Below, piece after piece: positions 1-64,000 of a stretch of DNA of 64,000 nt (position 1 is the first letter of the stretch; each line of letters starts with the position of its first letter). Under the pieces are notes generated by a model. The model searched no databases and had not been told where the DNA came from. It saw only the letters and a list, made by a program, of their open reading frames with translations. Position numbers and translations under genes: made by a program. The stretch is from Candidatus Omnitrophota bacterium (GTDB lineage Bacteria > Omnitrophota > Gorgyraeia > JABMRG01 > JAFGKX01): assembly GCA_043797125.1 (NCBI GenBank), contig JAZDPX010000038.1, forward strand, positions 4,071 to 68,070, written 5' to 3'.

Positions 1-827
1 ATACCCCGCCCTGTTTTATGGTCCTTTTCTATAATTTCTATAAAGGCATTATCACATTTATCTCTTATAGCGGGGTCCATTATCCTGTCAAAACCGGCAC
101 TTGCCCCGGTATGTAAAGCCCAATTCAAAACCTCAGTGCCGTTTTTAAAATTAAAATTTATCTCTCCTTCCCAGGTTTCAAGAGGCTTCAATCCTGCCTT
201 AATATAAAGTTTCCTCAAATGGTCCTTGCTTTTTGGTAAACGCAGTGGGAGGTCCATTACATGCCGTATGTGCCCTGGATAACGCTGCATTACTTTTATC
301 CCCGTCTCTCTTAAAGGCAGAAGGGTATCAAATCTATTTTCTATAATACCAAGTTTGCCATTATGCTTTAAAACCCTTTTTATTTTCTCGAACATTTTTA
401 ATGGATAAGAATAGCCTATTGCCCAACCGCAGCAGACGCAATCAAAAGATTCGCTTTCAAAACCGTCCAAAGCTTCTATCATATCTTTGCATATAAACTC
501 GATATTCTCTTTAGCTTTTTCTTTTGCCTTATTAATCATTCCGTCTGAATAATCGACTGCCGTTATCTTATTTTCGCGGGCAATGTATTTTCTTAATTCG
601 GATGTGATTATTCCTGTCCCGCAGGCTAAATCCAAAGCTCTTGCAGTATTAGCTACATTTAACCTTTTAACCAATTCGGATGAATGAGGTTTTGTAAAAT
701 TTGAAAAATAATTATCATAGGTAGGTGCCAATGAATTATAATCGTTTTTTATTATATCCTTGGGCACCAGCCTTTTTGATAAAAGCAAAAAGAAAATTTT
801 TAAATAAAAATGCAGCTTCCTGATCAT
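1..827 (-). CDS. Class I SAM-dependent methyltransferase. The 3' end runs off the window start.
   Basis: Minus-strand translation from ATG at 827 gives MIRKLHFYLK...LDLACGTGIITSEL, the glycine-rich SAM-binding motif I, with no stop before position 1. It is absent from the ORF track because it is open at the window edge. Confidence 0.7.
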   Translation of the reverse strand, partial: MIRKLHFYLKIFFLLLSKRLVPKDIIKNDYNSLAPTYDNYFSNFTKPHSSELVKRLNVANTARALDLACGTGIITSELRKYIARENKITAVDYSDGMINKAKEKAKENIEFICKDMIEALDGFESESFDCVCCGWAIGYSYPLKMFEKIKRVLKHNGKLGIIENRFDTLLPLRETGIKVMQRYPGHIRHVMDLPLRLPKSKDHLRKLYIKAGLKPLETWEGEINFNFKNGTEVLNWALHTGASAGFDRIMDPAIRDKCDNAFIEIIEKDHKTGRG

Positions 828-831
828 TTAT

Positions 832-1230
832 CTACCGCGGCCTATAGATAACTAAAAACATACCGGTTAAAATCAAGCATGCGATAGGCCCTAAAACAGC
901 CCCTATGCTAATGCCGAAGAAGAATGTCCCTGTTAAAAAGCCGTTTACCGAGCCGAGGATAGCCCCTCCCAGTAAACCATACAGCAGCCCGTATTTAATA
1001 GTGCGTCTTTTTATAAGGGCGTTGACCAGCAGATTAACTGTAACCGCCCCGCAAGCCGCACCCCAGCCAATTCCCCAGACTACCAACATAAATTTAGACC
1101 AGCTACCTGTAGGTGAGCCTTCGAGAACTCCAGATACTACCTGCGTAAAAAACAAACTTGCCGCCGAAGACAATACCGTGCCAATGGCTACAACTACGAT
1201 ACGCACTATTTGCTTTTTTTCTACTTTCAT
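832..1230 (-). CDS. Small glycine-zipper membrane protein, GlsB/YeaQ/YmgE-like.
   Basis: 132-aa ORF with repeated GxxxG-rich hydrophobic segments (GLLYGLLGGAILGSVNGFLTG, GISIGAVLGPIACLILTG). The overlapping plus-strand ORF 905..1246 is judged spurious. Confidence 0.5.
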   Translation of the reverse strand: MKVEKKQIVRIVVVAIGTVLSSAASLFFTQVVSGVLEGSPTGSWSKFMLVVWGIGWGAACGAVTVNLLVNALIKRRTIKYGLLYGLLGGAILGSVNGFLTGTFFFGISIGAVLGPIACLILTGMFLVIYRPR

Positions 1231-1286
1231 ATTTATTCTCCTGTAAATGGTGTGCTTCTATTGTTTATAATACAGGCCTTTTTGGC

Positions 1287-2321
1287 CTATTTTGAAACAG
1301 TTTGATTTTTTGCCGAAATCACATTCGTTAATAGGTTTTCGATTGATTTTCCTATTATGACAGAACTTTTCTTTGTATACCCGCCGGAAAGAACCATTAA
1401 TATAGGGGTTCTTTTTTCTAAAGCGCTTCTGAATACTATTTCATCGCGCCTAATTATTCCATCCGCTGTTATATCCATGCGCCCTAACGGATCGCTTTTG
1501 AAAATATCGGTGCCGGCGTTATATATTATAAGGTCAGGGGCAGTCTTTTTGATTGCCTCGGGAATTTCTCTCTGTATTAACGCCAGATATTCTTTATCCG
1601 CTGTCTGCGAGGGAAGCGGGAACTGAAAATCTATGTATTTTTTTGCGTCAAAATCATTAGGGTATATCTCGCCGTTAAAAACATCGAAAATATTAACCCT
1701 GGGGTCATCCGCAAAAATCGACTCTACGCCGTTTCCCTGATGAGCGTCAAGGTCAATAATCAATATAGACATATCCGGCCTTTGCTTAAATAATTTATAT
1801 ACAGCTATAGGAATATCCGCAAAGAAACAAAACCCGCTCCCGGAATCGGCTTTCGCGTGGTGATAACCTCCGGATAAGTTTATCGCCCATCCGTGTTTTA
1901 GCGCTAATTGAGACCCCAGTATTGTTCCGCCAACCGCATACTTCATGGGTTTTAGGAGCCGTTCTTGTAAAAGAAAGTTCGGTAATGACGCGAGAATTTG
2001 TAATTCAGCAATCCTTGCGACATTTGCGGAGTTTTTTAATGAATCTAAATATTCCTGCGTGTGAACAGATAAAAGACCTTGCTCCGAAACAATCTCGGGA
2101 TTATAAAAATCACTCTTATTTAGCTTGGCTTCGTTTATCAAATATCGATATGCCTTCCCGTATTTTTCGCTGTCAAAAGGATGCAATTTTTCTAACCCGA
2201 ACAGCGTAATGTTATACTTGTCTGTATAAATAATATTTATTTTATAGGATGTTTCCACTGCATTTAATCCATCTATGGGAAAAGCAAGCATGATACACGC
2301 GATGATTGCGGCCTTTTTCAT
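1287..2321 (-). CDS. Secreted histone-deacetylase-family (arginase/deacetylase fold) hydrolase.
   Basis: 344 aa with an N-terminal signal peptide (MKKAAIIACIMLAFPIDGLNA). HDAC-family motifs are present: HHAKADSGSGFCFF, IIDLDAHQGNGVE and LSGGYT. Its start overlaps the stop of the upstream A2M gene in an ATGA-type overlap. Confidence 0.8.
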   Translation of the reverse strand: MKKAAIIACIMLAFPIDGLNAVETSYKINIIYTDKYNITLFGLEKLHPFDSEKYGKAYRYLINEAKLNKSDFYNPEIVSEQGLLSVHTQEYLDSLKNSANVARIAELQILASLPNFLLQERLLKPMKYAVGGTILGSQLALKHGWAINLSGGYHHAKADSGSGFCFFADIPIAVYKLFKQRPDMSILIIDLDAHQGNGVESIFADDPRVNIFDVFNGEIYPNDFDAKKYIDFQFPLPSQTADKEYLALIQREIPEAIKKTAPDLIIYNAGTDIFKSDPLGRMDITADGIIRRDEIVFRSALEKRTPILMVLSGGYTKKSSVIIGKSIENLLTNVISAKNQTVSK

Positions 2322-5300
2322 TTTTTGATTTTTTGTTCGATAACTTTTATAATAAACCCCGCGCTATGCGCAGCCATATCCGGCGCATACATCGACTGTA
2401 AAGTAGCAGAGCCTATACGATAGGTCCCTGGCTTTGTGGGTTTAAGCCTATAGCGCAGGATATATTCGCCGTGCGGGAGCCAGCCTATGAAAAAATTGGT
2501 AAGCGAATCCCGTGGTTCCTCATAAAAATGTAGCTGGTCATAATTCCAGCCGCTTAAAAGAATCTCTGCCTCAAAACCGGCCGCTTTAAGATCCTTAAGA
2601 TGCATATATTCAAACTGGCTTCGCGTATTTATCTTAAGCTGCACTTCTATCTGGTCGCCTACGGAAACTTCTTCGCCTGAATTTATAAGTTTTAGATGAT
2701 AGAAATCGCCTTCTTTTATTCTTCTGTAAAATTTGCGGTCAAGTTCCAGCATGCCCGGGGTTGAGGCTTGGGGAATTTCATCCGTCGAATATGTCCATGT
2801 CATGCCGGCAAAAGCAAGGCCAGGGCCTTCTTTTTCAATTAAAGCTTTGTTCATTTCCGGGGTAATATCAAAACCTGTTTGCTGCCAGCGAATCGGTTCG
2901 TTTAGCCAATCATCCGCCTTTATAACTTCGGAGTAGGTTTTGCTGCCCCATTTTACGGTGAATGTCTCATCGGCGCTTAAAGCGCCTCGCTGGTTCAGAT
3001 AGTCAAGAAGACAGTAGACAGCCGCGACAGAGGCTTTTGTAGATTTCCATACCGTGCCTTTTCGGTTAAAAAGAAGCCATTGGATCATTCCGGGAATGCG
3101 TTTATCTTCCGGGCGCAGCTTCTGTAAGGCGCGAAGGAAAAAGGCGTGTTTTTCGACTGTATCAGAATACCAGACCCAGGAATATTTTTCAGGTGCCCAA
3201 TAAACACCGGCAACCGGGTCTTCTCTTGCCCCGTCCATAGCCATATCCAGTAAACTTTCGGCTTTCTTTTTATCTCCCAGGCGAAGATAAGTAAAACTAA
3301 GATAGGCCTTGCTCAGCGGGGTCATTTCATCGATATGGTTTTCTAAAAATACCAGCCACGACTTTGCCGCCTCATGGCCTTTTTTGGCTTCTGAAAATTC
3401 TCCAGCGGGATAAGATGTTACCACATAAGCCGCGAAGGAAATAAGCGCGAGGTCTCTTTCTTGTGGTTTTAGGATGTAAGGAATCTCATTATTAACATAT
3501 CTAAGAGCCCCCTGAATTATATCTTTAGGCACTTCGACTCCGTAGTTCATAGCCTCGGCTAATCCTGAAAGAACATACAGGGTCATATAAGAATCAGGCT
3601 CTCCTCCCGGCCACCAGGGAAAAGCGCCGTTTGCAAGCTGCGCTTTTTTTAATTTGTTAAAGTTTATTGCTTTTTGTGACTCAACTATCTTCGGGTCAAG
3701 GAGGTCAATTATAGATGCAGGCTGGCCGCCTTCCGATTCTAAAACCCACGGTGTCTCCATCAGCGTAATCAGGCGCCTGGGGTCATCTTTTTCCCAGGGC
3801 GCGGTCACGGTTTTACGCTCGGGAATTTTACTTACAGCTTCCTGGATAGCCGGATATTTTTTATAGACTTCGTTAACTATGCTTAACGGTACATATTTAT
3901 TCAATATCTGCTCAACGCATTCATGGGGATACTCGACAAGAAAGGGTATTGTATTTAATATGCTTAAGGCAAGCTGGGGCTCGACCTGAAGGACCATTGA
4001 TTCGTTAATTCGCGTAGCATCATCCTTAATGGAGATTTCCAGGCTTTTTGATTCACTGCCGGATAATGTAGTAAATGCGGACTCGATAAGCCTTTGTCTT
4101 GAGGGAAGAATGGGCAGCTGTCTTTCCTCCGCATCAGAGAGCTTATCAGTTACCGCAACTACTTTAACCTTGTAAGTGCTCACGCCTTCAGGTATTTCTA
4201 TCATCCAGTTGAAACTGCCTAAGCTGTGAGGCTCTATTTTAAAATTTCTTTTATTGCTGCCTAGTTTCAATTTTTCATTGATTATTTCATTGTTCTCGAT
4301 TATATCAATAAACAATTCGCCCTCAACAGGCTGTTCTGATTCATTATGCACAATAGCGGTTACCATGCCTTTGTCTTTTTCGCGGAAAAATCGCGGTATG
4401 TCGGCGCGCACCATAAGGTCCTTCCTGGTAACTGCTTCTTCGGTTAGGGTGCCTTCTTTTATGTCCTTGGTAAAAGCGAACAACTTTATTTTCCAGCTTG
4501 TTAATTGCTCGGGAGAAGTAAAACTAAACTGCGCCGAACCATTTTCACTTGTTGTAAAAATATGAGGTTTAAAAAAAGCTGTATCAGCGAATTCCTTTCT
4601 TGTTTCTATTTTTTTTGCCGCTTCCTCGTATTTGCCCTCCCCGGATTCACACATTCTTGCGCCTTGGGTAACAGCTTCGTCCAGGGCATACCACTCATAA
4701 TTGATATCCATGCCCTTCGAAAGTGTTCTGCCGTAATATTCTCCTCTTGCCCACATCCTGCTTGTACGCAGCCCCGGAGGATTATATTCTTTTGGGCCCT
4801 GCCTAAAGAACCCGAGCAATTTCCAAAGCGTACCCCTTACAACAGGCACAATCGCTACGAACTGATTACGCGCGGGATAGCTCCAGCTCCAAAAACCGGG
4901 CGTGTCCCGTAAAGCATAAAGGCTGTCCAGCCATGGGTTTTTGGATGTTATATAATATTCGAGTGAGCGGTCGTACATCAAAGCGAGAACTTCACTTTCA
5001 GCGGGCATGTTCTTTGAATCGCTGACCTTTACTCCCCAGCCGGCCTCTTTACCCGGCGTTAATTCCTTATCAAAAGGCTCAAGGGAAATATTAAGTTTCT
5101 TCTCTTCCCAGGGAACCGCGACTGTCGCCTGCCCGTTATATATATTTAATTCTTTCACTCCAAACCAGCGTAAGGTGAAACCGCCTTTCATTTCTTCTGT
5201 CACGGGAATCTCAATTAATCTTACCTGTTGATTGTTGTCAATAAGCCGACGGCTTAAAAAATGCTTTCCTGTCCAGAGTTCAATATGATAGGTGCCTGAT

Positions 5301-8300
5301 CCCAGAGCCGAACCAAAAATGAATCTTGCTGTATCTTTTATTTTATATTCATTTTTTTCTGCCAGCATAACAGAAGCCGCCTTTACAGGCACTGCTTCTT
5401 GTGTGTTTTTTGCCACCACAAAAATTTTGGCTTGCTCAACATCCGCTGCCCATTCGTCACGGGATTTTATAGTAATTCTATATGCCCCCTGCGGCAGAGG
5501 CGAAAGTTTTATCGCGGCCTTGCCTTCTTCATCGTGTTGAACTTCTCCTTGAGCCACTAATTTATCATTCAAAACACCTTTAAGCTGAAAATCCAAAGGC
5601 GGCGTCCAACCCTGATATCCCCACTGATTATCCGCTAATTCAGTGAGTGGTTTAGCTGGGGTATCAGCCAAAGTAAAAACCTCATAGCTGCTTATCCCCG
5701 GCATCGCGGTATCATTTAGGCTTAGCCGCTTTGAATCAATCTCTATTGCCTCATCCTCTAAACTGAATCCTTTTTTCGGCTCAATTGTAAGATAAACGGC
5801 GTTTTTACCGGATTTATAAGACTGCTGTGCCTGAATAGTCCTTCCTCCGGAATCGCGGGCTTCAACTTCGACTAAAAATTCCGCGATATCAGGTATGTTG
5901 CCTCCGTATTCTTGAGACCCGGGCGTGGGAATAAAAGGAATAATAAAATTTCCCTCTTTATCGGTTTTAAGATCGCCTGTCGCGATTTCCTGCGCGCTGC
6001 TTTTATAATCTTGCTCAAACCAATAACGATAACACCATGGGATGTATGCTTGCCGTTTAATGCGATATTTAATCGCAGCTTCAGGTACAGGGCCGCCAAA
6101 ATAATATGAAACTTGCCCCTTGATTTCCACAGGTTCGTTATATTTCCATGCTTGTGCAGCAGGCTTAATCGTAATTTCAAATTCCGGCTGTTTATATTCT
6201 TCTACTGAAAAATAAACATCAACGCTATTTGAAAAATGTCCGTCTACGCATACAGCCCTTAGCCCGTATCTGCCCAATAACCTGCCTTGGGGTATTTCGA
6301 AACTTAAATCCGAGCTGCCAAATTCATTAAGCTTAACGCTTTCTCTCAGAAAATCCTCATGAATAGGGTCGTAAACGGTAAACTTTACTTCTTTTGCGCC
6401 GGTCAAAGCCGCAAACCCCTGCGGCGTCCTTCGAACTGCTATCACCTTTGCCTGCACTTTATGCCCGGGCCGGTATATCGGCCTGTCTGTTTCAATAAAA
6501 AGCTCTATCGGGTTTGGCGGGGCAAAATCAAGAGATAGACACCTGGGCCAATATGAAAAAGAATTACCAGACTTAGCAAGAGGGTCTACGCTATAACGAT
6601 TGTTGGTGGTCCGAGGGGCAACGCAGACCGGCAAGGATATGTAAGCGTAGCCTTCTTTATCTGTTATAAGATTAAAATTATTTTCCTTTGACTGCGGGTA
6701 TGATAAAGACGTATAAGCATCTAAGTCAACGTTGTCTTGGGGTTTGCCTGTTTTAGCGTTTAAAGCGTAAAAGCGAAAACCTTCATCGTCAATTCCTGCC
6801 TGCCCACTGCCTTCCACAAAATCAAAACAAGCATCATAGGTTTTGGTGGTAAATCCCGCTGTGCCGATAAGCACAAAATCGGTGATATTAAGAAAACAAG
6901 CCGAAAAAAGTTGGCCGCCTATCTCAAAAGACTTATCTGCGCAAGCTAAAACCAGATAAATCCCAGCTTGCAGCTGCGGAGGGTCTATTGTGTTGGTAAC
7001 GTATGCGTAATCGCCTCTATCAGTGGTTTCGCTGCCCCATTCTTTATAAGGAGTTTTCCCCGGCAGATATGATTGAAGCCAGTTCTTGTTGCGGTCCAGA
7101 TAAAACCAGTTAGGGTTAAATAAATCGGACCAGCCGTTAAAATCAGCTTTGTATCTAGAGCTGATTTTCCAGCTAATATACTCTTGTTTAAGCTCCCGTG
7201 GTTCTACTGGGTAAATACGAAAATAGACTTTTTTAAGATTTTTTGTAGTTATGGTAAACGCCCCTGCACCCGGAGGCATGGCGGTTTTTACCTGAAGCTG
7301 ACAGGCAGGCATCTGAATCTGTGAACGCAGGGCCTGGGCATGATAACAGAAATCAGTATCCGCGAAATCTTTCTCTATCTTCTCGCATAATTTTACAGCT
7401 TCAACCAATTTATCAGTGTCTTTTAATATTAAAGCTGCCTCTAAAGCCGCGTTCGCTTTAGCGTTATTTGTATTAAATTCCTCCATCCACTTAAGAAGGA
7501 TGTCCTTGGCGCGGCGGCGGTACTCTTTTGAATCTTCATCATCGTACAAAGCCTTATCTTGGGCTAAATCTCTTAAATCAAATAAATTGGTATATTCTAA
7601 AGGAAGCAGCAGCCGTTTTATTTTCCATCGTTCAGCCGCCTCAAGGCGGCGTTCTTGATTAAATCTGCCTGCTTCCCCGATTAGTTCAGCTGCCAGTAAT
7701 GCCGGAGGATCTTCCAGATTAACAGGGAGATTAAACTCTTCTGCTGATAATAAATCTGCCTTTGGTTTGGCCGCTCCATCATTTGCGTATTCGGTCTCTG
7801 TATTTAAGAGAAAATCAGAGAAGCTGAAAATTAAATAATCAAAGAGTGTCGGATACATCCCAAAGTCTACATTTTTGATATTAAAAAAATAACCTTCCTG
7901 CGCCATATCCATCTGCGCGAGACTATTCCGCAATTCCCAAAGCTGCCTGTAAGCTAATCTGATTTCATCTTTTATTTCAGCGGGTGTCAGGCGAAAAACA
8001 TCCCCATCCTTTTCCTCGTCTATTGCATCGCCTCTTTGGGTAAATGAATACCGCTCTAAAAAATTTGTGAGCATCTCAGTTTTAAGGATTAAAATGCGGG
8101 CGCTATGGAGTGTTTGGGCGGGAGTTGGCGTAGAAATTAACTTTTGCGCAGCTTCTCCATAACGATAAAGATGGGCTAAAGATTCGCATATTCTAAAAAA
8201 CGCTTTCCAATGTATCTCGGCATCCGCGTTTTCTTTAAATACCGACTCGTATTCCTTTAATGCCTCCTGATATGTTCCTTTGCTAAACAGCTCATCAGCT

Positions 8301-8383
8301 TTTTTTATATCGGAAGCGAGGCATGTTCCGCTGAAAAAAAGCAACAATAACCCGAAGGCGCTATATTTGCATATCTTTTTCAT
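2318..8383 (-). CDS. Alpha-2-macroglobulin family protein (2021 aa) with an N-terminal signal peptide or lipoprotein-like leader and a TPR-like region.
   Basis: Giant ORF with signal peptide MKKICKYSAFGLLLLFFSGTC. The thioester motif YPHECVEQ (CxEQ) is characteristic of bacterial A2M. Its size and domain repeats fit the YfhM/ECAM family. Confidence 0.8.
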   Translation of the reverse strand: MKKICKYSAFGLLLLFFSGTCLASDIKKADELFSKGTYQEALKEYESVFKENADAEIHWKAFFRICESLAHLYRYGEAAQKLISTPTPAQTLHSARILILKTEMLTNFLERYSFTQRGDAIDEEKDGDVFRLTPAEIKDEIRLAYRQLWELRNSLAQMDMAQEGYFFNIKNVDFGMYPTLFDYLIFSFSDFLLNTETEYANDGAAKPKADLLSAEEFNLPVNLEDPPALLAAELIGEAGRFNQERRLEAAERWKIKRLLLPLEYTNLFDLRDLAQDKALYDDEDSKEYRRRAKDILLKWMEEFNTNNAKANAALEAALILKDTDKLVEAVKLCEKIEKDFADTDFCYHAQALRSQIQMPACQLQVKTAMPPGAGAFTITTKNLKKVYFRIYPVEPRELKQEYISWKISSRYKADFNGWSDLFNPNWFYLDRNKNWLQSYLPGKTPYKEWGSETTDRGDYAYVTNTIDPPQLQAGIYLVLACADKSFEIGGQLFSACFLNITDFVLIGTAGFTTKTYDACFDFVEGSGQAGIDDEGFRFYALNAKTGKPQDNVDLDAYTSLSYPQSKENNFNLITDKEGYAYISLPVCVAPRTTNNRYSVDPLAKSGNSFSYWPRCLSLDFAPPNPIELFIETDRPIYRPGHKVQAKVIAVRRTPQGFAALTGAKEVKFTVYDPIHEDFLRESVKLNEFGSSDLSFEIPQGRLLGRYGLRAVCVDGHFSNSVDVYFSVEEYKQPEFEITIKPAAQAWKYNEPVEIKGQVSYYFGGPVPEAAIKYRIKRQAYIPWCYRYWFEQDYKSSAQEIATGDLKTDKEGNFIIPFIPTPGSQEYGGNIPDIAEFLVEVEARDSGGRTIQAQQSYKSGKNAVYLTIEPKKGFSLEDEAIEIDSKRLSLNDTAMPGISSYEVFTLADTPAKPLTELADNQWGYQGWTPPLDFQLKGVLNDKLVAQGEVQHDEEGKAAIKLSPLPQGAYRITIKSRDEWAADVEQAKIFVVAKNTQEAVPVKAASVMLAEKNEYKIKDTARFIFGSALGSGTYHIELWTGKHFLSRRLIDNNQQVRLIEIPVTEEMKGGFTLRWFGVKELNIYNGQATVAVPWEEKKLNISLEPFDKELTPGKEAGWGVKVSDSKNMPAESEVLALMYDRSLEYYITSKNPWLDSLYALRDTPGFWSWSYPARNQFVAIVPVVRGTLWKLLGFFRQGPKEYNPPGLRTSRMWARGEYYGRTLSKGMDINYEWYALDEAVTQGARMCESGEGKYEEAAKKIETRKEFADTAFFKPHIFTTSENGSAQFSFTSPEQLTSWKIKLFAFTKDIKEGTLTEEAVTRKDLMVRADIPRFFREKDKGMVTAIVHNESEQPVEGELFIDIIENNEIINEKLKLGSNKRNFKIEPHSLGSFNWMIEIPEGVSTYKVKVVAVTDKLSDAEERQLPILPSRQRLIESAFTTLSGSESKSLEISIKDDATRINESMVLQVEPQLALSILNTIPFLVEYPHECVEQILNKYVPLSIVNEVYKKYPAIQEAVSKIPERKTVTAPWEKDDPRRLITLMETPWVLESEGGQPASIIDLLDPKIVESQKAINFNKLKKAQLANGAFPWWPGGEPDSYMTLYVLSGLAEAMNYGVEVPKDIIQGALRYVNNEIPYILKPQERDLALISFAAYVVTSYPAGEFSEAKKGHEAAKSWLVFLENHIDEMTPLSKAYLSFTYLRLGDKKKAESLLDMAMDGAREDPVAGVYWAPEKYSWVWYSDTVEKHAFFLRALQKLRPEDKRIPGMIQWLLFNRKGTVWKSTKASVAAVYCLLDYLNQRGALSADETFTVKWGSKTYSEVIKADDWLNEPIRWQQTGFDITPEMNKALIEKEGPGLAFAGMTWTYSTDEIPQASTPGMLELDRKFYRRIKEGDFYHLKLINSGEEVSVGDQIEVQLKINTRSQFEYMHLKDLKAAGFEAEILLSGWNYDQLHFYEEPRDSLTNFFIGWLPHGEYILRYRLKPTKPGTYRIGSATLQSMYAPDMAAHSAGFIIKVIEQKIKK

Positions 8384-10665
8384 TAGCTATAACTAAATAC
8401 GATTTTATCGCCGGATACAGCCATTGCTATCTTGCAATTTTTGCAAGACAGTAAATATTGAGCAAGCGGCTTGAGTAAATTGTCCTCTATAGTCTTATTA
8501 ATAAATTTAGCGCCAAACTTTATGCTGTATCCCTTATTAAGCAGAAATTCTATCGTATCGTCGTTGGCCTGCACTATAAAACCCTTAGACACTAGTCTGC
8601 TGAGTACATTCTGCACTTTTTTATTAATTATCTTTCTAATGCAATCGCGGCCGATAGGATTAAAATAGATAATTTTATCTATAGAGTTTAAGAAGCTTTC
8701 TCCAAAACACTTTTTAATTTCGATTTCCAGTATATTTCTAACCTTACTGCACAGCTGCCGGTATTCTAAGCCTTCTAATTGTTTCTCGTTTAAAACCTCA
8801 GCGCCTATATTAGATGTTAAAATAAATGTTGCATGGGTAAAATATACTTTTTCTCCGTCAGCGTCGCTTAAAGTACCTTTATCAAATATTTGTTTTAATA
8901 AAGATAAAACATTAGGATGCGCTTTTTCTATTTCGTCTAACAATATTATTGAATTAGGGTTTGATCTTATGCTGCTTATCAATCTGCTTTCCTGCTCATA
9001 GCCTATGTAGCCAGGGGCAGCTCCTAAAATCCTGCTTGTGCTTGTTTCATCCTTAAATTCAGCCATATCAAAAGAAACCAACCTGCTTTCATCCCCCAGC
9101 AATGCCACTGTCAATGATTTTGCCAGTTCTGTTTTTCCTACGCCGGATGGCCCCACAAAAAGAAATACGCCTTCCGGCCTTTGAGGATTAATATCCATGC
9201 CCATTTTTGTTAATTGTATTACCTCAACCAGCTCTTTTATGGCCTCATCTTGCCCTATAACCCTCTGCTTTAGTCTATCGCTTAGCAAGGCCAATTCATT
9301 TGTTTTAACAGCTAGTAACTGCGTAATAGGCACTTGTGCGTCTTTGGCTATTACAGCCGCAACTTTTTCTGCGGTAACGATTTTATCGCTATTCTGATCT
9401 ATCTTTTCCTTAGCGCAGGTATGATCCAGCAGGTCAATGGATTTACCAGGAAAATGCCTATCCTTGATATATTTATCAGCGAGCTCGGTTGCCGCATTGA
9501 TGGCTTCATCCGTTATTTTCACATTATGAAACTTTTCAAACCTATCCTTGCATTTATTCAGAATTTTGATTGTCTGCTCAATTGTCGGCTCGTTTATATA
9601 TACTGGCTGAAACCTTCGCTTTAAAGCCTTGTCTTTCTCCAAAAATTGCCTGTTTTCTTTTGTCGTTGTTGCGCCGATGCATCTTAGGTTTCCTCTGGCC
9701 AAGGCTGGTTTCAGTATATTAGCAGCGTCACTTAAACCTTTTTCCCCGCCTGCGCCAACTACCATATGTATTTCATCAATAAATAAAATAATAGATGGGT
9801 TCTTTGTGCATTCATCAATAATTCTTTTTATATTTTCCTCAAACTGCCCTCTTAATGTTGTGCCCGCAACTAAAGAGGTTATGCTTATCTCTACAATTTC
9901 CTTATCCAGCATTGCCGTCGGCACTTTGCCTTCTACTATCAGCTGGGCTATCCCCTCGGCAATAGCGGTTTTTCCTACTCCGGCATCTCCTATAAGAAGT
10001 GGATTGTTTTGCTGCTTTTTGCATAAGATTTCTATGGCGGTTTGCATCTCTTCGTCACGGAAATAAACCGGGTCTAATTTACCTTCTTTTGCTAATAGGT
10101 TTAAATTTCTGCCGAATTGCGTTAGGGCTAAGTCGGAACTGACGGAACTATAATCTTCGGTGGCTTTTAGTAACCTTTTTGAGGGCGCGTATGATTTATG
10201 CGTATCGGCGCTATCAACTGCTTCCGTTAAATCCACATATGAAATATTCGCTATTTCCTCAAGAAACGTTTCGAATTTTAGATTTATTTGTTTAATTAAT
10301 TTGAGAATACAGTTATTTTTAGTTAAAAAAATTGCTCTTAGCAAATCATAAGGCTCTATAAGCGAAGAGCTGCGCTTTTTAGCCTCCTCATTGGCTGTGT
10401 CAAAATACTTATTTTGCTGTTCTAAATTAGCTTTATTAGACGGGTCATCCGGGAAATTTTTGATCAGATAATGAGAAATAGTGTTCTTAATTTCATTTTC
10501 ATCAAGTTTTAGCTTGGCCTGAATTACCAGCCACAAAGGATGCTGCATATTGATTAAAGCATATAAAACAAGCTCCTCTTTTGTAACAGGCTTTAGCATG
10601 CATACGGAGCTTTTTTTAGCCTGTTGCAATACAATTTTTGCTTCTTCGCTGAAGTTTGTTCTCAT
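8383..10665 (-). CDS. ClpA/ClpC-type double AAA+ ATPase (Clp protease ATP-binding subunit-like).
   Basis: 760 aa with Clp N-domain-like repeats. D1 Walker A is GDAGVGKTAIAEG and D2 Walker A is GPSGVGKTELAKSL, with no ClpB-type middle domain. Its stop overlaps the A2M start codon by 1 nt. Confidence 0.8.
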   Translation of the reverse strand: MRTNFSEEAKIVLQQAKKSSVCMLKPVTKEELVLYALINMQHPLWLVIQAKLKLDENEIKNTISHYLIKNFPDDPSNKANLEQQNKYFDTANEEAKKRSSSLIEPYDLLRAIFLTKNNCILKLIKQINLKFETFLEEIANISYVDLTEAVDSADTHKSYAPSKRLLKATEDYSSVSSDLALTQFGRNLNLLAKEGKLDPVYFRDEEMQTAIEILCKKQQNNPLLIGDAGVGKTAIAEGIAQLIVEGKVPTAMLDKEIVEISITSLVAGTTLRGQFEENIKRIIDECTKNPSIILFIDEIHMVVGAGGEKGLSDAANILKPALARGNLRCIGATTTKENRQFLEKDKALKRRFQPVYINEPTIEQTIKILNKCKDRFEKFHNVKITDEAINAATELADKYIKDRHFPGKSIDLLDHTCAKEKIDQNSDKIVTAEKVAAVIAKDAQVPITQLLAVKTNELALLSDRLKQRVIGQDEAIKELVEVIQLTKMGMDINPQRPEGVFLFVGPSGVGKTELAKSLTVALLGDESRLVSFDMAEFKDETSTSRILGAAPGYIGYEQESRLISSIRSNPNSIILLDEIEKAHPNVLSLLKQIFDKGTLSDADGEKVYFTHATFILTSNIGAEVLNEKQLEGLEYRQLCSKVRNILEIEIKKCFGESFLNSIDKIIYFNPIGRDCIRKIINKKVQNVLSRLVSKGFIVQANDDTIEFLLNKGYSIKFGAKFINKTIEDNLLKPLAQYLLSCKNCKIAMAVSGDKIVFSYS

Positions 10666-10698
10666 TCTTATTATTCTATTTTATTGCAGTGAAACTCA

Positions 10699-11268
10699 TT
10701 ATATCATAAACGCGAAATACGCACTATAAAATTGTAAAGATGCCGAAGCTACTCCAGGCGCGCCGACACCCTTATGCTTAAACTGTTCCTTTACTTTGGG
10801 GCGGGTGAAAAAATAGATAAAAGTGAGAGGAAATAATATATTCGGTATGGCAGTAGGTAGAATAAACTTAGGGATTAAGACTAACCTTGCCGGAAGAATT
10901 ATCAAGAGAGGAAGAACCTTAAGACATGTAAATGTCCCCATAAAAATAACCAAAAAATATGAACAATAAATAACAAGTACTCTGGACCAATTCTTAAATT
11001 TCAGTATAATAAAAGTGGATATTAAATAAATTGATCCTACTATATATAACACAACATTGTAACATATATAAGTTTTTAACCAAACAAAAGGGAGAGGACA
11101 AATAATTACCGTAGACGCATATCGCAAAAATAGGGGGCATGATGCAATTGTAGAGATTGGTATGAAGGGAAGTGCTAACGCAAGTGAAGCATAAAAAATG
11201 AGTAAAAGACTAAATATCAAGACTATAATACTAACCACTGTCACCTTGACTGATCCGTTCTTCTTCAT
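10699..11268 (-). CDS. Hypothetical polytopic membrane protein.
   Basis: 189 aa and highly hydrophobic. It lies immediately upstream of, and co-oriented with, the ClpA-like gene. A 30-bp direct repeat (10777..10806 / 11309..11338) spans its 3' coding end and its upstream region. Confidence 0.5.
   Translation of the reverse strand: MKKNGSVKVTVVSIIVLIFSLLLIFYASLALALPFIPISTIASCPLFLRYASTVIICPLPFVWLKTYICYNVVLYIVGSIYLISTFIILKFKNWSRVLVIYCSYFLVIFMGTFTCLKVLPLLIILPARLVLIPKFILPTAIPNILFPLTFIYFFTRPKVKEQFKHKGVGAPGVASASLQFYSAYFAFMI
10777..10806. repeat. 30-bp direct repeat, copy 1 (cttaaactgttcctttactttggggcgggt).
   Basis: 27/30 identical to 11309..11338. On the minus strand it encodes TRPKVKEQFK near the C-terminus of the 189-aa membrane protein. 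Confidence 0.7.
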
Positions 11269-11308
11269 AATTACTCCTTGCGAATGTCGGCTATGAATTT
11301 ACCATTCA

Positions 11309-11338
11309 CTTAAACTGCTCCTTTACGTTGGGGCGGGT
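11309..11338. repeat. 30-bp direct repeat, copy 2 (cttaaactgctcctttacgttggggcgggt).
   Basis: It is intergenic. In the minus frame it reads ...TRPNVKEQFK followed by a stop, which looks like a remnant copy of the membrane-protein C-terminus. Confidence 0.7.
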
Positions 11339-11363
11339 AATGATTGCCTGATGCCGAATCGTA

Positions 11364-12245
11364 TTATTGCCTTACTTTTTCCATGGCTTTATTGATCCGC
11401 TCAAGCGCTTTATCAAGAACAAAGTTTTCCCGCTCATCAGCTGTTAAAACGTCGAATAACTCCCTTTCTATGCGAGAACGCATGTCACTAATCTCTGTAT
11501 TTGAGCGGCCAAGATTAACGTGATATTTTTTTAAATCTAAATCCCCGCCGTCTTCCTCCAATTTTTTCTTAAAAAGTTCAACTACTTCCTTATCCGCCAA
11601 ATTGAAATCATGCCGAAGAATAAAATCAAGATCATAAAAATCACGCGGCGCAATAATGTCCCGCAAAGCCGCGGCGCGAAGCTTTTCGCTAACAATCTCT
11701 TTGAGCGATAAACAGTTTACTTTCCCGGCGTCGAACAAGGGTTCTTTGGTAAATGGGTGCAAAAATTTGTGCCGCACTGCCTTCTTCTCTACCGCGCAAA
11801 TTGGATTAAACCTAAGTCCAATTTCAAATTTAATTAACTGATCGGAAGGCTGAAGAACAGATTTATACGCAAAGTAATAGACATATTGCTTAGACTCATT
11901 TCGTCCTGCTTTTTCTATATCTTCGATACGAAAGCCGAGCCCCTTAGCAAATTTTTCTATTTTATTCTTTATGGGCTTTATTGATTTGCGCCGCTTTTCT
12001 CGAGTCGTTGTATGTTTCGGAAGGCGCATACTGAAATCTAAATCTTCGCTTAGACGATAATATGAATAGTAGATTTTATTAAGGCATGTCCCACCTTTAA
12101 ATATAAGATCATCCGAAAGCTCATTAAGCTTCGACAAAATGAATGTTAGATAGTAATCCTTCTCGATGAGGGATGCGCGAAAACCGGCCCGATTGGCGGT
12201 CATATTGATAATATCAGCAAATTGCGCCTTATCCTCGTGAATCAT
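11364..12245 (-). CDS. abiEii: AbiEii/AbiGii-family nucleotidyltransferase toxin (type IV TA / abortive infection).
   Basis: 293 aa with the motif IEKDYYLTFILSKL...LIFKGGTCLNKIYY...RLSEDLDF, typical of the DUF1814 / AbiEii nucleotidyltransferase family. It overlaps the upstream AbiEi gene by 17 nt. Confidence 0.75.
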   Translation of the reverse strand: MIHEDKAQFADIINMTANRAGFRASLIEKDYYLTFILSKLNELSDDLIFKGGTCLNKIYYSYYRLSEDLDFSMRLPKHTTTREKRRKSIKPIKNKIEKFAKGLGFRIEDIEKAGRNESKQYVYYFAYKSVLQPSDQLIKFEIGLRFNPICAVEKKAVRHKFLHPFTKEPLFDAGKVNCLSLKEIVSEKLRAAALRDIIAPRDFYDLDFILRHDFNLADKEVVELFKKKLEEDGGDLDLKKYHVNLGRSNTEISDMRSRIERELFDVLTADERENFVLDKALERINKAMEKVRQ

Positions 12246-13029
12246 TGATGATAACTCTCCATTTCTTATTGAGCTTGCCTCTAAATGAACCTGTGAAAGA
12301 ACTGATCGCTGTGTCCTCTATGCTTTTGGTAAGCGGCGCAAGATCTCTCTTGGGATAACCCATTTCATCTAACAACACCCCGATTCGCTTGCGAGTTTTA
12401 ATATTTGGGAATTGTGCCGCGAAACGAATAAATTTCTTTATGTCGCACCTGTCTTTTTTAAGTTCGCGCTTAAGGATTTCAAGAGCGCTTTTAATGCCTC
12501 CAACCGGCTTATTAAAATAGACAAGATCCACCAACGTGCGCTCTAAGGAACTAATCATAACTTCTTGCCCGTTGACATCTATTTTTTCAAGGCCATACAT
12601 CCTGTCTTCATTGATTCGTAAAAAGTTAAATATAACTCCGCAGATTTTCTTTTGCCTGCGCTGTAAAGAAGTGTTCAGGATATACATCACTTGAAAAAGC
12701 TGATCAGTCAAATTGTAGTAGTTATACATCGTTGAATAGCCAATGTAATAGTTTTTCTGCGGGAAGAATTGTGGCGGGATCAACATTTCGTTTATACCGG
12801 CACCCGCTTCACCATATTCGAGAGGCGAAAAAACATACACCCCTCTCTTAATAGTTGAGAAAATACCTTTCTTTTTCAGCTGATAAACAATTTTATTGCG
12901 TTCTATATCATCATACTTGAAAAACGCATCCAAGTCTTCTTTTGTAACGATGCGCTTCTTTTCATAAGAAAGACGAGAAATAACCTCGATTTCTTTCTCT
13001 CCTAAACGTGTTCTTTTTTTCTTATCCAT
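12229..13029 (-). CDS. abiEi: AbiEi-family antitoxin / transcriptional autoregulator (N-terminal wHTH).
   Basis: 266 aa lying upstream of, and overlapping, the AbiEii gene. The N-terminal winged-helix-like segment is EIEVISRLSYEKKRIVTKEDL. This is the expected gene order for AbiE. Confidence 0.65.
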   Translation of the reverse strand: MDKKKRTRLGEKEIEVISRLSYEKKRIVTKEDLDAFFKYDDIERNKIVYQLKKKGIFSTIKRGVYVFSPLEYGEAGAGINEMLIPPQFFPQKNYYIGYSTMYNYYNLTDQLFQVMYILNTSLQRRQKKICGVIFNFLRINEDRMYGLEKIDVNGQEVMISSLERTLVDLVYFNKPVGGIKSALEILKRELKKDRCDIKKFIRFAAQFPNIKTRKRIGVLLDEMGYPKRDLAPLTKSIEDTAISSFTGSFRGKLNKKWRVIINDSRG

Positions 13030-13084
13030 AATACCCTCACAAAGGATTATTGTTAATTTTTTTATATGTATAGAATATCACACT

Positions 13085-13125
13085 ATTTTGCTATGTCAAT
13101 AAGATTCTGCGCATGTCAATCAAAA
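13085..13125 (-). promoter_or_regulatory. Candidate abiE promoter with duplicated TTGACA-containing repeats.
   Basis: The minus strand reads gaTTGACAtgcgcagaatcttaTTGACAtagcaaaatagtgtgaTATTCT. It has two 10-11 nt direct repeats (attgacat) overlapping the -35, and a -10-like hexamer about 17 nt downstream. This resembles the AbiEi autoregulation architecture. Confidence 0.4.
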
Positions 13126-13161
13126 TGCTCACCTAAAGTCTAATAATTCTTAGTGTATAAT

Positions 13162-13288
13162 TACAGACGTTTTGGATTTTAAGCTTCAACCTGCCCCATC
13201 TTTGTGTTGTAACCTGCTCTTATTCAAGGTACACTTTCGTGCTTAAACTTGGGTCAGGTTGAAGCTTAATTTGCGAAACGTCTGTACA
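13162..13288 (-). terminator. Long interrupted inverted repeat (about 11+13 bp stems, about 52-nt loop) downstream of the 1126-aa gene.
   Basis: tacagacgttt...aagcttcaacctg pairs with caggttgaagctt...aaacgtctgta. It lies between the stop of the 13304..16684 gene and the abiE promoter. Confidence 0.4.
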
Positions 13289-13303
13289 TGATTGGCAGGC
13301 GAT

Positions 13304-16300
13304 TTACGCACTTGCTGCAAAGGCGCCAATGGCGTGAATATCGAAATTTGGTTGGCTTTCGTAAGCTTTGAGGTTGGATTGGCCTACAGGATCTTCAACA
13401 TAGACATTTGTCAATTTAATACTTTTAAATTCTGGCTTTTTATTTAAACGTAAAGCTAAGTCTACGCCTTTTTTACCTCTGTAAACAGCTATAGGTAGAT
13501 TTAACTCTAATATGTCGTTTATTATATCTTCTGCAAAATCTGGAAACTTTTCTTTACGTACATGAGCTTTAGCAATGGCATTTCCCAAATTATCCGCTGT
13601 CTTTTTATGTTCTCCTGCTGGGTAAAGATATCTTAGTAAAACATAATATAGGCCTCTTGAATCCTCATTATTAACAACCTCTTCATCGATAATCTCTCTT
13701 TTTTCATCATAGCTAAGTTTATCAAATACAGCTTTAGGGTAGTCAAATATTGGTGATAGGATTAGATTGATGTTTCCGTATATGTCGACCTGATAATAAT
13801 AGCCCTGACTAAAGGCGCGCCGGCGATCAACTGTTTCCCAAATCTTTTTCTTTGCCGCAGAATCACAAACCTCAAAGCCTCTTGCAGACAATACGTTAAT
13901 ATCAGGCTCAGGAAACGTTGAATTTTTATTCCATCCCTCATACCCATCCTGTATGTACTGTAATATTCCCTGCTTTTTAAGTAAGGATATAAGCTTTATT
14001 TCTATATTGTCTGCAAGTTCAGGCCAGCTTATGCCGTTTTTCTTAACAAACACAGGGGGTTTTTCAAATCTGAGGTGAATTTCATGCTTGTGCTCATAAA
14101 GATTTTTTATCATATTAAAGTAGCGTCTTACATAATGCGCTGTGAGCCTTTCTTCGTTGTAATTGTATTTTTTACACAACCTGATAAAATCGCCGTCAAA
14201 AGGATGAACAGAAATCTCAATATCATAAAGCAGACCGGAGTCATTTATGTGTTTCAAATTTCTATACATAAGGTCCTGATATTTTTCAATGGCACCATGC
14301 GTTATAAGGCCGTAAGCTATTTTTGAAAAAGGATTGTAATCCAGCATTTTTTTAATATCATGGTATAGTGCACCGCATACATCCTCATAAAGAAGTGGTT
14401 CAAAGTCGTAACTGTTGTGATGTAAAAAACCATTTTTGGCAAGCATTACGACCAGGGGATACGGCATACATCTTTTTGCGCGTATTATTCCTACTAACTT
14501 TATTACGGGGCAAAAAATGCAGCCATTGCCACAGTATCCAGCAGGTCTAACATTTAAATATGAACAGTATCTTGTAAAGCCTAGTGTGTCTATCTCTTTA
14601 AAATGCTCCTGCGGAAACTGCTCGAGTATTTCTTTTGCTGTCATTTTCGGTACATTGCGGAAATACGATATTGTTTTATGCAGCTCCTTGCATAACTCTT
14701 GTGGCATAGGCCCTTTTATGCGCTCTGCCTGCTTTAAAAGCTCCTTGCCGTTTTTGTTTAATATACCGAAATCCTCATAATAGGAATAAACCTTTTTAAA
14801 GTAATCCAGGTTTGCTGCGACATATTCAGCCTCGATAACAATTTTCCCTTTACTTGCCATCGGCCGCAAGGCGGCGGAATCGATGGCTTCGAGGCTTTGA
14901 ATATCTTTAAATAGAGTTGGCTCTAAGCCATTTTGTTCACATAATATTGATAAAATTTTATGTGCCTCCTCATTGCTGTTAGTGTCAAATGAAACAATAT
15001 TTTTCGCGGGATCCCAAATGCATGGGAATACCATTGCTTCACGGTTTTCGCCGCTTCCAACACGTCTCAGTTTTACCAATACTACATATAGATACTCCTT
15101 AGAAGCAGTTTTGATGCGATTATGAAAGAAAAATCCATGCGAGCCAGCCTCATCCAATAATACTATTCTGTCTTTCCTTCCATGCTTTTGTTTTAATACT
15201 TTGAAAAGTTTTGTAAAATAATGCGGTAAAAAATGATAATATGAATCATGGTATAGTTTTTTTCCATGGGATGCGTTAAACCATCCATTATCCTCATGTA
15301 AAACCCTGTATGGCAGTTTATAAAAAGCTGCGTTGAAGCTTTGATCGCGCTGCTTTGCTTTAACTTTTCTTTCAAATTGTTTTGAAAGTGAATCGCCTCT
15401 TATTACAACAATATTCTGTGTCAAATTCGTTAAATTAAGATTACGGTATTTATTACCATAAACAGTACTATCTCTGCAATCAGGGTCTATCGCAAGTCGA
15501 AGCTCACTTTTACCTACGCCGCCTTCGCCATCAACCAAAATTAAAATCGGCATATCTGGATTAATGTCTCTTTGCTTTTTCACAATTGCCTGCAATTGAC
15601 CTAATACTATGTCAACAGGCTTAAAACCTAGTTTTTCATCTATTATCGATTGGGTTTTATTATAATTACCCTGCTTCACAGTTTTTATGCCTAAGCTTTT
15701 AAGTAAGAGCTTAAAATCAAAAGGCTGATATAGAATTATATCAGAGCCGTGCTGTCTCAACCCTGCGGAATGCTCCGACTTATAGCAAAGGCCTACGCAA
15801 AATGCGCCGCCGGTTTTCATGGCGCCTATGCCGTTTCTGGTAGGGCCGTCATCTATAGCCACGACTGAATTATCCGGATAACCTCTTACGATTTTACTCA
15901 CTTCTTTGGTTTTGTTTTCTACGTTTCCGCGTATATTATCCTTTGGGATATATTTAGTTATTCCTAGTTCTTCTGCAAGGTTTAGTTCTGTCAAATTGCG
16001 GCTCCAGCTGACTATATGCATATCTACGCCTGCGTCTTTTGCTGATTGCAAAGCATCAAATATCCCTGGCACTATACAAAGGGTGGGGTCTGCTTTCCAT
16101 TCTTTTAAATGACTCTTTATGTATTTTTCTGCTTGCACAAAGTTAATCCCTGTGTAAAATCTAGCATCATCTATGCATAATGGCAAATTATGCGTTTTTA
16201 GGCTTTCAATAAATGCACTGATGCAGCCAGACAGTTTTCCTGGATTTTCTTTTAGCGTATCGAGTTTTGAGCCAATTGTATCCCAGAATAAGCTATTATA

Positions 16301-16684
16301 TTTTTTAAAATTATCTTTTCTAAAAGACTCTATATCAACCTTTTGCGGTTCCAGCCCATCAAGCACAATTCGAAATCTGTCTATATTTGACATCTCATTT
16401 TTGGTTTTATCAAAAAAATCCTTAGCTTTTTTAACATCGCCAAACTGCATACTTGTTATTATGGCGGTCTGCAATATCCATTTGATGGAATCTATGCCTG
16501 TAAATATGACGTCATCCCAGTCAAGAATAAGAGCTTTAACGCCGTTTTTCTTAAGCAGCTCTAAATTTTTGTGGTTTATTATTTTTATTAAACCTACGCT
16601 TTTACTCGCCATCGGCCTAAGAGCAAACCCCTGCTGCGGGGCAACTAATATGATCGCTATTATTATCGCAAGTATTTTTTTCAT
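13304..16684 (-). CDS. Signal-peptide-bearing multidomain protein: HAD-like phosphatase domain + P-loop NTPase/kinase-like domain + radical-SAM domain (1126 aa).
   Basis: The N-terminus is MKKILAIIIAIILVAPQQGFALRPMASK. HAD motif I is LILDWDDVIF and a DD motif is VVAIDDGP. The Walker A is ILILVDGEGGVGKSE and the Walker B is IVLLDEAG. ALRPMASK recurs internally near aa 600. The radical-SAM motif is YCGNGCIFCPV (CX3CX2C with an aromatic residue before the third Cys). Confidence 0.8.
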   Translation of the reverse strand: MKKILAIIIAIILVAPQQGFALRPMASKSVGLIKIINHKNLELLKKNGVKALILDWDDVIFTGIDSIKWILQTAIITSMQFGDVKKAKDFFDKTKNEMSNIDRFRIVLDGLEPQKVDIESFRKDNFKKYNSLFWDTIGSKLDTLKENPGKLSGCISAFIESLKTHNLPLCIDDARFYTGINFVQAEKYIKSHLKEWKADPTLCIVPGIFDALQSAKDAGVDMHIVSWSRNLTELNLAEELGITKYIPKDNIRGNVENKTKEVSKIVRGYPDNSVVAIDDGPTRNGIGAMKTGGAFCVGLCYKSEHSAGLRQHGSDIILYQPFDFKLLLKSLGIKTVKQGNYNKTQSIIDEKLGFKPVDIVLGQLQAIVKKQRDINPDMPILILVDGEGGVGKSELRLAIDPDCRDSTVYGNKYRNLNLTNLTQNIVVIRGDSLSKQFERKVKAKQRDQSFNAAFYKLPYRVLHEDNGWFNASHGKKLYHDSYYHFLPHYFTKLFKVLKQKHGRKDRIVLLDEAGSHGFFFHNRIKTASKEYLYVVLVKLRRVGSGENREAMVFPCIWDPAKNIVSFDTNSNEEAHKILSILCEQNGLEPTLFKDIQSLEAIDSAALRPMASKGKIVIEAEYVAANLDYFKKVYSYYEDFGILNKNGKELLKQAERIKGPMPQELCKELHKTISYFRNVPKMTAKEILEQFPQEHFKEIDTLGFTRYCSYLNVRPAGYCGNGCIFCPVIKLVGIIRAKRCMPYPLVVMLAKNGFLHHNSYDFEPLLYEDVCGALYHDIKKMLDYNPFSKIAYGLITHGAIEKYQDLMYRNLKHINDSGLLYDIEISVHPFDGDFIRLCKKYNYNEERLTAHYVRRYFNMIKNLYEHKHEIHLRFEKPPVFVKKNGISWPELADNIEIKLISLLKKQGILQYIQDGYEGWNKNSTFPEPDINVLSARGFEVCDSAAKKKIWETVDRRRAFSQGYYYQVDIYGNINLILSPIFDYPKAVFDKLSYDEKREIIDEEVVNNEDSRGLYYVLLRYLYPAGEHKKTADNLGNAIAKAHVRKEKFPDFAEDIINDILELNLPIAVYRGKKGVDLALRLNKKPEFKSIKLTNVYVEDPVGQSNLKAYESQPNFDIHAIGAFAASA

Positions 16685-16685
16685 A

Positions 16686-18305
16686 TCATTCTCGGATTTC
16701 TAACAAGGTTAGATTAACCTGGTTAGATGCATGTTTTTTTGCTGCTGCAGGACGTAGAGCGCAGGAGTCTGTGGATTGCGTTACTTTTAATTTATAATTT
16801 GTGAATACAAAACCTACTCCAAAAAAGAAAGTAGATAAATTTTTACCTGAAAGTTCTTTTGGATTAAAAAGCAAAAGCTCCTCCTGCTGTGTTAACAAGC
16901 CATTATTTTTAAGCCAGGATATAACTTCAAAACATTGTTTTTCACGCGTCATTTTATACGCCTCTACTTCACCCATATGTACACAAATTTGCTTAACATG
17001 GGCTATTAGTAGTTTTTCGCAAATTTGAGCCGCTACCAATCTGGCAAGATTTAAATTTCCCGTGTTAGCTTCTACAACATTTGCAATGCTAATTTCTACT
17101 GCTTCTTTTGGCAGTGTATTGGAAACAAACTCCTTTAAAGTGTTCTGATCTGCGCCTTCTAAATATTTATCAATTACTAACAGCATGGATTGTGGTTTAC
17201 CTCCGTAAATTATGTGCTTGCCCGGAATATTATATCGCCTGATAAGCTCTGAATGTGCTGAGCCCATCAATGAAACTATAATTGCTTCATTGTCCTTTGA
17301 TAAAATATCCTCTGCCTGTTTTATAAACACGTCGTTAAAAGACTGAATATGTTTTAAATAAGCCTCATACCTATCAAAGCAGCCTTTCAAATAGCCGTTT
17401 AAATCTCCCGAAAAAAAAGAGTCGCCAGCATCGAGGAATATTTTATCATGTAATAATTTTTTTTGCATTATATCCACATTCAGGTTGCTGGGAAACATCT
17501 TATGTATTTTATATCTATTTTTTGCTAGAAAAGTATGATAGGCAAAAGCGGCGTCAAAAAATTGACCTGGATTTAAGTTTCTGACATAGCCGGTTTTTTT
17601 GATATTATCTAAATATTCTTGAGCTGACAAAGCATAATCTTGTAGTTGTTGAGCTAAAACATCAGAATGCTTAGACAGCTTATAATCAGGCGGGAACATC
17701 TCAACCATGACATAAATATGTTTTTTTTCTTTAAACCCGGCATCCATAGCATATTGCATATGCGGTATTGCAGCATCAATATTTTCTTTTGTTGCATGTG
17801 TGGTAAAAAATAACTTTGCAGCATCCTTTAACAGAGGTCTCGTCAACCAATCATAGAGTGCATAGGCGCCTGTCGATGCTATTGCTATTCCTCCAATAGT
17901 ATATATTAATTTTTTTGTATTATTTCTATGTAGTTTCGTTTTTATAAGTTTCTCATATTCAATTTTAAAATGTTTATCAAGATCGGTAAGATCTATAGCG
18001 CCTTTTTTCTTTTTTAGGACAGATATTTCTATTTCAGTTGAATCTGACATTCGAAATGTGATTAGGATTGTGTTTTTCTTACTTTTCGGGTTGGTTATCG
18101 TGATATGCTTAATATCTGAATAAAGTTGGCTTGATATAAAGTGTTTACTTAGGGCTTGTCCTACGTCATTTGGAATGTTTCGCAGCGCCTGAATCTTGGG
18201 CACATTTTTTTCTATTAACTCACTTGAGGATATGGGCCTCAACGCATATGCCTGTTGTGTCATAGTAAGCATAAAACAAATTAATATTGATAATATTTTT
18301 TGCAT
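16686..18305 (-). CDS. Secreted hypothetical protein of the QQxYALRP family (539 aa).
   Basis: The N-terminus is MQKILSILICFMLTMTQQAYALRPISS. There is no recognisable catalytic motif apart from a weak TraB/Tiki-like GSAH. The C-terminus DSCALRPAAAKKHASNQ... runs into the conserved leader of the next gene. Its stop overlaps the next start as TGATATG. Confidence 0.7.
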   Translation of the reverse strand: MQKILSILICFMLTMTQQAYALRPISSSELIEKNVPKIQALRNIPNDVGQALSKHFISSQLYSDIKHITITNPKSKKNTILITFRMSDSTEIEISVLKKKKGAIDLTDLDKHFKIEYEKLIKTKLHRNNTKKLIYTIGGIAIASTGAYALYDWLTRPLLKDAAKLFFTTHATKENIDAAIPHMQYAMDAGFKEKKHIYVMVEMFPPDYKLSKHSDVLAQQLQDYALSAQEYLDNIKKTGYVRNLNPGQFFDAAFAYHTFLAKNRYKIHKMFPSNLNVDIMQKKLLHDKIFLDAGDSFFSGDLNGYLKGCFDRYEAYLKHIQSFNDVFIKQAEDILSKDNEAIIVSLMGSAHSELIRRYNIPGKHIIYGGKPQSMLLVIDKYLEGADQNTLKEFVSNTLPKEAVEISIANVVEANTGNLNLARLVAAQICEKLLIAHVKQICVHMGEVEAYKMTREKQCFEVISWLKNNGLLTQQEELLLFNPKELSGKNLSTFFFGVGFVFTNYKLKVTQSTDSCALRPAAAKKHASNQVNLTLLEIRE

Positions 18306-18559
18306 ATTTTTGCTCTTTTAATTAGAGACTTCGTAATACCTTTAATTAAATGTCTTAATTATGTCCAAAATAAATCAACCCCTTGAAATCAGCTATAGCG
18401 CTGAAACCAAGAGGTCGCCCTTTTCATTTACTAGTTATTAATAGTATAACACAGAGAGTTTGATATAGCAAGAAAATTCAAAAAACGCATTTTAACATAG
18501 ACAATGCCCGAAGATTTAATTCTCCGCCGGGAGGCGGCTCCTACGCAAAATTGGCAACC

Positions 18560-19633
18560 TCAAACATTAAACTTAATATCCAGCATATCGCCGTCTTGGA
18601 CTATATAATCCTTGCCCTTAAGATATGCTTTGCCGGCCTCTTTTACAGCTTGCTCGCTGCCATATTGGACGAAATCGCTGTATTTCATCACTTCAGCCCG
18701 GATGAAACCTCTTTGCAGATCTGTATGTATGGCGCCGGCGGCTTCAGGCGCCGTTGAGCCGGCGCGAATGGTCCATTGCCTGACTTCGTCAGGCCCGACC
18801 GTGAAAAACGATATCAAATTCAATGCCTTCATGCAAAGGCGGGTCATTTTATCAATCGCAGCTTCGTCTATGCCGAGCTCTTTTAAAAATTCTTTTCTTT
18901 CCTCATCAGATTCAAGCTGGGCTATCTCGTCTTCAACTTTAGCGGAAACCTGCATAATGTCTATTCCTTGGGGTTTATAATTAAGCCTTAGCTTATCGAT
19001 AAAATCTGTGTTTTTAAGGCTCTCCTCAGAAATATTCAGGGCTATTATTAAGTTCTTACGGGTAACAAAGGGGTAACTTGATATTAGCTTCTTTTCGTCG
19101 TTAGTCAGCTCAAGCAACCTTAACGGTAGTTCTTTATCAAGGTGCGGCTTTAATTTAGACAGCACTTCCTTTTCTTTTATAGCCGCCTCTTCTCTTATCT
19201 GCTTTATTTTTTTATCAATTCTTTCGTTCCTTGTTTCAATGAAGATAAGGTCGTGTAAAATAAGTTCCGAATTTACTGTGTCTATGTCGCGCTTTGGGTC
19301 AATAGAACCTTCTATGTGATATATGGATTCGTCTTTAAATGCCCTCACAACATGGCATACTGCGTCGAGTTCGTTTATGTCGGCGAAGATGTCGCCTTTA
19401 GCTATTGTGTCTTTTTCTATTTTCGGCAAAAGCTCAATGTCTATTCTCGCACGCACTTCTTTTTTCGGTTTGTACGTTTTAGCCAGGTTGTCAAACCTCG
19501 GGTCTTTTATCTGAGCGACTGCCTTTATTGGCTTGTTTGAGGCAAGTTCGTTTTCCGTGGGCTTGTGATTAGTGAGAAGCTCAAAAAGAGTTTTCTTCCC
19601 TGTTTGCGGTAATCCTATTATTCCGATTTTCAT
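18560..19633 (-). CDS. ychF: Ribosome-binding ATPase YchF (Obg-family).
   Basis: MKIGIIGLPQTGKKTLFELLT is the G1 motif. A C-terminal TGS-like domain reads KDYIVQDGDMLDIKFNV. The protein is 357 aa. Confidence 0.85.
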   Translation of the reverse strand: MKIGIIGLPQTGKKTLFELLTNHKPTENELASNKPIKAVAQIKDPRFDNLAKTYKPKKEVRARIDIELLPKIEKDTIAKGDIFADINELDAVCHVVRAFKDESIYHIEGSIDPKRDIDTVNSELILHDLIFIETRNERIDKKIKQIREEAAIKEKEVLSKLKPHLDKELPLRLLELTNDEKKLISSYPFVTRKNLIIALNISEESLKNTDFIDKLRLNYKPQGIDIMQVSAKVEDEIAQLESDEERKEFLKELGIDEAAIDKMTRLCMKALNLISFFTVGPDEVRQWTIRAGSTAPEAAGAIHTDLQRGFIRAEVMKYSDFVQYGSEQAVKEAGKAYLKGKDYIVQDGDMLDIKFNV

Positions 19634-19639
19634 ATTATT

Positions 19640-20065
19640 TTAGATCTCGGTCCACTTAACGGTGAGAAAGCCATATTTTAGACAGGTCATTTTTACTTCT
19701 TTTGCCACACGCTCAAGTTCTTGGTCTGTGAGGTTACCGGCCTTTTCAGTATCGTATGTAATTATTCTTAAGTTAACTGATTCTGTTTCAGGCAGGTACA
19801 TAGACATATTTTTATAATATTCCTGCATAAGCGAGGAATTTACAAGGCATACATCAGGCCCAAACAAGAGGCCTTTCCTGTGTATCTGTTCTGCTGTATC
19901 AGCGCGTTCAATTTGATAGTATTCACCATAAACAGAAAGCGAGGTAAAATGCGTTTTTAGAAAATGATAAATAACCTCATTCGGCTCCGCGATAAGGAGT
20001 TTTGCCCTTATCAGCAGGATAGTTCCCTTTATGGTTTGCCTGTTTCTCCAGTCTTTTGCATCCAT
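19640..20065 (-). CDS. Stand-alone paralog of the response-regulator C-terminal domain (unknown function).
   Basis: 141 aa. Its C-terminus ELERVAKEVKMTCLKYGFLTVKWTEI aligns with the C-terminus of the adjacent RR (ELERVAKLVHQTCMKLKLIDLKWTDV). Confidence 0.55.
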   Translation of the reverse strand: MDAKDWRNRQTIKGTILLIRAKLLIAEPNEVIYHFLKTHFTSLSVYGEYYQIERADTAEQIHRKGLLFGPDVCLVNSSLMQEYYKNMSMYLPETESVNLRIITYDTEKAGNLTDQELERVAKEVKMTCLKYGFLTVKWTEI

Positions 20066-20093
20066 ATCTATAATCAGCCTCTTTCACGAACAA

Positions 20094-20909
20094 TTATATA
20101 ATTTCATACCTTACGTCTGTCCACTTAAGGTCGATAAGCTTGAGTTTCATGCATGTCTGGTGAACCAGCTTAGCGACCCTTTCAAGTTCTATTTTTGTAA
20201 TATCTCCTTCCTTGTCTGTTTGATAAATTATCAGTTCAGGCTTAGGATTGCTTTTCTCAAGGATCGCGGAAATTACACTCTTGTTGCCGTTTATCTTGAA
20301 GGAGGAGTTAATTAAATAAATATCGGGCTTAAATACTATTGCCTTCTCAAAAAGCCGTTCTTCTGTTTGGGCGTGGGCTGTTTGGTAATCTTCGCTGTTT
20401 GCGCTTAGCGATATAAAATGCGACTTCAAAAGCTCGTAGCTCTCGGTATTAAGCTCTACAAAAAGCAGCTTCGCCTTAATGGTAACTACCCGCGCCCTTG
20501 TCTTCTGTGTCGGCTTTAAGGAATTGCCTATGTCTTCTTCTTTAGTAAGTATGGCGCTCAAGCGGCTATAAAGTTTCTTCATTTCAATTGGTTTTATTAA
20601 AATATCTTCTAACGTATTATCCTCCGCGACCTTCCATGCTGTGTCAGGAAAACCTGTGAGCATTACAAATTTTGTTTTTGGATATTTTTCCTTTGCAATC
20701 TGGGCAAGCCTTCTGCCGCTTATGCCTGGCATATTAAAATCCAGCAAAACCAAATCTGCGCCGTTTCTATCCAAGCTTTTCAACGCTTCCTCGCCGCTTG
20801 ATGCAGTAGTAACATCAAAGCCCTTTTTAACAAGGAAAGCCTTCAATAGATATACTATATCGGGCTCGTCATCCACAACAAGGATTTTTGATTTTTGCGT
20901 GTCTTGCAT
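20094..20909 (-). CDS. Response regulator (REC domain) with an uncharacterised C-terminal output domain.
   Basis: ILVVDDEPDIV...DLVLLDFNMPGISG...KFVMLTGF is a CheY-like receiver. The C-terminal approx. 130 aa form an unknown domain that is paralogous to ORF 19640..20065. Confidence 0.75.
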   Translation of the reverse strand: MQDTQKSKILVVDDEPDIVYLLKAFLVKKGFDVTTASSGEEALKSLDRNGADLVLLDFNMPGISGRRLAQIAKEKYPKTKFVMLTGFPDTAWKVAEDNTLEDILIKPIEMKKLYSRLSAILTKEEDIGNSLKPTQKTRARVVTIKAKLLFVELNTESYELLKSHFISLSANSEDYQTAHAQTEERLFEKAIVFKPDIYLINSSFKINGNKSVISAILEKSNPKPELIIYQTDKEGDITKIELERVAKLVHQTCMKLKLIDLKWTDVRYEII

Positions 20910-20985
20910 TTTTTTATTCTATACCTATCTACCTCTACTTTAAATATACACACTAAATATAAAAAAGTAAATACAAACAAGCTTT

Positions 20986-21291
20986 TTAGTTTCTTAACCC
21001 TTTTGGCCCAGGGACCTGCCTGGCTATTCTGCTTACCTGGTCTATATCATTTTTTATTGCCGGGGCTACAACGAAATACATCTTGTGTTGTTTTATGTTT
21101 TTCTCGATAATTACACCTATCTTGGTGAGGTTACCTTCGGCTCTGGCTAATTTAGCGCTGAGGTTATTTTTTGTAGTAACGAAAAAAAACGTAACCAAGG
21201 CAAAAATTATCGCTATTGCCAGCATTAAATAATCCTTTAGAGTTAACTTTCCATCATCAAACATATCCCCTCCCTTGTTAAAATTTTTCAA
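20986..21291 (-). CDS. Hypothetical single-pass membrane protein.
   Basis: 101 aa with one transmembrane segment (LMLAIAIIFALVTFFFV) followed by a soluble domain. Confidence 0.4.
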   Translation of the reverse strand: MKNFNKGGDMFDDGKLTLKDYLMLAIAIIFALVTFFFVTTKNNLSAKLARAEGNLTKIGVIIEKNIKQHKMYFVVAPAIKNDIDQVSRIARQVPGPKGLRN

Positions 21292-21294
21292 AGA

Positions 21295-21675
21295 TTACCA
21301 TTTAATCGCATCTTTTATATTGTTGGCAGCGGCCTCAGCGTTTTTTGCAGCAGCCTGAGCTTCTCTTGATGCCTGCTCCGCTTTAATAGCCGCCATTTCA
21401 GCATCCTGCGCTAAAGACATCGCCTTTTCCGCATAATCTTTCGCCTCTTCAATAGTAACCGCATAATACGCCTTTCTGGCAAAAATAAACGAATTATTTG
21501 CGGCTGTGCTGGCGGTAATTGCGTTATCAGTAGCGCTTTCAGCAGACAAAGACGCAACGCCGGCAAAATCAGCTGCGGAAGCAGCGTAATTTACCGCGTC
21601 ATCAGTGCTTGCGTAAGAAAAGGCGACTGCATTTATGAATAAAAACAATACTAAAAACACTATGAGTGTTTTCAT
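21295..21675 (-). CDS. Secreted Ala-rich hypothetical protein.
   Basis: 126 aa with a signal peptide (MKTLIVFLVLFLFINAVAFSYA). It has an RBS (aggagga) and follows a small hairpin. Confidence 0.5.
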   Translation of the reverse strand: MKTLIVFLVLFLFINAVAFSYASTDDAVNYAASAADFAGVASLSAESATDNAITASTAANNSFIFARKAYYAVTIEEAKDYAEKAMSLAQDAEMAAIKAEQASREAQAAAKNAEAAANNIKDAIKW

Positions 21676-21708
21676 ATATCCTCCTAATATGCAATAGCTA
21701 AAAAGCTA

Positions 21709-21876
21709 TTACTTATTAAAAATTTTAAGCCATATGAATACTGCCGGGGGGCAATATAAAACAAGCAAAGCCGACATAGCCAAAAGTGGCGTCTGTTTAG
21801 TAATCAGAAATCCATATACGCCCAGCAATAAAGTGGCGCTCAATGTAAAAGCGGAATACCAGGCTAAAATTTTCAT
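21709..21876 (-). CDS. Unannotated 55-aa two-TM micro-protein, translationally coupled to the pilin gene.
   Basis: Minus strand reads aggaggaaTGATGaaaatt. The ATG overlaps the pilin TGA stop, and the RBS AGGAGGA lies inside the pilin 3' end. It encodes MKILAWYSAFTLSATLLLGVYGFLITKQTPLLAMSALLVLYCPPAVFIWLKIFNK*. It falls below the ORF-track size cut-off. Confidence 0.4.
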   Translation of the reverse strand: MKILAWYSAFTLSATLLLGVYGFLITKQTPLLAMSALLVLYCPPAVFIWLKIFNK

Positions 21877-22301
21877 CATTCCTCCTGTTCTTCTTCTGTT
21901 ATTATGCCTGTCTGGTCAATAATAAAAGTTTTTGTCCCTGTAATATTTTGCATTTGCGGTTCAGCTATGCAAGTAAAAGCAAAATTACCGTTAGTTGGCT
22001 CATATGTAAAGGCATAACCGTCTTTTGTGCCTGCTGCCAATTCTTCGCTTATATACGGCGGGGTTTCAGATCCAAGCTGTTCCAGCGAATCAGGGTAAAT
22101 GTTGTGTTCGCCAAAATAACTTGAGCAAGCGCTGCAGATAGCCTGCAAAGATTTATGCGCGGCAGATTCATTGGCATTATGTTTAGCTCTCAGCATCATA
22201 GGTATGGCAATTGCTGCCAGAATGCTGACAATGGCAACAACCACAACAATTTCAACAAGCGTAAAACCAATATAGCGGCGCTTTAGGCTTTTAAATTTCA
22301 T
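21876..22301 (-). CDS. Type IV pilin / T2SS pseudopilin (prepilin N-terminal methylation domain).
   Basis: MKFKSLKRRYIGFTLVEIVVVVAIVSILAAIAIP is a classic prepilin leader, with GFTLVE plus a hydrophobic helix. Confidence 0.85.
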   Translation of the reverse strand: MKFKSLKRRYIGFTLVEIVVVVAIVSILAAIAIPMMLRAKHNANESAAHKSLQAICSACSSYFGEHNIYPDSLEQLGSETPPYISEELAAGTKDGYAFTYEPTNGNFAFTCIAEPQMQNITGTKTFIIDQTGIITEEEQEE

Positions 22302-23252
22302 TTAGTCTAAATCCCCTCCTAGCAAGCTCTCGTAAAATTCTCTGTAATTCTCTTTCTTATGAGTCTTGCGCAATGCCATGGCAGCTCTGGGATGTTCATT
22401 AAGCATACCTGCTATAGCGTATGGTATTATATAACCCCATTCCATTTTCTCTCTTAGCGGAATAAACTCTTTAGAGATAACGTCTAATATCGGCCTTATG
22501 TCAAACTTGGGATTTTTTAAGAAGCCTATCAAAAGTTCCAATGGGCAATTACCTGCTGCCCTGCCTAAGCCGTAAATTGTGCTGTCTACAAAGTTGGCAT
22601 CATGTATTATCGCTTCTATAGTATTGCAAAACGCCAGCTGCTGATTATTATGGGCGTGCATACCAACTTCTTTGGTTTTAAGGATACTTTTAGCTTTTTT
22701 TATAAGAATTTCTGTTGTTTCCTGATATAGAGAACCAAAACTATCAACTATATAAATCACATCAGCCTTACATTCTTCCTCGAGCTGGTGCAACGCCTCG
22801 GTTAACTCATTATCCAGAGCCTTTGTTATAGCCATAATATTTACTGTTGTCTCATAACCCTTATCCGCAAAATGGTTTACCAGAAATATTGCTTTATCAA
22901 TATCCTTAACATACGCAGCAACCCTCATCATGGCTACAGGGCTTTCCGCTCGCGGGGGTATATCTTCAATGTCCACGCGGTCGACATCAACCATTATAGA
23001 TATTTTTGTATCGGATTCTATGCCGTCGATTACTCTTTTAATATCATCGTCATCGCAAAATTTCCATTTACCGAACTCCTTGGTTGAAAAAAGCCTCTTA
23101 GAGTTTTTATACCCTATTTCCATATAATCCACGCCTGCCTGCGATACAGCCTTGTAAACTTCCTTTACAAACCTTTCGTCAAAATCATGGTCATTTATAA
23201 GCCCGCCGTCGCGTATGGTGCAGTCCATAACCTTTATTTTTTCTCTGAACAT
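22302..23252 (-). CDS. DRE-TIM metallolyase (HMGL-like / 4-hydroxy-2-oxovalerate aldolase-like) family protein.
   Basis: The N-terminus is KVMDCTIRDGGLINDHDFDE, a TxRDG motif. VGMHAHNNQQLAFCNT is the HxH metal motif. The protein is 316 aa. Confidence 0.65.
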   Translation of the reverse strand: MFREKIKVMDCTIRDGGLINDHDFDERFVKEVYKAVSQAGVDYMEIGYKNSKRLFSTKEFGKWKFCDDDDIKRVIDGIESDTKISIMVDVDRVDIEDIPPRAESPVAMMRVAAYVKDIDKAIFLVNHFADKGYETTVNIMAITKALDNELTEALHQLEEECKADVIYIVDSFGSLYQETTEILIKKAKSILKTKEVGMHAHNNQQLAFCNTIEAIIHDANFVDSTIYGLGRAAGNCPLELLIGFLKNPKFDIRPILDVISKEFIPLREKMEWGYIIPYAIAGMLNEHPRAAMALRKTHKKENYREFYESLLGGDLD

Positions 23253-23261
23253 CGCTTCCTC

Positions 23262-23302
23262 CCTGCCTACCGGTAGGCAGGCCTGCCTGCCGATAGACAG
23301 GC
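23262..23302. promoter_or_regulatory. Perfect 20-bp palindrome (cctgcctaccggtaggcagg) plus a degenerate half-copy in a divergent promoter region.
   Basis: It lies between the divergently transcribed DRE-TIM gene and the K+ channel gene. A TATAAT hexamer follows at 23310..23315 on the plus strand. Confidence 0.35.
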
Positions 23303-23354
23303 TTCTTAGTATAATACTGCGAATAACACGTTAAATCAAGACAAAAAATTTTTA

Positions 23355-24167
23355 TTGCAAAAATCCGCTAAAAGGGGTAAAATCCTACTTATGAAAACTG
23401 ACGCTGCACAATTGGAAAAAGAGGCGCACCTCTGTTTAACTGAAAACAATCACGAACAGGCGTTTAAGTTATTCAAAAATGCCGCCTTGATTCACAAGCA
23501 AAACAATAACCACAAGCATTCTGCGTTGTGTTATGCATCTGCTGCAAGCTGCTGGAGCAAAAAATCTGAGGAAAAGACATTCTTTAATGCCGCCTCTGCC
23601 TATGAAATGGCTGCGTACGAGGCAAACCTGTCTGAGGATTTTGAGTATGCCTCCATGCTTTATAAATACGCGGCAATCAATTACGAAAGAGACGGCGAAT
23701 ATTACTATTATTCAGATTGCTTTTATCAATCCAAGGAAAGTTATAGAAATTTCCTAACCTACAGATTCCTTATGCCCGACAAAATTCATCCTATCGCCGA
23801 ACCAGATGGCCATTCTGGCATAAAAGGGTTTGTTAGGCTTTTCTTTACTTGGGCTGCACTTACCTTTTCCTACTTAATCTGGGGCCACGGCGAAAGGCCG
23901 CTAAGGACTTTTTTCACATCGCTTTTTATTATTTTTGCATCGGCGTTTTTTTATATGTCCTCAAACCTTTTTGCCGGCGGCGTTGTTTTCATGCCGAGGT
24001 TTTTTCAGGCCCTTTATTTCAGCGTGGTAACATTTACAACGGTTGGCTACGGAGATATCGTACCGGTGGGAATCAGCAAGGCCGTTGTAATGATTGAGGT
24101 TTTTTCAGGGTTGTTTGTCATGCCGCTTTTTGTTGTCGGGCTTACCAGAAAATACCTAAGATTGTAG
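23355..24167 (+). CDS. Potassium channel (2-TM pore domain, TVGYGD filter) with a TPR-like cytoplasmic N-terminal domain.
   Basis: FTTVGYGDIVPVG is the K+ selectivity filter, flanked by hydrophobic helices. The true start may be MKTDAAQ at 23391, which is preceded by aaagggg. Confidence 0.8.
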   Translation: MQKSAKRGKILLMKTDAAQLEKEAHLCLTENNHEQAFKLFKNAALIHKQNNNHKHSALCYASAASCWSKKSEEKTFFNAASAYEMAAYEANLSEDFEYASMLYKYAAINYERDGEYYYYSDCFYQSKESYRNFLTYRFLMPDKIHPIAEPDGHSGIKGFVRLFFTWAALTFSYLIWGHGERPLRTFFTSLFIIFASAFFYMSSNLFAGGVVFMPRFFQALYFSVVTFTTVGYGDIVPVGISKAVVMIEVFSGLFVMPLFVVGLTRKYLRL

Positions 24168-24193
24168 TAATTATGCGTAACGGTTCAGATCAG

Positions 24194-24225
24194 ACGTAGC
24201 GCAGGCTTAAGCCTGCGCTACGTCC
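24194..24225. repeat. REP-like perfect palindrome (gacgtagcgcaggcttaagcctgcgctacgtc), acting as a bidirectional terminator between convergent genes.
   Basis: The identical 30-32 bp palindrome also occurs at 27851..27880 and 36585..36614. A compensatory variant occurs at 56353..56384. Confidence 0.7.
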
Positions 24226-24234
24226 GGAGACTTT

Positions 24235-25239
24235 CTATTCAGCCTTCCTTGTCCGAGTCATTAAATCGGTTACAGCTTCTAAAGGATTTTTATCCTTAAA
24301 AAGTATATTATACACCTGCTCTGTTATTGGCATCTGGGTATTAAATTTTTTAGCAAGATCTAACGCTGATTCAGTTGTGTAAACGCCCTCAGCTATCTGG
24401 TCCATTTTCTGGACAATCTCAGTGAGTTTAGCTCCCTTTGCTATTTCCTCACCTACATGGCGGTTACGGCTGTACGGGCTTATGCAGGTTGTCATCAAAT
24501 CACCTATGCCGCTTAAACCGTTGAATGTCTCTTCCTTTGCCCCCATTATCACGCCGAGGCGCTTGATTTCAACCAGCCCTCTTGTAAAAAGCGCGGCCTT
24601 TGCATTTGTGCCAAAACCCAAACCATCTGATATGCCGGCTGCTATGGCAATTATATTTTTAAGGCTCCCCCCTAGTTCGACGCCAAGAGTATCTGTGCTT
24701 GTATAAAGCCTGAAGCGCTGCGTCATAAAGACTTCCTGCGCTTCCTCGGCAACCTTGATGTCTTCAGATGCAATAACAGCAGATGTCGGTACTTCCTTAG
24801 CCACCTCTAAGGCAATAGTAGGGCCGGACAACACGCAAAGCTTGTCATGCGCAAGTTCTTCTTTTAAAATCTGCGATACTGTTTTTAAAGTTTTTTGCTC
24901 TATACCCTTGACCACGCTCAGCAAAATCAAACCTGACAAATCCACGCCTCTTAAATGGGCGGCTATTGTCTTTCTGACAAATTGCGAGGGAATAGCGATC
25001 ACTATGATCCTCGCATTATTTGTAGCCTGTTTAATATTATCTGTTATGTCTATCGAGGCAGGAATTTTAAACTGAGGCAGGAATTTCACATTCTCCCTCA
25101 TCTTGCTAAGAAAGCGAATGTATTCAGGAAACGCGCCCCATAACGAAACCGCATGGCCCTTCTTGGCCAGTAATATAGCCAGGGTCGTGCCCCAGCTTCC
25201 ATCCCCCATAACAGCGATTTTTGTCATTTTTGCATTCAT
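24235..25239 (-). CDS. gpsA: NAD(P)H-dependent glycerol-3-phosphate dehydrogenase.
   Basis: MTKIAVMGDGSWGTTLAILLAKKGH is the Rossmann N-terminus. The track ORF extends to 25281, but a sigma70-like promoter places the TSS near 25242. The start is therefore likely the ATG at 25239 or 25227. Confidence 0.85.
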   Translation of the reverse strand: MNAKMTKIAVMGDGSWGTTLAILLAKKGHAVSLWGAFPEYIRFLSKMRENVKFLPQFKIPASIDITDNIKQATNNARIIVIAIPSQFVRKTIAAHLRGVDLSGLILLSVVKGIEQKTLKTVSQILKEELAHDKLCVLSGPTIALEVAKEVPTSAVIASEDIKVAEEAQEVFMTQRFRLYTSTDTLGVELGGSLKNIIAIAAGISDGLGFGTNAKAALFTRGLVEIKRLGVIMGAKEETFNGLSGIGDLMTTCISPYSRNRHVGEEIAKGAKLTEIVQKMDQIAEGVYTTESALDLAKKFNTQMPITEQVYNILFKDKNPLEAVTDLMTRTRKAE

Positions 25240-25248
25240 AGTTTCTTT

Positions 25249-25277
25249 AGTATAACAAATCTGTGCTATATAATCAA
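25249..25277 (-). promoter_or_regulatory. Candidate sigma70 promoter of gpsA (TTGATT-17-TATACT), possibly giving a leaderless or short-leader mRNA.
   Basis: On the minus strand the -35 TTGATT corresponds to plus 25272..25277 and the -10 TATACT to plus 25249..25254, with a 17-nt spacer. Confidence 0.35.
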
Positions 25278-25305
25278 ACACATTTTAACGAGCTTAAAAG
25301 CTTAA

Positions 25306-25640
25306 GGTTCTGTTTTTGCAATGCTCAGCACTGTCTTGTTTAAGGCCTGTGGCAATTCTCGCAGGGACGCACAAAAATCCCCAGCGTGGATTTTTGTGCT
25401 CTGACCTCGGCCTCGCTCTCACCTGTATGGAAACAAGGGCGAACCATGCCCGCTTCGGCCTCGCAAGCCCTGCTCGAATTGCCACAGGCCTTAAACATAT
25501 GCGCCTTGCATTGCACAAGAAGCCTTACTTATTAACAGTGTTCGCTTGAAGGCTTAAGGCATTACAATACAGAAAGGCCTCAGTTTAACCGAGGCCTTTC
25601 TGGGGGATTAGGGGTTTCCTACTTTTTCTTGGGGTTACTC
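25306..25640. ncRNA. GC-rich, highly structured non-coding element (candidate sRNA, 6S-like RNA or MITE), strand undetermined.
   Basis: Closing stems are ttgcaatgc/gcattgcaa and aaggcctgtggcaattc/gaattgccacaggcctt (17 bp perfect), extended through gcaggg/ccctgc. There is an internal 12-bp hairpin (gcacaaaaatcc...ggatttttgtgc) and a duplicated tcggcctcgc. A downstream hairpin at 25569..25599 (gaaaggcctc...gaggcctttc) has a T-rich tail. Only Arg-rich, mutually overlapping ORFs cover the region, which argues against coding. Confidence 0.4.
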
Positions 25641-25702
25641 TATATCTTCCTCCTTATTTTATCTTGTACTATATAAAACACAGAAAGAAGAAATTTATTC
25701 CG

Positions 25703-27118
25703 CTATTTTTTCAAAAATTCCTTTGCGCCTTGGGCATCTACGCTGTCAGGGTATTCCCTTAAAAGTTTTTCAAAGGCAAATACCGCTTGCGCCTGGTCCT
25801 TTAGGTCAGTATTATAGATCTCCGCTATGGCGCGCTGCGCAAGGCTTGAAAGCGCGTATTCGGGATATTCTTTTACAACGCGTTCAAACGTCGCAATAGC
25901 CTTTTTATAATTTCCCATATAATAATAGTACGAGCCTATAAACATAAGAAACTGCGGATTATATATCGAATTTGAATGGCCCTCGACTAACCTTTCCAAT
26001 CTTCTTATTGCTAGATTGTGCGTTTCTGTGTCATTGTTTTCTATGGCTTTAGTTATTAGATGCGTAATTGTCTCCAAATCGCGGGGTATTACCCTGGGTG
26101 CGGCATCGGATATGTATAATGGCGCGGGTTTAAGCAGTTCTTTAACCCTGCTTACCTTCAAGCTTACTAAAAGCACAACCTGCGGTTTTTCACCCAATTG
26201 ATACAATTCCTGCATAATGTCCCATTCAGCGTCTGATAAAAGTGTTGCCGCATCAGGCGCAGAGCCGGATAAAACTTTGGATTTCTGACCTGCATTAACA
26301 TATATATCCGCGCCGTTTGCATGAATCTTTACTGTTCCCTCTAATACTCCTAACCAAGTAGCTTTATCTACAGCTTCGCTGACATCTATTGCAAATGCGG
26401 TGCCCACTACCGATGCTTTACAGCTAGGGGTTGAAAGCATCATCTTTGAACCTTTAAAGTGCTTTCTTGTATTTACCATCAATTTCCCCTTTGCAACGCT
26501 GAATTCAGTAAAATGGTCTGCAGCCCTTAAATCAAGCTTTGCTATAACAATATCGGAAGAGCTTTTTATCCTTGCCGCATATTTATTTTGCGACAATATA
26601 TTTATTTCAGAATCCTGCGCTGTGAGTATTCTATCTGATTCTCTCAGCCGTATATTCGGCTTTGCGGCAATCCACTTATTAGAGGGCGCCTGACAGATCT
26701 TTGCCTGGCCCACAACATTTTGTATAAGGGGCAGACGTGTATATATATAATAATTATAGCTTCCTACAACTGTAACTGCCAACAATAGCAACGCAGCAAC
26801 CCTTGCAAGCACAGGGGCTCTCGGAATAAATACGTTGTTTATGCCCTGCAGCGTCTTTTCCAAAATACTGTTTAGCGATACCTTAAGTTTCTGCTCCAGT
26901 CTCCGGTTAAGCTTCTGATTAAATTCAAAATCAAAATGTTCGGATTCTTTTAGTTCGGACAGGCTGGACAAGGCCTTCTTAAGAAGCATAAGCTCGATAA
27001 GCGCATGCCTGCACTTATCGCATTGGCTGATATGCAGGTTGACTGCCTGCGTCTGTTTTAAGGTGCAGGCATTGTCCGCGTATCTTGATAAATCATGGAA
27101 ACTAATTTCGCATTTCAT
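25703..27118 (-). CDS. Anti-sigma factor (zinc-finger ZAS-like N-terminus, one TM, C-terminal TPR repeats).
   Basis: HISQCDKCRHAL is the H-x3-C-x2-C motif. The TM segment is VAALLLLAVTVVGSY. C-terminal TPR-like repeats are present. Its start abuts the stop of the ECF sigma gene. Confidence 0.7.
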   Translation of the reverse strand: MKCEISFHDLSRYADNACTLKQTQAVNLHISQCDKCRHALIELMLLKKALSSLSELKESEHFDFEFNQKLNRRLEQKLKVSLNSILEKTLQGINNVFIPRAPVLARVAALLLLAVTVVGSYNYYIYTRLPLIQNVVGQAKICQAPSNKWIAAKPNIRLRESDRILTAQDSEINILSQNKYAARIKSSSDIVIAKLDLRAADHFTEFSVAKGKLMVNTRKHFKGSKMMLSTPSCKASVVGTAFAIDVSEAVDKATWLGVLEGTVKIHANGADIYVNAGQKSKVLSGSAPDAATLLSDAEWDIMQELYQLGEKPQVVLLVSLKVSRVKELLKPAPLYISDAAPRVIPRDLETITHLITKAIENNDTETHNLAIRRLERLVEGHSNSIYNPQFLMFIGSYYYYMGNYKKAIATFERVVKEYPEYALSSLAQRAIAEIYNTDLKDQAQAVFAFEKLLREYPDSVDAQGAKEFLKK

Positions 27119-27119
27119 T

Positions 27120-27764
27120 TTATTTTACCTCTGGCTTCGTAAAACCTAAAACCTTTGCCAGCTTTTCCCTTGCCCTTGAAAGCCTGCTGCCGACCGTAGC
27201 CGGCGGGCAACCCAAAGCTTTAGCTGCATCTTCGTAAGACAGGCCTTGTATATCGCATAATACAATCACCTTTCTATGCTTTTGTTTCAATTTTTCAAGC
27301 CCCTGCTGTATCAATTTTTCCGCTTCATTCTTCAACGCTGCGTTATCAGGCCTTTTTGTATGATCCTCAAGCAGGTCATGGAGGGAGGCGCCCTCTTCTT
27401 CATCTATGCTTTTGTCAATGGAAACCTTTTGAACATAGCTTGTGTCTCTTAAATAGTTCTTTGCAAGGTTTCCTGCTATTGTATAAACCCACGATGAGAA
27501 TTTCGTCTTCTTTACATAACGGCCGATATTCGTGTAAACCCTTATAAACGTCTCCTGGGTCAATTCCTCAGCCTGATGAATATCTCCTATCAACCTGTAT
27601 ATATAATTAAGTATGGGCCGTTTGTATTTATTGTATAATATGTCAAATGCTGCCCGGTCGCCTTCTTTCGCCTTTTCTACCAGTTCATCGTCATACAAAG
27701 GCGGTTCCGGCTCATTTATGAGCCTTACAATGAATAGAACACAAAAAAGGTTTAAAAATTCCAT
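27120..27764 (-). CDS. ECF-type RNA polymerase sigma-70 factor.
   Basis: Region 2 reads LTQETFIRVYTNIGRY. Region 4 HTH reads LSYEDAAKALGCPPATVGSRLSRAREKL. The protein is 214 aa. Confidence 0.8.
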   Translation of the reverse strand: MEFLNLFCVLFIVRLINEPEPPLYDDELVEKAKEGDRAAFDILYNKYKRPILNYIYRLIGDIHQAEELTQETFIRVYTNIGRYVKKTKFSSWVYTIAGNLAKNYLRDTSYVQKVSIDKSIDEEEGASLHDLLEDHTKRPDNAALKNEAEKLIQQGLEKLKQKHRKVIVLCDIQGLSYEDAAKALGCPPATVGSRLSRAREKLAKVLGFTKPEVK

Positions 27765-27782
27765 GATTTTTGATTATACCAC

Positions 27783-27791
27783 AAAAAAGGC
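27783..27791 (-). promoter_or_regulatory. Extended -10 element (TGgTATAAT) upstream of the sigma factor gene.
   Basis: The minus strand reads ttttttgTGgTATAATcaaaaatcATG, about 19 nt upstream of the start codon. Confidence 0.35.
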
Positions 27792-27812
27792 GGCTGCTGC
27801 CATAAAAAAGCG

Positions 27813-27840
27813 GGGGATTAACCCCGCTTTAGCTTTTTGA
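27813..27840 (-). terminator. Intrinsic terminator (GC hairpin + T-run) after the 484-aa gene.
   Basis: The minus strand reads aaagcggggttaatcccccgcttttttat. It is preceded by the REP-like palindrome at 27851..27880. Confidence 0.6.
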
Positions 27841-27850
27841 AGGCCTCACA

Positions 27851-27880
27851 ACGTAGCGCAGGCTTAAGCCTGCGCTACGT
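27851..27880. repeat. REP-like palindrome copy (acgtagcgcaggcttaagcctgcgctacgt).
   Basis: Identical to the copies at 24194 and 36585. Confidence 0.7.
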
Positions 27881-27906
27881 CCGAGTTGTTACCTATTACC
27901 TGACTT

Positions 27907-29361
27907 TTATCTTTTTTTCCCTTTTTGCAGGCTCTTCTCAGGCAATATGAGCAAAGCCTCAATCGTATCCTTCCCGTGTACGATAACAGGCCTGTTAAGG
28001 TTTCTTATTGCCAACGAAATCTGCACATTCATATTAGAAACTGAGCTTTTTAAGTTCTCAACATATACCTGCTTACTGTTGGCAATCATCTGGGAGCGCA
28101 GGTACTGCTCAAGAGAAAGTATCTGCTGCGGGATGCTCATCGCCGCGGTTATGCTGCCGGACCTGGCTGACAATGTTACAATGGCGTCATCTATCATCTT
28201 GCGGTATTCAAATTGGCTTAAGATTTTATCCTCGCCGGCATAATATTCCTGCGGCGTTACCTCGACATCCCACCACAGGTCAATATTATCGAATAATGAC
28301 GTTGCGAGTTTCTCATAATACGAATCCACATCATCTTGGAATAGGGCGTAAGCCTGGTGGCGTTCGTTTATCAAGGCCTTAAACGCAGAAGTAATGTTGC
28401 TTAGGCTCATGATCTCTTCCGGGGTATTTTGAATTTCAAGGTAGCTCAGTGATGTATAAAATTTTTCGGAATAGAATGCCTTGTAAAATAAATCCAAAAG
28501 CCCGAATTTTGCCAGCAGCTGCTTTATAAAACTTTTGCTGTTTAGAATTTCGTTTAAATACTTCTCGTCAGTCACGGTTACTATGCCGACGCGCTGTTCC
28601 TTTGCGCCTTGCGTGTCACTTATCAAAGGCGGCGCTGTAATAACAATTTCTCCTGCTTTGCCCTCTAATATTATGTTGTCTATCCCGTATCTATAATAAC
28701 CGTCGATTTTACCGTTGGCATTAAACCGCGCCCGTTTTGTAAATGTTCCTTTTATAGTAAGGAGGGTGTTGCCCTTATCGTCGCTAATGACAACTTCCGT
28801 GTTGGCTAAAATGGTTGCCGGCTTGCCGCTAGTATCGTATTCAACCTTGTAAACATCCATCTTTGAAAAAAGCCTGACTATTGTATCGGTTAAATAATCC
28901 TTCGCAGTGATAAATATCTCCTCCTGATAGCTTGTGGGCCGGTTTTCCTGATCATACTTCACATAATCCAGCAGCCTTTGCTGAGCTATGGAGGCGTTTG
29001 CGGGGTCTTTTATTATCTGGTTTGACTTAATCGGCCTTCCCTGCTGGTCCTTGGCAACGTCTTCCGAAACGATTTTACCCAAATCGAAATAAAGCTCGGA
29101 AAAGTAAAATGATGTACCTGTTTCGCTGCACGCGCCTCTTTTCGATTCAATCAGCGAATTTTTCCTCAAAAGTTGGGCGCTGTTATTATCCTCGTCAATA
29201 AACACCTTTGTATACGGGGTAGGTTTTTCAACCTCTGACGCACCACTACCGTAAATATCATTACGGCCGGCTGCGGCTGCATACTTAGCATGTAATATTA
29301 TTAGAACAGATAACAAAAAAATATTGAAATGTTTATTACAACTGGCAAACATGTCCTTCAC
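27907..29361 (-). CDS. Secreted hypothetical protein (484 aa).
   Basis: It has a signal peptide (FNIFLLSVLIILHAKYAAAAG) and no recognised motif. It overlaps the upstream 139-aa gene. Confidence 0.55.
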   Translation of the reverse strand: MKDMFASCNKHFNIFLLSVLIILHAKYAAAAGRNDIYGSGASEVEKPTPYTKVFIDEDNNSAQLLRKNSLIESKRGACSETGTSFYFSELYFDLGKIVSEDVAKDQQGRPIKSNQIIKDPANASIAQQRLLDYVKYDQENRPTSYQEEIFITAKDYLTDTIVRLFSKMDVYKVEYDTSGKPATILANTEVVISDDKGNTLLTIKGTFTKRARFNANGKIDGYYRYGIDNIILEGKAGEIVITAPPLISDTQGAKEQRVGIVTVTDEKYLNEILNSKSFIKQLLAKFGLLDLFYKAFYSEKFYTSLSYLEIQNTPEEIMSLSNITSAFKALINERHQAYALFQDDVDSYYEKLATSLFDNIDLWWDVEVTPQEYYAGEDKILSQFEYRKMIDDAIVTLSARSGSITAAMSIPQQILSLEQYLRSQMIANSKQVYVENLKSSVSNMNVQISLAIRNLNRPVIVHGKDTIEALLILPEKSLQKGKKR

Positions 29362-29777
29362 CTTTTTTTGGAAAAATTTGTGCCGTTAATCAGTTTAATC
29401 ATATCCGCGACAGTAAGATGCGAATTTTTTATAAGGTCTATATCGATTATGAGCTGCTGGTAATCTACGTGCCGCAATTTTTTAACAATCCTGTCAATCT
29501 TTGATCTAAACTTTGACGGAATTTTTCTGATATACGCATCCGCAGACCATGTCTTTATAAAGCCCGCAATTTCATTGCTGGTGTGGCTGGAATCTCTGAT
29601 ATAGCCCAAACAAAACGATAAATCGCTTGGCGCTGCGTCTCTGAGCAGCATAAATATGCGTTCAATGGTCGGATTTGAATTTATAACGTATTCTGTGCAA
29701 ACCCCGGATTGTAAAATTGCGGGATTTGAAGTTGATATTATAGCTACAAGCGAAATTATTGTCAATATTTTTCTCAT
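29358..29777 (-). CDS. Secreted small hypothetical protein (139 aa).
   Basis: It has a signal peptide (MRKILTIISLVAIISTS). It is the first gene of a two-gene unit lying upstream of the ECF sigma/anti-sigma pair. Confidence 0.5.
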   Translation of the reverse strand: MRKILTIISLVAIISTSNPAILQSGVCTEYVINSNPTIERIFMLLRDAAPSDLSFCLGYIRDSSHTSNEIAGFIKTWSADAYIRKIPSKFRSKIDRIVKKLRHVDYQQLIIDIDLIKNSHLTVADMIKLINGTNFSKKR

Positions 29778-29929
29778 TTTAATAAATACCCTCTAATTCT
29801 TTTTGCCTAAAAAATAGCTTTTTAAATTACTTTATTTATACATTAAATAAAAAGGTGCAGTTATACACCCTTTTGTTTCTAACTAATTATACACTATGTA
29901 TGTCAAATTTTCAAGGGGGCAAAAAAGAA

Positions 29930-30044
29930 TATCGGAGTATCAGATTATCAGAGCGGGAATATCAGATTATCAGAGCGGTGTAACCATATCTGATAATCTG
30001 ATGCTCTGATAATCTCGTTCTGATACTCTGATTATCTGATACTC
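29930..30044. promoter_or_regulatory. Array of direct and inverted repeats built on TATCAGATTATCAGAGCGG / TCTGATAATCTGA (candidate operator cluster).
   Basis: Two near-identical direct 19-mers plus a partial third are followed by a centre (tgtaaccata) and then three to four inverted copies. The array lies in the upstream region of the 139-aa/484-aa operon and overlaps the 3' end of plsY. Confidence 0.5.
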
Positions 30045-30655
30045 TTATCCCCGCCTATCCTGTTCTCTTTACCTTGCATCAATCTATTAATATTCTCCCT
30101 GTGCGTATATGAAATAACAAAAAATAGTATAATGCCAAATAGAATATACTCGAAAGGCTGCCTAAACAAAAGCATTAAAATAGGCAGGCTAAATGCCATA
30201 ATAATTGACGACAATGAGACGTATTTAGTTATTTTAAGCGCTATTATGAAAATTAACAGCGCTGCAGCGGTTGGGACAAAAGACAACACAAGACACACGC
30301 CACAGGTTGTTGCAACGCCTTTGCCGCCTTTAAATTTTAAGAATATAGTCCATATATGGCCGGCAATCGCTGACGCTGCGATAAACGCCCTAAAAGCCGG
30401 CAAACTCATTTGCAATTGACAGGAATAAAACAAAATTGGCAGCAAGGCAACGCAAACAGCGCCCTTTACCATGTCCGCACCTAAGACTATGGCGCCTGCC
30501 GTTTTACCCATAACTCTTAACGCGTTCGTTGCTCCTACATTGCCGCTGCCATGCTGGCGTATATCTACGCCTTTGGTCATGCGGCCTAATATATATCCCG
30601 TCGGTATCGAACCGATTAGATATGCCGAAATCACGGCTAATAAAAATTGCAGCAT
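30032..30655 (-). CDS. plsY: Glycerol-3-phosphate acyltransferase PlsY.
   Basis: MLQFLLAVISAYLIGSIPTGYILGR...HGSGNVGATNALRV. The protein is 207 aa. Confidence 0.85.
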   Translation of the reverse strand: MLQFLLAVISAYLIGSIPTGYILGRMTKGVDIRQHGSGNVGATNALRVMGKTAGAIVLGADMVKGAVCVALLPILFYSCQLQMSLPAFRAFIAASAIAGHIWTIFLKFKGGKGVATTCGVCLVLSFVPTAAALLIFIIALKITKYVSLSSIIMAFSLPILMLLFRQPFEYILFGIILFFVISYTHRENINRLMQGKENRIGGDKSIR

Positions 30656-30656
30656 G

Positions 30657-31994
30657 TTACTTTTCCTTCAACTCAAATCTTATAGGCACACCGAGCAGCC
30701 CAAAATGAGACCTTATGTTATTCGCTAAAAAATTTAAGTAATGCGGCTTTACCATGTTGTGATTTTTGCAGAATAATGTAAATGTCTGCGGCGAAGTTTG
30801 AGTCTGGGTAGCATAATATATCTTTACTTGATTTACCAAAACTAAAGGATGCCTCTGGCTGGCCTGTATCCGCTGTAATAATTTATTCAACTCCGTTGTT
30901 TTTATCGGCATATCCGATTTTTCCTTAAGAGAGACTGCAATGCTTAAGGCCTGGAATAAATTCCTTCCTGTTAAACAGCTTATAAAAACTATAGGGACCC
31001 ATTCGAGCAACTTAAGTCTTTCCTTAAGCGCTGTCTCGTATTCTTTTTGCGTGACATTGTCCGCAAGATCCCATTTATTGACAACAACGCAGCATGGTTT
31101 TCCGTATTCAATCACGTACTCGATGATTTTAATGTCGTCGTTGCATAAACCTTCAGCCGCACTTAGCATAATTAGGGCGACATCTGCCTTCCTTATCGAA
31201 TTTTTAGAGCGCGCGACGCTGAAAATCTCGATAGGGTCTTTTATCTTCCTAGTATGCTTCATGCCTGCAGTATCGACTAAAATAAAATGCTTTCCGTTGT
31301 ATTCGAAATTTATATCAAAAGAATCTCTGGTCGTGCCTGCTGTATGGTGCACCAAAACAATATCCTGTTTAAATAAGGAATTGATAAAAGACGACTTGCC
31401 AACGTTGGGCCTGCCTACAATAGCTACCGATAAACCTTGCACCGGTTTCGGGTTATCAACAAGGCCCTCTTTCTTTTTTTGCTGCAATGGCTTAATAGCG
31501 TCTTTTAAGAGCTGGGCTATCCCGAAGCCTGTATTTGCAGATACCGCATATGGCTGGCCTATTCCGAGCTGGTAAAAATCCACAGCCCCCTGCTCCAGAT
31601 TAGTATTATCAACTTTATTGACTATAAGGTACACCTTTTTAGATGACTCGCGCAATAGCGTGGTCATGTAATAATCTGCCGGCGTTGCGCCCATCCTGAC
31701 ATCGCAAACAAAGAAAATAATATCTGCCATGTTGATGGTTTGTTTTATCTGCCCAAATACCATCTTGTCAATCTCTTCTTTGGGTTGCGTCTTAATACCG
31801 CCTGTATCAATTAATTTTATACTCACGCCTTTAATGACAATTTGAGCGCTTGACCTGTTTCTTGTAACGCCTGCTTTTGATTCGACAATGGCTTTCCTTT
31901 TCCCGATTATCCGGTTAAAAAGCGATGATTTGCCAACGTTCGGCGAGCCTACTATAGCTATTGTTGGGGTGGATTGATTATTGTTGGGATTCAT
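30657..31994 (-). CDS. der: Ribosome-biogenesis GTPase Der (EngA) with tandem GTPase domains.
   Basis: The two G1 motifs are IAIVGSPNVGKSSLFN and VAIVGRPNVGKSSFINSL. A KH-like C-terminus is present. Confidence 0.85.
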   Translation of the reverse strand: MNPNNNQSTPTIAIVGSPNVGKSSLFNRIIGKRKAIVESKAGVTRNRSSAQIVIKGVSIKLIDTGGIKTQPKEEIDKMVFGQIKQTINMADIIFFVCDVRMGATPADYYMTTLLRESSKKVYLIVNKVDNTNLEQGAVDFYQLGIGQPYAVSANTGFGIAQLLKDAIKPLQQKKKEGLVDNPKPVQGLSVAIVGRPNVGKSSFINSLFKQDIVLVHHTAGTTRDSFDINFEYNGKHFILVDTAGMKHTRKIKDPIEIFSVARSKNSIRKADVALIMLSAAEGLCNDDIKIIEYVIEYGKPCCVVVNKWDLADNVTQKEYETALKERLKLLEWVPIVFISCLTGRNLFQALSIAVSLKEKSDMPIKTTELNKLLQRIQASQRHPLVLVNQVKIYYATQTQTSPQTFTLFCKNHNMVKPHYLNFLANNIRSHFGLLGVPIRFELKEK

Positions 31995-32532
31995 TTAGAA
32001 TTCTATTTGCCCTGATTAAATAGCCTATTCCTGAAAGGGCGGTAAAAAAAGCTGCAGCTATCCATAAACAATATGAATATTTAAACTGTAAAAGCACTGC
32101 TATAACTGTAAGCATCTGCAGGGCGGTAGTGAGCTTGCCGAGTGTACTAGGGCTTATATCAAGTTTTCCTGTAATCATGTGTATAATAACGGAGCCTAAA
32201 ATTATAAAGATATCCCTGCTTATAACAATAATGATGACCCATGGCGGGATTTTAAACTCCTGCGGAAGGGCAGCTATTATAGATAAAGATACGAAGCCGC
32301 TTAATATAAGCAGCTTATCCGCTATCGGGTCAAGGAACGTGCCTAATCTTGTCTTTTGATAATATTTACGCGCAATATAGCCGTCAACAGCGTCTGTCAA
32401 AGTTGATATGGCAAATATTACAAGCGCGATAAAACGCAAAAAATCTGTCTCTGGGCTGTAATAGATCAAACAGGTTACAAAAAAAGGTATTAATAATATC
32501 CGGACAATCGTAATTTTGTTTGCCAGGCTCAT
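31978..32532 (-). CDS. CDP-alcohol phosphatidyltransferase family protein (paralog 1).
   Basis: DAVDGYIARKYYQKTRLGTFLDPIADK matches the CDP-OH transferase motif DG-x2-AR-x8-G-x3-D-x3-D. Confidence 0.75.
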   Translation of the reverse strand: MSLANKITIVRILLIPFFVTCLIYYSPETDFLRFIALVIFAISTLTDAVDGYIARKYYQKTRLGTFLDPIADKLLILSGFVSLSIIAALPQEFKIPPWVIIIVISRDIFIILGSVIIHMITGKLDISPSTLGKLTTALQMLTVIAVLLQFKYSYCLWIAAAFFTALSGIGYLIRANRILNESQQ

Positions 32533-32533
32533 A

Positions 32534-33103
32534 TTATTCCACTTTACGCAGGCGCGTCAGCGGCCAGTATATTACCATCGCCTGCCCAAGTATCTCCTTT
32601 CTGGTTACGAAACCCCAGTACCTTGAATCTCTCGACGAGCCGCTGTTATCTCCGAGAACGAAGAAGTTGTCCTTCGGAACCTTGATGGTTTCTCTTTCCC
32701 TACCATAGGGGCCCTGGTTATAATAGTAAATTTTTCTAACCTGCTCGGGCTCCTGCGCTAATTCGCCGTTAATCCAGATATTGCCGTCCTTAATTTCGAG
32801 CGTCTCTTCAGGCACTGCAACAACGCGCTTTATAAAATCCTTCTTGCGGTCTTCCGGGTACCTGAAGACAATTACATCTCCGCGTTTAGGCTCCTTGAAT
32901 CTATATATGAACTTGTTCACCAGTATCCTGTCGCCTTCTATAAGGGTGGGGCGCATCGAGCCCGTCGGGATCTTAAACGCCTGGACCACAAAAGTCCTTA
33001 TTATCATTGCCAGTATAAAGGCGATGATGATGGCCTCGGCGTATTCTCTTATAACCGCTTTGTGTTCTTCAAAAAAATGTTTTAATAATTGTATTATCTT
33101 CAT
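32534..33103 (-). CDS. lepB: Signal peptidase I.
   Basis: GSMRPTL is the S26 Ser box, GDVIVFRYP follows, and GDNSGSSRDSRYWGFV is the box E. The track start at 33229 would overlap lepA by 130 nt, so the start MKIIQLL at 33103 is preferred. Confidence 0.8.
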   Translation of the reverse strand: MKIIQLLKHFFEEHKAVIREYAEAIIIAFILAMIIRTFVVQAFKIPTGSMRPTLIEGDRILVNKFIYRFKEPKRGDVIVFRYPEDRKKDFIKRVVAVPEETLEIKDGNIWINGELAQEPEQVRKIYYYNQGPYGRERETIKVPKDNFFVLGDNSGSSRDSRYWGFVTRKEILGQAMVIYWPLTRLRKVE

Positions 33104-34893
33104 ATCTTTAGCACCGTTATAAATGCCTCTTGTGGTATCTCGACCCTTCCGAAACGCTTCATCTTCTTTTTTCCTTCCTTTTGTTTTTCCCAAAGCTTTC
33201 TTTTTCTCGTAATATCTCCGCCGTAGCATTTTCCTGTTACGTGCTTCTTAAACGGCTTTATTGAGCTTCGCGCGATAATCTTGCTGCCGATAGCTGCCTG
33301 CACCACGACCTCGAACATCTGTCGCGGTATAATCTCCCTGAATTTATCTACCAGAAGCCTGCCCCTTATCTGCGCCTTGTCAGCGTGTATAACCGAAGAT
33401 AATGCCTCGCATATCTGGCCGTTTAGAAGTATATCTAATTTTACCAGCTCGCCTGGCCTGTAATCAGTAAACTCGTAATCCAGCGAACCGTAGCCTCTTG
33501 TCATTGATTTTATCTTGTCGTAAAAATCCACTATAATCTCGGATAACGGAAAATCGTACATAAGCCTCGCCCTGTCAATTGTTATGTATTCGGTGCTTAT
33601 GTAAATACCTCTTCTTTGTATGCAGAATTCCATAATCGTGCCCAAACTGTCCGACGGTACAAAAAGATTAGCGCGAACATAAGGTTCGGCAATCGCTTCG
33701 ATTGTATGCGCCTCCGGAAACTTCGTCGGGTTGTCTATAAGCTTAACCTCTTCGTTTGATAGGGTAAGCTGATAAACTACGCTGGGGCTGGCTATGATGA
33801 GGTTTAAATCAAATTCTCTTTCCAGCCTTTCCTGTATTATCTGCATATGCAGCAGGCCTAAAAACCCGCACCTGAAACCAAAGCCTATAGAGCCGGTGCT
33901 TTCAGGTTCAAAAACAAAAGATGCGTCTGATAAATGCAATTTTTCTACGGCATCACGCAGCAGCGGAAAATCTTTGTTATTGACCGGGTAAATTCCGCAG
34001 TAGACCATTGGGGCTGCCTTTTTATATCCCGGCAAAGCTTCTTGCGCAGAATCAACCAGAGTCGTAACCGTGTCTCCGATCATTATATCCTTTGCCTGCC
34101 TTATATTTGCCGTAAGATAACCAACCTCGCCGCTGCTTAAAGAATCTATTTTCATCATCTGCGGTTTAAAAACTCCGACCTCAAGCACCTCAAAACTTTT
34201 ATCAATTTGCATTAGCTTGATATTCATTCCTGTAGTTATCCTGCCGTTGACAAGCCTTACATAAACTATAACGCCCTTATATTGGTCATATTGGGAATCA
34301 AATACCAGCGCCTGCAATGGTCTGTTTGGGTCCCCGTGCGGAGGCGGTATTCTGGTTATAATTGCTTCCATAATATCAACGCAGCCTGTCCCGTTCTTTG
34401 CGCTGGCTAATAAAATTTCGCTTTCATCAATACCTAGAATATCTTTTATCTGTTTTTTGGTTTGCTCTATCTGCGCATTCGGCAGGTCAATCTTATTTAC
34501 CACTGGAATTATGGTCAGGTTATGCTCTATCGCCATATACAGATTCGCCACCGTCTGGGCTTCGACGCCCTGGGCAGCGTCAACAAGTAAAAGCGCTCCT
34601 TCGCACGCGCCTATTGATTTTGAAACCTCATAGGTAAAATCAACATGCCCCGGGGTATCTATCAGGTTAAGCATGTATTCGCTATTGTCTTTAGCCTTAT
34701 AAATTAATTTAACTGCCGATGCCTTGATTGTTATGCCGTGCTCTCTTTCCAAATCCATGTCATCCAAAATCTGGTTTCTGAAGTCGCGCTTGGCGACTGT
34801 GCCTGTTGTCTGGATCATCCTATCGGCCAAAGTGGATTTACCATGGTCAATATGCGCTATTATGCAAAAGTTTCTTATATGCGTTAGTTCCAT
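33100..34893 (-). CDS. lepA: Elongation factor 4 (LepA).
   Basis: The N-terminus is IRNFCIIAHIDHGKSTLADR. The protein is 597 aa with a LepA C-terminal domain. Confidence 0.9.
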   Translation of the reverse strand: MELTHIRNFCIIAHIDHGKSTLADRMIQTTGTVAKRDFRNQILDDMDLEREHGITIKASAVKLIYKAKDNSEYMLNLIDTPGHVDFTYEVSKSIGACEGALLLVDAAQGVEAQTVANLYMAIEHNLTIIPVVNKIDLPNAQIEQTKKQIKDILGIDESEILLASAKNGTGCVDIMEAIITRIPPPHGDPNRPLQALVFDSQYDQYKGVIVYVRLVNGRITTGMNIKLMQIDKSFEVLEVGVFKPQMMKIDSLSSGEVGYLTANIRQAKDIMIGDTVTTLVDSAQEALPGYKKAAPMVYCGIYPVNNKDFPLLRDAVEKLHLSDASFVFEPESTGSIGFGFRCGFLGLLHMQIIQERLEREFDLNLIIASPSVVYQLTLSNEEVKLIDNPTKFPEAHTIEAIAEPYVRANLFVPSDSLGTIMEFCIQRRGIYISTEYITIDRARLMYDFPLSEIIVDFYDKIKSMTRGYGSLDYEFTDYRPGELVKLDILLNGQICEALSSVIHADKAQIRGRLLVDKFREIIPRQMFEVVVQAAIGSKIIARSSIKPFKKHVTGKCYGGDITRKRKLWEKQKEGKKKMKRFGRVEIPQEAFITVLKI

Positions 34894-36311
34894 TTAATCG
34901 CCAATCTTTTTCCGGCATTTAAAAGGTTTTTTAAGTCGCTGCGCTTTGGGGTCTCCGCGTATATCCTGATCACGGGCTCTGTTCCGGAAGGCCTTATCAA
35001 AAGCCAGCTTTCGTCTTTCAAGATGTATTTTATTCCGTCGTAAGTCTTTATTTTCAGAATATCTTTTCCAAATATTTTTCCCGGAGCGGATTTCTTAAGA
35101 GCGCTTATTAGCTCATCACCGTTTTTAACCGGAATATGCAGATCAAGCCTGTCATAATAAAATACGCCGTATTTTTTATTTACATCTTTCATTATTTTGT
35201 CGATAGACTTATTTCTCGCTGCCACCATTTTCAGCAGAAACAAGCCGGAAACAATGCCGTCCCTTTCCGGTATGTAGCCTTTAAAGCCTATGCCGCCTGA
35301 TTCTTCTCCGCCGATTAAAACATCTTCCGTAAGCATAACCTTGGATATATGCTTAAAGCCTATGCGCATTTCCAGAAGCTTCAATTTATAATCATCTGCG
35401 ATTTTATTAATCAAATTAGTGCCGGAAATGGTCTTTACAACCGTGCCCCTGAGATTGCTGTGTTCGAGCAAATGCAAAAGTATGAGTGAAATTATCTGCC
35501 CGCTGCTTAAATAAACGCCGTCTGCGCCGCAGGCGGCTATTCTGTCAGCGTCGCCGTCAAGGGCAATGCCGAGTTTAGGTTTTAATTTTTTAGCGGTTTT
35601 CAGGAAAACTTGCAGGTTTCTCGGAACAGGCTCGGGGCTTACGCCTCCGAAAAGAGGATTCAACTCATCTCTTATGGCCCGCACGCTGCAGCCTGTTTCG
35701 CTTAAAATCTTCTCGACATAGCCAGCTCCTGCGCCGTGCATATAATCAACTAATAAATCCGGCTTCTGCCTGCTAATTAAATCCAATTTTATATATTTTT
35801 TTACAAAATCCACATAAGCATTATCTACGTTTTCTATTTCGATCAGGTTGCTGTCTTTTGCGGTGTTGAAATCCAACAACTTAGGTTCGCTTTTACCTAT
35901 TAGTTCTTCTAATTGTTTAGTGATTTGCTCGTCCGCAGGCATTGCATCTTTAGTCTTAAACTTTATGCCGTTAAACTTAGCGGGGTTATGGCTCGCTGTT
36001 ACAACAATGCCGCCAGAAAGCCCTCTTTGTTTAATAGCCAAAGTTATAGCAGGGGTTGGTGTTGGCTTGCCTGCAAAAAGCGTTTTTAAACCGTTGCCTG
36101 CCAAAACCTCGCATATTGCCTTTGCATACTCTTCTGACAGAAATCTCCTGTCATAGCCAACGATGACAGCTGCGGGCTGCCTGCCTGCCGGCAGGCAGGT
36201 GGGCTTTAAATATTCAGCAATTGCTTGAGCGACTTTACGCACATTCGCAAATGTAAAGTCCTCGGCAATCACGCCGCGCCAGCCGTCTGTACCGAATTTA
36301 ATCGTATGCAT
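34884..36311 (-). CDS. Phosphoglucomutase/phosphomannomutase family protein.
   Basis: TASHNPAKFNGIKF is the phosphoserine loop and GDADR the Mg-binding loop. The protein is 475 aa. Confidence 0.8.
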   Translation of the reverse strand: MHTIKFGTDGWRGVIAEDFTFANVRKVAQAIAEYLKPTCLPAGRQPAAVIVGYDRRFLSEEYAKAICEVLAGNGLKTLFAGKPTPTPAITLAIKQRGLSGGIVVTASHNPAKFNGIKFKTKDAMPADEQITKQLEELIGKSEPKLLDFNTAKDSNLIEIENVDNAYVDFVKKYIKLDLISRQKPDLLVDYMHGAGAGYVEKILSETGCSVRAIRDELNPLFGGVSPEPVPRNLQVFLKTAKKLKPKLGIALDGDADRIAACGADGVYLSSGQIISLILLHLLEHSNLRGTVVKTISGTNLINKIADDYKLKLLEMRIGFKHISKVMLTEDVLIGGEESGGIGFKGYIPERDGIVSGLFLLKMVAARNKSIDKIMKDVNKKYGVFYYDRLDLHIPVKNGDELISALKKSAPGKIFGKDILKIKTYDGIKYILKDESWLLIRPSGTEPVIRIYAETPKRSDLKNLLNAGKRLAIKWN

Positions 36312-36532
36312 TATCCTCTCTTATTGCCTCTTGTGCCGCGGCCCGGCTTTCCTTCAATGCCGTGAATCATTTTTCCTTCCATCAATGCCCTGCCGCTAAA
36401 ACCTGTTCTTTTTATCTTATCCTTGTAAAATTGCTGGGCCTTTTTCTTTTCGCGGTTTCCCTCTTCAATTTCCTCATTCACCCAAAATTTATGCTCCTGC
36501 TTCTTTTTATCATCTTCCATAATGTCCTCCAA
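36311..36532 (-). CDS. Small Lys/Glu-rich hypothetical protein.
   Basis: 73-aa ORF directly upstream of, and overlapping, the mutase gene. The composition is low-complexity, so it may not be expressed. Confidence 0.25.
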   Translation of the reverse strand: MEDIMEDDKKKQEHKFWVNEEIEEGNREKKKAQQFYKDKIKRTGFSGRALMEGKMIHGIEGKPGRGTRGNKRG

Positions 36533-36584
36533 AGTTTGTTTAGTGTTAAAGTCTGTAATAGTTCAACTCTGGGAAGTGCTCCCA

Positions 36585-36614
36585 ACGTAGCGCAGGCTTA
36601 AGCCTGCGCTACGT
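36585..36614. repeat. REP-like palindrome copy (acgtagcgcaggcttaagcctgcgctacgt).
   Basis: Identical to the copies at 24194 and 27851. It lies downstream of the M16 peptidase gene. Confidence 0.7.
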
Positions 36615-36648
36615 CCGAGTCGAGATACTTACAATGACTGAACTGTTA

Positions 36649-37917
36649 CTAAAACTTAAACTTTTTTTGCAATTTGTCCCTTTCCGCCTGAGCCTGAGGG
36701 CCTATAACCGCTAAATTCAGTGAATCGTTCACAAAGAGCTTATTAGCAACCTTTTTTATCGCGTCAAAATCTACTTTTTTCATATCCTCTATAATTTCAT
36801 CCTTTGTTGTAATCTTTCCTATGCTTGCCGCCTGTTCGCCCAAAAACAGCATATTAGACATCGTATCCTCAAGGCCCATCAATAAATGGCCTTTATAGTA
36901 TTCTTTTGCCCTGACTAGTTCCTGCTCCCTTACATTAGCCTCTTTCATCTTGATCAATTCCGCAATGATTACGGAAACAGCGTCGGAAACCTTATGGTTA
37001 TCTACGCCAGCGTGTATGTATATAGAGCCTGTATCAATATACTGCTTTATGCCTGAACCGATCTCATAGGCAAGGCATCTTTTTTCTCTTACCTCGTTAA
37101 ATAAGCGGCTCGACATATTGCCGCCTAATATCACGTTTAATATGCGCTGGGCATACCTGCCAGGGTGCAGTCTGTTTAAACCATGAACACCGAGGCATAT
37201 ATGAGACTGCTCGGTGTCCTTGTTAAAACAATTAATTTTAGGCGCATGCTGAACCTTTGCTGCCTTTTTATAATCTGTTGCCTGCGCTTTTTTAGTTTTT
37301 GCAAAATATTCCTGGAGCATGTTAACTATCATCTCATGTTCTATGTCGCCGCAAACCGCGACAATAACATTGGATGGCGCGTGATATTTCTCTTTGTAAG
37401 CTGCTAAGTCATGCCTTTTTATAGAGCCAACCGTATCAAACGTGCCTAACAAAGACCTTCCCAACGGGTGATTTGGCCAAAGCAGCTCATCTAATAATTC
37501 GTGCACATACTGATTAGGTAAATCGAGATACATCCTTATTTCTTCTACAATAACATTTCTTTCCTTATTGATTTCCTTTTCATCCAATAACGGGTTTAAA
37601 ACCATATCCGCAAGTACATCAACCGCAACCTTAAAATATTTCGAAATTATTTTTATATAATAACACGTGTTTTCCTCTGCGGTAAACGCGTTAAATATCC
37701 CGCCTACGCCCTCTACTGCCTCTTTTAGCTGTTTATAATTTCTTTTTTTAGTGCCTTTAAATAAAAGGTGCTCTAAAAAATGTGATATGCCCTGTTTTTC
37801 CTTCGGCTCATACCTGCCGCCTGCCTTTACCCAGAATCCGACTGACAGAGAATGCATGTTAGGCATTCTCTCCGTTATAATAGTAAGTCCGTTATCTAAT
37901 TTTGTGATTTTATGCAT
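36649..37917 (-). CDS. M16-family zinc peptidase (pitrilysin-like).
   Basis: GISHFLEHLLFKGT is the inverted HxxEH zinc motif. The probable start MHKITKLDNG at 37917 gives an 8-nt overlap with ruvX; the track start is 37971. Confidence 0.8.
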   Translation of the reverse strand: MHKITKLDNGLTIITERMPNMHSLSVGFWVKAGGRYEPKEKQGISHFLEHLLFKGTKKRNYKQLKEAVEGVGGIFNAFTAEENTCYYIKIISKYFKVAVDVLADMVLNPLLDEKEINKERNVIVEEIRMYLDLPNQYVHELLDELLWPNHPLGRSLLGTFDTVGSIKRHDLAAYKEKYHAPSNVIVAVCGDIEHEMIVNMLQEYFAKTKKAQATDYKKAAKVQHAPKINCFNKDTEQSHICLGVHGLNRLHPGRYAQRILNVILGGNMSSRLFNEVREKRCLAYEIGSGIKQYIDTGSIYIHAGVDNHKVSDAVSVIIAELIKMKEANVREQELVRAKEYYKGHLLMGLEDTMSNMLFLGEQAASIGKITTKDEIIEDMKKVDFDAIKKVANKLFVNDSLNLAVIGPQAQAERDKLQKKFKF

Positions 37918-38314
37918 TTCTTTCGCTCTCCAGGTAGTCCTGTAAAATAATTTGGGCTGCCAGCTTATCAATAATTGACTTTCTTTTCTTTCTGCTTATA
38001 TCAGCGGCTATCAAAATCCTCTCGCTTTGCGCCGTGCTTAGCCTTTCATCAAAGGTCACAATATTAATTTTAATATGTTTGCGCAATTCTTCTACAAATT
38101 TGCAGACTATATCAGTCTGGATACTGTTTCTCCCCTTTAGGGTTAAAGGCATTCCAACCACAATCTTGCCCACGTTATATCGCGTAATAAAATCTTTTAT
38201 GTTTTCCAAGTCTTTTTTGATGTTTTTTCGTTCAATAACATCTAAAGCGCTTGATATAGTTTTAGTTTCATCTGTCATTGCCACGCCTATTCTTTTTTCG
38301 CCCACATCAAGGGA
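37910..38314 (-). CDS. ruvX: Holliday-junction resolvase-like protein RuvX/YqgF.
   Basis: MSLDVGEKRIGVAMTD is the RNase H-like YqgF N-terminus. Confidence 0.8.
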   Translation of the reverse strand, partial: SLDVGEKRIGVAMTDETKTISSALDVIERKNIKKDLENIKDFITRYNVGKIVVGMPLTLKGRNSIQTDIVCKFVEELRKHIKINIVTFDERLSTAQSERILIAADISRKKRKSIIDKLAAQIILQDYLESERNA

Positions 38315-38331
38315 CATTATACGCTGGTGGT

Positions 38332-39432
38332 TCATAAAAACCCTTTCATTTTATTTCTTTCAATTTTTTCGACTAATTTCTTAACATATTCCGGATTTTT
38401 GCTTGTGCACACCAACGTAGCGTCTTTTGTGTGAACAATTATTAAATCCTTTACTCCGGCAACTGCTACAAGATGGCCCTTTTTGCTGAAAATTATGGAG
38501 CGCTGCGCGTCAACTAGCGCGCAAGGCCCTATAATAACGTTGCCTGATTTGTCGGTTTTAAGAATATCGAACAAATACTGCCATGAACCTACGTCATTCC
38601 ATTTTACAGATGATTTTACAATATAGACATCTCTGGATTTCTCCATTATTCCGTAATCAATAGACAAATCTGAAAAACCTTTGTATTGCCGGTTTAATGT
38701 TCTTGCAAACTCAGCCGTACCAATAGAAGCAGCTATGAGTTTTAACCCCATTGCAAGCTTTGGCATGTATAATTCTATCTCATCAAGAATCTTGGATGCC
38801 TTCATCACAAAAATACCGCTATTCCATAGATAATCCTTACTTTTGATAAGCGACTTTGCCTTTTGCTTGTTTGGCTTTTCCACGAAGCTGTCTACTGTGA
38901 AAACATCAGTGCCGGCTTTTTTGCCGGACTTTATATAACCAAAACTGCTTGATGCAAAGGCGGGCCTTATCCCTATGGTAACAATGGCATCTTTTTCTGT
39001 TGCTGTTTGCGCCGCTTTAAGAAGAGCCTTCTTAAGGGCTAACTTGCTTTGTGCGTTCTCTATGAGCTGGTCAGCCGGTAAAACCAGCATAACAGCGTCA
39101 GGATCCATCTTATTTATTAAAGTAGCCGCGAGGCCGATAGCAGCTGCGCTATTTTTGCTTACAGGCTCTGAAATTATATTCTTTCCCGGTATTTGAGGCA
39201 GTTGTCTTTTGACGCCTGCGGCCTGGGCCCTGTTGGTAATAACAAGGATATTTTTAGCGCTCATAATTTCGCGCAGCCTGTCATGCGCCTGCTGCAGAAG
39301 TGTTTTAGTCTGTCCCGGCAGTTTAAGAAAATACTTAGGGTTCTTCAGCCTGCTTACAGGCCAAAACCTCTTGCCCCTTCCTCCGGCGATTATAACACCA
39401 AACAGATTTGCGTCTTGCATTTTATACCTCAT
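38332..39432 (-). CDS. Mannose-1-phosphate guanylyltransferase (NTP-transferase family).
   Basis: GVIIAGGRGKRFWPVSR is the nucleotidyltransferase G-rich loop. The protein is 366 aa. Confidence 0.75.
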   Translation of the reverse strand: MRYKMQDANLFGVIIAGGRGKRFWPVSRLKNPKYFLKLPGQTKTLLQQAHDRLREIMSAKNILVITNRAQAAGVKRQLPQIPGKNIISEPVSKNSAAAIGLAATLINKMDPDAVMLVLPADQLIENAQSKLALKKALLKAAQTATEKDAIVTIGIRPAFASSSFGYIKSGKKAGTDVFTVDSFVEKPNKQKAKSLIKSKDYLWNSGIFVMKASKILDEIELYMPKLAMGLKLIAASIGTAEFARTLNRQYKGFSDLSIDYGIMEKSRDVYIVKSSVKWNDVGSWQYLFDILKTDKSGNVIIGPCALVDAQRSIIFSKKGHLVAVAGVKDLIIVHTKDATLVCTSKNPEYVKKLVEKIERNKMKGFL

Positions 39433-39439
39433 TTATAGC

Positions 39440-39535
39440 TTACCAATTACCAATTTCCAATTGGTCATTGGTAATTGGAAATTAATTTGACATTGGTCAT
39501 TGGTAATTGGAAATTAACTTCTTGATTAAACTAGC
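39440..39535. repeat. Tandem and palindromic CCAATTGG-type repeats (cattggtcattggtaattggaaattaa x2 plus an inverted copy).
   Basis: ccaattaccaatttccaattgg is followed by two copies of cattggtaattggaaattaa. They lie between the trpA stop and the manC-like start. Confidence 0.55.
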
Positions 39536-40294
39536 AACCGAATGCAATATTTTATCTCTATTACCTAAATTAGCCTCTATCTTTTTAATTATAGCGCTGC
39601 CGACGATAACTCCGTCGGCAAAAGAGCTAATCTGCTTAACCTGCGATGGCCTGGAAATTCCAAATCCCACGCAAACAGGCTTCTTTGTATATCTTTTTAT
39701 TCTTTTTACATCTGCACTTATGCCTGCAGGAAGACTTTCTCTTGCGCCGGTAACTCCTGTCAAGGAAACATAATATATGAATCCTGTTGATTTTGAAATA
39801 ATCTCCTTGATTTTAGGGGTTGTTGTGGTCGGGCTGATTAAAAAGATGCTTGAAAACCTAAATTTTCTTGATTGTTTAATAAAATCGCCTGCTTCTTCGA
39901 CGGGTAAATCGGGGATTATTGCCCCGTCAGCGCCTGCTGAAACAGCATCGCTGATAAAGTTAGTTAATCCATATCTTAATATCGGGTTATAATATCCCAT
40001 TAATACAATAGGGACTTGCGTCTTTTTTCTTAAACTTCTTATTAAGGTAAATATCTTCTTTAGGTATACGCCTTTCTTTAGAGCCCTTTGCGATGCTGCC
40101 TGAATTGTAGGCCCATCGGCTAAAGGATCTGAAAAAGGAACGCCCAACTCGATTATATCAGCGCCTGATGATTCAAGGATATATACAAGCTCTTCAGTTG
40201 TCCTTAAATCAGGATCTCCCGCGCATATGTAGGCAATAAACGCCTTCTTGCGCATCTTTTGTAGTTCTTTAAATTTTCTATCTATCCTGTTCAT
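39497..40294 (-). CDS. trpA: Tryptophan synthase alpha chain.
   Basis: The protein contains GADIIELGVPFSDPLADGPTIQ. Confidence 0.9.
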   Translation of the reverse strand: MNRIDRKFKELQKMRKKAFIAYICAGDPDLRTTEELVYILESSGADIIELGVPFSDPLADGPTIQAASQRALKKGVYLKKIFTLIRSLRKKTQVPIVLMGYYNPILRYGLTNFISDAVSAGADGAIIPDLPVEEAGDFIKQSRKFRFSSIFLISPTTTTPKIKEIISKSTGFIYYVSLTGVTGARESLPAGISADVKRIKRYTKKPVCVGFGISRPSQVKQISSFADGVIVGSAIIKKIEANLGNRDKILHSVASLIKKLISNYQ

Positions 40295-40310
40295 CTTTTG
40301 TTCTCATCAA

Positions 40311-40344
40311 CCATAGACCATAGACTATCGACCATAGACTATAT
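40311..40344. repeat. Intergenic repeat accatagaccatagactatcgaccatagactata (family shared with 46580..46614).
   Basis: Direct sub-repeats of gaccatagactat lie between trpB and trpA. Confidence 0.6.
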
Positions 40345-41511
40345 ATATTCTTTCAATATATCAACATCCTTATCCCCTCTACCTGACAAGCATACCACGA
40401 CAATTTCGCCCTTCTTCGTCTTGGGCATAAGCGTTTTAAGATACGCAACAGCATGCGCAGTTTCCAAAGCAGGTATAATACCTTCTGTCCTTGAAAGCAG
40501 CTTAACTGCCTCTAATGCCTGCTTATCAGTAACAGCGGCATATTGCGCGCGCTTTGTCTTTTTGTAAAAGGCATGCTCCGGACCGACTCCCGGATAATCG
40601 AGCCCGGCTGACACTGAATGCGCAATCTTTATCTGGCCGTCTTTATCCTGCAGCAAATAACTTTTTGAACCATGCAACACTCCGATATCCCCTTTTAATA
40701 ACGTGGCTGCGTGTTTGCCGCTTTTAATGCTTATACCTGCCGCTTCAACACCGATAAATTTTGCTTTTGTTTTATAAAACGGGTAAAATAATCCAAGAGA
40801 ATTGCTTCCGCCTCCCACGCAGGCAAGAAGGTAATCCGGAATTTTCTCTCCGATCATTTTAAGTTGTCTTTTAGTCTCAATGCCGATAATTGACTGGAAA
40901 TCCCTTACCATCATAGGATACGGATGCGGGCCGACAACCGAACCGATTATGTAATGAGTATCGGAAACATTCGTAACCCAATCTCTGATTGCCTCATTTG
41001 TAGCGTCCTTTAAGGTGCGCGAACCGCTGTCAACAGGTAAAACTTGTGCTCCTAATAATTTCATGCGCAGGACATTAAGCTGCTGGCGCTTGATATCATC
41101 AGTCCCCATGTATATATCGCACTTTAATCCGAACACTGCCGCGACAGTGGCAACAGCCACGCCGTGCTGACCTGCGCCTGTTTCAGCTATGAGCCTTGGT
41201 TTTTTCATTCGCACTGCCAGTAGCCCCTGTCCTAATGCATTATTTATCTTGTGCGCGCCTGTATGGCACAGGTCCTCTCTCTTAAGATATATCTTTGCCT
41301 TATCCCAGAGCGCTGTGAGATTTTGTGCATAATAAAGCGAAGTAGGCCTTCCGGCGTACTGGCGCAGATAATAATCAAGTTTATTTTTAAACGCCTTATC
41401 ATGTTTGGCGTTATTATATTCCTGCTCCAGCTGCCTTAAGGCGCTCATCAAAGTCTCCGGCACGTATTTACCGCCGAATATTCCGAAATACCCTCTCTTA
41501 TCTGGCAGCAT
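40339..41511 (-). CDS. trpB: Tryptophan synthase beta chain.
   Basis: [13 protein letters not shown] is the PLP-lysine motif. The probable start is [10 protein letters not shown]; the track start is 41565. Confidence 0.9.
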
Positions 41512-42748
41512 CTTTTTCCTTTCCAAGATTCGCAAAAACATACGCGAAGACCTTGGTCGTGTCAATTAAACTTTTAATAGTAACATACTCATCGTTTGCA
41601 TGGCAGCGGTTGCCGCCTGAAACTGAATACCCTATGCACGGCGTACCTTTAGCCATTAAGAATCTCATATCTGTTGCGCCTGACATTATTGCCAATTTAG
41701 CGTTTTTTCCTGTTACAGACTTTATTGCCATGGTAAATGATTTTGAAAGACTACTATAGGGGTTACTGACTGCGCAGTTCTGCTGTAACAGTATTTCAAC
41801 TTTTATATTTAAATCCTTTACATGTTTTTTTGCGCTTTTTATGCATTCGTAAATTTCATTTTTTACTGCCTGCAGATTTTCTTCCGGCAAAAACCTTCTG
41901 TCTATGGTAAAACCGGATGAGTTGGGAACAATATTTGTTTTTTCGCCGCCCCAAGACACGCCGCCTAAAACCATGGTTGAAAACCTGTCCCTAGCGTCTT
42001 TAACTGAATATGCGGTCCTGCGCCTTGAAATCTTTTTATTAAGCTTCATAAGTTCGTTGACGACAAAATTCATTTTTTCAAATGAATTAATTCCCATATG
42101 AGGTTTGGATGCATGAGCAGCCTTACCCGCAATTTGAACTTTAAGCCACACAACGCCTTTGTTGCCGTATGATAAACACCTGCCTGAATAACCTTCTGTT
42201 ATGCCGTAATCTGCCTTTACAAGGCCCTTTTTAACAAGATAGCCAAAACCGGTTTCGCCGCCTGTTTCTTCATCAGGCACAAAAGAAAACTGCAAATTGC
42301 ATCCCGGCCTTATGTTATACTTTTTCAGAGCACAAACTGCCGTCAAATAACATGCTATGCTGGCTTTCATGTCTTCGGTGCCTCTGGCATAGATTTTTTC
42401 GTTTTTTATCACAGGCTTAAAAGGGTTTGTTTTCCACCCGCCTGCGCAAGGCACAACGTCATAATGGGCATTTATATGAATGGTCTTATCGCAACCGCTA
42501 TCCCAATCCGCAATAAGACATACCCGTTTTTTATGAATGTCAATTTTATATTTTTCTAGCTCTGGATCTGCAACTTTTATTTTATTGGTTTTTAACCCGG
42601 CCTGCTTGCACCGTTGCTCAAGTAAGTTTACAATTAGGTCATAATTATCTCCGGGAGGGTTAAGCGTAGGAATTGACACCAATTCCTTAACTAATCCGAC
42701 TAGTTTGCCTTTTTGGGATTCTATGTATTTATTAACAGCATCAAGCAT
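41498..42748 (-). CDS. M20-family metallopeptidase (ArgE/DapE-like deacylase).
   Basis: The protein contains [10 protein letters not shown] and GTEDMKAS. It is embedded in the trp gene cluster. Confidence 0.75.
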
Positions 42749-43589
42749 TCAGCACTAACCTCTGTAGCCTTTCTATCCTGTCCTCTAAAGGCGGATGAGT
42801 ACTAAATAGCTTAACAATGCCCGCACCGCTTAAAGGGCTTACTATAAAAAGATGCGCGCTGCTTGGGTTTGCCTCATGCATCGGTATCTGTTTTGAAGCT
42901 TGAACAAGTTTTTTTAATGCGCTGGCTAAGGAAAGCGGCGCGTTTGATATGCGGGCCCCGCTTTCATCTGCCTGGTATTCTCTTGCTCGCGATATAGCCA
43001 GCTGTATAAGCGTTGCGGCGATTGGGGCTATTGCGCTCATTATTAAAATTCCCAGCGCGTTAGCGCCATTTCTGCGGTCTCTTGATCCGGCGAACGCAGC
43101 CCATCTTGCTGTATAGGCAATCATGGAAATCGCCCCGGCTATTGTGGCGACAACTGTCTGGATAAGAATGTCCCTGTTTTTCACATGCGCAATCTCGTGC
43201 GCTAAAACACCGCGCAGCTCATCATCGTTGAGAATATTCAAAATGCCTTGCGTAAACGCGACTGTTGCGTGTTTCGGGTCTCTGCCTGTGGCAAAGGCGT
43301 TCGGCGACTGCGTTGGTATCAAATAAATTTTCGGCATAGGTATATTAGCTTGCCTGGACAAGCCTGCAACTATTCTGTAAACATTCGGAAATTCAGTTTC
43401 AGTTACCGGCTTTGCCCTATACATAGCAAGTACTATCTTGTCAGAAAACCAGTAGCTTACAAAGTTCATGATTAAGGCAAAGATAAACGCTACAAAAACT
43501 CCGTCTCTGCCGCCCAACATCGCGCCGAGCGATATGAACAAAACAGTCAGCAGAGTCATAAGAAAAGCTGTTTTAAAAAAGTTCTTCAT
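42741..43589 (-). CDS. htpX: Protease HtpX (M48 membrane zinc protease).
   Basis: [10 protein letters not shown] is the HExxH motif. N-terminal transmembrane helices are present. Confidence 0.85.
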
Positions 43590-44200
43590 TTTTTGACTAC
43601 CTCCATAAATTTTTTAATAAGTTCCGGGTCTTTTTTCCCCGGTGAAATTTCAACGCCGCTTGACACATCGACCATAAACGGCTCTACAACCCTTATTGCC
43701 TCTTCCACATTTTCGGGATTTAACCCGCCTGATAATATAATGGGAATCTTGTATGACTTTGCTTCCTTTGCAAGTTCCCAATTAAATTTTTCTCCTGTGC
43801 CGCCGTATGCGTCTTCCTTAAACGCATCGAGCAAAAAATAATTTACTTCGTACAGGCTTAAGGCCTTTATAGATTGCGCGTCTTTAACTCTTACTGCTTT
43901 AATAACGGCTTTATTAAAACTGCCGCAATATTGCGGCGTTTCTTCACCGTGAAATTGCAAGATGCCTATTTCCTTAATCTGGTTTAAGATGGCACGGACA
44001 TTTTCCTCTTTCTCGTTGACAAACAGCGCTACCTTCTCTACGTGCTGCGGCAAATTAGAAATAATATCCAAAGCCCTTTTCGGCGATATATAACGAGGGC
44101 TTTTTTTGTAAAAGACAAACCCGAGCATATCAGCCCCCATGCCGGTTGCTGCCTGCGCATCGTCGAGATTAGTTATGCCGCATACCTTTACCTTAACCAT
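43586..44200 (-). CDS. trpF: Phosphoribosylanthranilate isomerase.
   Basis: The N-terminus is [18 protein letters not shown]. Confidence 0.85.
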
Positions 44201-44201
44201 A

Positions 44202-44981
44202 CTAATGCCCTATAATCTCCTTCACTTTTGCTTTTATGTCCTGCGCATCCATAAATGCCTCGCCAACTAATACCGCGTTTGCGCCTAGGCTTTTGTAAAA
44301 CATCACGTCAGAATTTGATTTTATACCGCTTTCTATGACTATTGTCTTGCTTCTTGGTACAAGGCCAATAAGGTTTTCGCCAGTTTTATGGTTCAGTTTA
44401 AATGTATGCAGGTCCCTGTTATTGATTCCTATAATGTCCGCGTCAGCCTTTAAAATTTTATCCAGGTCTTCGTCGCTGTGCGCCTCAACTAACGACTGCA
44501 GGCCTAAAGAAGCGGCAATCGCCATAAATTTTTTTATCTGGTCTTTAGAAAGTATATCGGCGATGAGAAGAACCGCGTCTGCCCCGTAATAACATGATTC
44601 GTATATCTGATATTCATCGATAATAAAATCTTTTCTTAATACAGGCAGGGTGCACACTTCTTTAATCTTGTTTATATAACCTAAAGAACCCAGGAAAAAC
44701 TTTTCCTCGGTAAGCACTGATATTGCGTTTGCGCCGCTTAACTGATATATCTTTGCAATCTCCTGCGGGTTGAAGTCCTCCCTTATAACGCCTCTGCTCG
44801 GAGAGGCCTTTTTCATCTCTGCAATCAAGCTTATATCAGAGCGCCTGTATATTGCGGATTTAAAATCCCTGATTGCCGTTTTTGCGCGCGCGCATTTATC
44901 GGCAAGCTGGTGCAAAGGCATGCTTTTCTTTGCCTTTGCTATTGCCTTTTCCTTTTCTTCCAATATTTGAGCGAGCATCAT
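44202..44981 (-). CDS. trpC: Indole-3-glycerol phosphate synthase.
   Basis: The protein contains IAEMKKASPSRGVI and LTEEKFFLGS. Confidence 0.9.
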   Translation of the reverse strand: MMLAQILEEKEKAIAKAKKSMPLHQLADKCARAKTAIRDFKSAIYRRSDISLIAEMKKASPSRGVIREDFNPQEIAKIYQLSGANAISVLTEEKFFLGSLGYINKIKEVCTLPVLRKDFIIDEYQIYESCYYGADAVLLIADILSKDQIKKFMAIAASLGLQSLVEAHSDEDLDKILKADADIIGINNRDLHTFKLNHKTGENLIGLVPRSKTIVIESGIKSNSDVMFYKSLGANAVLVGEAFMDAQDIKAKVKEIIGH

Positions 44982-46004
44982 TTATATATGCTGGTTGCTA
45001 AACTTTACTAAACTATTTAATTTTTGCAGGGCAGCCCCGGTATCTATAGATCTTTGCGCCGACTTAATCGCCTCTTTAATGCTTTTTGCGCCGCCTGCAG
45101 CGTAAATTGCGTAAGCGGCATTCAGCAAGACAACGTCTCTTTTAGGACCTTTTTCGCCTTTTAAAACCCCCAAAACAGACTTTGCATTATACACGACGCT
45201 GCCGCCCTTTATCTTTTCCAGGTCAGCCCTTTTAAAACCATGGTCTTGCGGTGAAATCATATATGTTTTTATCTTTTTATTCTTTAGTTCTGAAACCTGC
45301 GTCTCGGCGCTTATGGAAATTTCATCCACGCCTTCGAGCCCGTAAACAACAAACGCACGTTTTAATCCCAGATTTTTTAACACGCAAGCCATAATTTTTG
45401 TTAGGCTCCTATCATAAACGCCTAAGACCTGACAGGTGGCATTGGCAGGGTTTGATAGAGGCCCTAGAATATTAAAGATAGTTCTTATCCCTATTGCCTT
45501 TCTTACCCCGGCTGCATATTTCATCGCGCTGTGATATAATGGCGCGAATAAAAATCCTATGCCGATTTCCTCTATGCATTTTTGCGTTTGTTCAGGGTTG
45601 AGATTTAAGTTTACACCAAGTTGTTCCAGCACGTCTGCGCTGCCGCAGGAGCTTGAAATGTGTCTATTGCCATGCTTGGCCACTTTTATTTCACAGCCGG
45701 CAACGACAAAAGCTGAAGTTGTTGATATATTAAAAGTATTTGCTCCGCTGCCCCCTGTGCCGCATGTATCAACGACGCAGCCTGCCACATTAATCTTGGT
45801 TGCAAATTGGCGCATTACCTTAGCAGCAGCAGTTATCTCATCGACACTTTCACCTTTAATGCGCAATGCTGTAATAAATGCGCTTATCTGCTCGGGGCAA
45901 GCCTTACCCTGCATTATTTCTTCAAAGGCGCCCGAGGTTTCTTTTTGCGTCAGGTCCCTGCATAAAACAAGTTTTGCAATCGCTTCTTTTATCATTTCGC
46001 GCAC
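44982..46004 (-). CDS. trpD: Anthranilate phosphoribosyltransferase.
   Basis: The protein contains GTGGSGANTFNISTTSAFVVAG and HGNRHISSSCGSADVLE. Confidence 0.9.
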   Translation of the reverse strand: MREMIKEAIAKLVLCRDLTQKETSGAFEEIMQGKACPEQISAFITALRIKGESVDEITAAAKVMRQFATKINVAGCVVDTCGTGGSGANTFNISTTSAFVVAGCEIKVAKHGNRHISSSCGSADVLEQLGVNLNLNPEQTQKCIEEIGIGFLFAPLYHSAMKYAAGVRKAIGIRTIFNILGPLSNPANATCQVLGVYDRSLTKIMACVLKNLGLKRAFVVYGLEGVDEISISAETQVSELKNKKIKTYMISPQDHGFKRADLEKIKGGSVVYNAKSVLGVLKGEKGPKRDVVLLNAAYAIYAAGGAKSIKEAIKSAQRSIDTGAALQKLNSLVKFSNQHI

Positions 46005-46561
46005 TCCAGGAAATTTTTTAATATACGCTTACCCTCGATGGTAAGCACGGATTCGGGATGAAACTGCACTCCCCATATCGGATATTTTTTGTGCTGTATT
46101 GCCATAACCTCTTTTTCCTTGGTCTCGCCTATAATCCTCAGGCAGCCGGGTAAATTTTTCTTCTCGGCAATAAGCGAGTGGTACCTGGTTGCCTCAAACG
46201 GGTTTGGCACATTCTTAAAAATGGTTTTGCCGTTATGGTAAATATGCGATGTCTTGCCGTGCATGAGCCTTTTCGCGCAAGTTATCTTGCCGCCAAAAAC
46301 TTGCGCTATGCACTGATGCCCGAGGCAAACACCCAGAATCGGTACCCCTCCTGCAAAAGCAATAATTGCCTCATTCGAAATGCCGGCATCCTGCGGCCTG
46401 CCAGGCCCCGGCGAGATAACAATATACTTTGGTTTAAGGCTTTTTAACTTACCTATACCGACTTTGTCGTTTCTAAAAACAATCAGCTTTTGTTTCAGCT
46501 CGCCGAAATATTGAACAAGGTTATACGTAAATGAATCGTAATTATCGATTACTATTAGCAT
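45992..46561 (-). CDS. trpG: Anthranilate synthase component II (glutamine amidotransferase).
   Basis: GVCLGHQ is the catalytic Cys. The protein is 189 aa. Confidence 0.9.
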   Translation of the reverse strand: MLIVIDNYDSFTYNLVQYFGELKQKLIVFRNDKVGIGKLKSLKPKYIVISPGPGRPQDAGISNEAIIAFAGGVPILGVCLGHQCIAQVFGGKITCAKRLMHGKTSHIYHNGKTIFKNVPNPFEATRYHSLIAEKKNLPGCLRIIGETKEKEVMAIQHKKYPIWGVQFHPESVLTIEGKRILKNFLECAK

Positions 46562-46579
46562 CTTCCCCCCAATTACAGA

Positions 46580-46614
46580 CCATCAACTATAGACTATCGA
46601 CCATCGACTATACT
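46580..46614. repeat. Intergenic repeat gaccatcaactatagactatcgaccatcgactata (family shared with 40311..40344).
   Basis: It lies between the trpE stop and the trpG RBS, and overlaps the trpE stop codon. Confidence 0.6.
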
Positions 46615-48083
46615 TTCGCTGCGGCAATAGCGTTAAGCAGAGCCTGAGCCTTATTTTGAGTCTCCTTATATTCCCTACCAGGCACTGAATCAGCGACAAT
46701 TCCGGCACCTGCCTGCACATATGCAGTATTGTCTTTTATTAAAATTGTCCTTATGGCAATACCTGTATCGAGATTTCCTGAAAAGGAAAAGTATCCTACG
46801 CAGCCTGCATAAACTCCCCTTTTTGTGTTTTCCAATTCATCTATTATCTGCATAGCCCTGATTTTCGGAGCGCCTGCTACCGTACCGGCAGGAAAAGCGG
46901 CGCGCAAGACATCGAACGCGTCTTTGTCCTTTTTAAGAATTCCCGTGCAATCGCTAACAATATGCATTACATGCGAATATTTCTCTATAACCATGAACTC
47001 ATCAACTTTAACAGAACCTGATTTACATACCCTTCCAAGGTCGTTTCTTGCCAAATCAACAAGCATTAAATGTTCCGCGCATTCCTTCTTGTCAGAAAGC
47101 AGGTCCTTTATCAGCATGGCGTCCTGTTTTGAGTCTTTGCCTCTTTTGCGCGTCCCTGCAATGGGCCTTAACCGTACAATACCGTCTTCTGATCTGACCA
47201 TAACTTCCGGTGAAGAGCCAACAAGTTTCAATTTGTCGAATGAAAGATAAAACATATACGGTGACGGGTTTATTGAACGAAGCGCCCTATAAACATCCAA
47301 CGGGTTTTTGGTAAAATGAGTTTTAAACCTCTGCGAAATAACCACCTGAATAATATCGCCCTTCTTTATATAATCTTTTGCCTTCCGCACCGCTTTCAAG
47401 AAAGAGGCTTTTCTAAAATTTGATTTAATCTTCAACGGCTCGGGGTTATATTCAAGCTGCCCGATTACCTCTTTTGTAGGGCTGCTTAATTTTGTTATTA
47501 TTTCCTCGATATTTTTTATCGCCTTGTCATATTGTTTCAGCAAATATCTTTTTGACCTTGACTGCAAATACGCGTTGGAAACAACCTTTATTTTGTGCGT
47601 TACATGATCAAATATCAGGATTGTATCTGTCAGCATCAAAACAGCGTCATCCAGCTTAAGGTCATCCTTGCATGTATCAGGTATATCTTCGAAAAACCTT
47701 ATGCAATCATACCCTATGTATCCGACAAGCCCGCCGTAAAAACGGGGCAGGCCTTTTACGGGGGAGGTTTTGAATTTACGCATAAACTTTTTTAAATAAG
47801 CGAAAGGCTCATCCATGTAGCAGGTGTCTTTTTTGGATTTCTGCCTTACAATAATCTGTCTTCCTTTTATGTAAATAACTGTTGACGGATTGCTTCCCAG
47901 GAAAGAATATCTCGCTATCCTTTCCTCGCCCTCTACGGATTCAAGCAAAAAAGAGTTTTTACTGTTTATCTTTTTGTACGCCAGTAATGGCGTTAAAAAA
48001 TCAGCGAAGATTTCTTTATAAACAGGTATTAAATTCGCCGTTTTTGCCTTTTTTATAAATTCTTTTTTGTTTGGGAAATACAC
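46608..48083 (-). CDS. trpE: Anthranilate synthase component I.
   Basis: The C-terminus is the chorismate-binding domain GYFSFSGNLDTGIAIRT. Confidence 0.9.
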   Translation of the reverse strand: MYFPNKKEFIKKAKTANLIPVYKEIFADFLTPLLAYKKINSKNSFLLESVEGEERIARYSFLGSNPSTVIYIKGRQIIVRQKSKKDTCYMDEPFAYLKKFMRKFKTSPVKGLPRFYGGLVGYIGYDCIRFFEDIPDTCKDDLKLDDAVLMLTDTILIFDHVTHKIKVVSNAYLQSRSKRYLLKQYDKAIKNIEEIITKLSSPTKEVIGQLEYNPEPLKIKSNFRKASFLKAVRKAKDYIKKGDIIQVVISQRFKTHFTKNPLDVYRALRSINPSPYMFYLSFDKLKLVGSSPEVMVRSEDGIVRLRPIAGTRKRGKDSKQDAMLIKDLLSDKKECAEHLMLVDLARNDLGRVCKSGSVKVDEFMVIEKYSHVMHIVSDCTGILKKDKDAFDVLRAAFPAGTVAGAPKIRAMQIIDELENTKRGVYAGCVGYFSFSGNLDTGIAIRTILIKDNTAYVQAGAGIVADSVPGREYKETQNKAQALLNAIAAAKV

Positions 48084-48091
48084 TTTATCCT

Positions 48092-48475
48092 TTAACCTTT
48101 TCTATAAATCTTATCCGGGTCAAATACCTTTTTTGCAATCTCTTTAACGCCGTCTTCTGAAACCTGCCTGTAAAAACAGCTCCTGTGGCCAGTGTGGCAG
48201 GCTGCTGTCTTTTGCATAACCTTAATAAGCAGGCAATCCATATCGCAATCTACATATATTGCCTTTACAGACTGCGTGAATCCGGAAGTCTCCCCCTTAA
48301 GCCAGATCCTATTTCTTGAACGGGAAAAAAAATGCACCTTGCCTGTTTCAAGGGTGTTTATTATAGATTCCTTGTTCATAAACCCAACCATCAATACTTC
48401 TCTTGTCCATATGCTTTGTATAACAGCGGGCATAAGGCCTTTTTCATCAAATTTTAAATTTTCAATCCAGCTCAT
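48092..48475 (-). CDS. hisI: Phosphoribosyl-AMP cyclohydrolase.
   Basis: 127 aa with cyclohydrolase Cys motifs (TAACHTGHRSCFYR). Confidence 0.85.
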   Translation of the reverse strand: MSWIENLKFDEKGLMPAVIQSIWTREVLMVGFMNKESIINTLETGKVHFFSRSRNRIWLKGETSGFTQSVKAIYVDCDMDCLLIKVMQKTAACHTGHRSCFYRQVSEDGVKEIAKKVFDPDKIYRKG

Positions 48476-49194
48476 TTGACCACCTCGTTTGCTTGCGCTA
48501 AAGTGAACGCTCCCTCGTACAATGCCTTTCCAACAATAACTCCGGATAAGTTTTTTTTGCCTAACGCTTTAAGGGATTTGATATCATCTAATGAGGAAAT
48601 GCCCCCTGACACTATAACGTCATAGCTTACGCTATCCAGTACTTCTTTTATAGAATCCATATTCGGGCCTGTCATTGTTCCGTCTTTTAATATATCCGTG
48701 AAGATAATGCAAGAAATGCCGATCTCCCCAATTCTTATTGCCAGGGCTTTTGCATCAATAGCTGTCTGTGTCTTCCACCCCTCTGAAATAATTTTTCCCT
48801 TTACAGCGTCAATGCTTACGGCTATTTGATTAGGATACTTTTTTACCAGCCTTTTTAAGAAGGCTTCATCCTTATATGCCCTTGTGCCAAGAACAGCCCT
48901 TTTTATCCCGCATGCTAATGCCTTATCAACCTCTGATTCGCTGCGTAAGCCTCCGCCTAATTCTACTAGTATGCGCAGGCTGGAAACTATTTCTTTTACA
49001 TACGACAAATTGCTGCTTCTGCCTGAATATGCTCCGTCTAAATCTACGATGTGCAGCATGAGGGCGCCCTCTTTCTCCCATCTTTTCGCCATATTGACAG
49101 GATCTCCGGAATAAACTGTCTCCTTGGTAAAATCCCCCTGAATAAGACGCACTACCCTTCCGGTACGTATATCTATTGCTGGTATAACGATCAT
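48472..49194 (-). CDS. hisA: ProFAR isomerase (HisA).
   Basis: The N-terminus is MIVIPAIDIRTGRVVRL. It has a (beta/alpha)8 fold. Confidence 0.85.
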   Translation of the reverse strand: MIVIPAIDIRTGRVVRLIQGDFTKETVYSGDPVNMAKRWEKEGALMLHIVDLDGAYSGRSSNLSYVKEIVSSLRILVELGGGLRSESEVDKALACGIKRAVLGTRAYKDEAFLKRLVKKYPNQIAVSIDAVKGKIISEGWKTQTAIDAKALAIRIGEIGISCIIFTDILKDGTMTGPNMDSIKEVLDSVSYDVIVSGGISSLDDIKSLKALGKKNLSGVIVGKALYEGAFTLAQANEVVK

Positions 49195-49209
49195 AGAAAT
49201 TCCTTAATT

Positions 49210-49279
49210 CGTTATTGCGTAATTGCGTTGTGCGTTATAGCGTTCGAAAACGCAATGACGCTATAACGCAATAACGCTA
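49210..49279. repeat. Palindromic GCGTTA/TAACGC-rich intergenic element (13-bp stem tgcgttatagcgt/acgctataacgca plus outer cgttattgcg/cgcaataacg).
   Basis: Inverted repeats between hisA and hisB. Confidence 0.6.
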
Positions 49280-49897
49280 CAACTTTCCTTTTGTGGACGG
49301 GGTTTTACCTTTTCTGCGCTGCTCTAATCTTACAGCTTCACACAATGCCCTGCCAAAAGACTTAAAAACCGCCTCTAATACATGATGAAAATCAGAACCT
49401 TTTAATATATCGATGTGCAGATTAATGCCGCTCGTAACCGTGAAGGCGTTAAAAAAATGTTTAGCAGCTTTTATATCATAGCCTGTAGATTTGTCCTGCT
49501 GCAAACCCTCATATGCAATCCGCGGAAGTGTAAAATCCAAAGACGGCCTGCCGGAGATATCCAACACAACCCTCACTTTTACCGCGGCAAGCGCCTCATC
49601 CATTGGCACAAAACTTGCGCCAAACCTACTTATGCCCTTTTTATCAGAAAGCGCTTTCTTAAAAGCCTCGCCCAGACAAAGGCCTGCATCTTCGTTGGTA
49701 TGATGTATATCCACGTTTAAATCGCTTTTTTTAACATCGAGTTTTAAATCAAACAAACCATGATAAGCAAAAAGCTCAAGCATGTGGTTTAAGAAGCCTA
49801 TGCCGGTTTTAATATTTGTTTTGCCTTTACCGTCAACGTTTAATTCGCAGGATATATCGGTCTCTTTAGTTTTTCTCCTGACTTTAGCTTTTCTCAT
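49277..49897 (-). CDS. hisB: Imidazoleglycerol-phosphate dehydratase.
   Basis: The protein contains IHHTNEDAGLCLGEAF. Confidence 0.9.
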   Translation of the reverse strand: MRKAKVRRKTKETDISCELNVDGKGKTNIKTGIGFLNHMLELFAYHGLFDLKLDVKKSDLNVDIHHTNEDAGLCLGEAFKKALSDKKGISRFGASFVPMDEALAAVKVRVVLDISGRPSLDFTLPRIAYEGLQQDKSTGYDIKAAKHFFNAFTVTSGINLHIDILKGSDFHHVLEAVFKSFGRALCEAVRLEQRRKGKTPSTKGKL

Positions 49898-49898
49898 A

Positions 49899-51119
49899 TT
49901 ACTTAAACCTTTCCTTTATTGACTCGATATGCTTCGTAAGCCCTTCGAGGGTGGCTATCCTTTCAATATCAGTAACAACGTTCTCTAAAGCCTTTTTTGT
50001 ATAAGATATAACGTGCAGGCCTTTTAGAAAATCGAAAATGCCTAAACCCGAAGAAAATCGTGCTGTACCGCCTGTGGGCAACACGTGGCTCGGGCCCGCG
50101 ATATAGTCGCCTACTGCTGTAGGCGAATAAGGGCCCAGAAAAACAGCGCCTGCATTTTTAATATTTTTCAGAATCTTATTCGGATTCTGTATCATTAGTT
50201 GCAAGTGTTCAGGAGCAATGGAATTTGCTATATCCACTGCCTCGCTCAAATTTTTTACCTTTATTATATATCCCTTGATCGCATACTGCCTCATGGCCTT
50301 AACAATGTCTTTAGACGGCGTAATTAATAAAGAAAATCCCATGAAGTGTTCTGCCTGCGCAGCCATATCAGCTGCTATAAGTTTCGGGTCGCTGAATTTA
50401 CCTGCGATAACAACAACTTCACTGGGACCTGCCAGCATATCCACGTCAACATAGCCGAATACCTGCCGTTTTGCCTCGGTAACATAAAGGTTTCCCGGGC
50501 CAACAATCTTATCAACCTTTGGTATTGTCTTTGTTCCGTATGCGAGCGCGGCAATTGCCTGCGCTCCGCCGGCTTTGTATATCTCTGTAACGCCTAAAAG
50601 ATTTGCGACAACCAGTATGTAAGGATTTATGCTCTGGTATTCGTTAGGCGGGCTTACCAGGACTATTCTCTGGACGCCGGCAACCTTTGCAGGCAGCACT
50701 GTCATATATACGGTCGATACCAAAGGCGCTGTCCCCGAAGGTATATATATGCCCACGGACTCAACAGGCCTGAGCATCTCTCCCAGGATAATGCCTTCCG
50801 CGTTTTTAATCTTCCATGATTTTTTAAGCTGCTTTTTATAAAATTTTGTAACATTCTCAATAATCACCTTCAGGCTGTTGACAATTACAGGGTCAATATC
50901 CTGAAACGCGCCGTTTACTTCGCGCGCTGAAACCTTAAGCTGCTTAGGTGCAAGTTTGACTTTGTCGAATTTCCTTGTATAATGTATCAACGCCTTGTCG
51001 CCATCGTGTTTGATATCTTCTATAATCTTGGAAACCTTGTTGACAATTTTTTTGTTACAGGTATAGCCCCTATTGCATAACCTGTTATACTCTTTACTTG
51101 ATGTTTTAATCAGTTTCAC
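49899..51119 (-). CDS. hisD: Histidinol dehydrogenase.
   Basis: The protein contains GAQAIAALAYGT and AGPSEVVVIA. Confidence 0.9.
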   Translation of the reverse strand: MKLIKTSSKEYNRLCNRGYTCNKKIVNKVSKIIEDIKHDGDKALIHYTRKFDKVKLAPKQLKVSAREVNGAFQDIDPVIVNSLKVIIENVTKFYKKQLKKSWKIKNAEGIILGEMLRPVESVGIYIPSGTAPLVSTVYMTVLPAKVAGVQRIVLVSPPNEYQSINPYILVVANLLGVTEIYKAGGAQAIAALAYGTKTIPKVDKIVGPGNLYVTEAKRQVFGYVDVDMLAGPSEVVVIAGKFSDPKLIAADMAAQAEHFMGFSLLITPSKDIVKAMRQYAIKGYIIKVKNLSEAVDIANSIAPEHLQLMIQNPNKILKNIKNAGAVFLGPYSPTAVGDYIAGPSHVLPTGGTARFSSGLGIFDFLKGLHVISYTKKALENVVTDIERIATLEGLTKHIESIKERFK

Positions 51120-53758
51120 TTTCTTAACTCCTCTAAAATTATTGCTTTGCCCTTATCGAGCACATTATCAATATCTGATATGCCCTTTATGCCGGCCTGG
51201 GCCATATCCGGCCTGCCGCCGCCTGAGCCGCCTGCAGCAGCCGCTATCCTGGATATTATCTTTCCCGAATGAAGCCCCCTGTTTATCATGTTAGGGCTGA
51301 TAGAAAGGATGAGGCTCGCCTGCTTTTGGCGTTCGCAGCCAAAAAATGCTATCCAGTCATCATCTTTTAGCTTCATTTTAACAACATCAACCGCGCTGCG
51401 CAAAAGCTCAGAATCCGCATCCTTGATTACTGAATAAATAAAAAATGCCTTGTTAACCTTTTCCGATTCATTGATTAATTTTTCCATTGACAGCCTTATT
51501 CTGTCCAATATGACCTGTTTTAATCTTTTCTGCAGATTATCAACATCTGCCTGAAGCCTGCTTATCCTTTCAGGGGCCTCGCCTTGCGTGCACCCCAATG
51601 CCGCGCAGATGTCCCTCAACGCGGCCTGCTGTTGATTTATTATTTCTATCGCCTGCCTGCCGGTAACAGCCTCTATTCTCCTTATGCCGCTAGCAACCGA
51701 ACCCTCTGATATTATCTTGAACATCTCTATTTCTTTTGTATTTCCTACATGCGTGCCGCCGCATAATTCCATGCTGTAATCACCCGCGCAAACAACCCTG
51801 ACCTGTTTTTCATACTTATCTTTAAAAAACGCCAAAGCGCCCTTCTGTTTTGCCTTATCTATGTCCATGGCATAGCAGTTGACTAAATCGGCATTGTGTA
51901 TTTTTTCATTTACCAGCTGTTCGACCCTGTCAAGCTCGTCCTGCGTCAATGCGTTAAAGTGGGTAAAATCAAACCTAAGTTTTTCCGCAGCTACCATTGA
52001 CCCTTGCTGCTGGACGTGCTCGCCCAAGACCTTTCGAAGCGCGCTTTGCAGAAGATGCGTTGCAGTGTGGTTTTTAACAATTTGCATGCGCCTTCCAGCA
52101 TCCACCTGCGCGTTCACCATATCATTCTTTTTAAGGCTCCCCTTTTCAACCAATACTTTAAGCAATATCGCATCTGAGTCCTTTTTTGCGTCTAAAACTT
52201 TCGCGATAAAATTCTCAGAGCTTAATACCCCCGTATCGCCTACCTGACCGCCGCTTTCGCCGTAAAATGGGGACTTATCCAAGACTACATCAGCGGTTTC
52301 CTTAAGGTTGATTTCGTCTATTTGTTTTGAATCCTTAAATATATTAAGCACCCTGGCATTTGCATTCAGTTTTTCATAGCCAATGAATTCCACTTTTTCT
52401 TTTACAAGCGGCTCCTTAAATATGGCGTCGTGTATCTGGCTTTTCTTGCGCGATTGCTCGCGCTGGCCTTCCATAAGCCTGTCAAATTCTTTTTTATCAA
52501 CCGTGAAACCACGCTCTGCTGAAGCAGCCTGCGTTACATCAAAAGGCAATCCATGCGTATCAAACAGCTTAAAAGCAAACTCCCCTGAAATCTGTTTCGC
52601 AGCTTCGGCTTTACGCCTATTGTATTCTTCTTCCAGTTCACGCATGCCTTCACGAAGCGTCACAATAAATCTTTCCTCTTCAGCTAACACAATCTGGCTG
52701 ACATTCTCACGCCTCTTTTTAAGCTCCGGATAAGCCAACTGCATTGTATTTGCGACAGATGGAACTATTTTGTATAAAAAAGGCTGCATAACGCCTTGCG
52801 CTCTCGCGTGCATGGCTGATTTTCTTATAAGGCTTCTTATCACGTACCCGTGTTTTTCATTTGAAGGAACAATGCCGTCGCATATGGCAAAACACACCGC
52901 TCTTATATGGTCTGCTATCGCATAAATATCTTTTTTGTGTTTATCGAAATTTATAGGCCTATCTACAGCTTTTGCTGTCTCATTCTTTATGGCCTCGATA
53001 ATAGGCGTAAAAAGGTCTGTATCAAAATTAGTGTTTACGCCCTGCACGACAGCGCATAAACGTTCAAGCCCCATGCCGGTATCTATGTTCTTTTTCGGCA
53101 AAGGCTCCAATATGCCGGCATCTCTTCTGTTAAACTGCGTAAAGACAAGGTTCCATACCTCGACAAACCTTCCGCAGTCGCAGCCAGGGCCGCAGTCATT
53201 TTTATCGCAGCCTTTTTCTTTTCCGTAATCGTAAAAAATCTCGGAGCATGGTCCGCAGGGGCCATTGGGCCCGTTTTTCTTTGCCTGCGAAGGCCAGAAG
53301 TTTTGCTTATCATCAAGCCTTGCTATTTTTTGCTCGGGGAGCTTCATATCATTCTTCCATATCAGGTACGCCTCTTCGTCATCCTCATATACGGAAACCC
53401 GGAGTTTGTCCTCAGGGATATTGATTTCTTGCCTTAAAAATTCCCAGGCCCATTGTATGGCCTCTTTTTTAAAATAATCCCCGAAGGAAAAATTGCCAAG
53501 CATCTCGAAAAAGGTGTGGTGATATGTTGTCACGCCAACATTTACCAGGTCATCGGTGCGCAGGCATTTCTGGCAGGAGCAAGCCCTTGTAAAACCTTTT
53601 ATATTTCCCAAAAACTGCTCCTTGAACTGGTTCATGCCGGCGCTTGTAAAAAGCACCGTAGGGTCACCCGCGGGAACAAGATTGTCGCTTGAAACCACCG
53701 TGTGCTTTTTGCCTTCAAAAAAGGCGAGAAATTTTTTTCTTATTTGATCATGCGTCAT
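51116..53758 (-). CDS. alaS: Alanine--tRNA ligase.
   Basis: The N-terminus is FTSAGMNQFKEQFLG. The editing-domain motif is HTATHLL...CGGTHV. Confidence 0.95.
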   Translation of the reverse strand: MTHDQIRKKFLAFFEGKKHTVVSSDNLVPAGDPTVLFTSAGMNQFKEQFLGNIKGFTRACSCQKCLRTDDLVNVGVTTYHHTFFEMLGNFSFGDYFKKEAIQWAWEFLRQEINIPEDKLRVSVYEDDEEAYLIWKNDMKLPEQKIARLDDKQNFWPSQAKKNGPNGPCGPCSEIFYDYGKEKGCDKNDCGPGCDCGRFVEVWNLVFTQFNRRDAGILEPLPKKNIDTGMGLERLCAVVQGVNTNFDTDLFTPIIEAIKNETAKAVDRPINFDKHKKDIYAIADHIRAVCFAICDGIVPSNEKHGYVIRSLIRKSAMHARAQGVMQPFLYKIVPSVANTMQLAYPELKKRRENVSQIVLAEEERFIVTLREGMRELEEEYNRRKAEAAKQISGEFAFKLFDTHGLPFDVTQAASAERGFTVDKKEFDRLMEGQREQSRKKSQIHDAIFKEPLVKEKVEFIGYEKLNANARVLNIFKDSKQIDEINLKETADVVLDKSPFYGESGGQVGDTGVLSSENFIAKVLDAKKDSDAILLKVLVEKGSLKKNDMVNAQVDAGRRMQIVKNHTATHLLQSALRKVLGEHVQQQGSMVAAEKLRFDFTHFNALTQDELDRVEQLVNEKIHNADLVNCYAMDIDKAKQKGALAFFKDKYEKQVRVVCAGDYSMELCGGTHVGNTKEIEMFKIISEGSVASGIRRIEAVTGRQAIEIINQQQAALRDICAALGCTQGEAPERISRLQADVDNLQKRLKQVILDRIRLSMEKLINESEKVNKAFFIYSVIKDADSELLRSAVDVVKMKLKDDDWIAFFGCERQKQASLILSISPNMINRGLHSGKIISRIAAAAGGSGGGRPDMAQAGIKGISDIDNVLDKGKAIILEELRK

Positions 53759-53836
53759 TTTTTATTCGGGTTTAATAACGGTGTAGCCCCTTATCAGAGG
53801 ATACGGGTGAATGCCCTACTTTACACTTGACACTTC

Positions 53837-54881
53837 TTAAGCTAACGCCGCCTCAGCAGCCGCCTGCCTGATCTTTTTCTCTATTTCAGTTAATATTTTC
53901 GGATTCTGCTTTAAATATTCGCGGGTGTTTTCCTTGCCCTGCCCCATTTTTTGTTCTAAGTATGAAAACCAGGCGCCGTCTTTTTGTATTACATTTAATT
54001 CAACGCCCGCGTCAATAGTGCTGCCTTCCCTTGAAATGCCTTCGTCATACATAATATCAAATTCAGCTGATCTAAACGGCGGTGCGACCTTATTCTTTAC
54101 GACCTTAACTTTAACATGGCTGCCTACTACCTTTTCTCCTTTTTTTAAATAATCTTTACGCCTGATATCCAGTCTTACGGAAGAGTAAAATTTAAGCGCG
54201 CGCCCGCCCGGTGTTGTTTCGGGGTTGCCGTACATCACGCCTATTTTCTCCCTTATCTGATTTATAAAAATAACGCATGTCTTGGACTTGTTTATTGAAG
54301 AGCTCAGTTTGCGCAATGCCTGGCTCATTAATCGCGCCTGAAGGCCCATGTGTGTGTCGCCTATTTCTCCGTCTATCTCTGCCTTAGGAACCAAAGCTGC
54401 TACCGAATCAACCACTATAACATCAACGGCATTGGAACGGACTAAAGTCTCTGTAATTGTCAAAGCCTGCTCTCCGCTATCAGGCTGCGAAATCAAAAGT
54501 TCATCCAAATTCACGCCAAGCATTTTCGCATAAGCAGGGTCAAAGGCATTTTCAGCGTCAATAAATGCGGCTGTGCCGCCTCTTTTCTGCGTCTGGTTGA
54601 TTATGCTTAATGTAAGCGTTGTCTTTCCGCTTGATTCTGGCCCGAATATCTCAAGAACGCGGCCTCGCGGAACACCGCCAATGCCTAATGCAATGTCTAA
54701 TGAAATCGCGCCTGTCGGTATTGCAGATACATCCGGCTTTACATCCTTGCTCAGGCGCATAATCGAGCCTTTACCAAACTGCTTCTCAATCTGGTCCAGC
54801 GCCAGGCTTAGGGCCTTTTGCTTGTCGCTTGTCTGTGCTTCCTTAACATCTTCATTGTCTTTCTTTTGCGATGCTCTTACC
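53837..54881 (-). CDS. recA: Recombinase RecA.
   Basis: GPESSGKTT is the Walker A. The start MVRASQKK at 54881 is preceded by SD GGAGGTG; the track ORF extends upstream to 54916. Confidence 0.95.
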
Positions 54882-54904
54882 ATTTGACACCTCCGATTTG
54901 TTGC

Positions 54905-54999
54905 ACAGATGATCACAGATTAGAAGACACAGATGATCGCAGATTCTTTTCCGATGGTATCTGTGATCATCTTGTATCTTTTAATCTGTGCTAATCTGC
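54905..54999. promoter_or_regulatory. Cluster of direct and inverted ATCTGTGATCATCTG-type repeats in the recA upstream region (candidate SOS/LexA-type operator).
   Basis: Plus-strand copies are cacagatgatcacagatt, cacagatgatcgcagatt, atctgtgatcatctt and aatctgtgctaatctgcg, each containing TGATCA. Confidence 0.45.
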
Positions 55000-55231
55000 G
55001 CAAAGAAAAAAACTGGTTTCTGGGACCCTATAGTATTAATTATAGTTTAACAATTATACAATGGGACTATACTGATGTAAAGGGAATTTTACATAAAAAA
55101 TCACCTCCCTGCTTATACATGTCCTCACTATAATAGACGATCTTTTTAGGCGATTAATTTTAAAAAAATGCAAAAAAATGCCCCCTGAAACTTAGGGGGC
55201 ATTTTATGTCTATAAGCTTAAGGTAGCTCTA

Positions 55232-56053
55232 CTAGGGCCTGACTATTGCAGGATTTTTTAATCTGTTTATTTCCCTGAGCAGCTTCTCAATAGTTTGTTT
55301 TAGGCGCGCTATTTGATCTTGAAGATACTTATTAAGTTCAGAAGCCTTCTTATATTGTTCCGTTAGCGCTTTATATTTTTCAATTAGCGCCCTGTAATGT
55401 TCCGTTAGAGCTTTATATTTTTCCATTAGCGCCCTGTATAGCTCTTTGTAGTTTGTGCCGTCTGAGCCTGCTTCAATCGGCATTGCTTTTATATATCCGA
55501 CGGCCGTAGAAAAGGCCGGCCACCAAGCCGCGTTTCGCTCAACGCCTGGCGGAGGAATCGGTTTGCTTATGTAATCGGGGCCGGCACGCATGATGATATG
55601 CCTGAATTGGTCTTCGATAGGGAACGCTTTCACCTGCCCTAATTGAATGACAGCAATAGCCTTTTTTTCGTTCGGCTTGATTATGTCTTCTTGAACCGGA
55701 GTTACTATGACCGCCATCGCGGGGTCTTGTACCAAATAATCCATTCCGCTGTAATGCTTGTCCTTTTCCTTATCTTTGTAGTAACTTAAGCGATACGCGC
55801 CTACCTGCCAGCCATTTATTTCATTTTCTAAGCTCTCTAGCTCAATGGGTTCCTCGCCGATATTTTTTAGCGTTAGACAACCATCTATAAGTACTAGATT
55901 GTCACGAGTCCATTGGCCTTCATTCATATCAATCTCAAGCACAAGATTGTCAAGTACGGATTCACCTCCTTCTTCTTTCGCAATAGCAGAATGACTTGCC
56001 AAAACCATAGCCATAACTACAATTGCGCTTATTACTACAATATATCGTTTCAT
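55232..56053 (-). CDS. Secreted protein with a C-terminal coiled-coil built from tandem repeats.
   Basis: It has a signal peptide (MKRYIVVISAIVVMAMVLASHSAIA) and a strong SD (aggaggtg). The C-terminal repeats are ALMEKYKALTEHYR / ALIEKYKALTEQYK, encoded by a roughly 36-nt DNA tandem repeat at about 55336..55450. Confidence 0.65.
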   Translation of the reverse strand: MKRYIVVISAIVVMAMVLASHSAIAKEEGGESVLDNLVLEIDMNEGQWTRDNLVLIDGCLTLKNIGEEPIELESLENEINGWQVGAYRLSYYKDKEKDKHYSGMDYLVQDPAMAVIVTPVQEDIIKPNEKKAIAVIQLGQVKAFPIEDQFRHIIMRAGPDYISKPIPPPGVERNAAWWPAFSTAVGYIKAMPIEAGSDGTNYKELYRALMEKYKALTEHYRALIEKYKALTEQYKKASELNKYLQDQIARLKQTIEKLLREINRLKNPAIVRP

Positions 56054-56352
56054 TTTACACCTCCTGTTACTGGTTAAAACCTCTCTCATTATAATCATTT
56101 ATAAAGTATTTAACTATAACCTAAAAAAAATCACCTCCTGTGTACTACTATATATAACACAATAGGTTAGAAAATATTCCTCTTTTTTGAATAATTCCAA
56201 AATGTTTTCCAAAAGCGATATTAATTGGATACATAAATAGCCCTTTCCATCTCTATATTAAGTTTACATTACCATGCTAACAAAGTCAAGGTTTTGGGCT
56301 GATTTTTCAAGATTTGCGGTAACAGTTCAGTCATTGTAAGTATATCGACTCG

Positions 56353-56384
56353 GACGTAGCTGAGCCTTAAGGCTCAGCTACGTC
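56353..56384. repeat. REP-like palindrome variant (gacgtagctgagccttaaggctcagctacgtc) with compensatory stem changes.
   Basis: It has the same outer arms (acgtagc/gctacgt) and cttaag centre as the three identical copies. The inner stem gcaggc/gcctgc is replaced by tgagcc/ggctca. Confidence 0.65.
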
Positions 56385-56420
56385 GGGAGGGCTTCCAAGA
56401 GCTGAACTATTAAGATTTGC

Positions 56421-56605
56421 ATAAGTGAGGCTTTTGCAATGCGAGGTGCATCAGAAAATTTTTGCCATCGAAGAAGCAATAGGTCTTTTTAGGGTTTATG
56501 GCGAGGAGCGGCTAAGTTTGAATATTTGGGAAAGCGAGCGAGCCATAAACCCAAAAAGACGGCAAAAATTTTCAGCACCGAGCATGCAAAAGCCTCACTT
56601 ATCAT
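56421..56605. ncRNA. About 185-nt near-continuous long hairpin (candidate sRNA, 6S-like RNA or MITE), strand undetermined.
   Basis: Paired segments are ataagtgaggcttttgca/tgcaaaagcctcacttat, agaaaatttttgcc/ggcaaaaattttc and ggtctttttagggtttatggc/gccataaacccaaaaagacg, with an apical loop of about 40 nt. The overlapping ORFs 56425..56673(+) and 56637..56819(-) are judged non-coding. Confidence 0.4.
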
Positions 56606-56662
56606 TTGATTCCTCTTGCTTTTGCCGCAGTTTTGCCTATAATATCACATTAAGGAGTCGCG

Positions 56663-57910
56663 ATGAGAGCTGAAATAATCGGCATTGGAACGGAAATACT
56701 ACTGGGCCATATTGTAAATACGAATTCTGCGTATCTTTCCAGGAAACTCGCTGAATTGGGCATTGATGTCTTTTACCATACCACTGTCGGCGATAATCCT
56801 CTTCGGCTATGCGCAACAATACAACAGGCCATGGGCCGCTCTGATATAGTTATTACGACAGGCGGATTAGGCCCGACTGTTGATGATGTAACATTAGAAG
56901 CCTTATCCAGAGCCCTTGATAAAAGGGTAATCTATATTCCTAAGATATACGAGCTTATTGAAGAACACTTTATTGCGAGGCACATTAAAACGCCAAAAAA
57001 CAATATAAGGCAGGCATATATTCCTGAAGGCGCTATCTGGCTGAAAAATGATTTTGGCACAGCGCCGGGCATTATCGCAAAATTCGGACCAAAAACCCTT
57101 ATTGCCCTGCCCGGGCCGCCCATGGAACTTATTCCTATGTTTGAACAAAGCGTTACACCTTATTTAAAAAGGCTAACCTATAAAAAATCCTGCGTAATTA
57201 AAACAAAAACTCTTAAAACAACCGGCTTGGCAGAAAGCCAGGTCCATCCCAAGATACAAAAATTCCTTCGCATGTCCGGCAATACTACGGTTGGAATTTA
57301 CGCGCATATCAGCCAGATAGACCTTAAGATTACAACAAAGGCCAAAACAGCTAAACAGGCCTCGAGTAATATATTAACCGTTGAACGACAAATAAGAAAA
57401 TGCCTTGGCAATTTAATTTTTGGCTCTGATAACGAAACTCTCGAGCAGGTTGTTGCGGACTTGCTGCTAAAAAGAAAAAAAACAATAGCAATAGCCGAAT
57501 CCTGTACAGGCGGGCTTTTATCAAGCCTGCTTTCTGATATACCGGGCTCATCACACTTTTTTATACATTCCATAATAGCTTATTCAAATAAATCCAAGAT
57601 TGACCTTTTGGGGGCCCCTGAACAAACTATAAAAAAATACGGCGCTGTAAGCCCCCAGACTGCCAAACTTATGGCTAAAAATATAAGGCTCTTGGCTAAT
57701 TCCGGTTTAGGAATATCTGTTACGGGAATTGCAGGGCCTGCAGGAGCAAGTAAAAATAAACCTGTTGGACTAGTTTATATTGCTCTTGCGGATAAGGATA
57801 AGGTTATTTGTAAAAAGTTTTATTTTACAGGCGAGCGCAAAATCATAAAGCGCTTCAGCGCGCAGGCGGCGCTTGATCTGCTGCGCAATTACCTACTGTC
57901 ATGCCCGTGA
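56663..57910 (+). CDS. cinA: CinA-family competence/damage-inducible protein (NMN deamidase).
   Basis: The N-terminus is MRAEIIGIGTEILLGHIVNTNSAYLS. The C-terminal CinA domain contains AESCTGGLLSS. Confidence 0.85.
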   Translation: MRAEIIGIGTEILLGHIVNTNSAYLSRKLAELGIDVFYHTTVGDNPLRLCATIQQAMGRSDIVITTGGLGPTVDDVTLEALSRALDKRVIYIPKIYELIEEHFIARHIKTPKNNIRQAYIPEGAIWLKNDFGTAPGIIAKFGPKTLIALPGPPMELIPMFEQSVTPYLKRLTYKKSCVIKTKTLKTTGLAESQVHPKIQKFLRMSGNTTVGIYAHISQIDLKITTKAKTAKQASSNILTVERQIRKCLGNLIFGSDNETLEQVVADLLLKRKKTIAIAESCTGGLLSSLLSDIPGSSHFFIHSIIAYSNKSKIDLLGAPEQTIKKYGAVSPQTAKLMAKNIRLLANSGLGISVTGIAGPAGASKNKPVGLVYIALADKDKVICKKFYFTGERKIIKRFSAQAALDLLRNYLLSCP

Positions 57911-57918
57911 AAACGGGC

Positions 57919-57948
57919 ATCTGGATTCCTGCTTTCGCGGGAATGACA
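57919..57948 (+). terminator. Hairpin element ggattcc..gctttcgc..gggaatgaca downstream of cinA.
   Basis: A related element lies downstream of the radical-SAM gene at 61118..61158 in the same orientation relative to its upstream gene. Confidence 0.35.
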
Positions 57949-57976
57949 ATGCTAACATTTCTGCAATCTAATAACC

Positions 57977-58558
57977 ATGTCTGACGCTACCACCAGGGCA
58001 TTTATAGCGATCTCTCTTACCAGGCAATTACATGATGAGTTATCTATTCTGCAGGATAAATTAAAACAAAGCAACGCTGATGTAAAATGGTCCGAACCTG
58101 AAAATATTCACCTTACCTTAAAATTCCTGGGCAATATCACTGACGAGCAGATTAAAAATGTGGTTTTAAGCCTTAAGAAAATTTCTTCCGGCTTTAATGC
58201 CTTTTCTGTTCATCTGGCGCAAGTGGGCGCATTTCCTAAAACTTCATACCCGCGCGTTATATGGGTTGGCATGGATGAAGGCGCTGAAACTGTAAAGAGG
58301 CTTAATCAATCTATTGAAAACGAATTAGAGGCTTTGGGTTTGCGCAAAGAGACTAGAGAGTTCTCGTGCCATCTTACATTAGGAAGGGTGCGTTCCGTAA
58401 AAAATAAGCAGGGCTTAACTAATATAATTGAAAAGGAAAAAGATTTTACTTCCGCTTACAGGGTTTTGATTGAGGACATTATTCTTTTTAAATCTACGCT
58501 TACTAAAAAAGGGCCCATCTACGAGCCTATTTTTAAAGGCAGCCTTATTAAAACCTGA
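57977..58558 (+). CDS. thpR: RNA 2',3'-cyclic phosphodiesterase (2H family, ThpR/LigT).
   Basis: Two H-x-T-x motifs are present (HLTLKFLG and HLTLGRV). Confidence 0.8.
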   Translation: MSDATTRAFIAISLTRQLHDELSILQDKLKQSNADVKWSEPENIHLTLKFLGNITDEQIKNVVLSLKKISSGFNAFSVHLAQVGAFPKTSYPRVIWVGMDEGAETVKRLNQSIENELEALGLRKETREFSCHLTLGRVRSVKNKQGLTNIIEKEKDFTSAYRVLIEDIILFKSTLTKKGPIYEPIFKGSLIKT

Positions 58559-58977
58559 AGTATAACATTCGTATATACAGCGCAGATAATATCATCGAGC
58601 ATAATCCCTGATGCGCCGTTAAGCTTCTCAGCCTGTTTAGCCGGCGGCGGTTTTATTATATCCAGCAGCCTGTATATAAAAAATCCGGTCAAGATAACCC
58701 ATAATCTAGCGGGCAACCCTAAATAAACCAGGCACATGCCGGCTATTTCGTCAATAACTATCTTGCGCGGGTCTTTTATGCCGTAAAGCTTTTCTGCAAT
58801 GCCGGCAGTTAAAAACCCCAGAAATACCAAGAGCAGGCATGCAATCACGTAAAGTAGAAAAAACTCATGCATCTGCAAAAATATCAAGACACCCAAAATA
58901 CTGCCTGTTGTCCCGGGTGCAATAGGTGAATATCCAAGATACAAACCGCTTGCGACTAATTTTATAACGGTTTTCAT
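58519..58977 (-). CDS. pgpA: Phosphatidylglycerophosphatase A.
   Basis: The protein contains GLYLGYSPIAPGTTGSILGVLIF and VIDEIAGM. The start MKTVIK at 58977 lies inside the hairpin element. Confidence 0.8.
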   Translation of the reverse strand: MKTVIKLVASGLYLGYSPIAPGTTGSILGVLIFLQMHEFFLLYVIACLLLVFLGFLTAGIAEKLYGIKDPRKIVIDEIAGMCLVYLGLPARLWVILTGFFIYRLLDIIKPPPAKQAEKLNGASGIMLDDIICAVYTNVILQVLIRLPLKIGS

Positions 58978-59050
58978 CCCGCACCTTTTTTTATTCATCC
59001 TGCACCCTTTTAGACATCTCCATTGAATGTTTAAAAGGTGCGGGATTCAT
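58975..59050 (-). promoter_or_regulatory. Perfect inverted repeat that sequesters the pgpA RBS and start codon (AAAAGGTGCGGGATGAA paired with TTCATCCCGCACCTTTT).
   Basis: Copies lie at 58975..58994 and 59031..59050 in opposite orientation, with a 36-nt spacer that contains a degenerate third copy. Confidence 0.55.
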
Positions 59051-59628
59051 TTTAGCGATTTCAGGTTATCCTTAAGAAAAAATATCCCCGATGTCAATGT
59101 TAATAACACAGTTACAAGCATCATTATATATATGGCCTCGTGCATAAAATAATCTATTCCCGCATTCCACCAGTTAAAGCTAAAGATGTGTTCGCCTAGC
59201 TGCGTAATCGTAAGGTAAATTAAAACAACAAATATAGATGTCATCTGCGAAACTGTTTTGTGCTTGCCGGCTTTTGCAGCGGGTATCACCTTCTTTTTGC
59301 TTAGCAATGTAATTCTCATCCCCGTAATAACCAACTCTCTTAAAATTATTATTACAACCATCCACGCGGGGACTATCCCAAGCTGAACAAAGCTTAAAAA
59401 AGCAGACAATATCAGCACCTTATCCGCAACAGGGTCCATCAATTTGCCAAAATCCGTAACAACTTTAAGCTCTCTTGCCAATTTACCGTCGTAATAATCT
59501 GTTAATGACGCTAGAAAAAATGCAAAAAGCGCGCACAGGTTCGCATAAGGCCATTTTAAAAACAAGAAAAACATAAAAATAAAGCTTAAGCCTATGCGCG
59601 ATAATGTCAGTTTATTAGGTAAATTCAT
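59047..59628 (-). CDS. pgsA: CDP-diacylglycerol--glycerol-3-phosphate 3-phosphatidyltransferase (CDP-alcohol phosphatidyltransferase paralog 2).
   Basis: DYYDGKLARELKVVTDFGKLMDPVADK is the CDP-OH transferase motif. It lies adjacent to pgpA. Confidence 0.8.
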   Translation of the reverse strand: MNLPNKLTLSRIGLSFIFMFFLFLKWPYANLCALFAFFLASLTDYYDGKLARELKVVTDFGKLMDPVADKVLILSAFLSFVQLGIVPAWMVVIIILRELVITGMRITLLSKKKVIPAAKAGKHKTVSQMTSIFVVLIYLTITQLGEHIFSFNWWNAGIDYFMHEAIYIMMLVTVLLTLTSGIFFLKDNLKSLK

Positions 59629-59725
59629 CCCGCACCTTTTTCTATTCTATCTTTTATATCCATAAAATTATTGTTATTCATTTTGGTTTTTGATTTTGAA
59701 TGCTAGAAAGGTGCGGGATTCATTT
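59622..59725 (-). promoter_or_regulatory. Second perfect inverted repeat of the same 19-mer, sequestering the pgsA RBS and start codon.
   Basis: Copies lie at 59622..59645 and 59703..59725, giving the mRNA a 5' anti-sequence, a 57-nt loop and then aaaaaGGTGcgggATG. Confidence 0.55.
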
Positions 59726-61052
59726 AAACCGGCTCTCCAGTTAAATCATATTCCATTGTATCTGTTATTTTCACCTTTAGAAATTCGCCCGGCTTAGCCT
59801 GTTTTGCCTTAACATATACGACTCCGTCAACTTCAGGCGCGTCGTATTGGCTTCTGGCTATGTAAAAACTATCCTTGTCTTTTTCATCGATTAAAACTTC
59901 CAGCGTTTTACCCAGCCAGCGCTTATTGACATCTTCTGAAATCTCTTGCTGTGTTTTCATTATAGCATCCAGCCTTTGCCTTTTTATTGAACCCGTAATT
60001 TGCTTTTTGTAATTATAAGCGGGGGTCTTTTCCTCCCTCGAATAAATAAAGGCTCCCAATCTCTCAAATTTTACTTCCTTAATAAAATCAAGAAGCTGGA
60101 TAAATTCCGCATCAGTCTCTCCGGGAAAACCCACGATGACGGATGTTCTCAAAACAACGCCCGGTATTCTTTTACGGATCTTATTTATTAGGGATTCAAT
60201 TTGAACCTTTGTTGTTCTGCGGTTCATCTTTTCTAATATTGTATCGCTAATATGTTGTATTGGCAAATCAATATATTTACATACGGCGTTTTCATTTTTT
60301 ATAACATCCATCAGCTCGTCTGTAAAATGCCGCGGATGGGTGTAAAGAAGCCTTATCCAGTGCGCTTTTTTTAACGCCGCGATTTTTTTAAGCAAATCAG
60401 TTAATTTGTATTTTCCATAAATATCGCTGCCGTATGAGGTGGTGTCCTGCGCTATGATATTTAGTTCTGAAATTTCACTTTTGGCGGTTATACTTTCAAT
60501 TTCTTTAATTATTGAATCCATAGGCCTGCTTCTGTAGTTTCCCCTGATTTTATAGATAGCGCAATATGAACATCTGTTGTTACAGCCTTCGGCTATCTTT
60601 ATGTATGTTGAATATGAAGGCGTTAGCGACAGGCGTGGAAATTTATGTGTATATATTTTTGTGGGTTCGCTTACGTAAGTGGCTTTTTTGTTTTTGAGTA
60701 CGGTAGAAACCGCGTCTGTAATTTTATCAAAATCAGATGTGCCCAAAAAGGCGTCCACTTCAGGAATCTTTTTTTCCAGCGCCTTATGATATCTCTGCGC
60801 CAGGCAACCCGCGACAATTAAAAATTTAATCTTGCCTTCCTGCTTTAATTTGGCTGCCTGCAGGATTACATCTATTGCCTCTTGTTTTGCGTCTTCAATG
60901 AACGCGCAGGTGTTTATAAGGGCAATATCGCAATTTTCCGCGCTCATCTTTATTGTGTAGCCGGCTTTTTTTAAGGCCCCGAGCATTACTTCAGAATCAA
61001 CCATGTTGCGAGGGCAACCCAAGCTCACTATGCCAACTGTCGGGGTTTTCAT
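59724..61052 (-). CDS. rimO: Ribosomal protein S12 methylthiotransferase RimO (MiaB-family radical SAM).
   Basis: The N-terminus GIVSLGCPRNMVDSE is the MTTase motif. IAEGCNNRCSYCAI is the radical-SAM CX3CX2C, and a TRAM-like C-terminus is present. The start is MKTPTVG at 61052, preceded by TTGCTT-18-TATAAT. Confidence 0.8.
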   Translation of the reverse strand: MKTPTVGIVSLGCPRNMVDSEVMLGALKKAGYTIKMSAENCDIALINTCAFIEDAKQEAIDVILQAAKLKQEGKIKFLIVAGCLAQRYHKALEKKIPEVDAFLGTSDFDKITDAVSTVLKNKKATYVSEPTKIYTHKFPRLSLTPSYSTYIKIAEGCNNRCSYCAIYKIRGNYRSRPMDSIIKEIESITAKSEISELNIIAQDTTSYGSDIYGKYKLTDLLKKIAALKKAHWIRLLYTHPRHFTDELMDVIKNENAVCKYIDLPIQHISDTILEKMNRRTTKVQIESLINKIRKRIPGVVLRTSVIVGFPGETDAEFIQLLDFIKEVKFERLGAFIYSREEKTPAYNYKKQITGSIKRQRLDAIMKTQQEISEDVNKRWLGKTLEVLIDEKDKDSFYIARSQYDAPEVDGVVYVKAKQAKPGEFLKVKITDTMEYDLTGEPV

Positions 61053-61117
61053 GGTGGGTATTATAGCACTACAGAGGTATCTTAAGCAAGAATTATGCGC
61101 TTGAGGCTTAGTGATAT

Positions 61118-61158
61118 GAAGTGTCATTCCCATCCCCGCGAAAGCGGGGAAAGTGGGA
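61118..61158 (-). terminator. Nested hairpin (cattccca/tgggaatg around ccccgc-gaaa-gcgggg) downstream of the radical-SAM paralog.
   Basis: It belongs to the same sequence family as 57919..57948. Confidence 0.4.
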
Positions 61159-61166
61159 ATCCATGC

Positions 61167-62435
61167 TTAAGCACATTCAGATATAGCTGCATCTGTCTGG
61201 TTTAAGTCAAATTTTTCGTTTGCTTTTGTTCCATCGCTTATCCATGACATGGAATCTCGTATGATTTCATCAATGTCTAGATTTTCAATAAAAGAAATTA
61301 ATTTACCTCTTTTTTCGGCTTTTATCAAGCGATTTATAGTAACGTCGGGGTTGGCATAAGACATCCAATTAATAGAATCTGGATGAGATGCCAATAAAAC
61401 ATCTTTGATTCGGATCTCTTCATCCTGTTCAAGTCTTTCAATTGCCTTTTTCTGTATCTGATCGATTAACTTAATGGTCTCAGGCAAATCAGATAAAAAA
61501 TCTGTACTACGATTTATTATTGAGACATTGTCCCAGCAAAGGAAAAGTTCTTTAAACATTTTCATATATTCTCCAACCACCAGTATCAACCCTTCCTTAT
61601 TCATTTCAAGTATAGCTTCTTCAATTTCTGGCATATAAAGGTGAAAAGTAACCAATAGAAGAATATCTTTGTTTTTCGTCCACGATGAATTTAGTTGCCT
61701 TAACTGTCTGATTACCTCTCTGTGCTGCATAGCATTTTTATCAAACGGGGAATGTCCTGCTGTTCTTATAGTCCGTTTATAGGGTACAGAACGGTATTTA
61801 TACTCAAAATTAAGAACATTTACTATGTTAGCGGCGCTTATTTCATCATGATAATGCAAAACATCTTCTGCGCCGTTGTAATAATAAAGATCTATTGTTT
61901 CTTTGGATAACATAACTTGCGTATAAATTGAATAAGGCAAAGATTTAACCGGCCTTTTACCTCCAACATTACAAAACATACAATCGTTATCGCATCCTCT
62001 TAACAAATATATACTAAAAATACAATTTCCAGAAGAATCCAGCGCTAAAAATTCTGGATTTTTTTTAACATATTCCTCAGGCGATATAAATACGCAATTG
62101 CTGCCATCATTTACGCCGCCGTATTCCTTTGGTAAAACTAATTTTTCAACAGCTTGCGCATAGGTTAAGCCGATAAACTCTGATATGTCAAACCCGAGAT
62201 CATCAAATGTAACTTTGTTATGTTCTATGTTTCTGCTGATTTTTTTGCCATATTTGCTTAAAACGCAGATCTTGTCATAAGCGTCGAGCATTTTATGCAA
62301 ATCCTGCGCTGTTTTAATAACAGGCCTCTGCAAGTTCGCAAATGAAACAGGCCTTAGGGCATAGCTTTGTTGTGCGTTTTGCATTAAAAATGCGAGCGTA
62401 ATAATAAATATTATTAGTTTTGAATGATTTATCAT
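61167..62435 (-). CDS. Signal-peptide-bearing radical-SAM protein, paralog of the C-terminal half of the 1126-aa protein.
   Basis: The start MINHSKLIIFIITLAFLMQNAQQSYALRPVSF is at 62435; the track extends to 62504. LLRGCDNDCMFCNVGG is CX3CX2C with an aromatic residue before the third Cys. It shares the ...HxPFD region with the large protein. Confidence 0.7.
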   Translation of the reverse strand: MINHSKLIIFIITLAFLMQNAQQSYALRPVSFANLQRPVIKTAQDLHKMLDAYDKICVLSKYGKKISRNIEHNKVTFDDLGFDISEFIGLTYAQAVEKLVLPKEYGGVNDGSNCVFISPEEYVKKNPEFLALDSSGNCIFSIYLLRGCDNDCMFCNVGGKRPVKSLPYSIYTQVMLSKETIDLYYYNGAEDVLHYHDEISAANIVNVLNFEYKYRSVPYKRTIRTAGHSPFDKNAMQHREVIRQLRQLNSSWTKNKDILLLVTFHLYMPEIEEAILEMNKEGLILVVGEYMKMFKELFLCWDNVSIINRSTDFLSDLPETIKLIDQIQKKAIERLEQDEEIRIKDVLLASHPDSINWMSYANPDVTINRLIKAEKRGKLISFIENLDIDEIIRDSMSWISDGTKANEKFDLNQTDAAISECA

Positions 62436-62500
62436 AATGACATTTCTAACCAGGTTAGATGTTTTTATGCGCATGCGTCTAGCGATAACATAGCGCGCAA
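62436..62500 (-). promoter_or_regulatory. Conserved leader element with hairpin UCUAA-CCUGG-UUAGA upstream of the radical-SAM paralog; homologous element at 16686..16760.
   Basis: ...gctagacgcatgcgcataaaaacatctaacctggttagaaatgtcattATG aligns with ...gctctacgtcctgcagcagcaaaaaaacatgcatctaaccaggttaatctaaccttgttagaaatccgagaatgatATG upstream of the 1126-aa gene. Confidence 0.45.
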
Positions 62501-64000
62501 GCAAGGCGCATCAATCTTTTTTATTCTTTCGCCGGTGGCTATGTTAGGGTTTACTGGCAAAGCAGTGATAGCGGTTATTCCAGGTGCCAATTTTCCATTT
62601 ATGTAAACCTGCCTCCAATCATTATCTTCTTGCGGATCTTCCTTAAAACTCACCCTTAGGTCTGCATCTGGGAAACAGAGGTCTGTGTGCTGGGAAGCAA
62701 AGTAGTAATTGCCCTGTTTTAAGGCTGTATCTGTTACCGTGCCTCTTTTTGCCTGTTGGTCTCCTATGCCTATGTGCGGGCCTTGTTTTTCATCATGTGC
62801 TATAATATTAAGCAGTAGGCCGCTGCCCATTATGCCAAGTCCCACCTCAGATATAACCTCAAATTCTGGATTCTTTTTTAAGTACTCTCTGAATGCCGTA
62901 TTTTCTATTGAATTAATATCTATTAAGCCAACTGTAACTTCCACAGGCTTTTCAATATTTTCGTGCTTTACCATGCGAGTTCCCACCTTAATATGTAATA
63001 AAGTATCTTCTTCTGCGGTGTAATTTCCTCTGTGGCTTTGGATTTCTGTGCCTTTTTTTATCCAGATTTCTCCTTTGGCAGAAGATGGCGCTGTGTAAAC
63101 TTCACCGCCAATGTTACCCCACTTAGCTTTACTTTGCCTAATGTCTCCGAGACTTTGGACAAATCTTCTTTCTTCGGGGTTTATATTAATACGCAATGTT
63201 GCTGACTTTTCCCCTGAGCTATCATATGTTGTTAACTCAAATACCCTGGCGCCTTCAATATGTTTCATTAATTTTGCGGAAGTGTCTTTTAGTTCATCCA
63301 AACTGCGGCTTAGTAAACCCTCTATAGCATCCCTTTCAATCCAGGGGTTTTGTCCCGGCCCTGCGTTGGGAATTGCTGGATGAAGAACATGCGCTCTATC
63401 TTTTTCTGCAAACTCTTTTACTGCAATAATCCTTAACGCTTTATGTCCAACAAGATTAATTATATTAAACTCTTCGGGGGGCCTTGTATCAACGCCTAAT
63501 TCTTTTGCTTTTTCATTAATTAGCTTAAGTGCGTCTTCCTTGGATTTATTAGAAATGTTGACCAAAATGCTGTTCATTTTATTATCTGAGGCTTTCTGAG
63601 TTATGGCTCTAGCAAGAGCCATTTTATTCAGGCTGTCGCATAGGACTAAAACCGAGTGGCCTTTTTTCGCGCCTACTGCCATAAGAAGTTTATCAGCCAT
63701 TTCGCTGTTAGCCCTTTGTTGCGCGATGGGCGGGTTTTTCATCAATTCCTCGTTGTCAACGCAGAGCTCGCCCTCGTCCATTACGGTAATAAAGGTGCCG
63801 TCTTCCCTGTAAAGCTCGATACTAGGTTTGTTAAAAATCCAATCTATGTGGTTGTAGGTGCATTTATTATCAAAATTATTACCAAAGGCAAAATGGCAAG
63901 TGCCTCTTATCTTTTCATCCACTACAATAATTCCCATCTGCTGTGCTTTTTCATTCAAGCCAATGGCGAATTCTCCTATATGATAAGTATTTTTTACATA
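62465..64000 (-). CDS. Tandem-domain M29-family (aminopeptidase T/S-like) aminopeptidase. The 5' end runs off the window.
   Basis: The second domain has GGEVYTAPSSAKGEI, HIGIGD and ASQHTDLCFPDADLRV, which match the M29 motifs (TAP, HIA-G, SxxHxD). The first 60 aa in the window (HFAFGNN...NHIDWIF) match the C-terminal motifs of another M29 domain. The frame stays open to position 64000; the track start at 63958 is a TTG. Confidence 0.6.
   Translation of the reverse strand, partial: YVKNTYHIGEFAIGLNEKAQQMGIIVVDEKIRGTCHFAFGNNFDNKCTYNHIDWIFNKPSIELYREDGTFITVMDEGELCVDNEELMKNPPIAQQRANSEMADKLLMAVGAKKGHSVLVLCDSLNKMALARAITQKASDNKMNSILVNISNKSKEDALKLINEKAKELGVDTRPPEEFNIINLVGHKALRIIAVKEFAEKDRAHVLHPAIPNAGPGQNPWIERDAIEGLLSRSLDELKDTSAKLMKHIEGARVFELTTYDSSGEKSATLRININPEERRFVQSLGDIRQSKAKWGNIGGEVYTAPSSAKGEIWIKKGTEIQSHRGNYTAEEDTLLHIKVGTRMVKHENIEKPVEVTVGLIDINSIENTAFREYLKKNPEFEVISEVGLGIMGSGLLLNIIAHDEKQGPHIGIGDQQAKRGTVTDTALKQGNYYFASQHTDLCFPDADLRVSFKEDPQEDNDWRQVYINGKLAPGITAITALPVNPNIATGERIKKIDAPCLRAMLSLDACA

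Follow-up and report, generated by a model that had tools for sequence, protein, structure and literature searches.

The sequence ALRP, which recurs in three proteins of a Candidatus Omnitrophota genome, may be the lineage version of a short 'punctuation' motif that bounds the enzyme modules of rare leader-bearing multi-enzyme proteins and is cut by a protease. This reading, drawn from sequence comparison, is the one we prefer, with a chance of being right that we put a little below even. We regard the motif as a candidate site for cleavage or docking in the multi-enzyme and giant proteins of Omnitrophota. The analysis covers 64 kb of the source genome (a stretch of 64,000 nucleotides, hereafter the window) and about 14 related loci, and all members with an organism name belong to Candidatus Omnitrophota.

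Motif-bearing proteins of the window

Exactly five copies of ALRP lie in real reading frames of the window, within three ORFs of the minus strand. An earlier note on this DNA had described the same ORFs, and its calls stand: coordinates and sizes were reproduced (13304..16684, 16686..18305 and 61167..62435). For the third ORF, the NCBI start is 13 codons further upstream, which gives 435 aa vs. 422 aa from the start used in that note. The genes, leader, motif copies and end motif are as follows (a slash within a motif marks the boundary in front of Leu, or a cut).

13304..16684, minus strand: 1126-aa modular protein (NCBI hypothetical protein V2A72_06955, Candidatus Omnitrophota MAG)
16622..16684, minus strand: leader of the 1126-aa protein, MKKILAIIIAIILVAPQQGFA, with a positive n-region, a 12-residue hydrophobic core and G-F-A at -3/-1
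16601..16627, minus strand: N-terminal copy FALRPMASK, 1126-aa protein
14849..14884, minus strand: internal junction I-D-S-A-A/L-R-P-M-A-S-K, aa 601-612 of the 1126-aa protein
13307..13321, minus strand: C-terminal end FAASA (small-small end motif), 1126-aa protein
16686..18305, minus strand: 539-aa protein (ORF call) with leader, N-terminal YALRP and a CALRP that precedes the stop by 24 aa
18222..18248, minus strand: N-terminal copy YALRPISSS, 539-aa protein, after the leader MQKILSILICFMLTMTQQA
16737..16763, minus strand: C-terminal copy (TDS)CALRPAAAK, 539-aa protein, 24 aa before the stop
61167..62474, minus strand: 435-aa protein (ORF, profile and phmmer) with leader, YALRPVSFA, a distant CX3CX2C module and C-terminal …ISECA
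62337..62363, minus strand: copy YALRPVSFA, 435-aa protein
62465..63958, minus strand: 497-aa ORF (ORF call) with C-terminal …SLDACA, directly upstream of the 435-aa gene

Of these copies, three (FALRPMASK, YALRPISSS and YALRPVSFA) are preceded by a hydrophobic segment at the N-terminus. The recurrence reported earlier inside the 1126-aa protein (AALRPMASK, aa 604-612) and near the C-terminus of the 539-aa protein was found as well; the DSCA/ part of the latter copy is similar to …SECA and …DACA, with which the two genes at 61167..63958 end. LRP occurs 5 times in the 2087 aa of the three proteins vs. 5 times in the 29,578 aa of 100 background ORFs, and the motif is absent from four other leader-bearing proteins noted in the window. 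The five copies use differing codons at all four positions. Between the N-terminal and internal LRPMASK copies of the 1126-aa gene there are 5 synonymous and 0 non-synonymous differences; their DNA identity, previously put at 21/24, is 19/24. Since the codons differ and only synonymous changes separate the two LRPMASK copies, the motif appears to be under selection at the protein level.

The three proteins do not form a paralogous family, as had been proposed, because only the leader and the motif (~27 aa) are common to all of them. The CX3CX2C domain is additionally common to the 1126-aa and 422-aa proteins. The 539-aa protein, whose gene has its stop codon 1 nt ahead of the start of the 1126-aa gene, has no match in Pfam, NCBIfam or PADLOC and no detectable relative in the homolog search, and its single-sequence AF2 model has a pLDDT of 39. 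The 497-aa ORF is a possible member, judged from its end motif alone; it has no family match and no PDB match. Pfam confirmed AbiEi/AbiEii and alpha-2-macroglobulin, named earlier as neighbours of the locus. Among models of defence-system proteins, neither prokaryotic viperin nor any other known anti-phage system was matched.

Enzyme modules

The 1126-aa protein consists, in order, of the leader, LRP, an HAD-like module, a P-loop module, the IDSAA/LRP junction, a radical-SAM-like CX3CX2C module and the C-terminal …AFAASA. Each of the three modules has separate relatives.

15665..16597, minus strand: HAD-like phosphatase module, ~aa 30-340 of the 1126-aa protein
16508..16522, minus strand: HAD motif I, DWDDV
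15005..15637, minus strand: P-loop NTPase-like module, ~aa 350-560 of the 1126-aa protein (eight relatives aligned)
15506..15529, minus strand: Walker A, GEGGVGKS; a Walker-B-like RIVLLDEAGS follows
13370..14842, minus strand: CX3CX2C module, ~aa 615-1105 of the 1126-aa protein, divergent radical-SAM-like fold
14510..14533, minus strand: Cys triad CGNGCIFC, aa 718-725
61971..61994, minus strand: Cys triad CDNDCMFC of the 435-aa protein, aa 161-168 of the 435-aa form

The first two modules had been described as an HAD phosphatase and a P-loop kinase-like domain. The motifs DWDDV and GEGGVGKS are indeed present, whereas the Pfam matches to HAD_2 (E 0.026) and Hydrolase (E 0.052) are both below cut-off and no kinase family was matched. 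P0025-27 are relatives of the HAD-like module, and Pfam records both Hydrolase and HAD_2 in P0025. Of the 8 P-loop relatives aligned, most retain GK[ST]; it is missing in one. The label 'kinase' is unproven, since the P-loop module has no Pfam or PDB family match.

Structural comparison supports the view that the Cys-triad domain is radical-SAM-like at the level of the predicted fold, though very divergent. C718, C722 and C725 are invariant across 17 copies of the module, and an aromatic residue usually precedes the third Cys. In structure the module matches viperin, MoaA, SuiB, BlsE, SkfB and BtrN best, with partial TIM-barrel resemblance. The earlier radical-SAM assignment thus holds for both triads and for the fold-level resemblance, but not at the Pfam Radical_SAM threshold: PF04055 gives no hit in the 1126-aa protein and E 0.09 in the 422-aa protein (13.4 bits, cut-off 29.5), with only 20 profile positions matched. 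A profile of the module alignment found nothing significant among PDB sequences; it matches the 435-aa protein with 23 bits (i-E 3.6e-9), and phmmer with this protein found P0004-P0010. The SAM motif (GGE-like) is only loosely recognisable, as [FY]EPL[LY]YED. The module shares with the radical SAM superfamily (PF04055) the invariant CX3CX2C and the structural matches to known members. It differs in having a long helical N-terminal part, profile scores under threshold, conserved blocks of its own (MPYPLxIMLAK, YEPLYYEDxxGALYxDV and ITHG) and, normally, a leader in front.

Leaders

Modules of the Fe-S radical-SAM, kinase and phosphatase types are enzymes of the cytoplasm. The earlier note had called a leader in front of a Cys-triad domain anomalous; hydropathy of the family sequences indicates that it is the rule in the family. 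An N-terminus of this Sec-leader type occurs in 16/28 family sequences by a simple hydropathy rule. The three leaders of the window read MKK + ILAIIIAIILVA + PQQGFA/L (1126-aa protein, where it is the sole hydrophobic segment), MQK + ILSILICFMLTM + TQQAYA/L (539-aa protein) and …HSK + LIIFIITLAFLM + QNAQQSYA/L (435-aa protein). All are predicted to be of the Sec type, with a positive n-region, a hydrophobic core of 7-15 residues and small residues at -3/-1. Lipobox, type IV prepilin and Tat leaders were rejected: Cys at +1 after L-x-x, G/F-T-L-I-E and the twin arginine are absent from the three leaders. A true prepilin-type leader is found elsewhere in the window (21876..22301, …GFTLVEIVV).

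The statement that the motif is not a generic AXA site has to be withdrawn, since the [GAS]-[FY]-A that precedes LRP matches the canonical -3/-1 pattern of signal peptidase. The ~12-residue core and positive n-region resemble a signal peptidase I substrate too, and S-A-A/L of the internal copy and S-C-A/L of the C-terminal copy also fit the -3/-1 rule. Unlike ordinary signal peptides, which are unconserved on the mature side, these proteins keep L-R-P-x-[AS]-[ST] there; the internal copies lack a hydrophobic segment, and position -1 is V or I in other lineages. Sec substrates seldom carry Arg at +2.

The motif in relatives

Of 25 independent homologs, 7 have [LM]RP in their first 70 aa, vs. 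0/100 background ORFs (Fisher 6e-6). The motif is therefore conserved in homologs from other genomes and is not a local duplication. Examples are P0007 (…DTAYA/LRPNATG) and P0010 (…GQSYA/LRPISTAK). In the SAG AM-311-C11, gene 1 has …KFYA/LRPVASS and, 27 aa before the stop, …AQDV/LRPAISK, and the next gene has …SNT/LRPIATR. LRP occurs four times in P0009 (locus L005), including AASV/LRPRAQRE just before the CX3CX2C module and GGSV/LRPRAA at the end. It is also found four times, in an S-[SG]-[VI]-LRP-[RL]-A context, in the gene adjoining P0011 (L011, >2128 aa), where a Metallophos domain follows one of the copies after 60 aa. Leu is preceded by A in the source lineage and by V or I in others. 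P0005, P0012 and P0021 lack LRP.

The motif had been taken for a dedicated sorting or processing signal behind the signal peptide, comparable to the lipobox or type IV pilin leaders. This interpretation does not survive the comparison: the motif abuts the signal-peptidase site in the source genome and lies 8-45 residues past the leader in relatives. It is also present in leaderless proteins, between modules with no preceding hydrophobic segment, and at C-termini; in P0004 the copy sits ahead of the hydrophobic segment, not after it. A role at domain junctions, also suggested earlier, fares better, with copies between unrelated modules in the window protein and in relatives. At the same junction position, P0001 (the 1126-aa protein), P0009 and P0005 have LRP or LKP at 26-30% identity. 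In other genomes the modules are found as separate leader-bearing proteins.

The C-terminal ends recur as well. A C-terminal A[AV] was found in 10/25 homologs vs. 0/91 background ORFs (4e-8), and AA ends also occur in a few unrelated proteins (CorA and an ABC permease in L008). The junction of P0001 reads EAIDSAA/LRPMASK, and stand-alone C-termini read …RIDSAA (P0010), …EEIDSAA (the gene upstream of P0010) and …NITSAA (P0007). In the internal copy, as read from the sequences, the C-terminal end motif (…I-D-S-A-A) is followed directly, without a spacer, by the mature N-terminal motif (L-R-P-x-[AS]-[ST]). In the AF2 model the junction linker has low confidence (pLDDT <50, model residues 1-16) and is probably disordered. 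The earlier note missed the end motif …[ST]-A-A, as well as the analogous punctuating motifs of the larger relatives.

Six relatives of the window's modules are proteins of 2.4-6.2 kaa. Their lineages have recurring motifs of their own: GARLA (13 copies, 0.08 expected), R[SA]EVR (9 copies) and SSAG (4 and 3 copies). These copies lie in inter-domain regions with no TM-like segments in front; nearly all the segments that flank them are non-homologous, the codons of the motif show synonymous variation, and the lineage motif is also present in adjacent long ORFs. The motifs are not confidently alignable with LRP, and the S/A/G-rich linkers (SSAG, ASTS) could be plain flexible linkers.

Proposed processing and alternative explanations

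We suggest that the composite site would be recognised by a site-specific protease and cut between the small residue and Leu. The fused 1126-aa gene and the unfused genes elsewhere would then yield the same mature units, starting with LRP… and ending in …SAA. At the N-terminal copy, the same cut could come from signal peptidase I. The motif would co-evolve with its cognate protease, as viral polyprotein sites do, and a motif differing between lineages is expected if it co-evolves with a dedicated protease. If truly Sec-exported, the modules would probably act outside the producer, e.g., in a host or prey cell, which fits the predicted host-dependent lifestyle of Omnitrophota. A broader version, which we consider rather doubtful, is that the multi-enzyme and giant proteins of Omnitrophota are true bacterial polyproteins with a genome-specific motif (A/LRP; GARLA, R[SA]EVR, SSAG), at which a dedicated, co-evolving protease releases cytoplasm-type enzymes, among them an exported radical-SAM family, with activity outside the producer, presumably in host or prey cells. 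On that view, the motif would map the cleavage points of the giant proteins for the first time. Pfam revealed no candidate protease in cis in the window proteins or the L001, L005 and L011 relatives; P0013 has an M28/M20 exopeptidase domain only. A co-occurring peptidase that tracks the motif genes, as anticipated earlier, was looked for and not found, and no protease gene was consistently neighbouring among the loci examined.

The failure to find a protease would suit an uncleaved short linear motif, a reading that we regard as unlikely. LRP and its equivalents would act as one handle, for docking or sorting, in flexible module ends, with …SAA as a second handle, read by a transport, assembly or chaperone factor, e.g., for a second secretion step or host targeting. 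This reading draws on the same conservation evidence as the protease site does, the distance of 0-45 aa past the leader recalls PEXEL and RxLR, and C-terminal copies (…LRPRAA at the terminus) make poor cleavage sites that release few residues. However, the spacer-free joining of a stand-alone C-terminal end to a mature N-terminus is what a cut site predicts and a handle does not need, and up to 13 copies per polypeptide are unusual for a targeting signal. Quite unlikely, in our estimate, is a topogenic signal, in which Arg after a 19-21-residue uncharged stretch leaves the leader uncleaved as a membrane anchor with the modules in the cytoplasm. An exported radical-SAM domain would then no longer be a paradox, and this arrangement agrees with the established cytoplasmic location of radical-SAM, kinase and phosphatase modules. 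A 2026 preprint reads many long Omnitrophota proteins as membrane-anchored with the bulk cytoplasmic (10.64898/2026.06.07.730766). In P0001, W539, P0002 and P0010, 19-21 uncharged residues do separate the N-terminal Lys/Arg from the Arg of LRP, with flanking charges roughly balanced. Yet the hydrophobic core, of only ~12 residues, gives way to a polar P/T-Q-Q with a good -3/-1 site behind it, the 435-aa form has a strongly positive n-region, and the internal and C-terminal copies and the proteins without a hydrophobic segment are left unexplained.

Two further readings treat the repetition as a by-product. The motif could be the mature start of a shared leader cassette, with the other copies as functionless fossils of fusion or duplication, which seems improbable to us. 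HKILSIL… before the internal copy does resemble QKILSIL… of the 539-aa leader, the 539-aa tail …NQVNLTLLE resembles the next gene's start …NHKNLELLK, and the modules occur elsewhere as separate genes. A relic hardly accounts for LRPMASK being kept (5 synonymous, 0 amino-acid changes) while the putative old leader decayed, for LRP/LKP kept at one junction in three independently diverged proteins (P0001, P0009 and P0005), or for 4-13 copies in other proteins between non-homologous segments with no hydrophobic remnants. An origin at the DNA level, from in-frame copies of a perfect 30-nt palindrome of the window with one frame reading …KPALRP, is highly improbable. ACGTAGCGCAGGCTTAAGCCTGCGCTACGTCCG has three intergenic copies in which a non-coding frame reads ALRP, and the alignment of the C-terminal 539-aa copy with the repeat (CCTGCG--CTACGTCC) scores at the 99th percentile of random windows. 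This sole resemblance, however, requires a 2-nt gap and a frame change, the remaining four copies score within the null distribution, all five copies differ in codons, and the motif is conserved in distant genomes of other G+C content.

Relation to known systems

Polyproteins with site-specific processing have a short motif that recurs in the linkers joining non-homologous modules, and such a motif is found here; a cognate protease, another of their hallmarks, was found neither in cis nor consistently nearby. As in viral polyproteins, the motif is fixed, short and lineage-dependent; the difference is that the organism is cellular, the units are of the metabolic-enzyme type and they also occur as separate genes. 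PEXEL of Plasmodium, which is a protease site, and RxLR of oomycetes are short Arg/Leu motifs after a signal peptide in proteins thought to act in another cell. The Omnitrophota motif likewise has Arg and Leu, from a few up to some tens of residues past the leader, but PEXEL and RxLR are eukaryotic and N-terminal only, whereas LRP is also internal and C-terminal.

MARTX toxins are modular multi-effector proteins in which unstructured inter-effector linkers are processing sites and the modules act in another cell (PMC6315884). The Omnitrophota proteins similarly combine several unrelated enzyme modules, split by linkers, in one large polypeptide. They differ in the Sec-type N-terminal leader vs. 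a type I secretion signal, and no CPD (C80), RTX repeats or other protease domain was found in them. Their motif is longer and genome-dependent, and is known here from sequence comparison.

Papers on Omnitrophota giant proteins propose that multi-enzyme proteins are cleaved (10.1101/2023.11.21.568195; 10.64898/2026.06.07.730766). One of them proposes cleavage by C39 or S8 domains and calls the cleavage points unknown (10.1101/2023.11.21.568195); neither mentions a junction or end motif. The giant proteins belong to the same phylum and are likewise signal-peptide or TM proteins made of methyltransferase, HAD, radical SAM, kinase and phosphatase domains. The window proteins differ from them as short versions of 0.4-1.1 kaa.

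Three leader-bearing proteins and their modules

The genes lie on a 138-kb contig from a Candidatus Omnitrophota MAG. The three ORFs with a leader and a common motif that the earlier note described do exist, with minor corrections.

13304..16684, minus strand, 1126-aa protein
16686..18305, minus strand, 539-aa protein
61167..62435, minus strand, third ORF as drawn in the earlier note (422 aa); the NCBI call, 61167..62474 (435 aa), starts 13 codons upstream

Pfam and NCBIfam gave no significant match for any of the three. The HMM searches suggested earlier for HAD and Radical_SAM stayed below significance, HAD_2 matching the 1126-aa protein with an E of 0.026 and Radical_SAM the 422-aa form with an E of 0.09 over just 20 profile positions. 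Word-indexed homolog searches with all three proteins returned the query itself or no match. HMMER, run exhaustively against 1.84 billion cluster representatives, yielded 26 proteins in total and resolved the 1126-aa protein into three fused modules, each with separate relatives.

aa about 30-340, HAD-like module, motif I DWDDV
aa about 350-560, P-loop module, Walker A GEGGVGKS, Walker-B-like RIVLLDEAGS
aa about 615-1105, CX3CX2C module

Searches of Pfam, NCBIfam, PADLOC and PDB sequences found no family for the P-loop module, the CX3CX2C module, or the 539-, 422- and 497-aa proteins. No defence-system model matches the three proteins, Rfam has no match within the window, and AbiE and the alpha-2-macroglobulin operon are mere neighbours of the locus. 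The 539-aa protein, which might conceivably be a TIKI/TraB-like protease, has no relative detectable by homolog searches, and its single-sequence AlphaFold model failed (pLDDT 39). The 497-aa ORF (62465..63958, minus strand) lies upstream of the 435-aa gene, overlaps its start, ends in …SLDACA and has neither a family nor a PDB match. Some of its stretches, such as GEVYTAP and HxD, are reminiscent of M29 aminopeptidases, and its first 45 aa may represent the tail of a preceding copy.

A radical-SAM-like family behind a predicted leader

That the three proteins form one paralogous family, as suggested, is wrong; paralogy holds only for their leaders and for two of them. The CX3CX2C family includes the 422/435-aa protein as a distant member (profile match; phmmer hits); the 539-aa protein stands alone. 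The Cys triad is invariant across 17 aligned module copies, which also share the blocks MPYPLxIMLAK, YEPLYYEDxxGALYxDV and ITHG. The module occurs singly, in tandem (three copies in the homolog P0003, two each in P0004 and P0005) and within proteins of 2.4-5.8 kaa. Its assignment to the radical-SAM enzymes is borne out by the cluster motif and a moderate fold match, but not by sequence profiles; the term radical-SAM-like is supported on the first two grounds, and the earlier note was right to this extent.

In all three proteins the N-terminus runs from a positive n-region through a hydrophobic core of ~12 residues and a polar stretch to small residues at -3/-1, and the leader is the sole strongly hydrophobic segment of each protein. 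Lipobox, prepilin and Tat leaders were excluded. A simple hydropathy rule finds a leader-type N-terminus in 16 of 28 family sequences, including most CX3CX2C proteins, so that the predicted leader in front of this module is a family trait rather than an annotation accident. It was rightly called anomalous, since the placement conflicts with the presumed working site of Fe-S radical enzymes and points either to action in another cell or to an unusual membrane topology. The analysis defines a radical-SAM-like family that is invisible to sequence profiles and habitually sits behind a predicted export leader. Leaders without the motif were noted in four other window proteins. Another cytoplasm-type enzyme with a leader and no LRP motif is a 344-aa histone-deacetylase-family protein (1287..2321, minus strand; PF00850, E 5e-59), whose signal-peptide-like N-terminus reads MKKAAIIACIMLAFPIDGLNA.

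Phage-type integrase genes lie beside the stand-alone CX3CX2C proteins P0007 and P0008 (129..1199 of locus L010; 5579..6196 of locus L012), a hint that mobile elements carry part of the family. The bacterial contig of P0008 has, in addition to its phage-type integrase, a BrnT/CopG-antitoxin (BrnA-type) toxin-antitoxin pair, and at L012 3948..4570 a Pfam Histone (PF00125) gene directly adjoins an HU-type DNA-binding gene.

The ALRP motif in the window and in homologs

In a six-frame scan of the window, exactly five ALRP occurrences fall in genuine reading frames.

Copies of the motif in the window
FALRPMASK, after the leader, 1126-aa protein
YALRPISSS, after the leader, 539-aa protein
YALRPVSFA, after the leader, 422/435-aa protein
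AALRPMASK, aa 604-612, 1126-aa protein
CALRPAAAK, 24 aa before the stop, 539-aa protein

LRP occurs five times in the 2087 aa of these proteins, against five times in the 29,578 aa of 100 background ORFs taken from the window and related loci. The five copies differ in codon use at all four motif positions. The two LRPMASK copies are identical at 19 of 24 nucleotides (not 21 of 24, as had been stated) and all five differences are synonymous. It is therefore the peptide that is conserved, not a nucleotide element. A 33-nt intergenic element, ACGTAGCGCAGGCTTAAGCCTGCGCTACGTCCG, occurs in three identical copies on the plus strand (~24194-24226, 27851-27883 and 36585-36617); since its first 30 nt form a perfect palindrome, it has the appearance of a REP-like or terminator-like hairpin repeat, and one of its frames reads …RRLKPALRP, which accounts for the ALRP matches in non-coding frames. 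A descent of the motif from such a 30-nt palindrome, in which ALRP is encoded by chance, was tested by alignment scores against a null and rejected: the resemblance is confined to one of the five copies, at the 99th percentile of the null, and this origin is hardly credible.

The motif is no local duplication. In the comparisons below a slash marks the proposed cut or module boundary, and the homologs are independent, with pairwise identities <50%. [LM]RP falls within the first 70 residues of 7 of 25 homologs and of 0 of 100 background ORFs (Fisher 6e-6). The motif reads …DTAYA/LRPNATG in P0007 and …GQSYA/LRPISTAK in P0010. The Omnitrophota single-cell genome AM-311-C11 encodes a 665-aa leader protein with a weak Radical_SAM match, which has …KFYA/LRPVASS at its start and …AQDV/LRPAISK 27 aa before the stop; the gene of P0003 (…SNT/LRPIATR) follows directly, a two-gene layout as in the window. 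P0009, a PHP domain plus CX3CX2C module protein at locus L005, has four LRP copies, including AASV/LRPRAQRE 16 aa before the CX3CX2C module and GGSV/LRPRAA at the extreme C-terminus. The P-loop protein P0011 (MAG GCA_016206865.1) has …VGF/LRPRAAGE after its leader, and the neighbouring gene, of >2128 aa, has four copies in the context S-[SG]-[VI]-LRP-[RL]-A, one of them 60 aa before a Metallophos domain. In P0005, ALKP aligns with the internal ALRP of the 1126-aa protein.

The motif as a whole had been held distinct from an AXA site. This is wrong for the window, where G-F-A, A-Y-A and S-Y-A occupy -3 to -1 immediately before LRP. In the other lineages the motif lies 8-45 residues past the predicted signal-peptidase site, and some copies occur in leaderless proteins (P0025, …VVT/MRPAATKS); the motif is therefore distinct from that site and merely abuts it here.

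C-terminal ends and module junctions

The earlier account was incomplete in that it omitted the C-terminal half of the motif and the wider phenomenon. Family C-termini read [IL]-x-[ST/H]-A-A or close variants. Those of the window are …AFAASA (13304..16684) and, for the two genes at 61167..63958, …AISECA and …SLDACA. Relatives end in …NITSAA, …RIDSAA, …GIHTAA, …SVLHAA, …LDQAA, …LRTAA, …AIGSAA, …IQGAV, …IARSA and …SMTAV. An A[AV] end is found in 10 of 25 homologs and 0 of 91 background ORFs (4e-8), AA ends occurring also in a few unrelated proteins of later loci. Upstream of P0010, a 1077-aa methyltransferase/Inositol_P protein has the C-terminus …EEIDSAA. The internal EAIDSAA/LRPMASK of the 1126-aa protein is thus a stand-alone C-terminal end joined without spacer to a stand-alone mature N-terminus, and TDSCA/LRPAAAK of the 539-aa protein pairs an end of the …SECA/…DACA type with LRP. 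Read across these sequences, the comparison shows a rule by which modules would start with LRP-x-[AS]-[ST], end with [IL]-x-[ST]-A-A and be joined spacer-free in fused genes.

Processing and its alternatives

All the evidence is comparative and comes from 64 kb, about 14 related loci and 26 homologs. We tentatively take site-specific proteolytic processing to be the best explanation of the pattern, in which fused and unfused genes would give the same mature units: a putative dedicated protease would cleave at A/L. This reading is favoured because the motif is a short fixed sequence, specific to each genome, whose conservation is at the protein level; because it sits in linkers of low model confidence, probably disordered, that separate unrelated enzyme modules; and because its halves are also the ends that the same modules naturally have as stand-alone proteins. 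Processing would explain stop codons exactly at the junction (…IDSAA, then stop), the sole place where gene fission leaves the product unchanged, as well as the tolerance of short tails after the last LRP. The proposal of junction or candidate processing sites was right; with the observation confirmed apart from minor corrections, the interpretation is partly supported. The co-occurring peptidase that had been anticipated did not emerge: these proteins have no protease domain, and across the window and related loci no neighbouring peptidase gene recurs, rhomboid, M48, MA_2 and M16 each appearing once.

An uncleaved docking or sorting handle, with a placement comparable to that of PEXEL or RxLR motifs, is a somewhat unlikely alternative. 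That a topogenic Arg makes the leader a membrane anchor, so that the enzymes stay in the cytoplasm, is quite improbable; it would resolve the Fe-S paradox, but leaves the internal copies unexplained. Very improbable, too, are fossils of gene fusion, since the divergence between copies is synonymous-only and the motif recurs in the multi-copy proteins as well as in relatives that have diverged (P0009, P0005). Hidden signal-peptide-like segments cut by signal peptidase were rejected for the internal motifs, as no TM-like segment precedes them.

Functionally, MARTX toxins, in which cleavage of the inter-module linkers frees the effector modules (PMC6315884), and viral polyproteins are among the nearest known systems. 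The window proteins have no CPD or RTX parts and belong to a cellular organism. Signal-peptide-proximal host-targeting motifs come near for the N-terminal copy, but the present motif also occurs away from the N-terminus. The motif-bearing proteins belong to none of these groups.

Punctuation in other lineages and the giant proteins of Omnitrophota

Other lineages carry punctuation motifs of their own, falling between Pfam domains and with no TM-like segment in front of them. GARLA occurs 13 times in P0019 (6230 aa; 0.08 expected), two copies bracketing the P-loop module. R[SA]EVR occurs nine times in P0018 (2911 aa) and is shared by two adjoining long ORFs, of which one has NUDIX and RNase III domains. 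K-x-SSAG marks every module boundary of P0003 and P0010, ~430-500 aa apart, and a 4243-aa ORF of locus L003 has A-[AT]-S-T-S. GARLA and RSEVR codons vary synonymously, and the segments between motifs are nearly all non-homologous.

The relatives' domains (inositol monophosphatase, guanylate kinase, glycosyltransferase, M28/M20, methyltransferases, helicase, NUDIX) are those of the long and giant multi-enzyme proteins of Omnitrophota (10.1101/2023.11.21.568195; 10.64898/2026.06.07.730766), a phylum that encodes some of the longest known proteins. The first of these preprints asks whether the proteins are divided into working units, proposes such cleavage and gives the cut positions as unknown; junction motifs appear in neither preprint. 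Polyprotein-like punctuation is known in principle; we found none described in bacterial multi-enzyme proteins or in Omnitrophota. The window is a small-scale version of the giant-protein architecture with a sequence rule attached, and the motif offers a testable handle on whether and where such proteins are cut. Existing metaproteomes should show the predicted neo-N- and neo-C-termini at defined residues, structure prediction can treat giant ORFs unit by unit, and the responsible protease could be sought by its co-evolution with the motif.

At the P0018 locus (L014 8380..28736, GCA_964460795.1), long ORFs of 537, 2911 and 2552 aa (the last with NUDIX and RNase III) stand in tandem, followed by one of 2131 recorded aa that overruns the locus end with 773 aa visible; R[SA]EVR is common to the last three, and P0018 is immediately preceded by an assembly gap. 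In P0010 (locus L007), aa 500-575, downstream of an RNHCP domain (PF12647), hold three tandem 34-aa repeats ending in …ETW[DQ]TLKPIRD. In the window, a 141-aa ORF (19640..20065, minus strand) is similar to the C-terminal half of its neighbour, a 271-aa response regulator (20094..20909, minus strand), in the pattern …AKLL..E.N...Y..LK.HF.SLS…, and looks like a duplicated output domain.

Follow-up and report, generated by a model that had tools for sequence, protein, structure and literature searches.

Two consecutive phospholipid genes in a genome fragment of Candidatus Omnitrophota (64,000 nt, hereafter the window) are each preceded by inverted repeats, one arm of which carries the ribosome-binding site (RBS) of the gene. 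This raises the question whether the repeats form a regulatory hairpin or have a different origin. In a preliminary description, they had been interpreted as a dedicated post-transcriptional switch, which could be an RNA thermometer or could be opened by a ligand or protein.

Inverted repeats between rimO, pgsA and pgpA

The three genes of the locus are encoded on the minus strand in the order rimO, pgsA and pgpA, with copy 1 of the repeat at the first and copy 2 at the second junction:

59724-61133, minus strand: rimO-type radical-SAM methylthiotransferase gene (ORF; Pfam UPF0004, Radical_SAM and TRAM), stop codon TAA 59726-59724
59047-59628, minus strand: pgsA, CDP-diacylglycerol-glycerol-3-phosphate 3-phosphatidyltransferase (ORF; PF01066), stop codon TGA 59049-59047
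58519-58977, minus strand: pgpA, phosphatidylglycerophosphatase A (Pfam PF04608; the orthologue at locus L107 aligns from residue 1)

Alignment of the arms confirmed that inverted repeats are present on this strand in front of both pgsA and pgpA. Copy 1 comprises the following parts:

59628-59718, minus strand: probable short element, core TCCC...GGGA, 91 nt (family profile match, E 4e-11; without counterpart in relatives)
59707-59719, minus strand: 5' arm ATCCCGCACCTTT, which pairs with 59627-59639
59624-59639, minus strand: 3' arm region, with the arm AAAGGTGCGGGAT at 59639-59627
59719-59723, minus strand: putative retained old pgsA start ATG 59723-59721 and 5' TGAA copy 59722-59719 (relatives have ..gcggtATGAAC.. 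here)
59703-59723, minus strand: mini-ORF MNPAPF*, which opens at the old start codon and crosses the 5' arm

The 3' arm region of copy 1 contains the Shine-Dalgarno sequence (SD) GGTG at 59636-59633, the apparently rebuilt pgsA ATG at 59628-59626 and the 3' TGAA copy at 59627-59624. Its full arms, 59707-59726 and 59620-59639, are complementary at 18 of 20 positions: 13 perfect base pairs between ATCCCGCACCTTT and AAAGGTGCGGGAT are followed by a GA/GA mismatch and another five base pairs. The arms lie 67 nt apart, the 5' arm begins 3 nt from the rimO stop codon, and the six-codon ORF MNPAPF* is also found at loci L028, L071, L080 and L106 of other genomes. The second junction is organised as follows:

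58977-59045, minus strand: copy 2, probable short element, core TCCC...GGGA, 69 nt, double-3'-arm subfamily (profile match, E 1e-12)
59046-59050, minus strand: putative retained old pgpA start ATG 59050-59048 and 5' TGAA copy 59049-59046 (relatives have ..ttaaaATGAAAAC..)
59033-59046, minus strand: 5' arm ATCCCGCACCTTTT, assigned by inverted-repeat pairing
58973-58989, minus strand: outer 3' arm region, with the arm AAAAGGTGCGGGAT at 58989-58976
58991-59050, minus strand: mini-ORF MNPAPFKHSMEMSKRVQDE*, 19 codons, with 13 nt between its stop and the pgpA ATG
58993-59011, minus strand: degenerate inner version of the 3' arm, AAAAGGGTGCAGGATGAAT, containing a decoy ATG (58998-58996) in the pgpA frame

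The outer 3' arm region of copy 2 harbours the SD GGTG at 58985-58982, the rebuilt pgpA ATG at 58977-58975 and the 3' TGAA copy at 58976-58973, and its arms (59033-59046 and 58976-58989) are complementary at all 14 positions across a distance of 43 nt. Here, the 5' arm begins 0 nt from the pgsA stop codon TGA, which lies inside the 5' TGAA copy and overlaps the old pgpA ATG. The inner degenerate arm is located 21 nt upstream of the pgpA ATG in the same frame, and because of its decoy ATG, the longest pgpA ORF opens seven codons too early; homology of the N-terminus MKTVIKL supports a start at 58977 rather than at 58998, and the pgpA start is corrected accordingly. The double-3'-arm architecture is shared by loci L027, L028, L029, L071, L080, L106, L107, L114 and L119, and the nested origin of the inner arm is visible in L114.

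These measurements revise the preliminary description, which had reported a perfect stem of about 19 bp in both copies, loops of 36 and 57 nt and a copy-1 5' half ending in CCUUUU: the perfect stems have 13 and 14 bp, the arms are 67 and 43 nt apart, and the copy-1 5' half reads CCUUUC. The placement of the SD (GGUG) and AUG within the 3' arm held for both genes. The degenerate third arm, the 5' arms abutting the upstream stop codons and the duplication of ATGAA at both ends of each repeat were missing from that description. It had also been assumed that the repeats are not a product of chance, and this is borne out by shuffling: the 10-mer core of the arms occurs eight times in the window when up to one mismatch is allowed, compared with 1.9 expected, and none of 100 shuffles reached eight. 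All exact copies of the core in the window are the four arms, and a family profile built without window sequences detected exactly these two elements in 64 kb and nothing else.

Predicted RNA structure

The two repeats have predicted folding energies of -29.4 kcal/mol (z -4.8) and -25.4 kcal/mol (z -3.0), and the G+C-rich stem of 13-14 bp is predicted at -24 to -26 kcal/mol. In the folding model, the SD of copy 1 is fully paired at 4-37 °C (probability of being unpaired 0.000) and two of the three AUG bases are buried, which agrees with the earlier proposal that the hairpin covers the RBS. In copy 2, the inner decoy arm is a predicted competitor in pairing with the 5' arm, and it keeps the SD 35-44 % open.

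The predicted closure of both SD and start codon in copy 1, together with their position in the 3' arm, speaks for a riboregulator that co-ordinates pgsA and pgpA, be it a thermometer or a hairpin opened by a ligand or protein. However, the stem is predicted to stay closed up to 80 °C, where the copy-1 SD is still paired (0.005 unpaired), and copy 2 becomes more closed as the temperature rises; the melting expected of a thermometer was not seen, and an RNA thermometer is unlikely. A thermometer conserved in front of the same gene was rejected as well, since relatives have no spacer there at all. Control by a ligand fares no better: an aptamer is unlikely, since the interior varies freely in sequence and in length (45-75 nt and more). 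A search of the whole window against Rfam at the gathering score yielded nothing relevant, and only noise was obtained at E<=1 between 57.5 and 61.5 kb; in the absence of an Rfam match and of a conserved core, a riboswitch or other structured cis-regulator was discarded.

A dispersed family of probable mobile elements

In the relatives L001-L007, whose PgsA proteins are 68-75 % identical to that of the window, the rimO/pgsA and pgsA/pgpA junctions are plain 4-nt ATGA overlaps without a spacer, and a search for copies of the element found none in these genomes. At locus L107, the pgsA/pgpA junction is filled and the rimO/pgsA junction is empty; conversely, in the window the orthologue of the gene targeted at L014 lacks the element. 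The pgsA junctions of CAZMYR01 are empty, yet this assembly contains at least seven copies at other genes. Orthologous sites with and without the element were found in this way for L001-L007, L107 and the L014 gene; the metagenome collection contained no strain of the window organism in which a junction is empty. A single ancient insertion at pgsA/pgpA shared by the window and L107 is disfavoured, as the interiors cluster by genome and not by locus.

The arms TCCCGCACCTTYT...ARAAGGTGCGGGA were detected at more than 119 loci in about 58 metagenome-assembled genomes, assigned to Omnitrophota, Planctomycetota and CPR according to their NCBI records, which may include mis-binned contigs; by our own estimate, roughly one or two loci matching both arms would be expected by chance. 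Besides CAZMYR01, multiple copies were found in JBFZAU01 (at least six) and JAFGKX01 (at least five), and the window has two adjacent copies in 64 kb. Elsewhere, the element precedes unrelated housekeeping genes, such as those for a Mur ligase, a ParA-type ATPase, a pantoate ligase, an NTP-transferase, a class-V aminotransferase, a transaldolase, a DAP epimerase, NrdR and an RND-transporter. Flanks that match over at least 3 nt were found in 86 of 120 copies (TGAA in 49, TAAA in 18), compared with 22.6 and a maximum of 36 in flank shuffles. At least eight different 4-mers are duplicated, among them TGAA, TAAA, TGGA, TCAA, TTAA and TGCA, and TGAA flanks both window copies. A search of viral contigs gave 0 matches and hence no sign of a phage vector. 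The family seems to be undescribed; no earlier description was found in the open-access literature (PMC and bioRxiv), including searches with the arm sequences. From these sequence comparisons, we conclude that both window hairpins are very probably short copies of a mobile DNA element that is dispersed across genomes.

The preferred target of the element would be the start codon. The base in front of TGAA is A in 42, G in five, T in three and C in no copies, so that it always completes a start codon in this class, and the rebuilt ATG opens long ORFs. The last base of the element together with TG restores the ATG or GTG of the host gene, the SD is provided by the 3' arm, and Pfam models of the downstream proteins begin within residues 1-7. 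The preliminary description had regarded a generic dispersed repeat found outside RBS contexts as incompatible with a switch. By this measure a switch is refuted, as the repeat is a generic dispersed one, with the qualification that most copies do lie at an RBS, because the target of the element is the start codon itself. Passive tolerance alone would place approximately 29 % of TGAA-type copies at start codons. No target motif was found around the duplication beyond an A at position -1 and a weak SD zone. The short copies themselves need no translation, and no extended target motif accounts for their near-exclusive siting at start codons.

These findings bear directly on a riboregulator. Of 51 copies at start codons, four lie in front of genes of the phospholipid type (pgsA and pgpA of the window, pgpA of L107 and a CDP-alcohol phosphatidyltransferase gene at L014), which could be taken in its favour; however, CDP-alcohol transferases typically begin with MN.. 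(ATGAAY) and thus offer a ready-made target, and the copies at pgpA in L107 and in the window are members of separate genome-specific subfamilies, which suggests that they inserted independently. The missing spacers in all relatives with 68-75 % PgsA identity, the unrelated genes preceded by the element, the target duplication and the nuclease-coding full-length form described below also contradict a switch dedicated to lipid genes, and in our judgement a conserved, dedicated riboregulator is already refuted and has hardly any probability left.

A different possibility is that the inserted copies have been domesticated and are now kept by the host for strict coupling, for the RimO:PgsA:PgpA ratio or as an RNase III processing or stabilising hairpin. 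Many copies have perfectly preserved arms, and where the arms vary, they do so in a complementary manner (position 13 is T:A in 65 and C:G in 47 copies; CCCCACACC..GGTGTGGGG), but an active element would be expected to show both features at its ends just as much. Decayed copies are few (nine extra profile matches in 860 kb), an outcome compatible with turnover and with selection alike. About 45 of 49 copies have the same polarity relative to the gene, and the frame of the old start codon is free of stops in 25 of 51 interiors compared with 13 and 12 for the other two frames, while 17 of 51 have mini-ORFs that end on the rebuilt ATGA; such in-frame and stop-free counts are inflated by closely related copies, for instance those of the 75-nt subfamily. 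A weaker hairpin in the sense transcript was rejected as the cause of the polarity, as sense transcripts fold slightly more stably than antisense transcripts (-28.9 versus -26.5 kcal/mol), which also speaks against domestication; the sense strand is set apart only by a purine/A-rich tract 5' of the SD arm. The partly open SD of copy 2 would suit a host function; however, no orthologous copy was demonstrated as common to deeply diverged genomes, and we consider domestication improbable. An outward promoter or terminator role is likewise unsupported, as a scan of the elements for such signals found none. Flanks that prolong the palindrome in some copies belong to a different small repeat family and not to a longer form of the element.

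A full-length form encoding a GIY-YIG nuclease

The same arms bound elements of about 300 nt (295-313 nt) that code for a GIY-YIG nuclease of 90-100 amino acids, similar to UPF0213 and SLX1; such ORFs lie inside the arms at loci L069 (two) and L114. This ORF came to light in a search for an autonomous copy of the DDE type between distant arm pairs. The ORF begins in frame at the host start codon (MNPAPS...), has its stop on the rebuilt ATGA (...EGAG*) and overlaps the downstream host gene by 4 nt, and the junction DNA of full-length copies reads ATGAA|CCCCGCACC...GGTGCGGGG|TGAA. Among 94 homologous proteins, 22 start with xNPAPS, 32 end with GAG or GTG and 16 have both termini. A flank-free metagenome sample yielded 12 full-length copies and five deletion intermediates; matching 4-nt flanks were present in 14 of 17, and 19 of 22 were open in frame from the host start. 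The nuclease matches PF01541 (E 2e-17) and has the domain of the GIY-YIG superfamily, with invariant Y, G, R, H and E columns in an alignment of 22 sequences. Its closest PDB relatives in a profile search are the UPF0213 proteins BH0048 (1ZG2, E 1e-12) and EF2693 (1YWL, 1e-9), followed by SLX1 (8e-6 to 1e-4), and the group I intron endonuclease model TIGR01453 matches one member of the family weakly, below the threshold. No GIY-YIG homologue was found within the 64-kb window.

The ends of the full-length and window copies align, and the two forms are joined by a graded series of deletion intermediates of 71-145 nt, which still carry nuclease codons. With respect to structure, the window copies resemble miniature inverted-repeat elements (MITEs): they are shorter than 300 bp (cores of 91 and 69 nt), contain only remnant mini-ORFs (6 and 19 codons), have terminal inverted repeats of 13-14 perfect nucleotides common to 120 copies elsewhere, belong to a family with site-dependent target duplications in both the 120 copies and the flank-free sample, and have a longer coding relative with the same ends, the GIY-YIG elements of approximately 295-313 nt.

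The intermediates also allow for decay in place, according to which the window copies were once full-length nuclease elements that shrank by internal deletion and never moved as short forms. This would also account for the uniform sense polarity of the short copies. However, interiors are alike across loci within a lineage (those nearest to copy 2 are the CAZMYR01 copies L027, 0.80, and L028, 0.78, at unrelated genes), and the 75-nt class occurs at many genes, which is explained more easily by movement of copies that were already short. Decay in place is therefore rather doubtful.

Which enzyme mobilises the arms is a separate question. As the nuclease is the sole gene within the arms, it can tentatively be regarded as the mobilising enzyme: it is the only ORF ever found there, and the arms are in-frame parts of this ORF in copies that are just 60-80 % identical, which argues for nuclease and arms being one unit under long co-evolution. 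The proposal that they represent a minimal transposon of a new class, which measures about 0.3 kb, has hairpin-forming ends and a 4-nt duplication, parasitises translation initiation by using host signals and giving translation back through the rebuilt overlap and a portable SD, and has the window hairpins as its non-autonomous progeny, has in our view slightly less than an even chance of being correct. Alternatively, the short copies could be ordinary MITEs of a DDE transposase, with the arms as ends of another insertion sequence that mobilises them in trans, with the GIY-YIG gene as cargo or secondary invader. Inverted ends with a 4-nt duplication that varies between sites are the classic signature of a staggered cut, and a GIY-YIG transposase is not known. 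However, the sequence between arms separated by 150-4000 nt contained no transposase in the 860 kb of loci searched, and the in-frame arms of the nuclease ORF and the graded deletion series also speak against this reading; a DDE transposase is unlikely.

Several other known kinds of element were considered and rejected. Integron attC sites have the core sites RYYYAAC ... GTTRRRY, to which the element ends TCCCGCACC ... GGTGCGGGA have no match. PATEs derived from IS200/IS605 have a separate subterminal hairpin at each end and insert 3' of a fixed tetranucleotide without duplication, whereas here one hairpin is formed from both ends and a 4-mer that differs between sites recurs on both flanks. 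A link to IS5 was based on GAAGGTGCG, which we take to resemble the IS5 terminal repeat, and was dropped because its polarity relative to the element end is reversed. The arms are also not self-palindromic, lack a GTAG/CGTC tag and are accompanied by a 4-nt duplication, in contrast to the RAYT-mobilised REP and REPIN units, each of which is a short palindrome with this tag and without target duplication (PMC3733652).

Proposed insertion and effect on translation

The explanation that we consider best overall, and quite probable, is that the window hairpins are short MITE-type derivatives of a nuclease element of approximately 0.3 kb which inserted at start codons, and that the hairpin is a by-product. 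The full-length element would consist of inverted arms of 13-14 nt, YCCCGCACCTTYT ... ARAAGGTGCGGGR, around one nuclease gene, and its insertion would create a 4-nt target duplication, usually TGAA, which in Omnitrophota and Planctomycetota is almost always the TG of a start codon and the next two bases (NTG|AA). The old start of the host gene and its upstream signals would then drive an ORF that opens with ATG AAT CCC GCA CCT TCT (MNPAPS...), runs through the nuclease in full-length elements and closes with GAA GGT GCG GGA TGA (...EGAG*). The rebuilt ATG or GTG would overlap this TGA stop as ATGA or GTGA, with the SD of the 3' arm (GAAGGUG) 4 nt upstream. Short copies would have lost the nuclease through internal deletion and kept both ends, and two of them appear to have landed in the ATGAA junctions of rimO/pgsA and pgsA/pgpA.

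In the mRNA, the 5' arm beside the upstream stop codon would pair with the 3' arm containing the SD and AUG, as the arms are complementary. Ribosomes that terminate at rimO or pgsA, or that read the mini-ORFs, would unwind the 5' arm and free the RBS, thereby keeping pgsA and pgpA translationally coupled to the upstream gene as before the insertion. The geometry fits such RBS unmasking, as the upstream stops lie 3 nt (rimO) and 0 nt (pgsA) from the 5' arm and the mini-ORFs cross it. With the 5' arm held open, the folding model predicts that the AUG is unpaired with a probability of 0.85-0.99; however, the copy-1 SD reaches just 0.12 because of weaker alternative pairings, and unmasking may be incomplete. 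The hairpin would then arise incidentally from the inverted ends of a selfish element and would not serve as a sensor.

For the locus itself, a false lead is removed, as no evidence for a lipid-specific riboregulator was obtained. Beyond it, there appears to be a widespread repeat family in the poorly studied phyla Omnitrophota, Planctomycetota and CPR, which rebuilds start codons and carries its own SD. Gene callers will be misled by it (spurious MNPAPS.../...EGAG nuclease termini, shifted starts, apparent intergenic spacers in operons), and so will motif hunters. The findings also suggest that one group or more of the small UPF0213-type GIY-YIG proteins, which have solved structures but no assigned function, may have a role as selfish-element genes; no link of UPF0213 proteins to mobility was found in the open-access PMC and bioRxiv literature. 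If the nuclease mobilises the element, it would define a transposon class based on a nuclease fold that is not known for cut-and-paste movement, and this would be among the smallest autonomous elements. Its strategy, to borrow the host start codon and to hand translation back, would be unusual.

Comparison with known systems

The short copies are similar to the Correia (NEMIS) elements of Neisseria and other bacterial MITEs in being short and non-coding, with inverted ends, a target duplication and many dispersed copies. Correia elements duplicate TA and are found in ordinary intergenic DNA, whereas the element described here duplicates T[G/A][A/G]A, occupies and rebuilds a start codon and supplies the SD; furthermore, its coding relative contains a GIY-YIG nuclease instead of a known transposase. 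Bacterial MITEs are co-transcribed with their neighbours as long hairpins and are able to alter expression (PMC10969869, PMC3184786). Neisseria REP2 and Borrelia IR are dispersed repeats located directly upstream of ORFs, with an RBS and an ATG of their own that is joined to the gene (PMC3184786). However, REP2 lacks terminal inverted repeats, a target duplication and a coding parent and has a promoter, while the RBS and ATG of the element form one arm of a terminal hairpin. Rickettsia palindromic elements are mobile palindromes that are tolerated through in-frame translation with host signals (PMC10969869); they insert within ORFs and become part of the host protein, whereas the element forms a separate upstream ORF and returns translation via the ATGA overlap.

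With regard to the nuclease, free-standing GIY-YIG homing endonuclease genes (I-TevI, Seg/Mob) are also selfish one-gene units between host genes. Homing enzymes, however, are proteins of around 250 amino acids with DNA-binding domains and one cognate site, and their genes have no inverted ends, duplication or MITE-like derivatives, whereas the nuclease of the element is a bare catalytic domain of 85-100 amino acids. Of the closest solved relatives, the UPF0213 proteins (BH0048 1ZG2, EF2693 1YWL) have no assigned function, and SLX1 acts together with SLX4 on branched DNA in eukaryotes. At the RNA level, the stem is far more stable than known thermometers such as ROSE and fourU and is not conserved at the locus. 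During RBS unmasking, a downstream RBS is sequestered by an upstream sequence, which a translating ribosome can open; in contrast to such coupling systems, the pairing partner at pgsA and pgpA would be the other end of a mobile element.

Inverted repeats at the rimO, pgsA and pgpA junctions

The two inverted repeats that separate rimO from pgsA (copy 1) and pgsA from pgpA (copy 2) are likely short derivatives of a mini-element that encodes a GIY-YIG nuclease and inserts at start codons. The features of the locus are:

61133-59724, minus strand: rimO (Pfam UPF0004, Radical_SAM and TRAM)
59707-59726 and 59620-59639, minus strand: arms of copy 1, 18/20 complementary, 67 nt between arms
59628-59047, minus strand: pgsA (Pfam CDP-OH_P_transf)
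59033-59046 and 58976-58989, minus strand: arms of copy 2, 14/14 complementary, 43 nt between arms
58977-58519, minus strand: pgpA (Pfam PgpA)

The preliminary description had reported perfect hairpins of about 19 bp over the ribosome-binding sites. The repeats are indeed present and far from random expectation, and both the Shine-Dalgarno (SD) sequence GGUG and the downstream AUG lie within the 3' arm; however, the arm complementarity (18/20 with 13 perfect pairs, and 14/14) gives perfect stems of only 13-14 bp. In copy 1, the 13 perfect base pairs are followed by a GA/GA mismatch and five further pairs. The predicted folds have energies of -29.4 kcal/mol (z -4.8) for copy 1 and -25.4 kcal/mol (z -3.0) for copy 2, and an Rfam search returned no relevant family for either repeat. 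Three features had been overlooked: the upstream stop codon adjoins the 5' arm in both copies, both ends of each repeat carry ATGAA, and copy 2 contains a degenerate third 3' arm (58993-59011), which is in frame with the pgpA ATG and 21 nt upstream of it. The longest pgpA ORF opens at an ATG in this inner arm (58996-58998), seven codons before the homology-supported start at 58977, and automatic annotation will probably place the pgpA start wrongly. At its 3' end, pgpA overlaps a convergent 2'-5' RNA ligase gene (LigT/ThpR-type, 57977-58558, plus strand) by about 40 nt (58519-58558); the overlap contains a terminator-like hairpin (58527-58512) and is also present in two relatives, L001 and L007.

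The DNA around seven loci of PgsA relatives (68-75% identity) served as comparison set. In all seven, rimO/pgsA and pgsA/pgpA overlap by 4 nt without any spacer (...gcggtATGAACC... and ...ttaaaATGAAAAC...), and the window reads ATGAA-T[CCCGCACC...GGTGCGGG]A-TGAA at both junctions. Judged by sequence, the window spacers are insertions with inverted ends and a duplicated junction. A dedicated element conserved in front of pgsA and pgpA is contradicted by its absence from both junctions in 7/7 relative loci.

A dispersed family of short elements

A scan across 185,579 species-representative genomes with a two-arm pattern (interior 45-75 nt, 22 specified bases) identified at least 119 loci matching both arms, where about 1-2 would be expected by chance according to our own estimate. 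The matches listed derive from about 58 assemblies and, by record label, comprise about 52 Omnitrophota, 36 Planctomycetota, 15 CPR/Patescibacteria and 16 other or unlabelled loci. The genome CAZMYR01 possesses at least seven copies elsewhere in its assembly, although its pgsA junctions are empty. Among the matches listed, matching flanks of at least 3 nt surround the TCCC...GGGA core in 86/120 copies (TGAA 49, TAAA 18 and several other 4-mers), compared with a mean of 22.6 and a maximum of 36 in flank shuffles, and the arms covary beyond the positions fixed in the scan (position 13 is T:A in 65 and C:G in 47 copies). Extra copies found without pattern bias include CCCCGCACC..GGTGCGGGG and CCCCACACC..GGTGTGGGG. 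With a family profile built without window sequences, the two window copies are the sole matches in 64 kb, scoring 15-20 bits higher in the gene-sense orientation.

A few outliers from Bacteroidetes, Cloacimonadales and Porticoccaceae are different palindromes, which have only the core in common with the family. Multi-copy perfect palindromes that lack the TGAA duplication and share only the ATCCCGCACCT core are found at L033 3376-3448, L093 7714-7786 and L108 672-743 (Bacteroidetes JAOQAG01), and the same kind occurs at L008 and L088 (Cloacimonadales CAXXSY01); in all of these cases, the scan pattern has probably caught unrelated families of repeats. A second small palindromic repeat (e.g. 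AACTTACGGAACGAAGTGAACGTAAGTT..CCGAATT), each unit of which is a hairpin by itself, brackets the element as an inverted pair in about ten Omnitrophota/Planctomycetota loci (L053 3040-3210, also L064, L101, L104, L117, L122, L049, L045, L020 and L086). It looks like a second dispersed family and is possibly a preferred landing site, with TTAA/TTTA at its centre. A Saccharibacteria copy (L079 2727-2795) lies directly upstream of the tRNA-like sequence gggctgtagctcagtgg.

The start codon as insertion target

Oriented by their duplication, the copies read NTGAA-TCCCGCACCTTCTAAATATTCAA ... GAATAgAAAGAAGGTGCGGGA-TGAA, and among the matches listed their polarity relative to the gene is identical in about 45/49. 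The base preceding TGAA in the TGAA class is A in 42, G in 5, T in 3 and C in none of the matches listed; thus, a start codon is always completed. In most of these listed TGAA copies, the last A of the element and the duplicated TG form the ATG that opens a long ORF, and in about half a long ORF terminates at the upstream TGA, which gives an ATGA overlap of the window type. The Pfam models of the downstream proteins begin within residues 1-7, which identifies these as true N-termini. The window contains about 18 NTGAA gene starts versus 44 TGAA/TTCA sites in non-ORF DNA, so that passive tolerance would place about 29% of TGAA-type copies at starts; observed, among the matches listed, are about 100%. 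No wider target motif was found around the duplication. The TAAA class, mostly from CPR, is found at a mixture of sites, namely stop codons, positions shortly before an ATG, and ordinary intergenic DNA.

The genes downstream of the copies encode mutually unrelated proteins (Mur ligase, ParA-type ATPase, pantoate ligase, NTP-transferase, class-V aminotransferase, transaldolase and DAP epimerase), and the presence of copies before many such housekeeping-type genes in other genomes speaks against a lipid-gene-specific element. Phospholipid-type genes account for 4/51 start-codon copies among the matches listed, an apparent small excess. Phospholipid-type proteins typically begin with MN or MK, which offers the element a ready target. 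In L107 (JAFGKX01; PgsA 69% identical), a copy is found at pgsA/pgpA and the rimO/pgsA junction is empty; the L014 copy precedes a CDP-alcohol phosphatidyltransferase gene, whose orthologue in the window (start 32532) has an empty site. This second CDP-alcohol phosphatidyltransferase paralogue of the window (31996-32532, minus strand, PF01066) starts with ATGAGC. The interiors group by genome, not by locus: among the matches listed, the closest interiors to that of copy 2 belong to copies at different genes in CAZMYR01 (0.80 and 0.78), and the closest to that of L107 belongs to L119 from the same genome. This clustering speaks for separate insertions into a recurring ATGAA target as the origin of the lipid-gene copies; concerted evolution within a genome is a possible alternative reason for it.

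A nuclease-encoding full-length element

Inspection of widely spaced arm pairs for a transposase revealed a GIY-YIG nuclease gene (PF01541, E 2e-17) enclosed by the same arms; L069 has two such units and L114 has one. In L114, the unit occupies a host start codon and carries a TGAA duplication. Immediately inward of its 3' arm lies a nested short copy, an arrangement that accounts for the two 3' arms of copy 2. A degenerate short copy also lies between the 5' arm and the nuclease ATG of an nrdR element in two genomes (L134 2405-2500, L135 611-706); in L134, L135 and L114, TGAA sites made by earlier copies are repeated landing places for later elements.

A protein search returned 94 nuclease homologues, 57-123 aa long and mostly of 85-115 aa, with many representatives in Omnitrophota and Sedimentisphaerales. 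The N-terminus xNPAPS, corresponding to translation of the 5' arm from the host ATG, occurs in 22/94, a C-terminal GAG or GTG (the 3' arm, then TGA) in 32/94, and both in 16/94. On their contigs, the nuclease genes overlap the downstream host gene (NrdR or RND transporter) by 4 nt in every case and often overlap the upstream gene too; one junction reads ggaaaatATGAA|CCCCGCACCTTCTTTAAATTCAATA ATG TAC CAT ... AAG AAA GAA GGT GCG GGG|TGAagtgtccg, with NrdR restarting at GTG. A flank-free metagenome scan with the 5' arm, linker and ATGTAYCAYG as query yielded 22 loci, including 12 full-length copies of 295-313 nt, one of 429 nt and five deletion intermediates of 71-145 nt that retain nuclease codons. 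Matching 4-nt flanks are present in 14/17 complete copies (TGAA 8, TGGA 5, TGCA 1), and in 19/22 loci the ORF runs in frame from the host start without interruption. The ends of the full-length elements align with those of the window copies, and no GIY-YIG homologue was found within the 64-kb window. In a profile search, the closest solved relatives of the nuclease are the UPF0213 proteins BH0048 and EF2693 (function unassigned), followed by SLX1 structure-specific endonucleases.

The dCMP-deaminase/nrdR junction carries a full-length element in several genomes (L127, L131-L135, L137, L146, L147 and L150; nucleases 65-80% identical), either as a very old insertion with a maintained ORF or as a recurrent hot spot. 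A more distant group of 85-aa GIY-YIG proteins (MFFVYILKS...; P0187, P0194, P0198 and P0204) lacks termini derived from the arms. This group may represent a sister family with other ends, a hint that carrying termini of their own could be more general among small GIY-YIG genes. At L076 2100-2480, a GIY-YIG homologue without arms has tRNA-like sequences on either side, and there may also be an association between small GIY-YIG genes and tRNA genes.

Mini-ORFs, hairpins and translation

The old start codon is retained and begins a mini-ORF with the N-terminus MNPAP[S/F/L]; in 17/51 copies among the matches listed, this mini-ORF continues through the entire element and ends at the TGA within the rebuilt ATGA (...GAG*). 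Stop-free interiors are found in 25/51 listed copies in this frame, versus 13 and 12 in the other two. The mini-ORF comprises six codons (MNPAPF*) in copy 1 and its CAZMYR01 relatives and 19 codons in copy 2, where it ends 13 nt before the pgpA ATG.

In the folding model, occlusion of the ribosome-binding site by the hairpin is real. The proposed RNA thermometer finds no support there: the SD of copy 1 shows complete pairing at 4-37 °C and remains paired at 80 °C (unpaired probability 0.005), which argues against it, and the copy-2 SD, left 35-44% unpaired by competition of the inner arm for the 5' arm, closes further with heat. When the 5' arm is held single-stranded, as under a ribosome, the modelled AUG is unpaired with a probability of 0.85 (copy 1) and 0.99 (copy 2). 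The mini-ORFs of both copies cross the 5' arm, which begins 3 nt from the rimO stop in copy 1 and 0 nt from the pgsA stop in copy 2. Taken together, stop positions, mini-ORFs and modelled AUG opening suggest that ribosomes terminating upstream or translating the mini-ORFs would unwind the stem, and that coupling of pgsA and pgpA to the upstream gene may be maintained in this way, replacing the ancestral ATGA overlap. Of the preliminary description, the inverted repeats and, in the folding model only, the occlusion thus persist; the stem length and a dedicated pgsA/pgpA switch, thermometer or ligand- or protein-opened, do not.

Comparison with known systems

The window features agree with those of MITEs in size, inverted ends, variable duplication, presence or absence at orthologous sites and a coding relative. 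RNA thermometers, riboswitches, REP/REPIN, IS200/IS605-PATE and attC each differ from them in their defining features. In the open-access literature, no prior description of the element was found, whether by its arm sequences, by GIY-YIG together with MITE, TIR or TSD, or by UPF0213; earlier work may exist elsewhere. The nearest precedents for a repeat supplying both ribosome-binding site and ATG are Neisseria REP2 and the Borrelia IR sequences (PMC3184786), and the nearest for a palindromic repeat tolerated through translation is the Rickettsia RPE (PMC10969869). Both inverted ends at a start codon and a nuclease-encoding parent are lacking in all of these.
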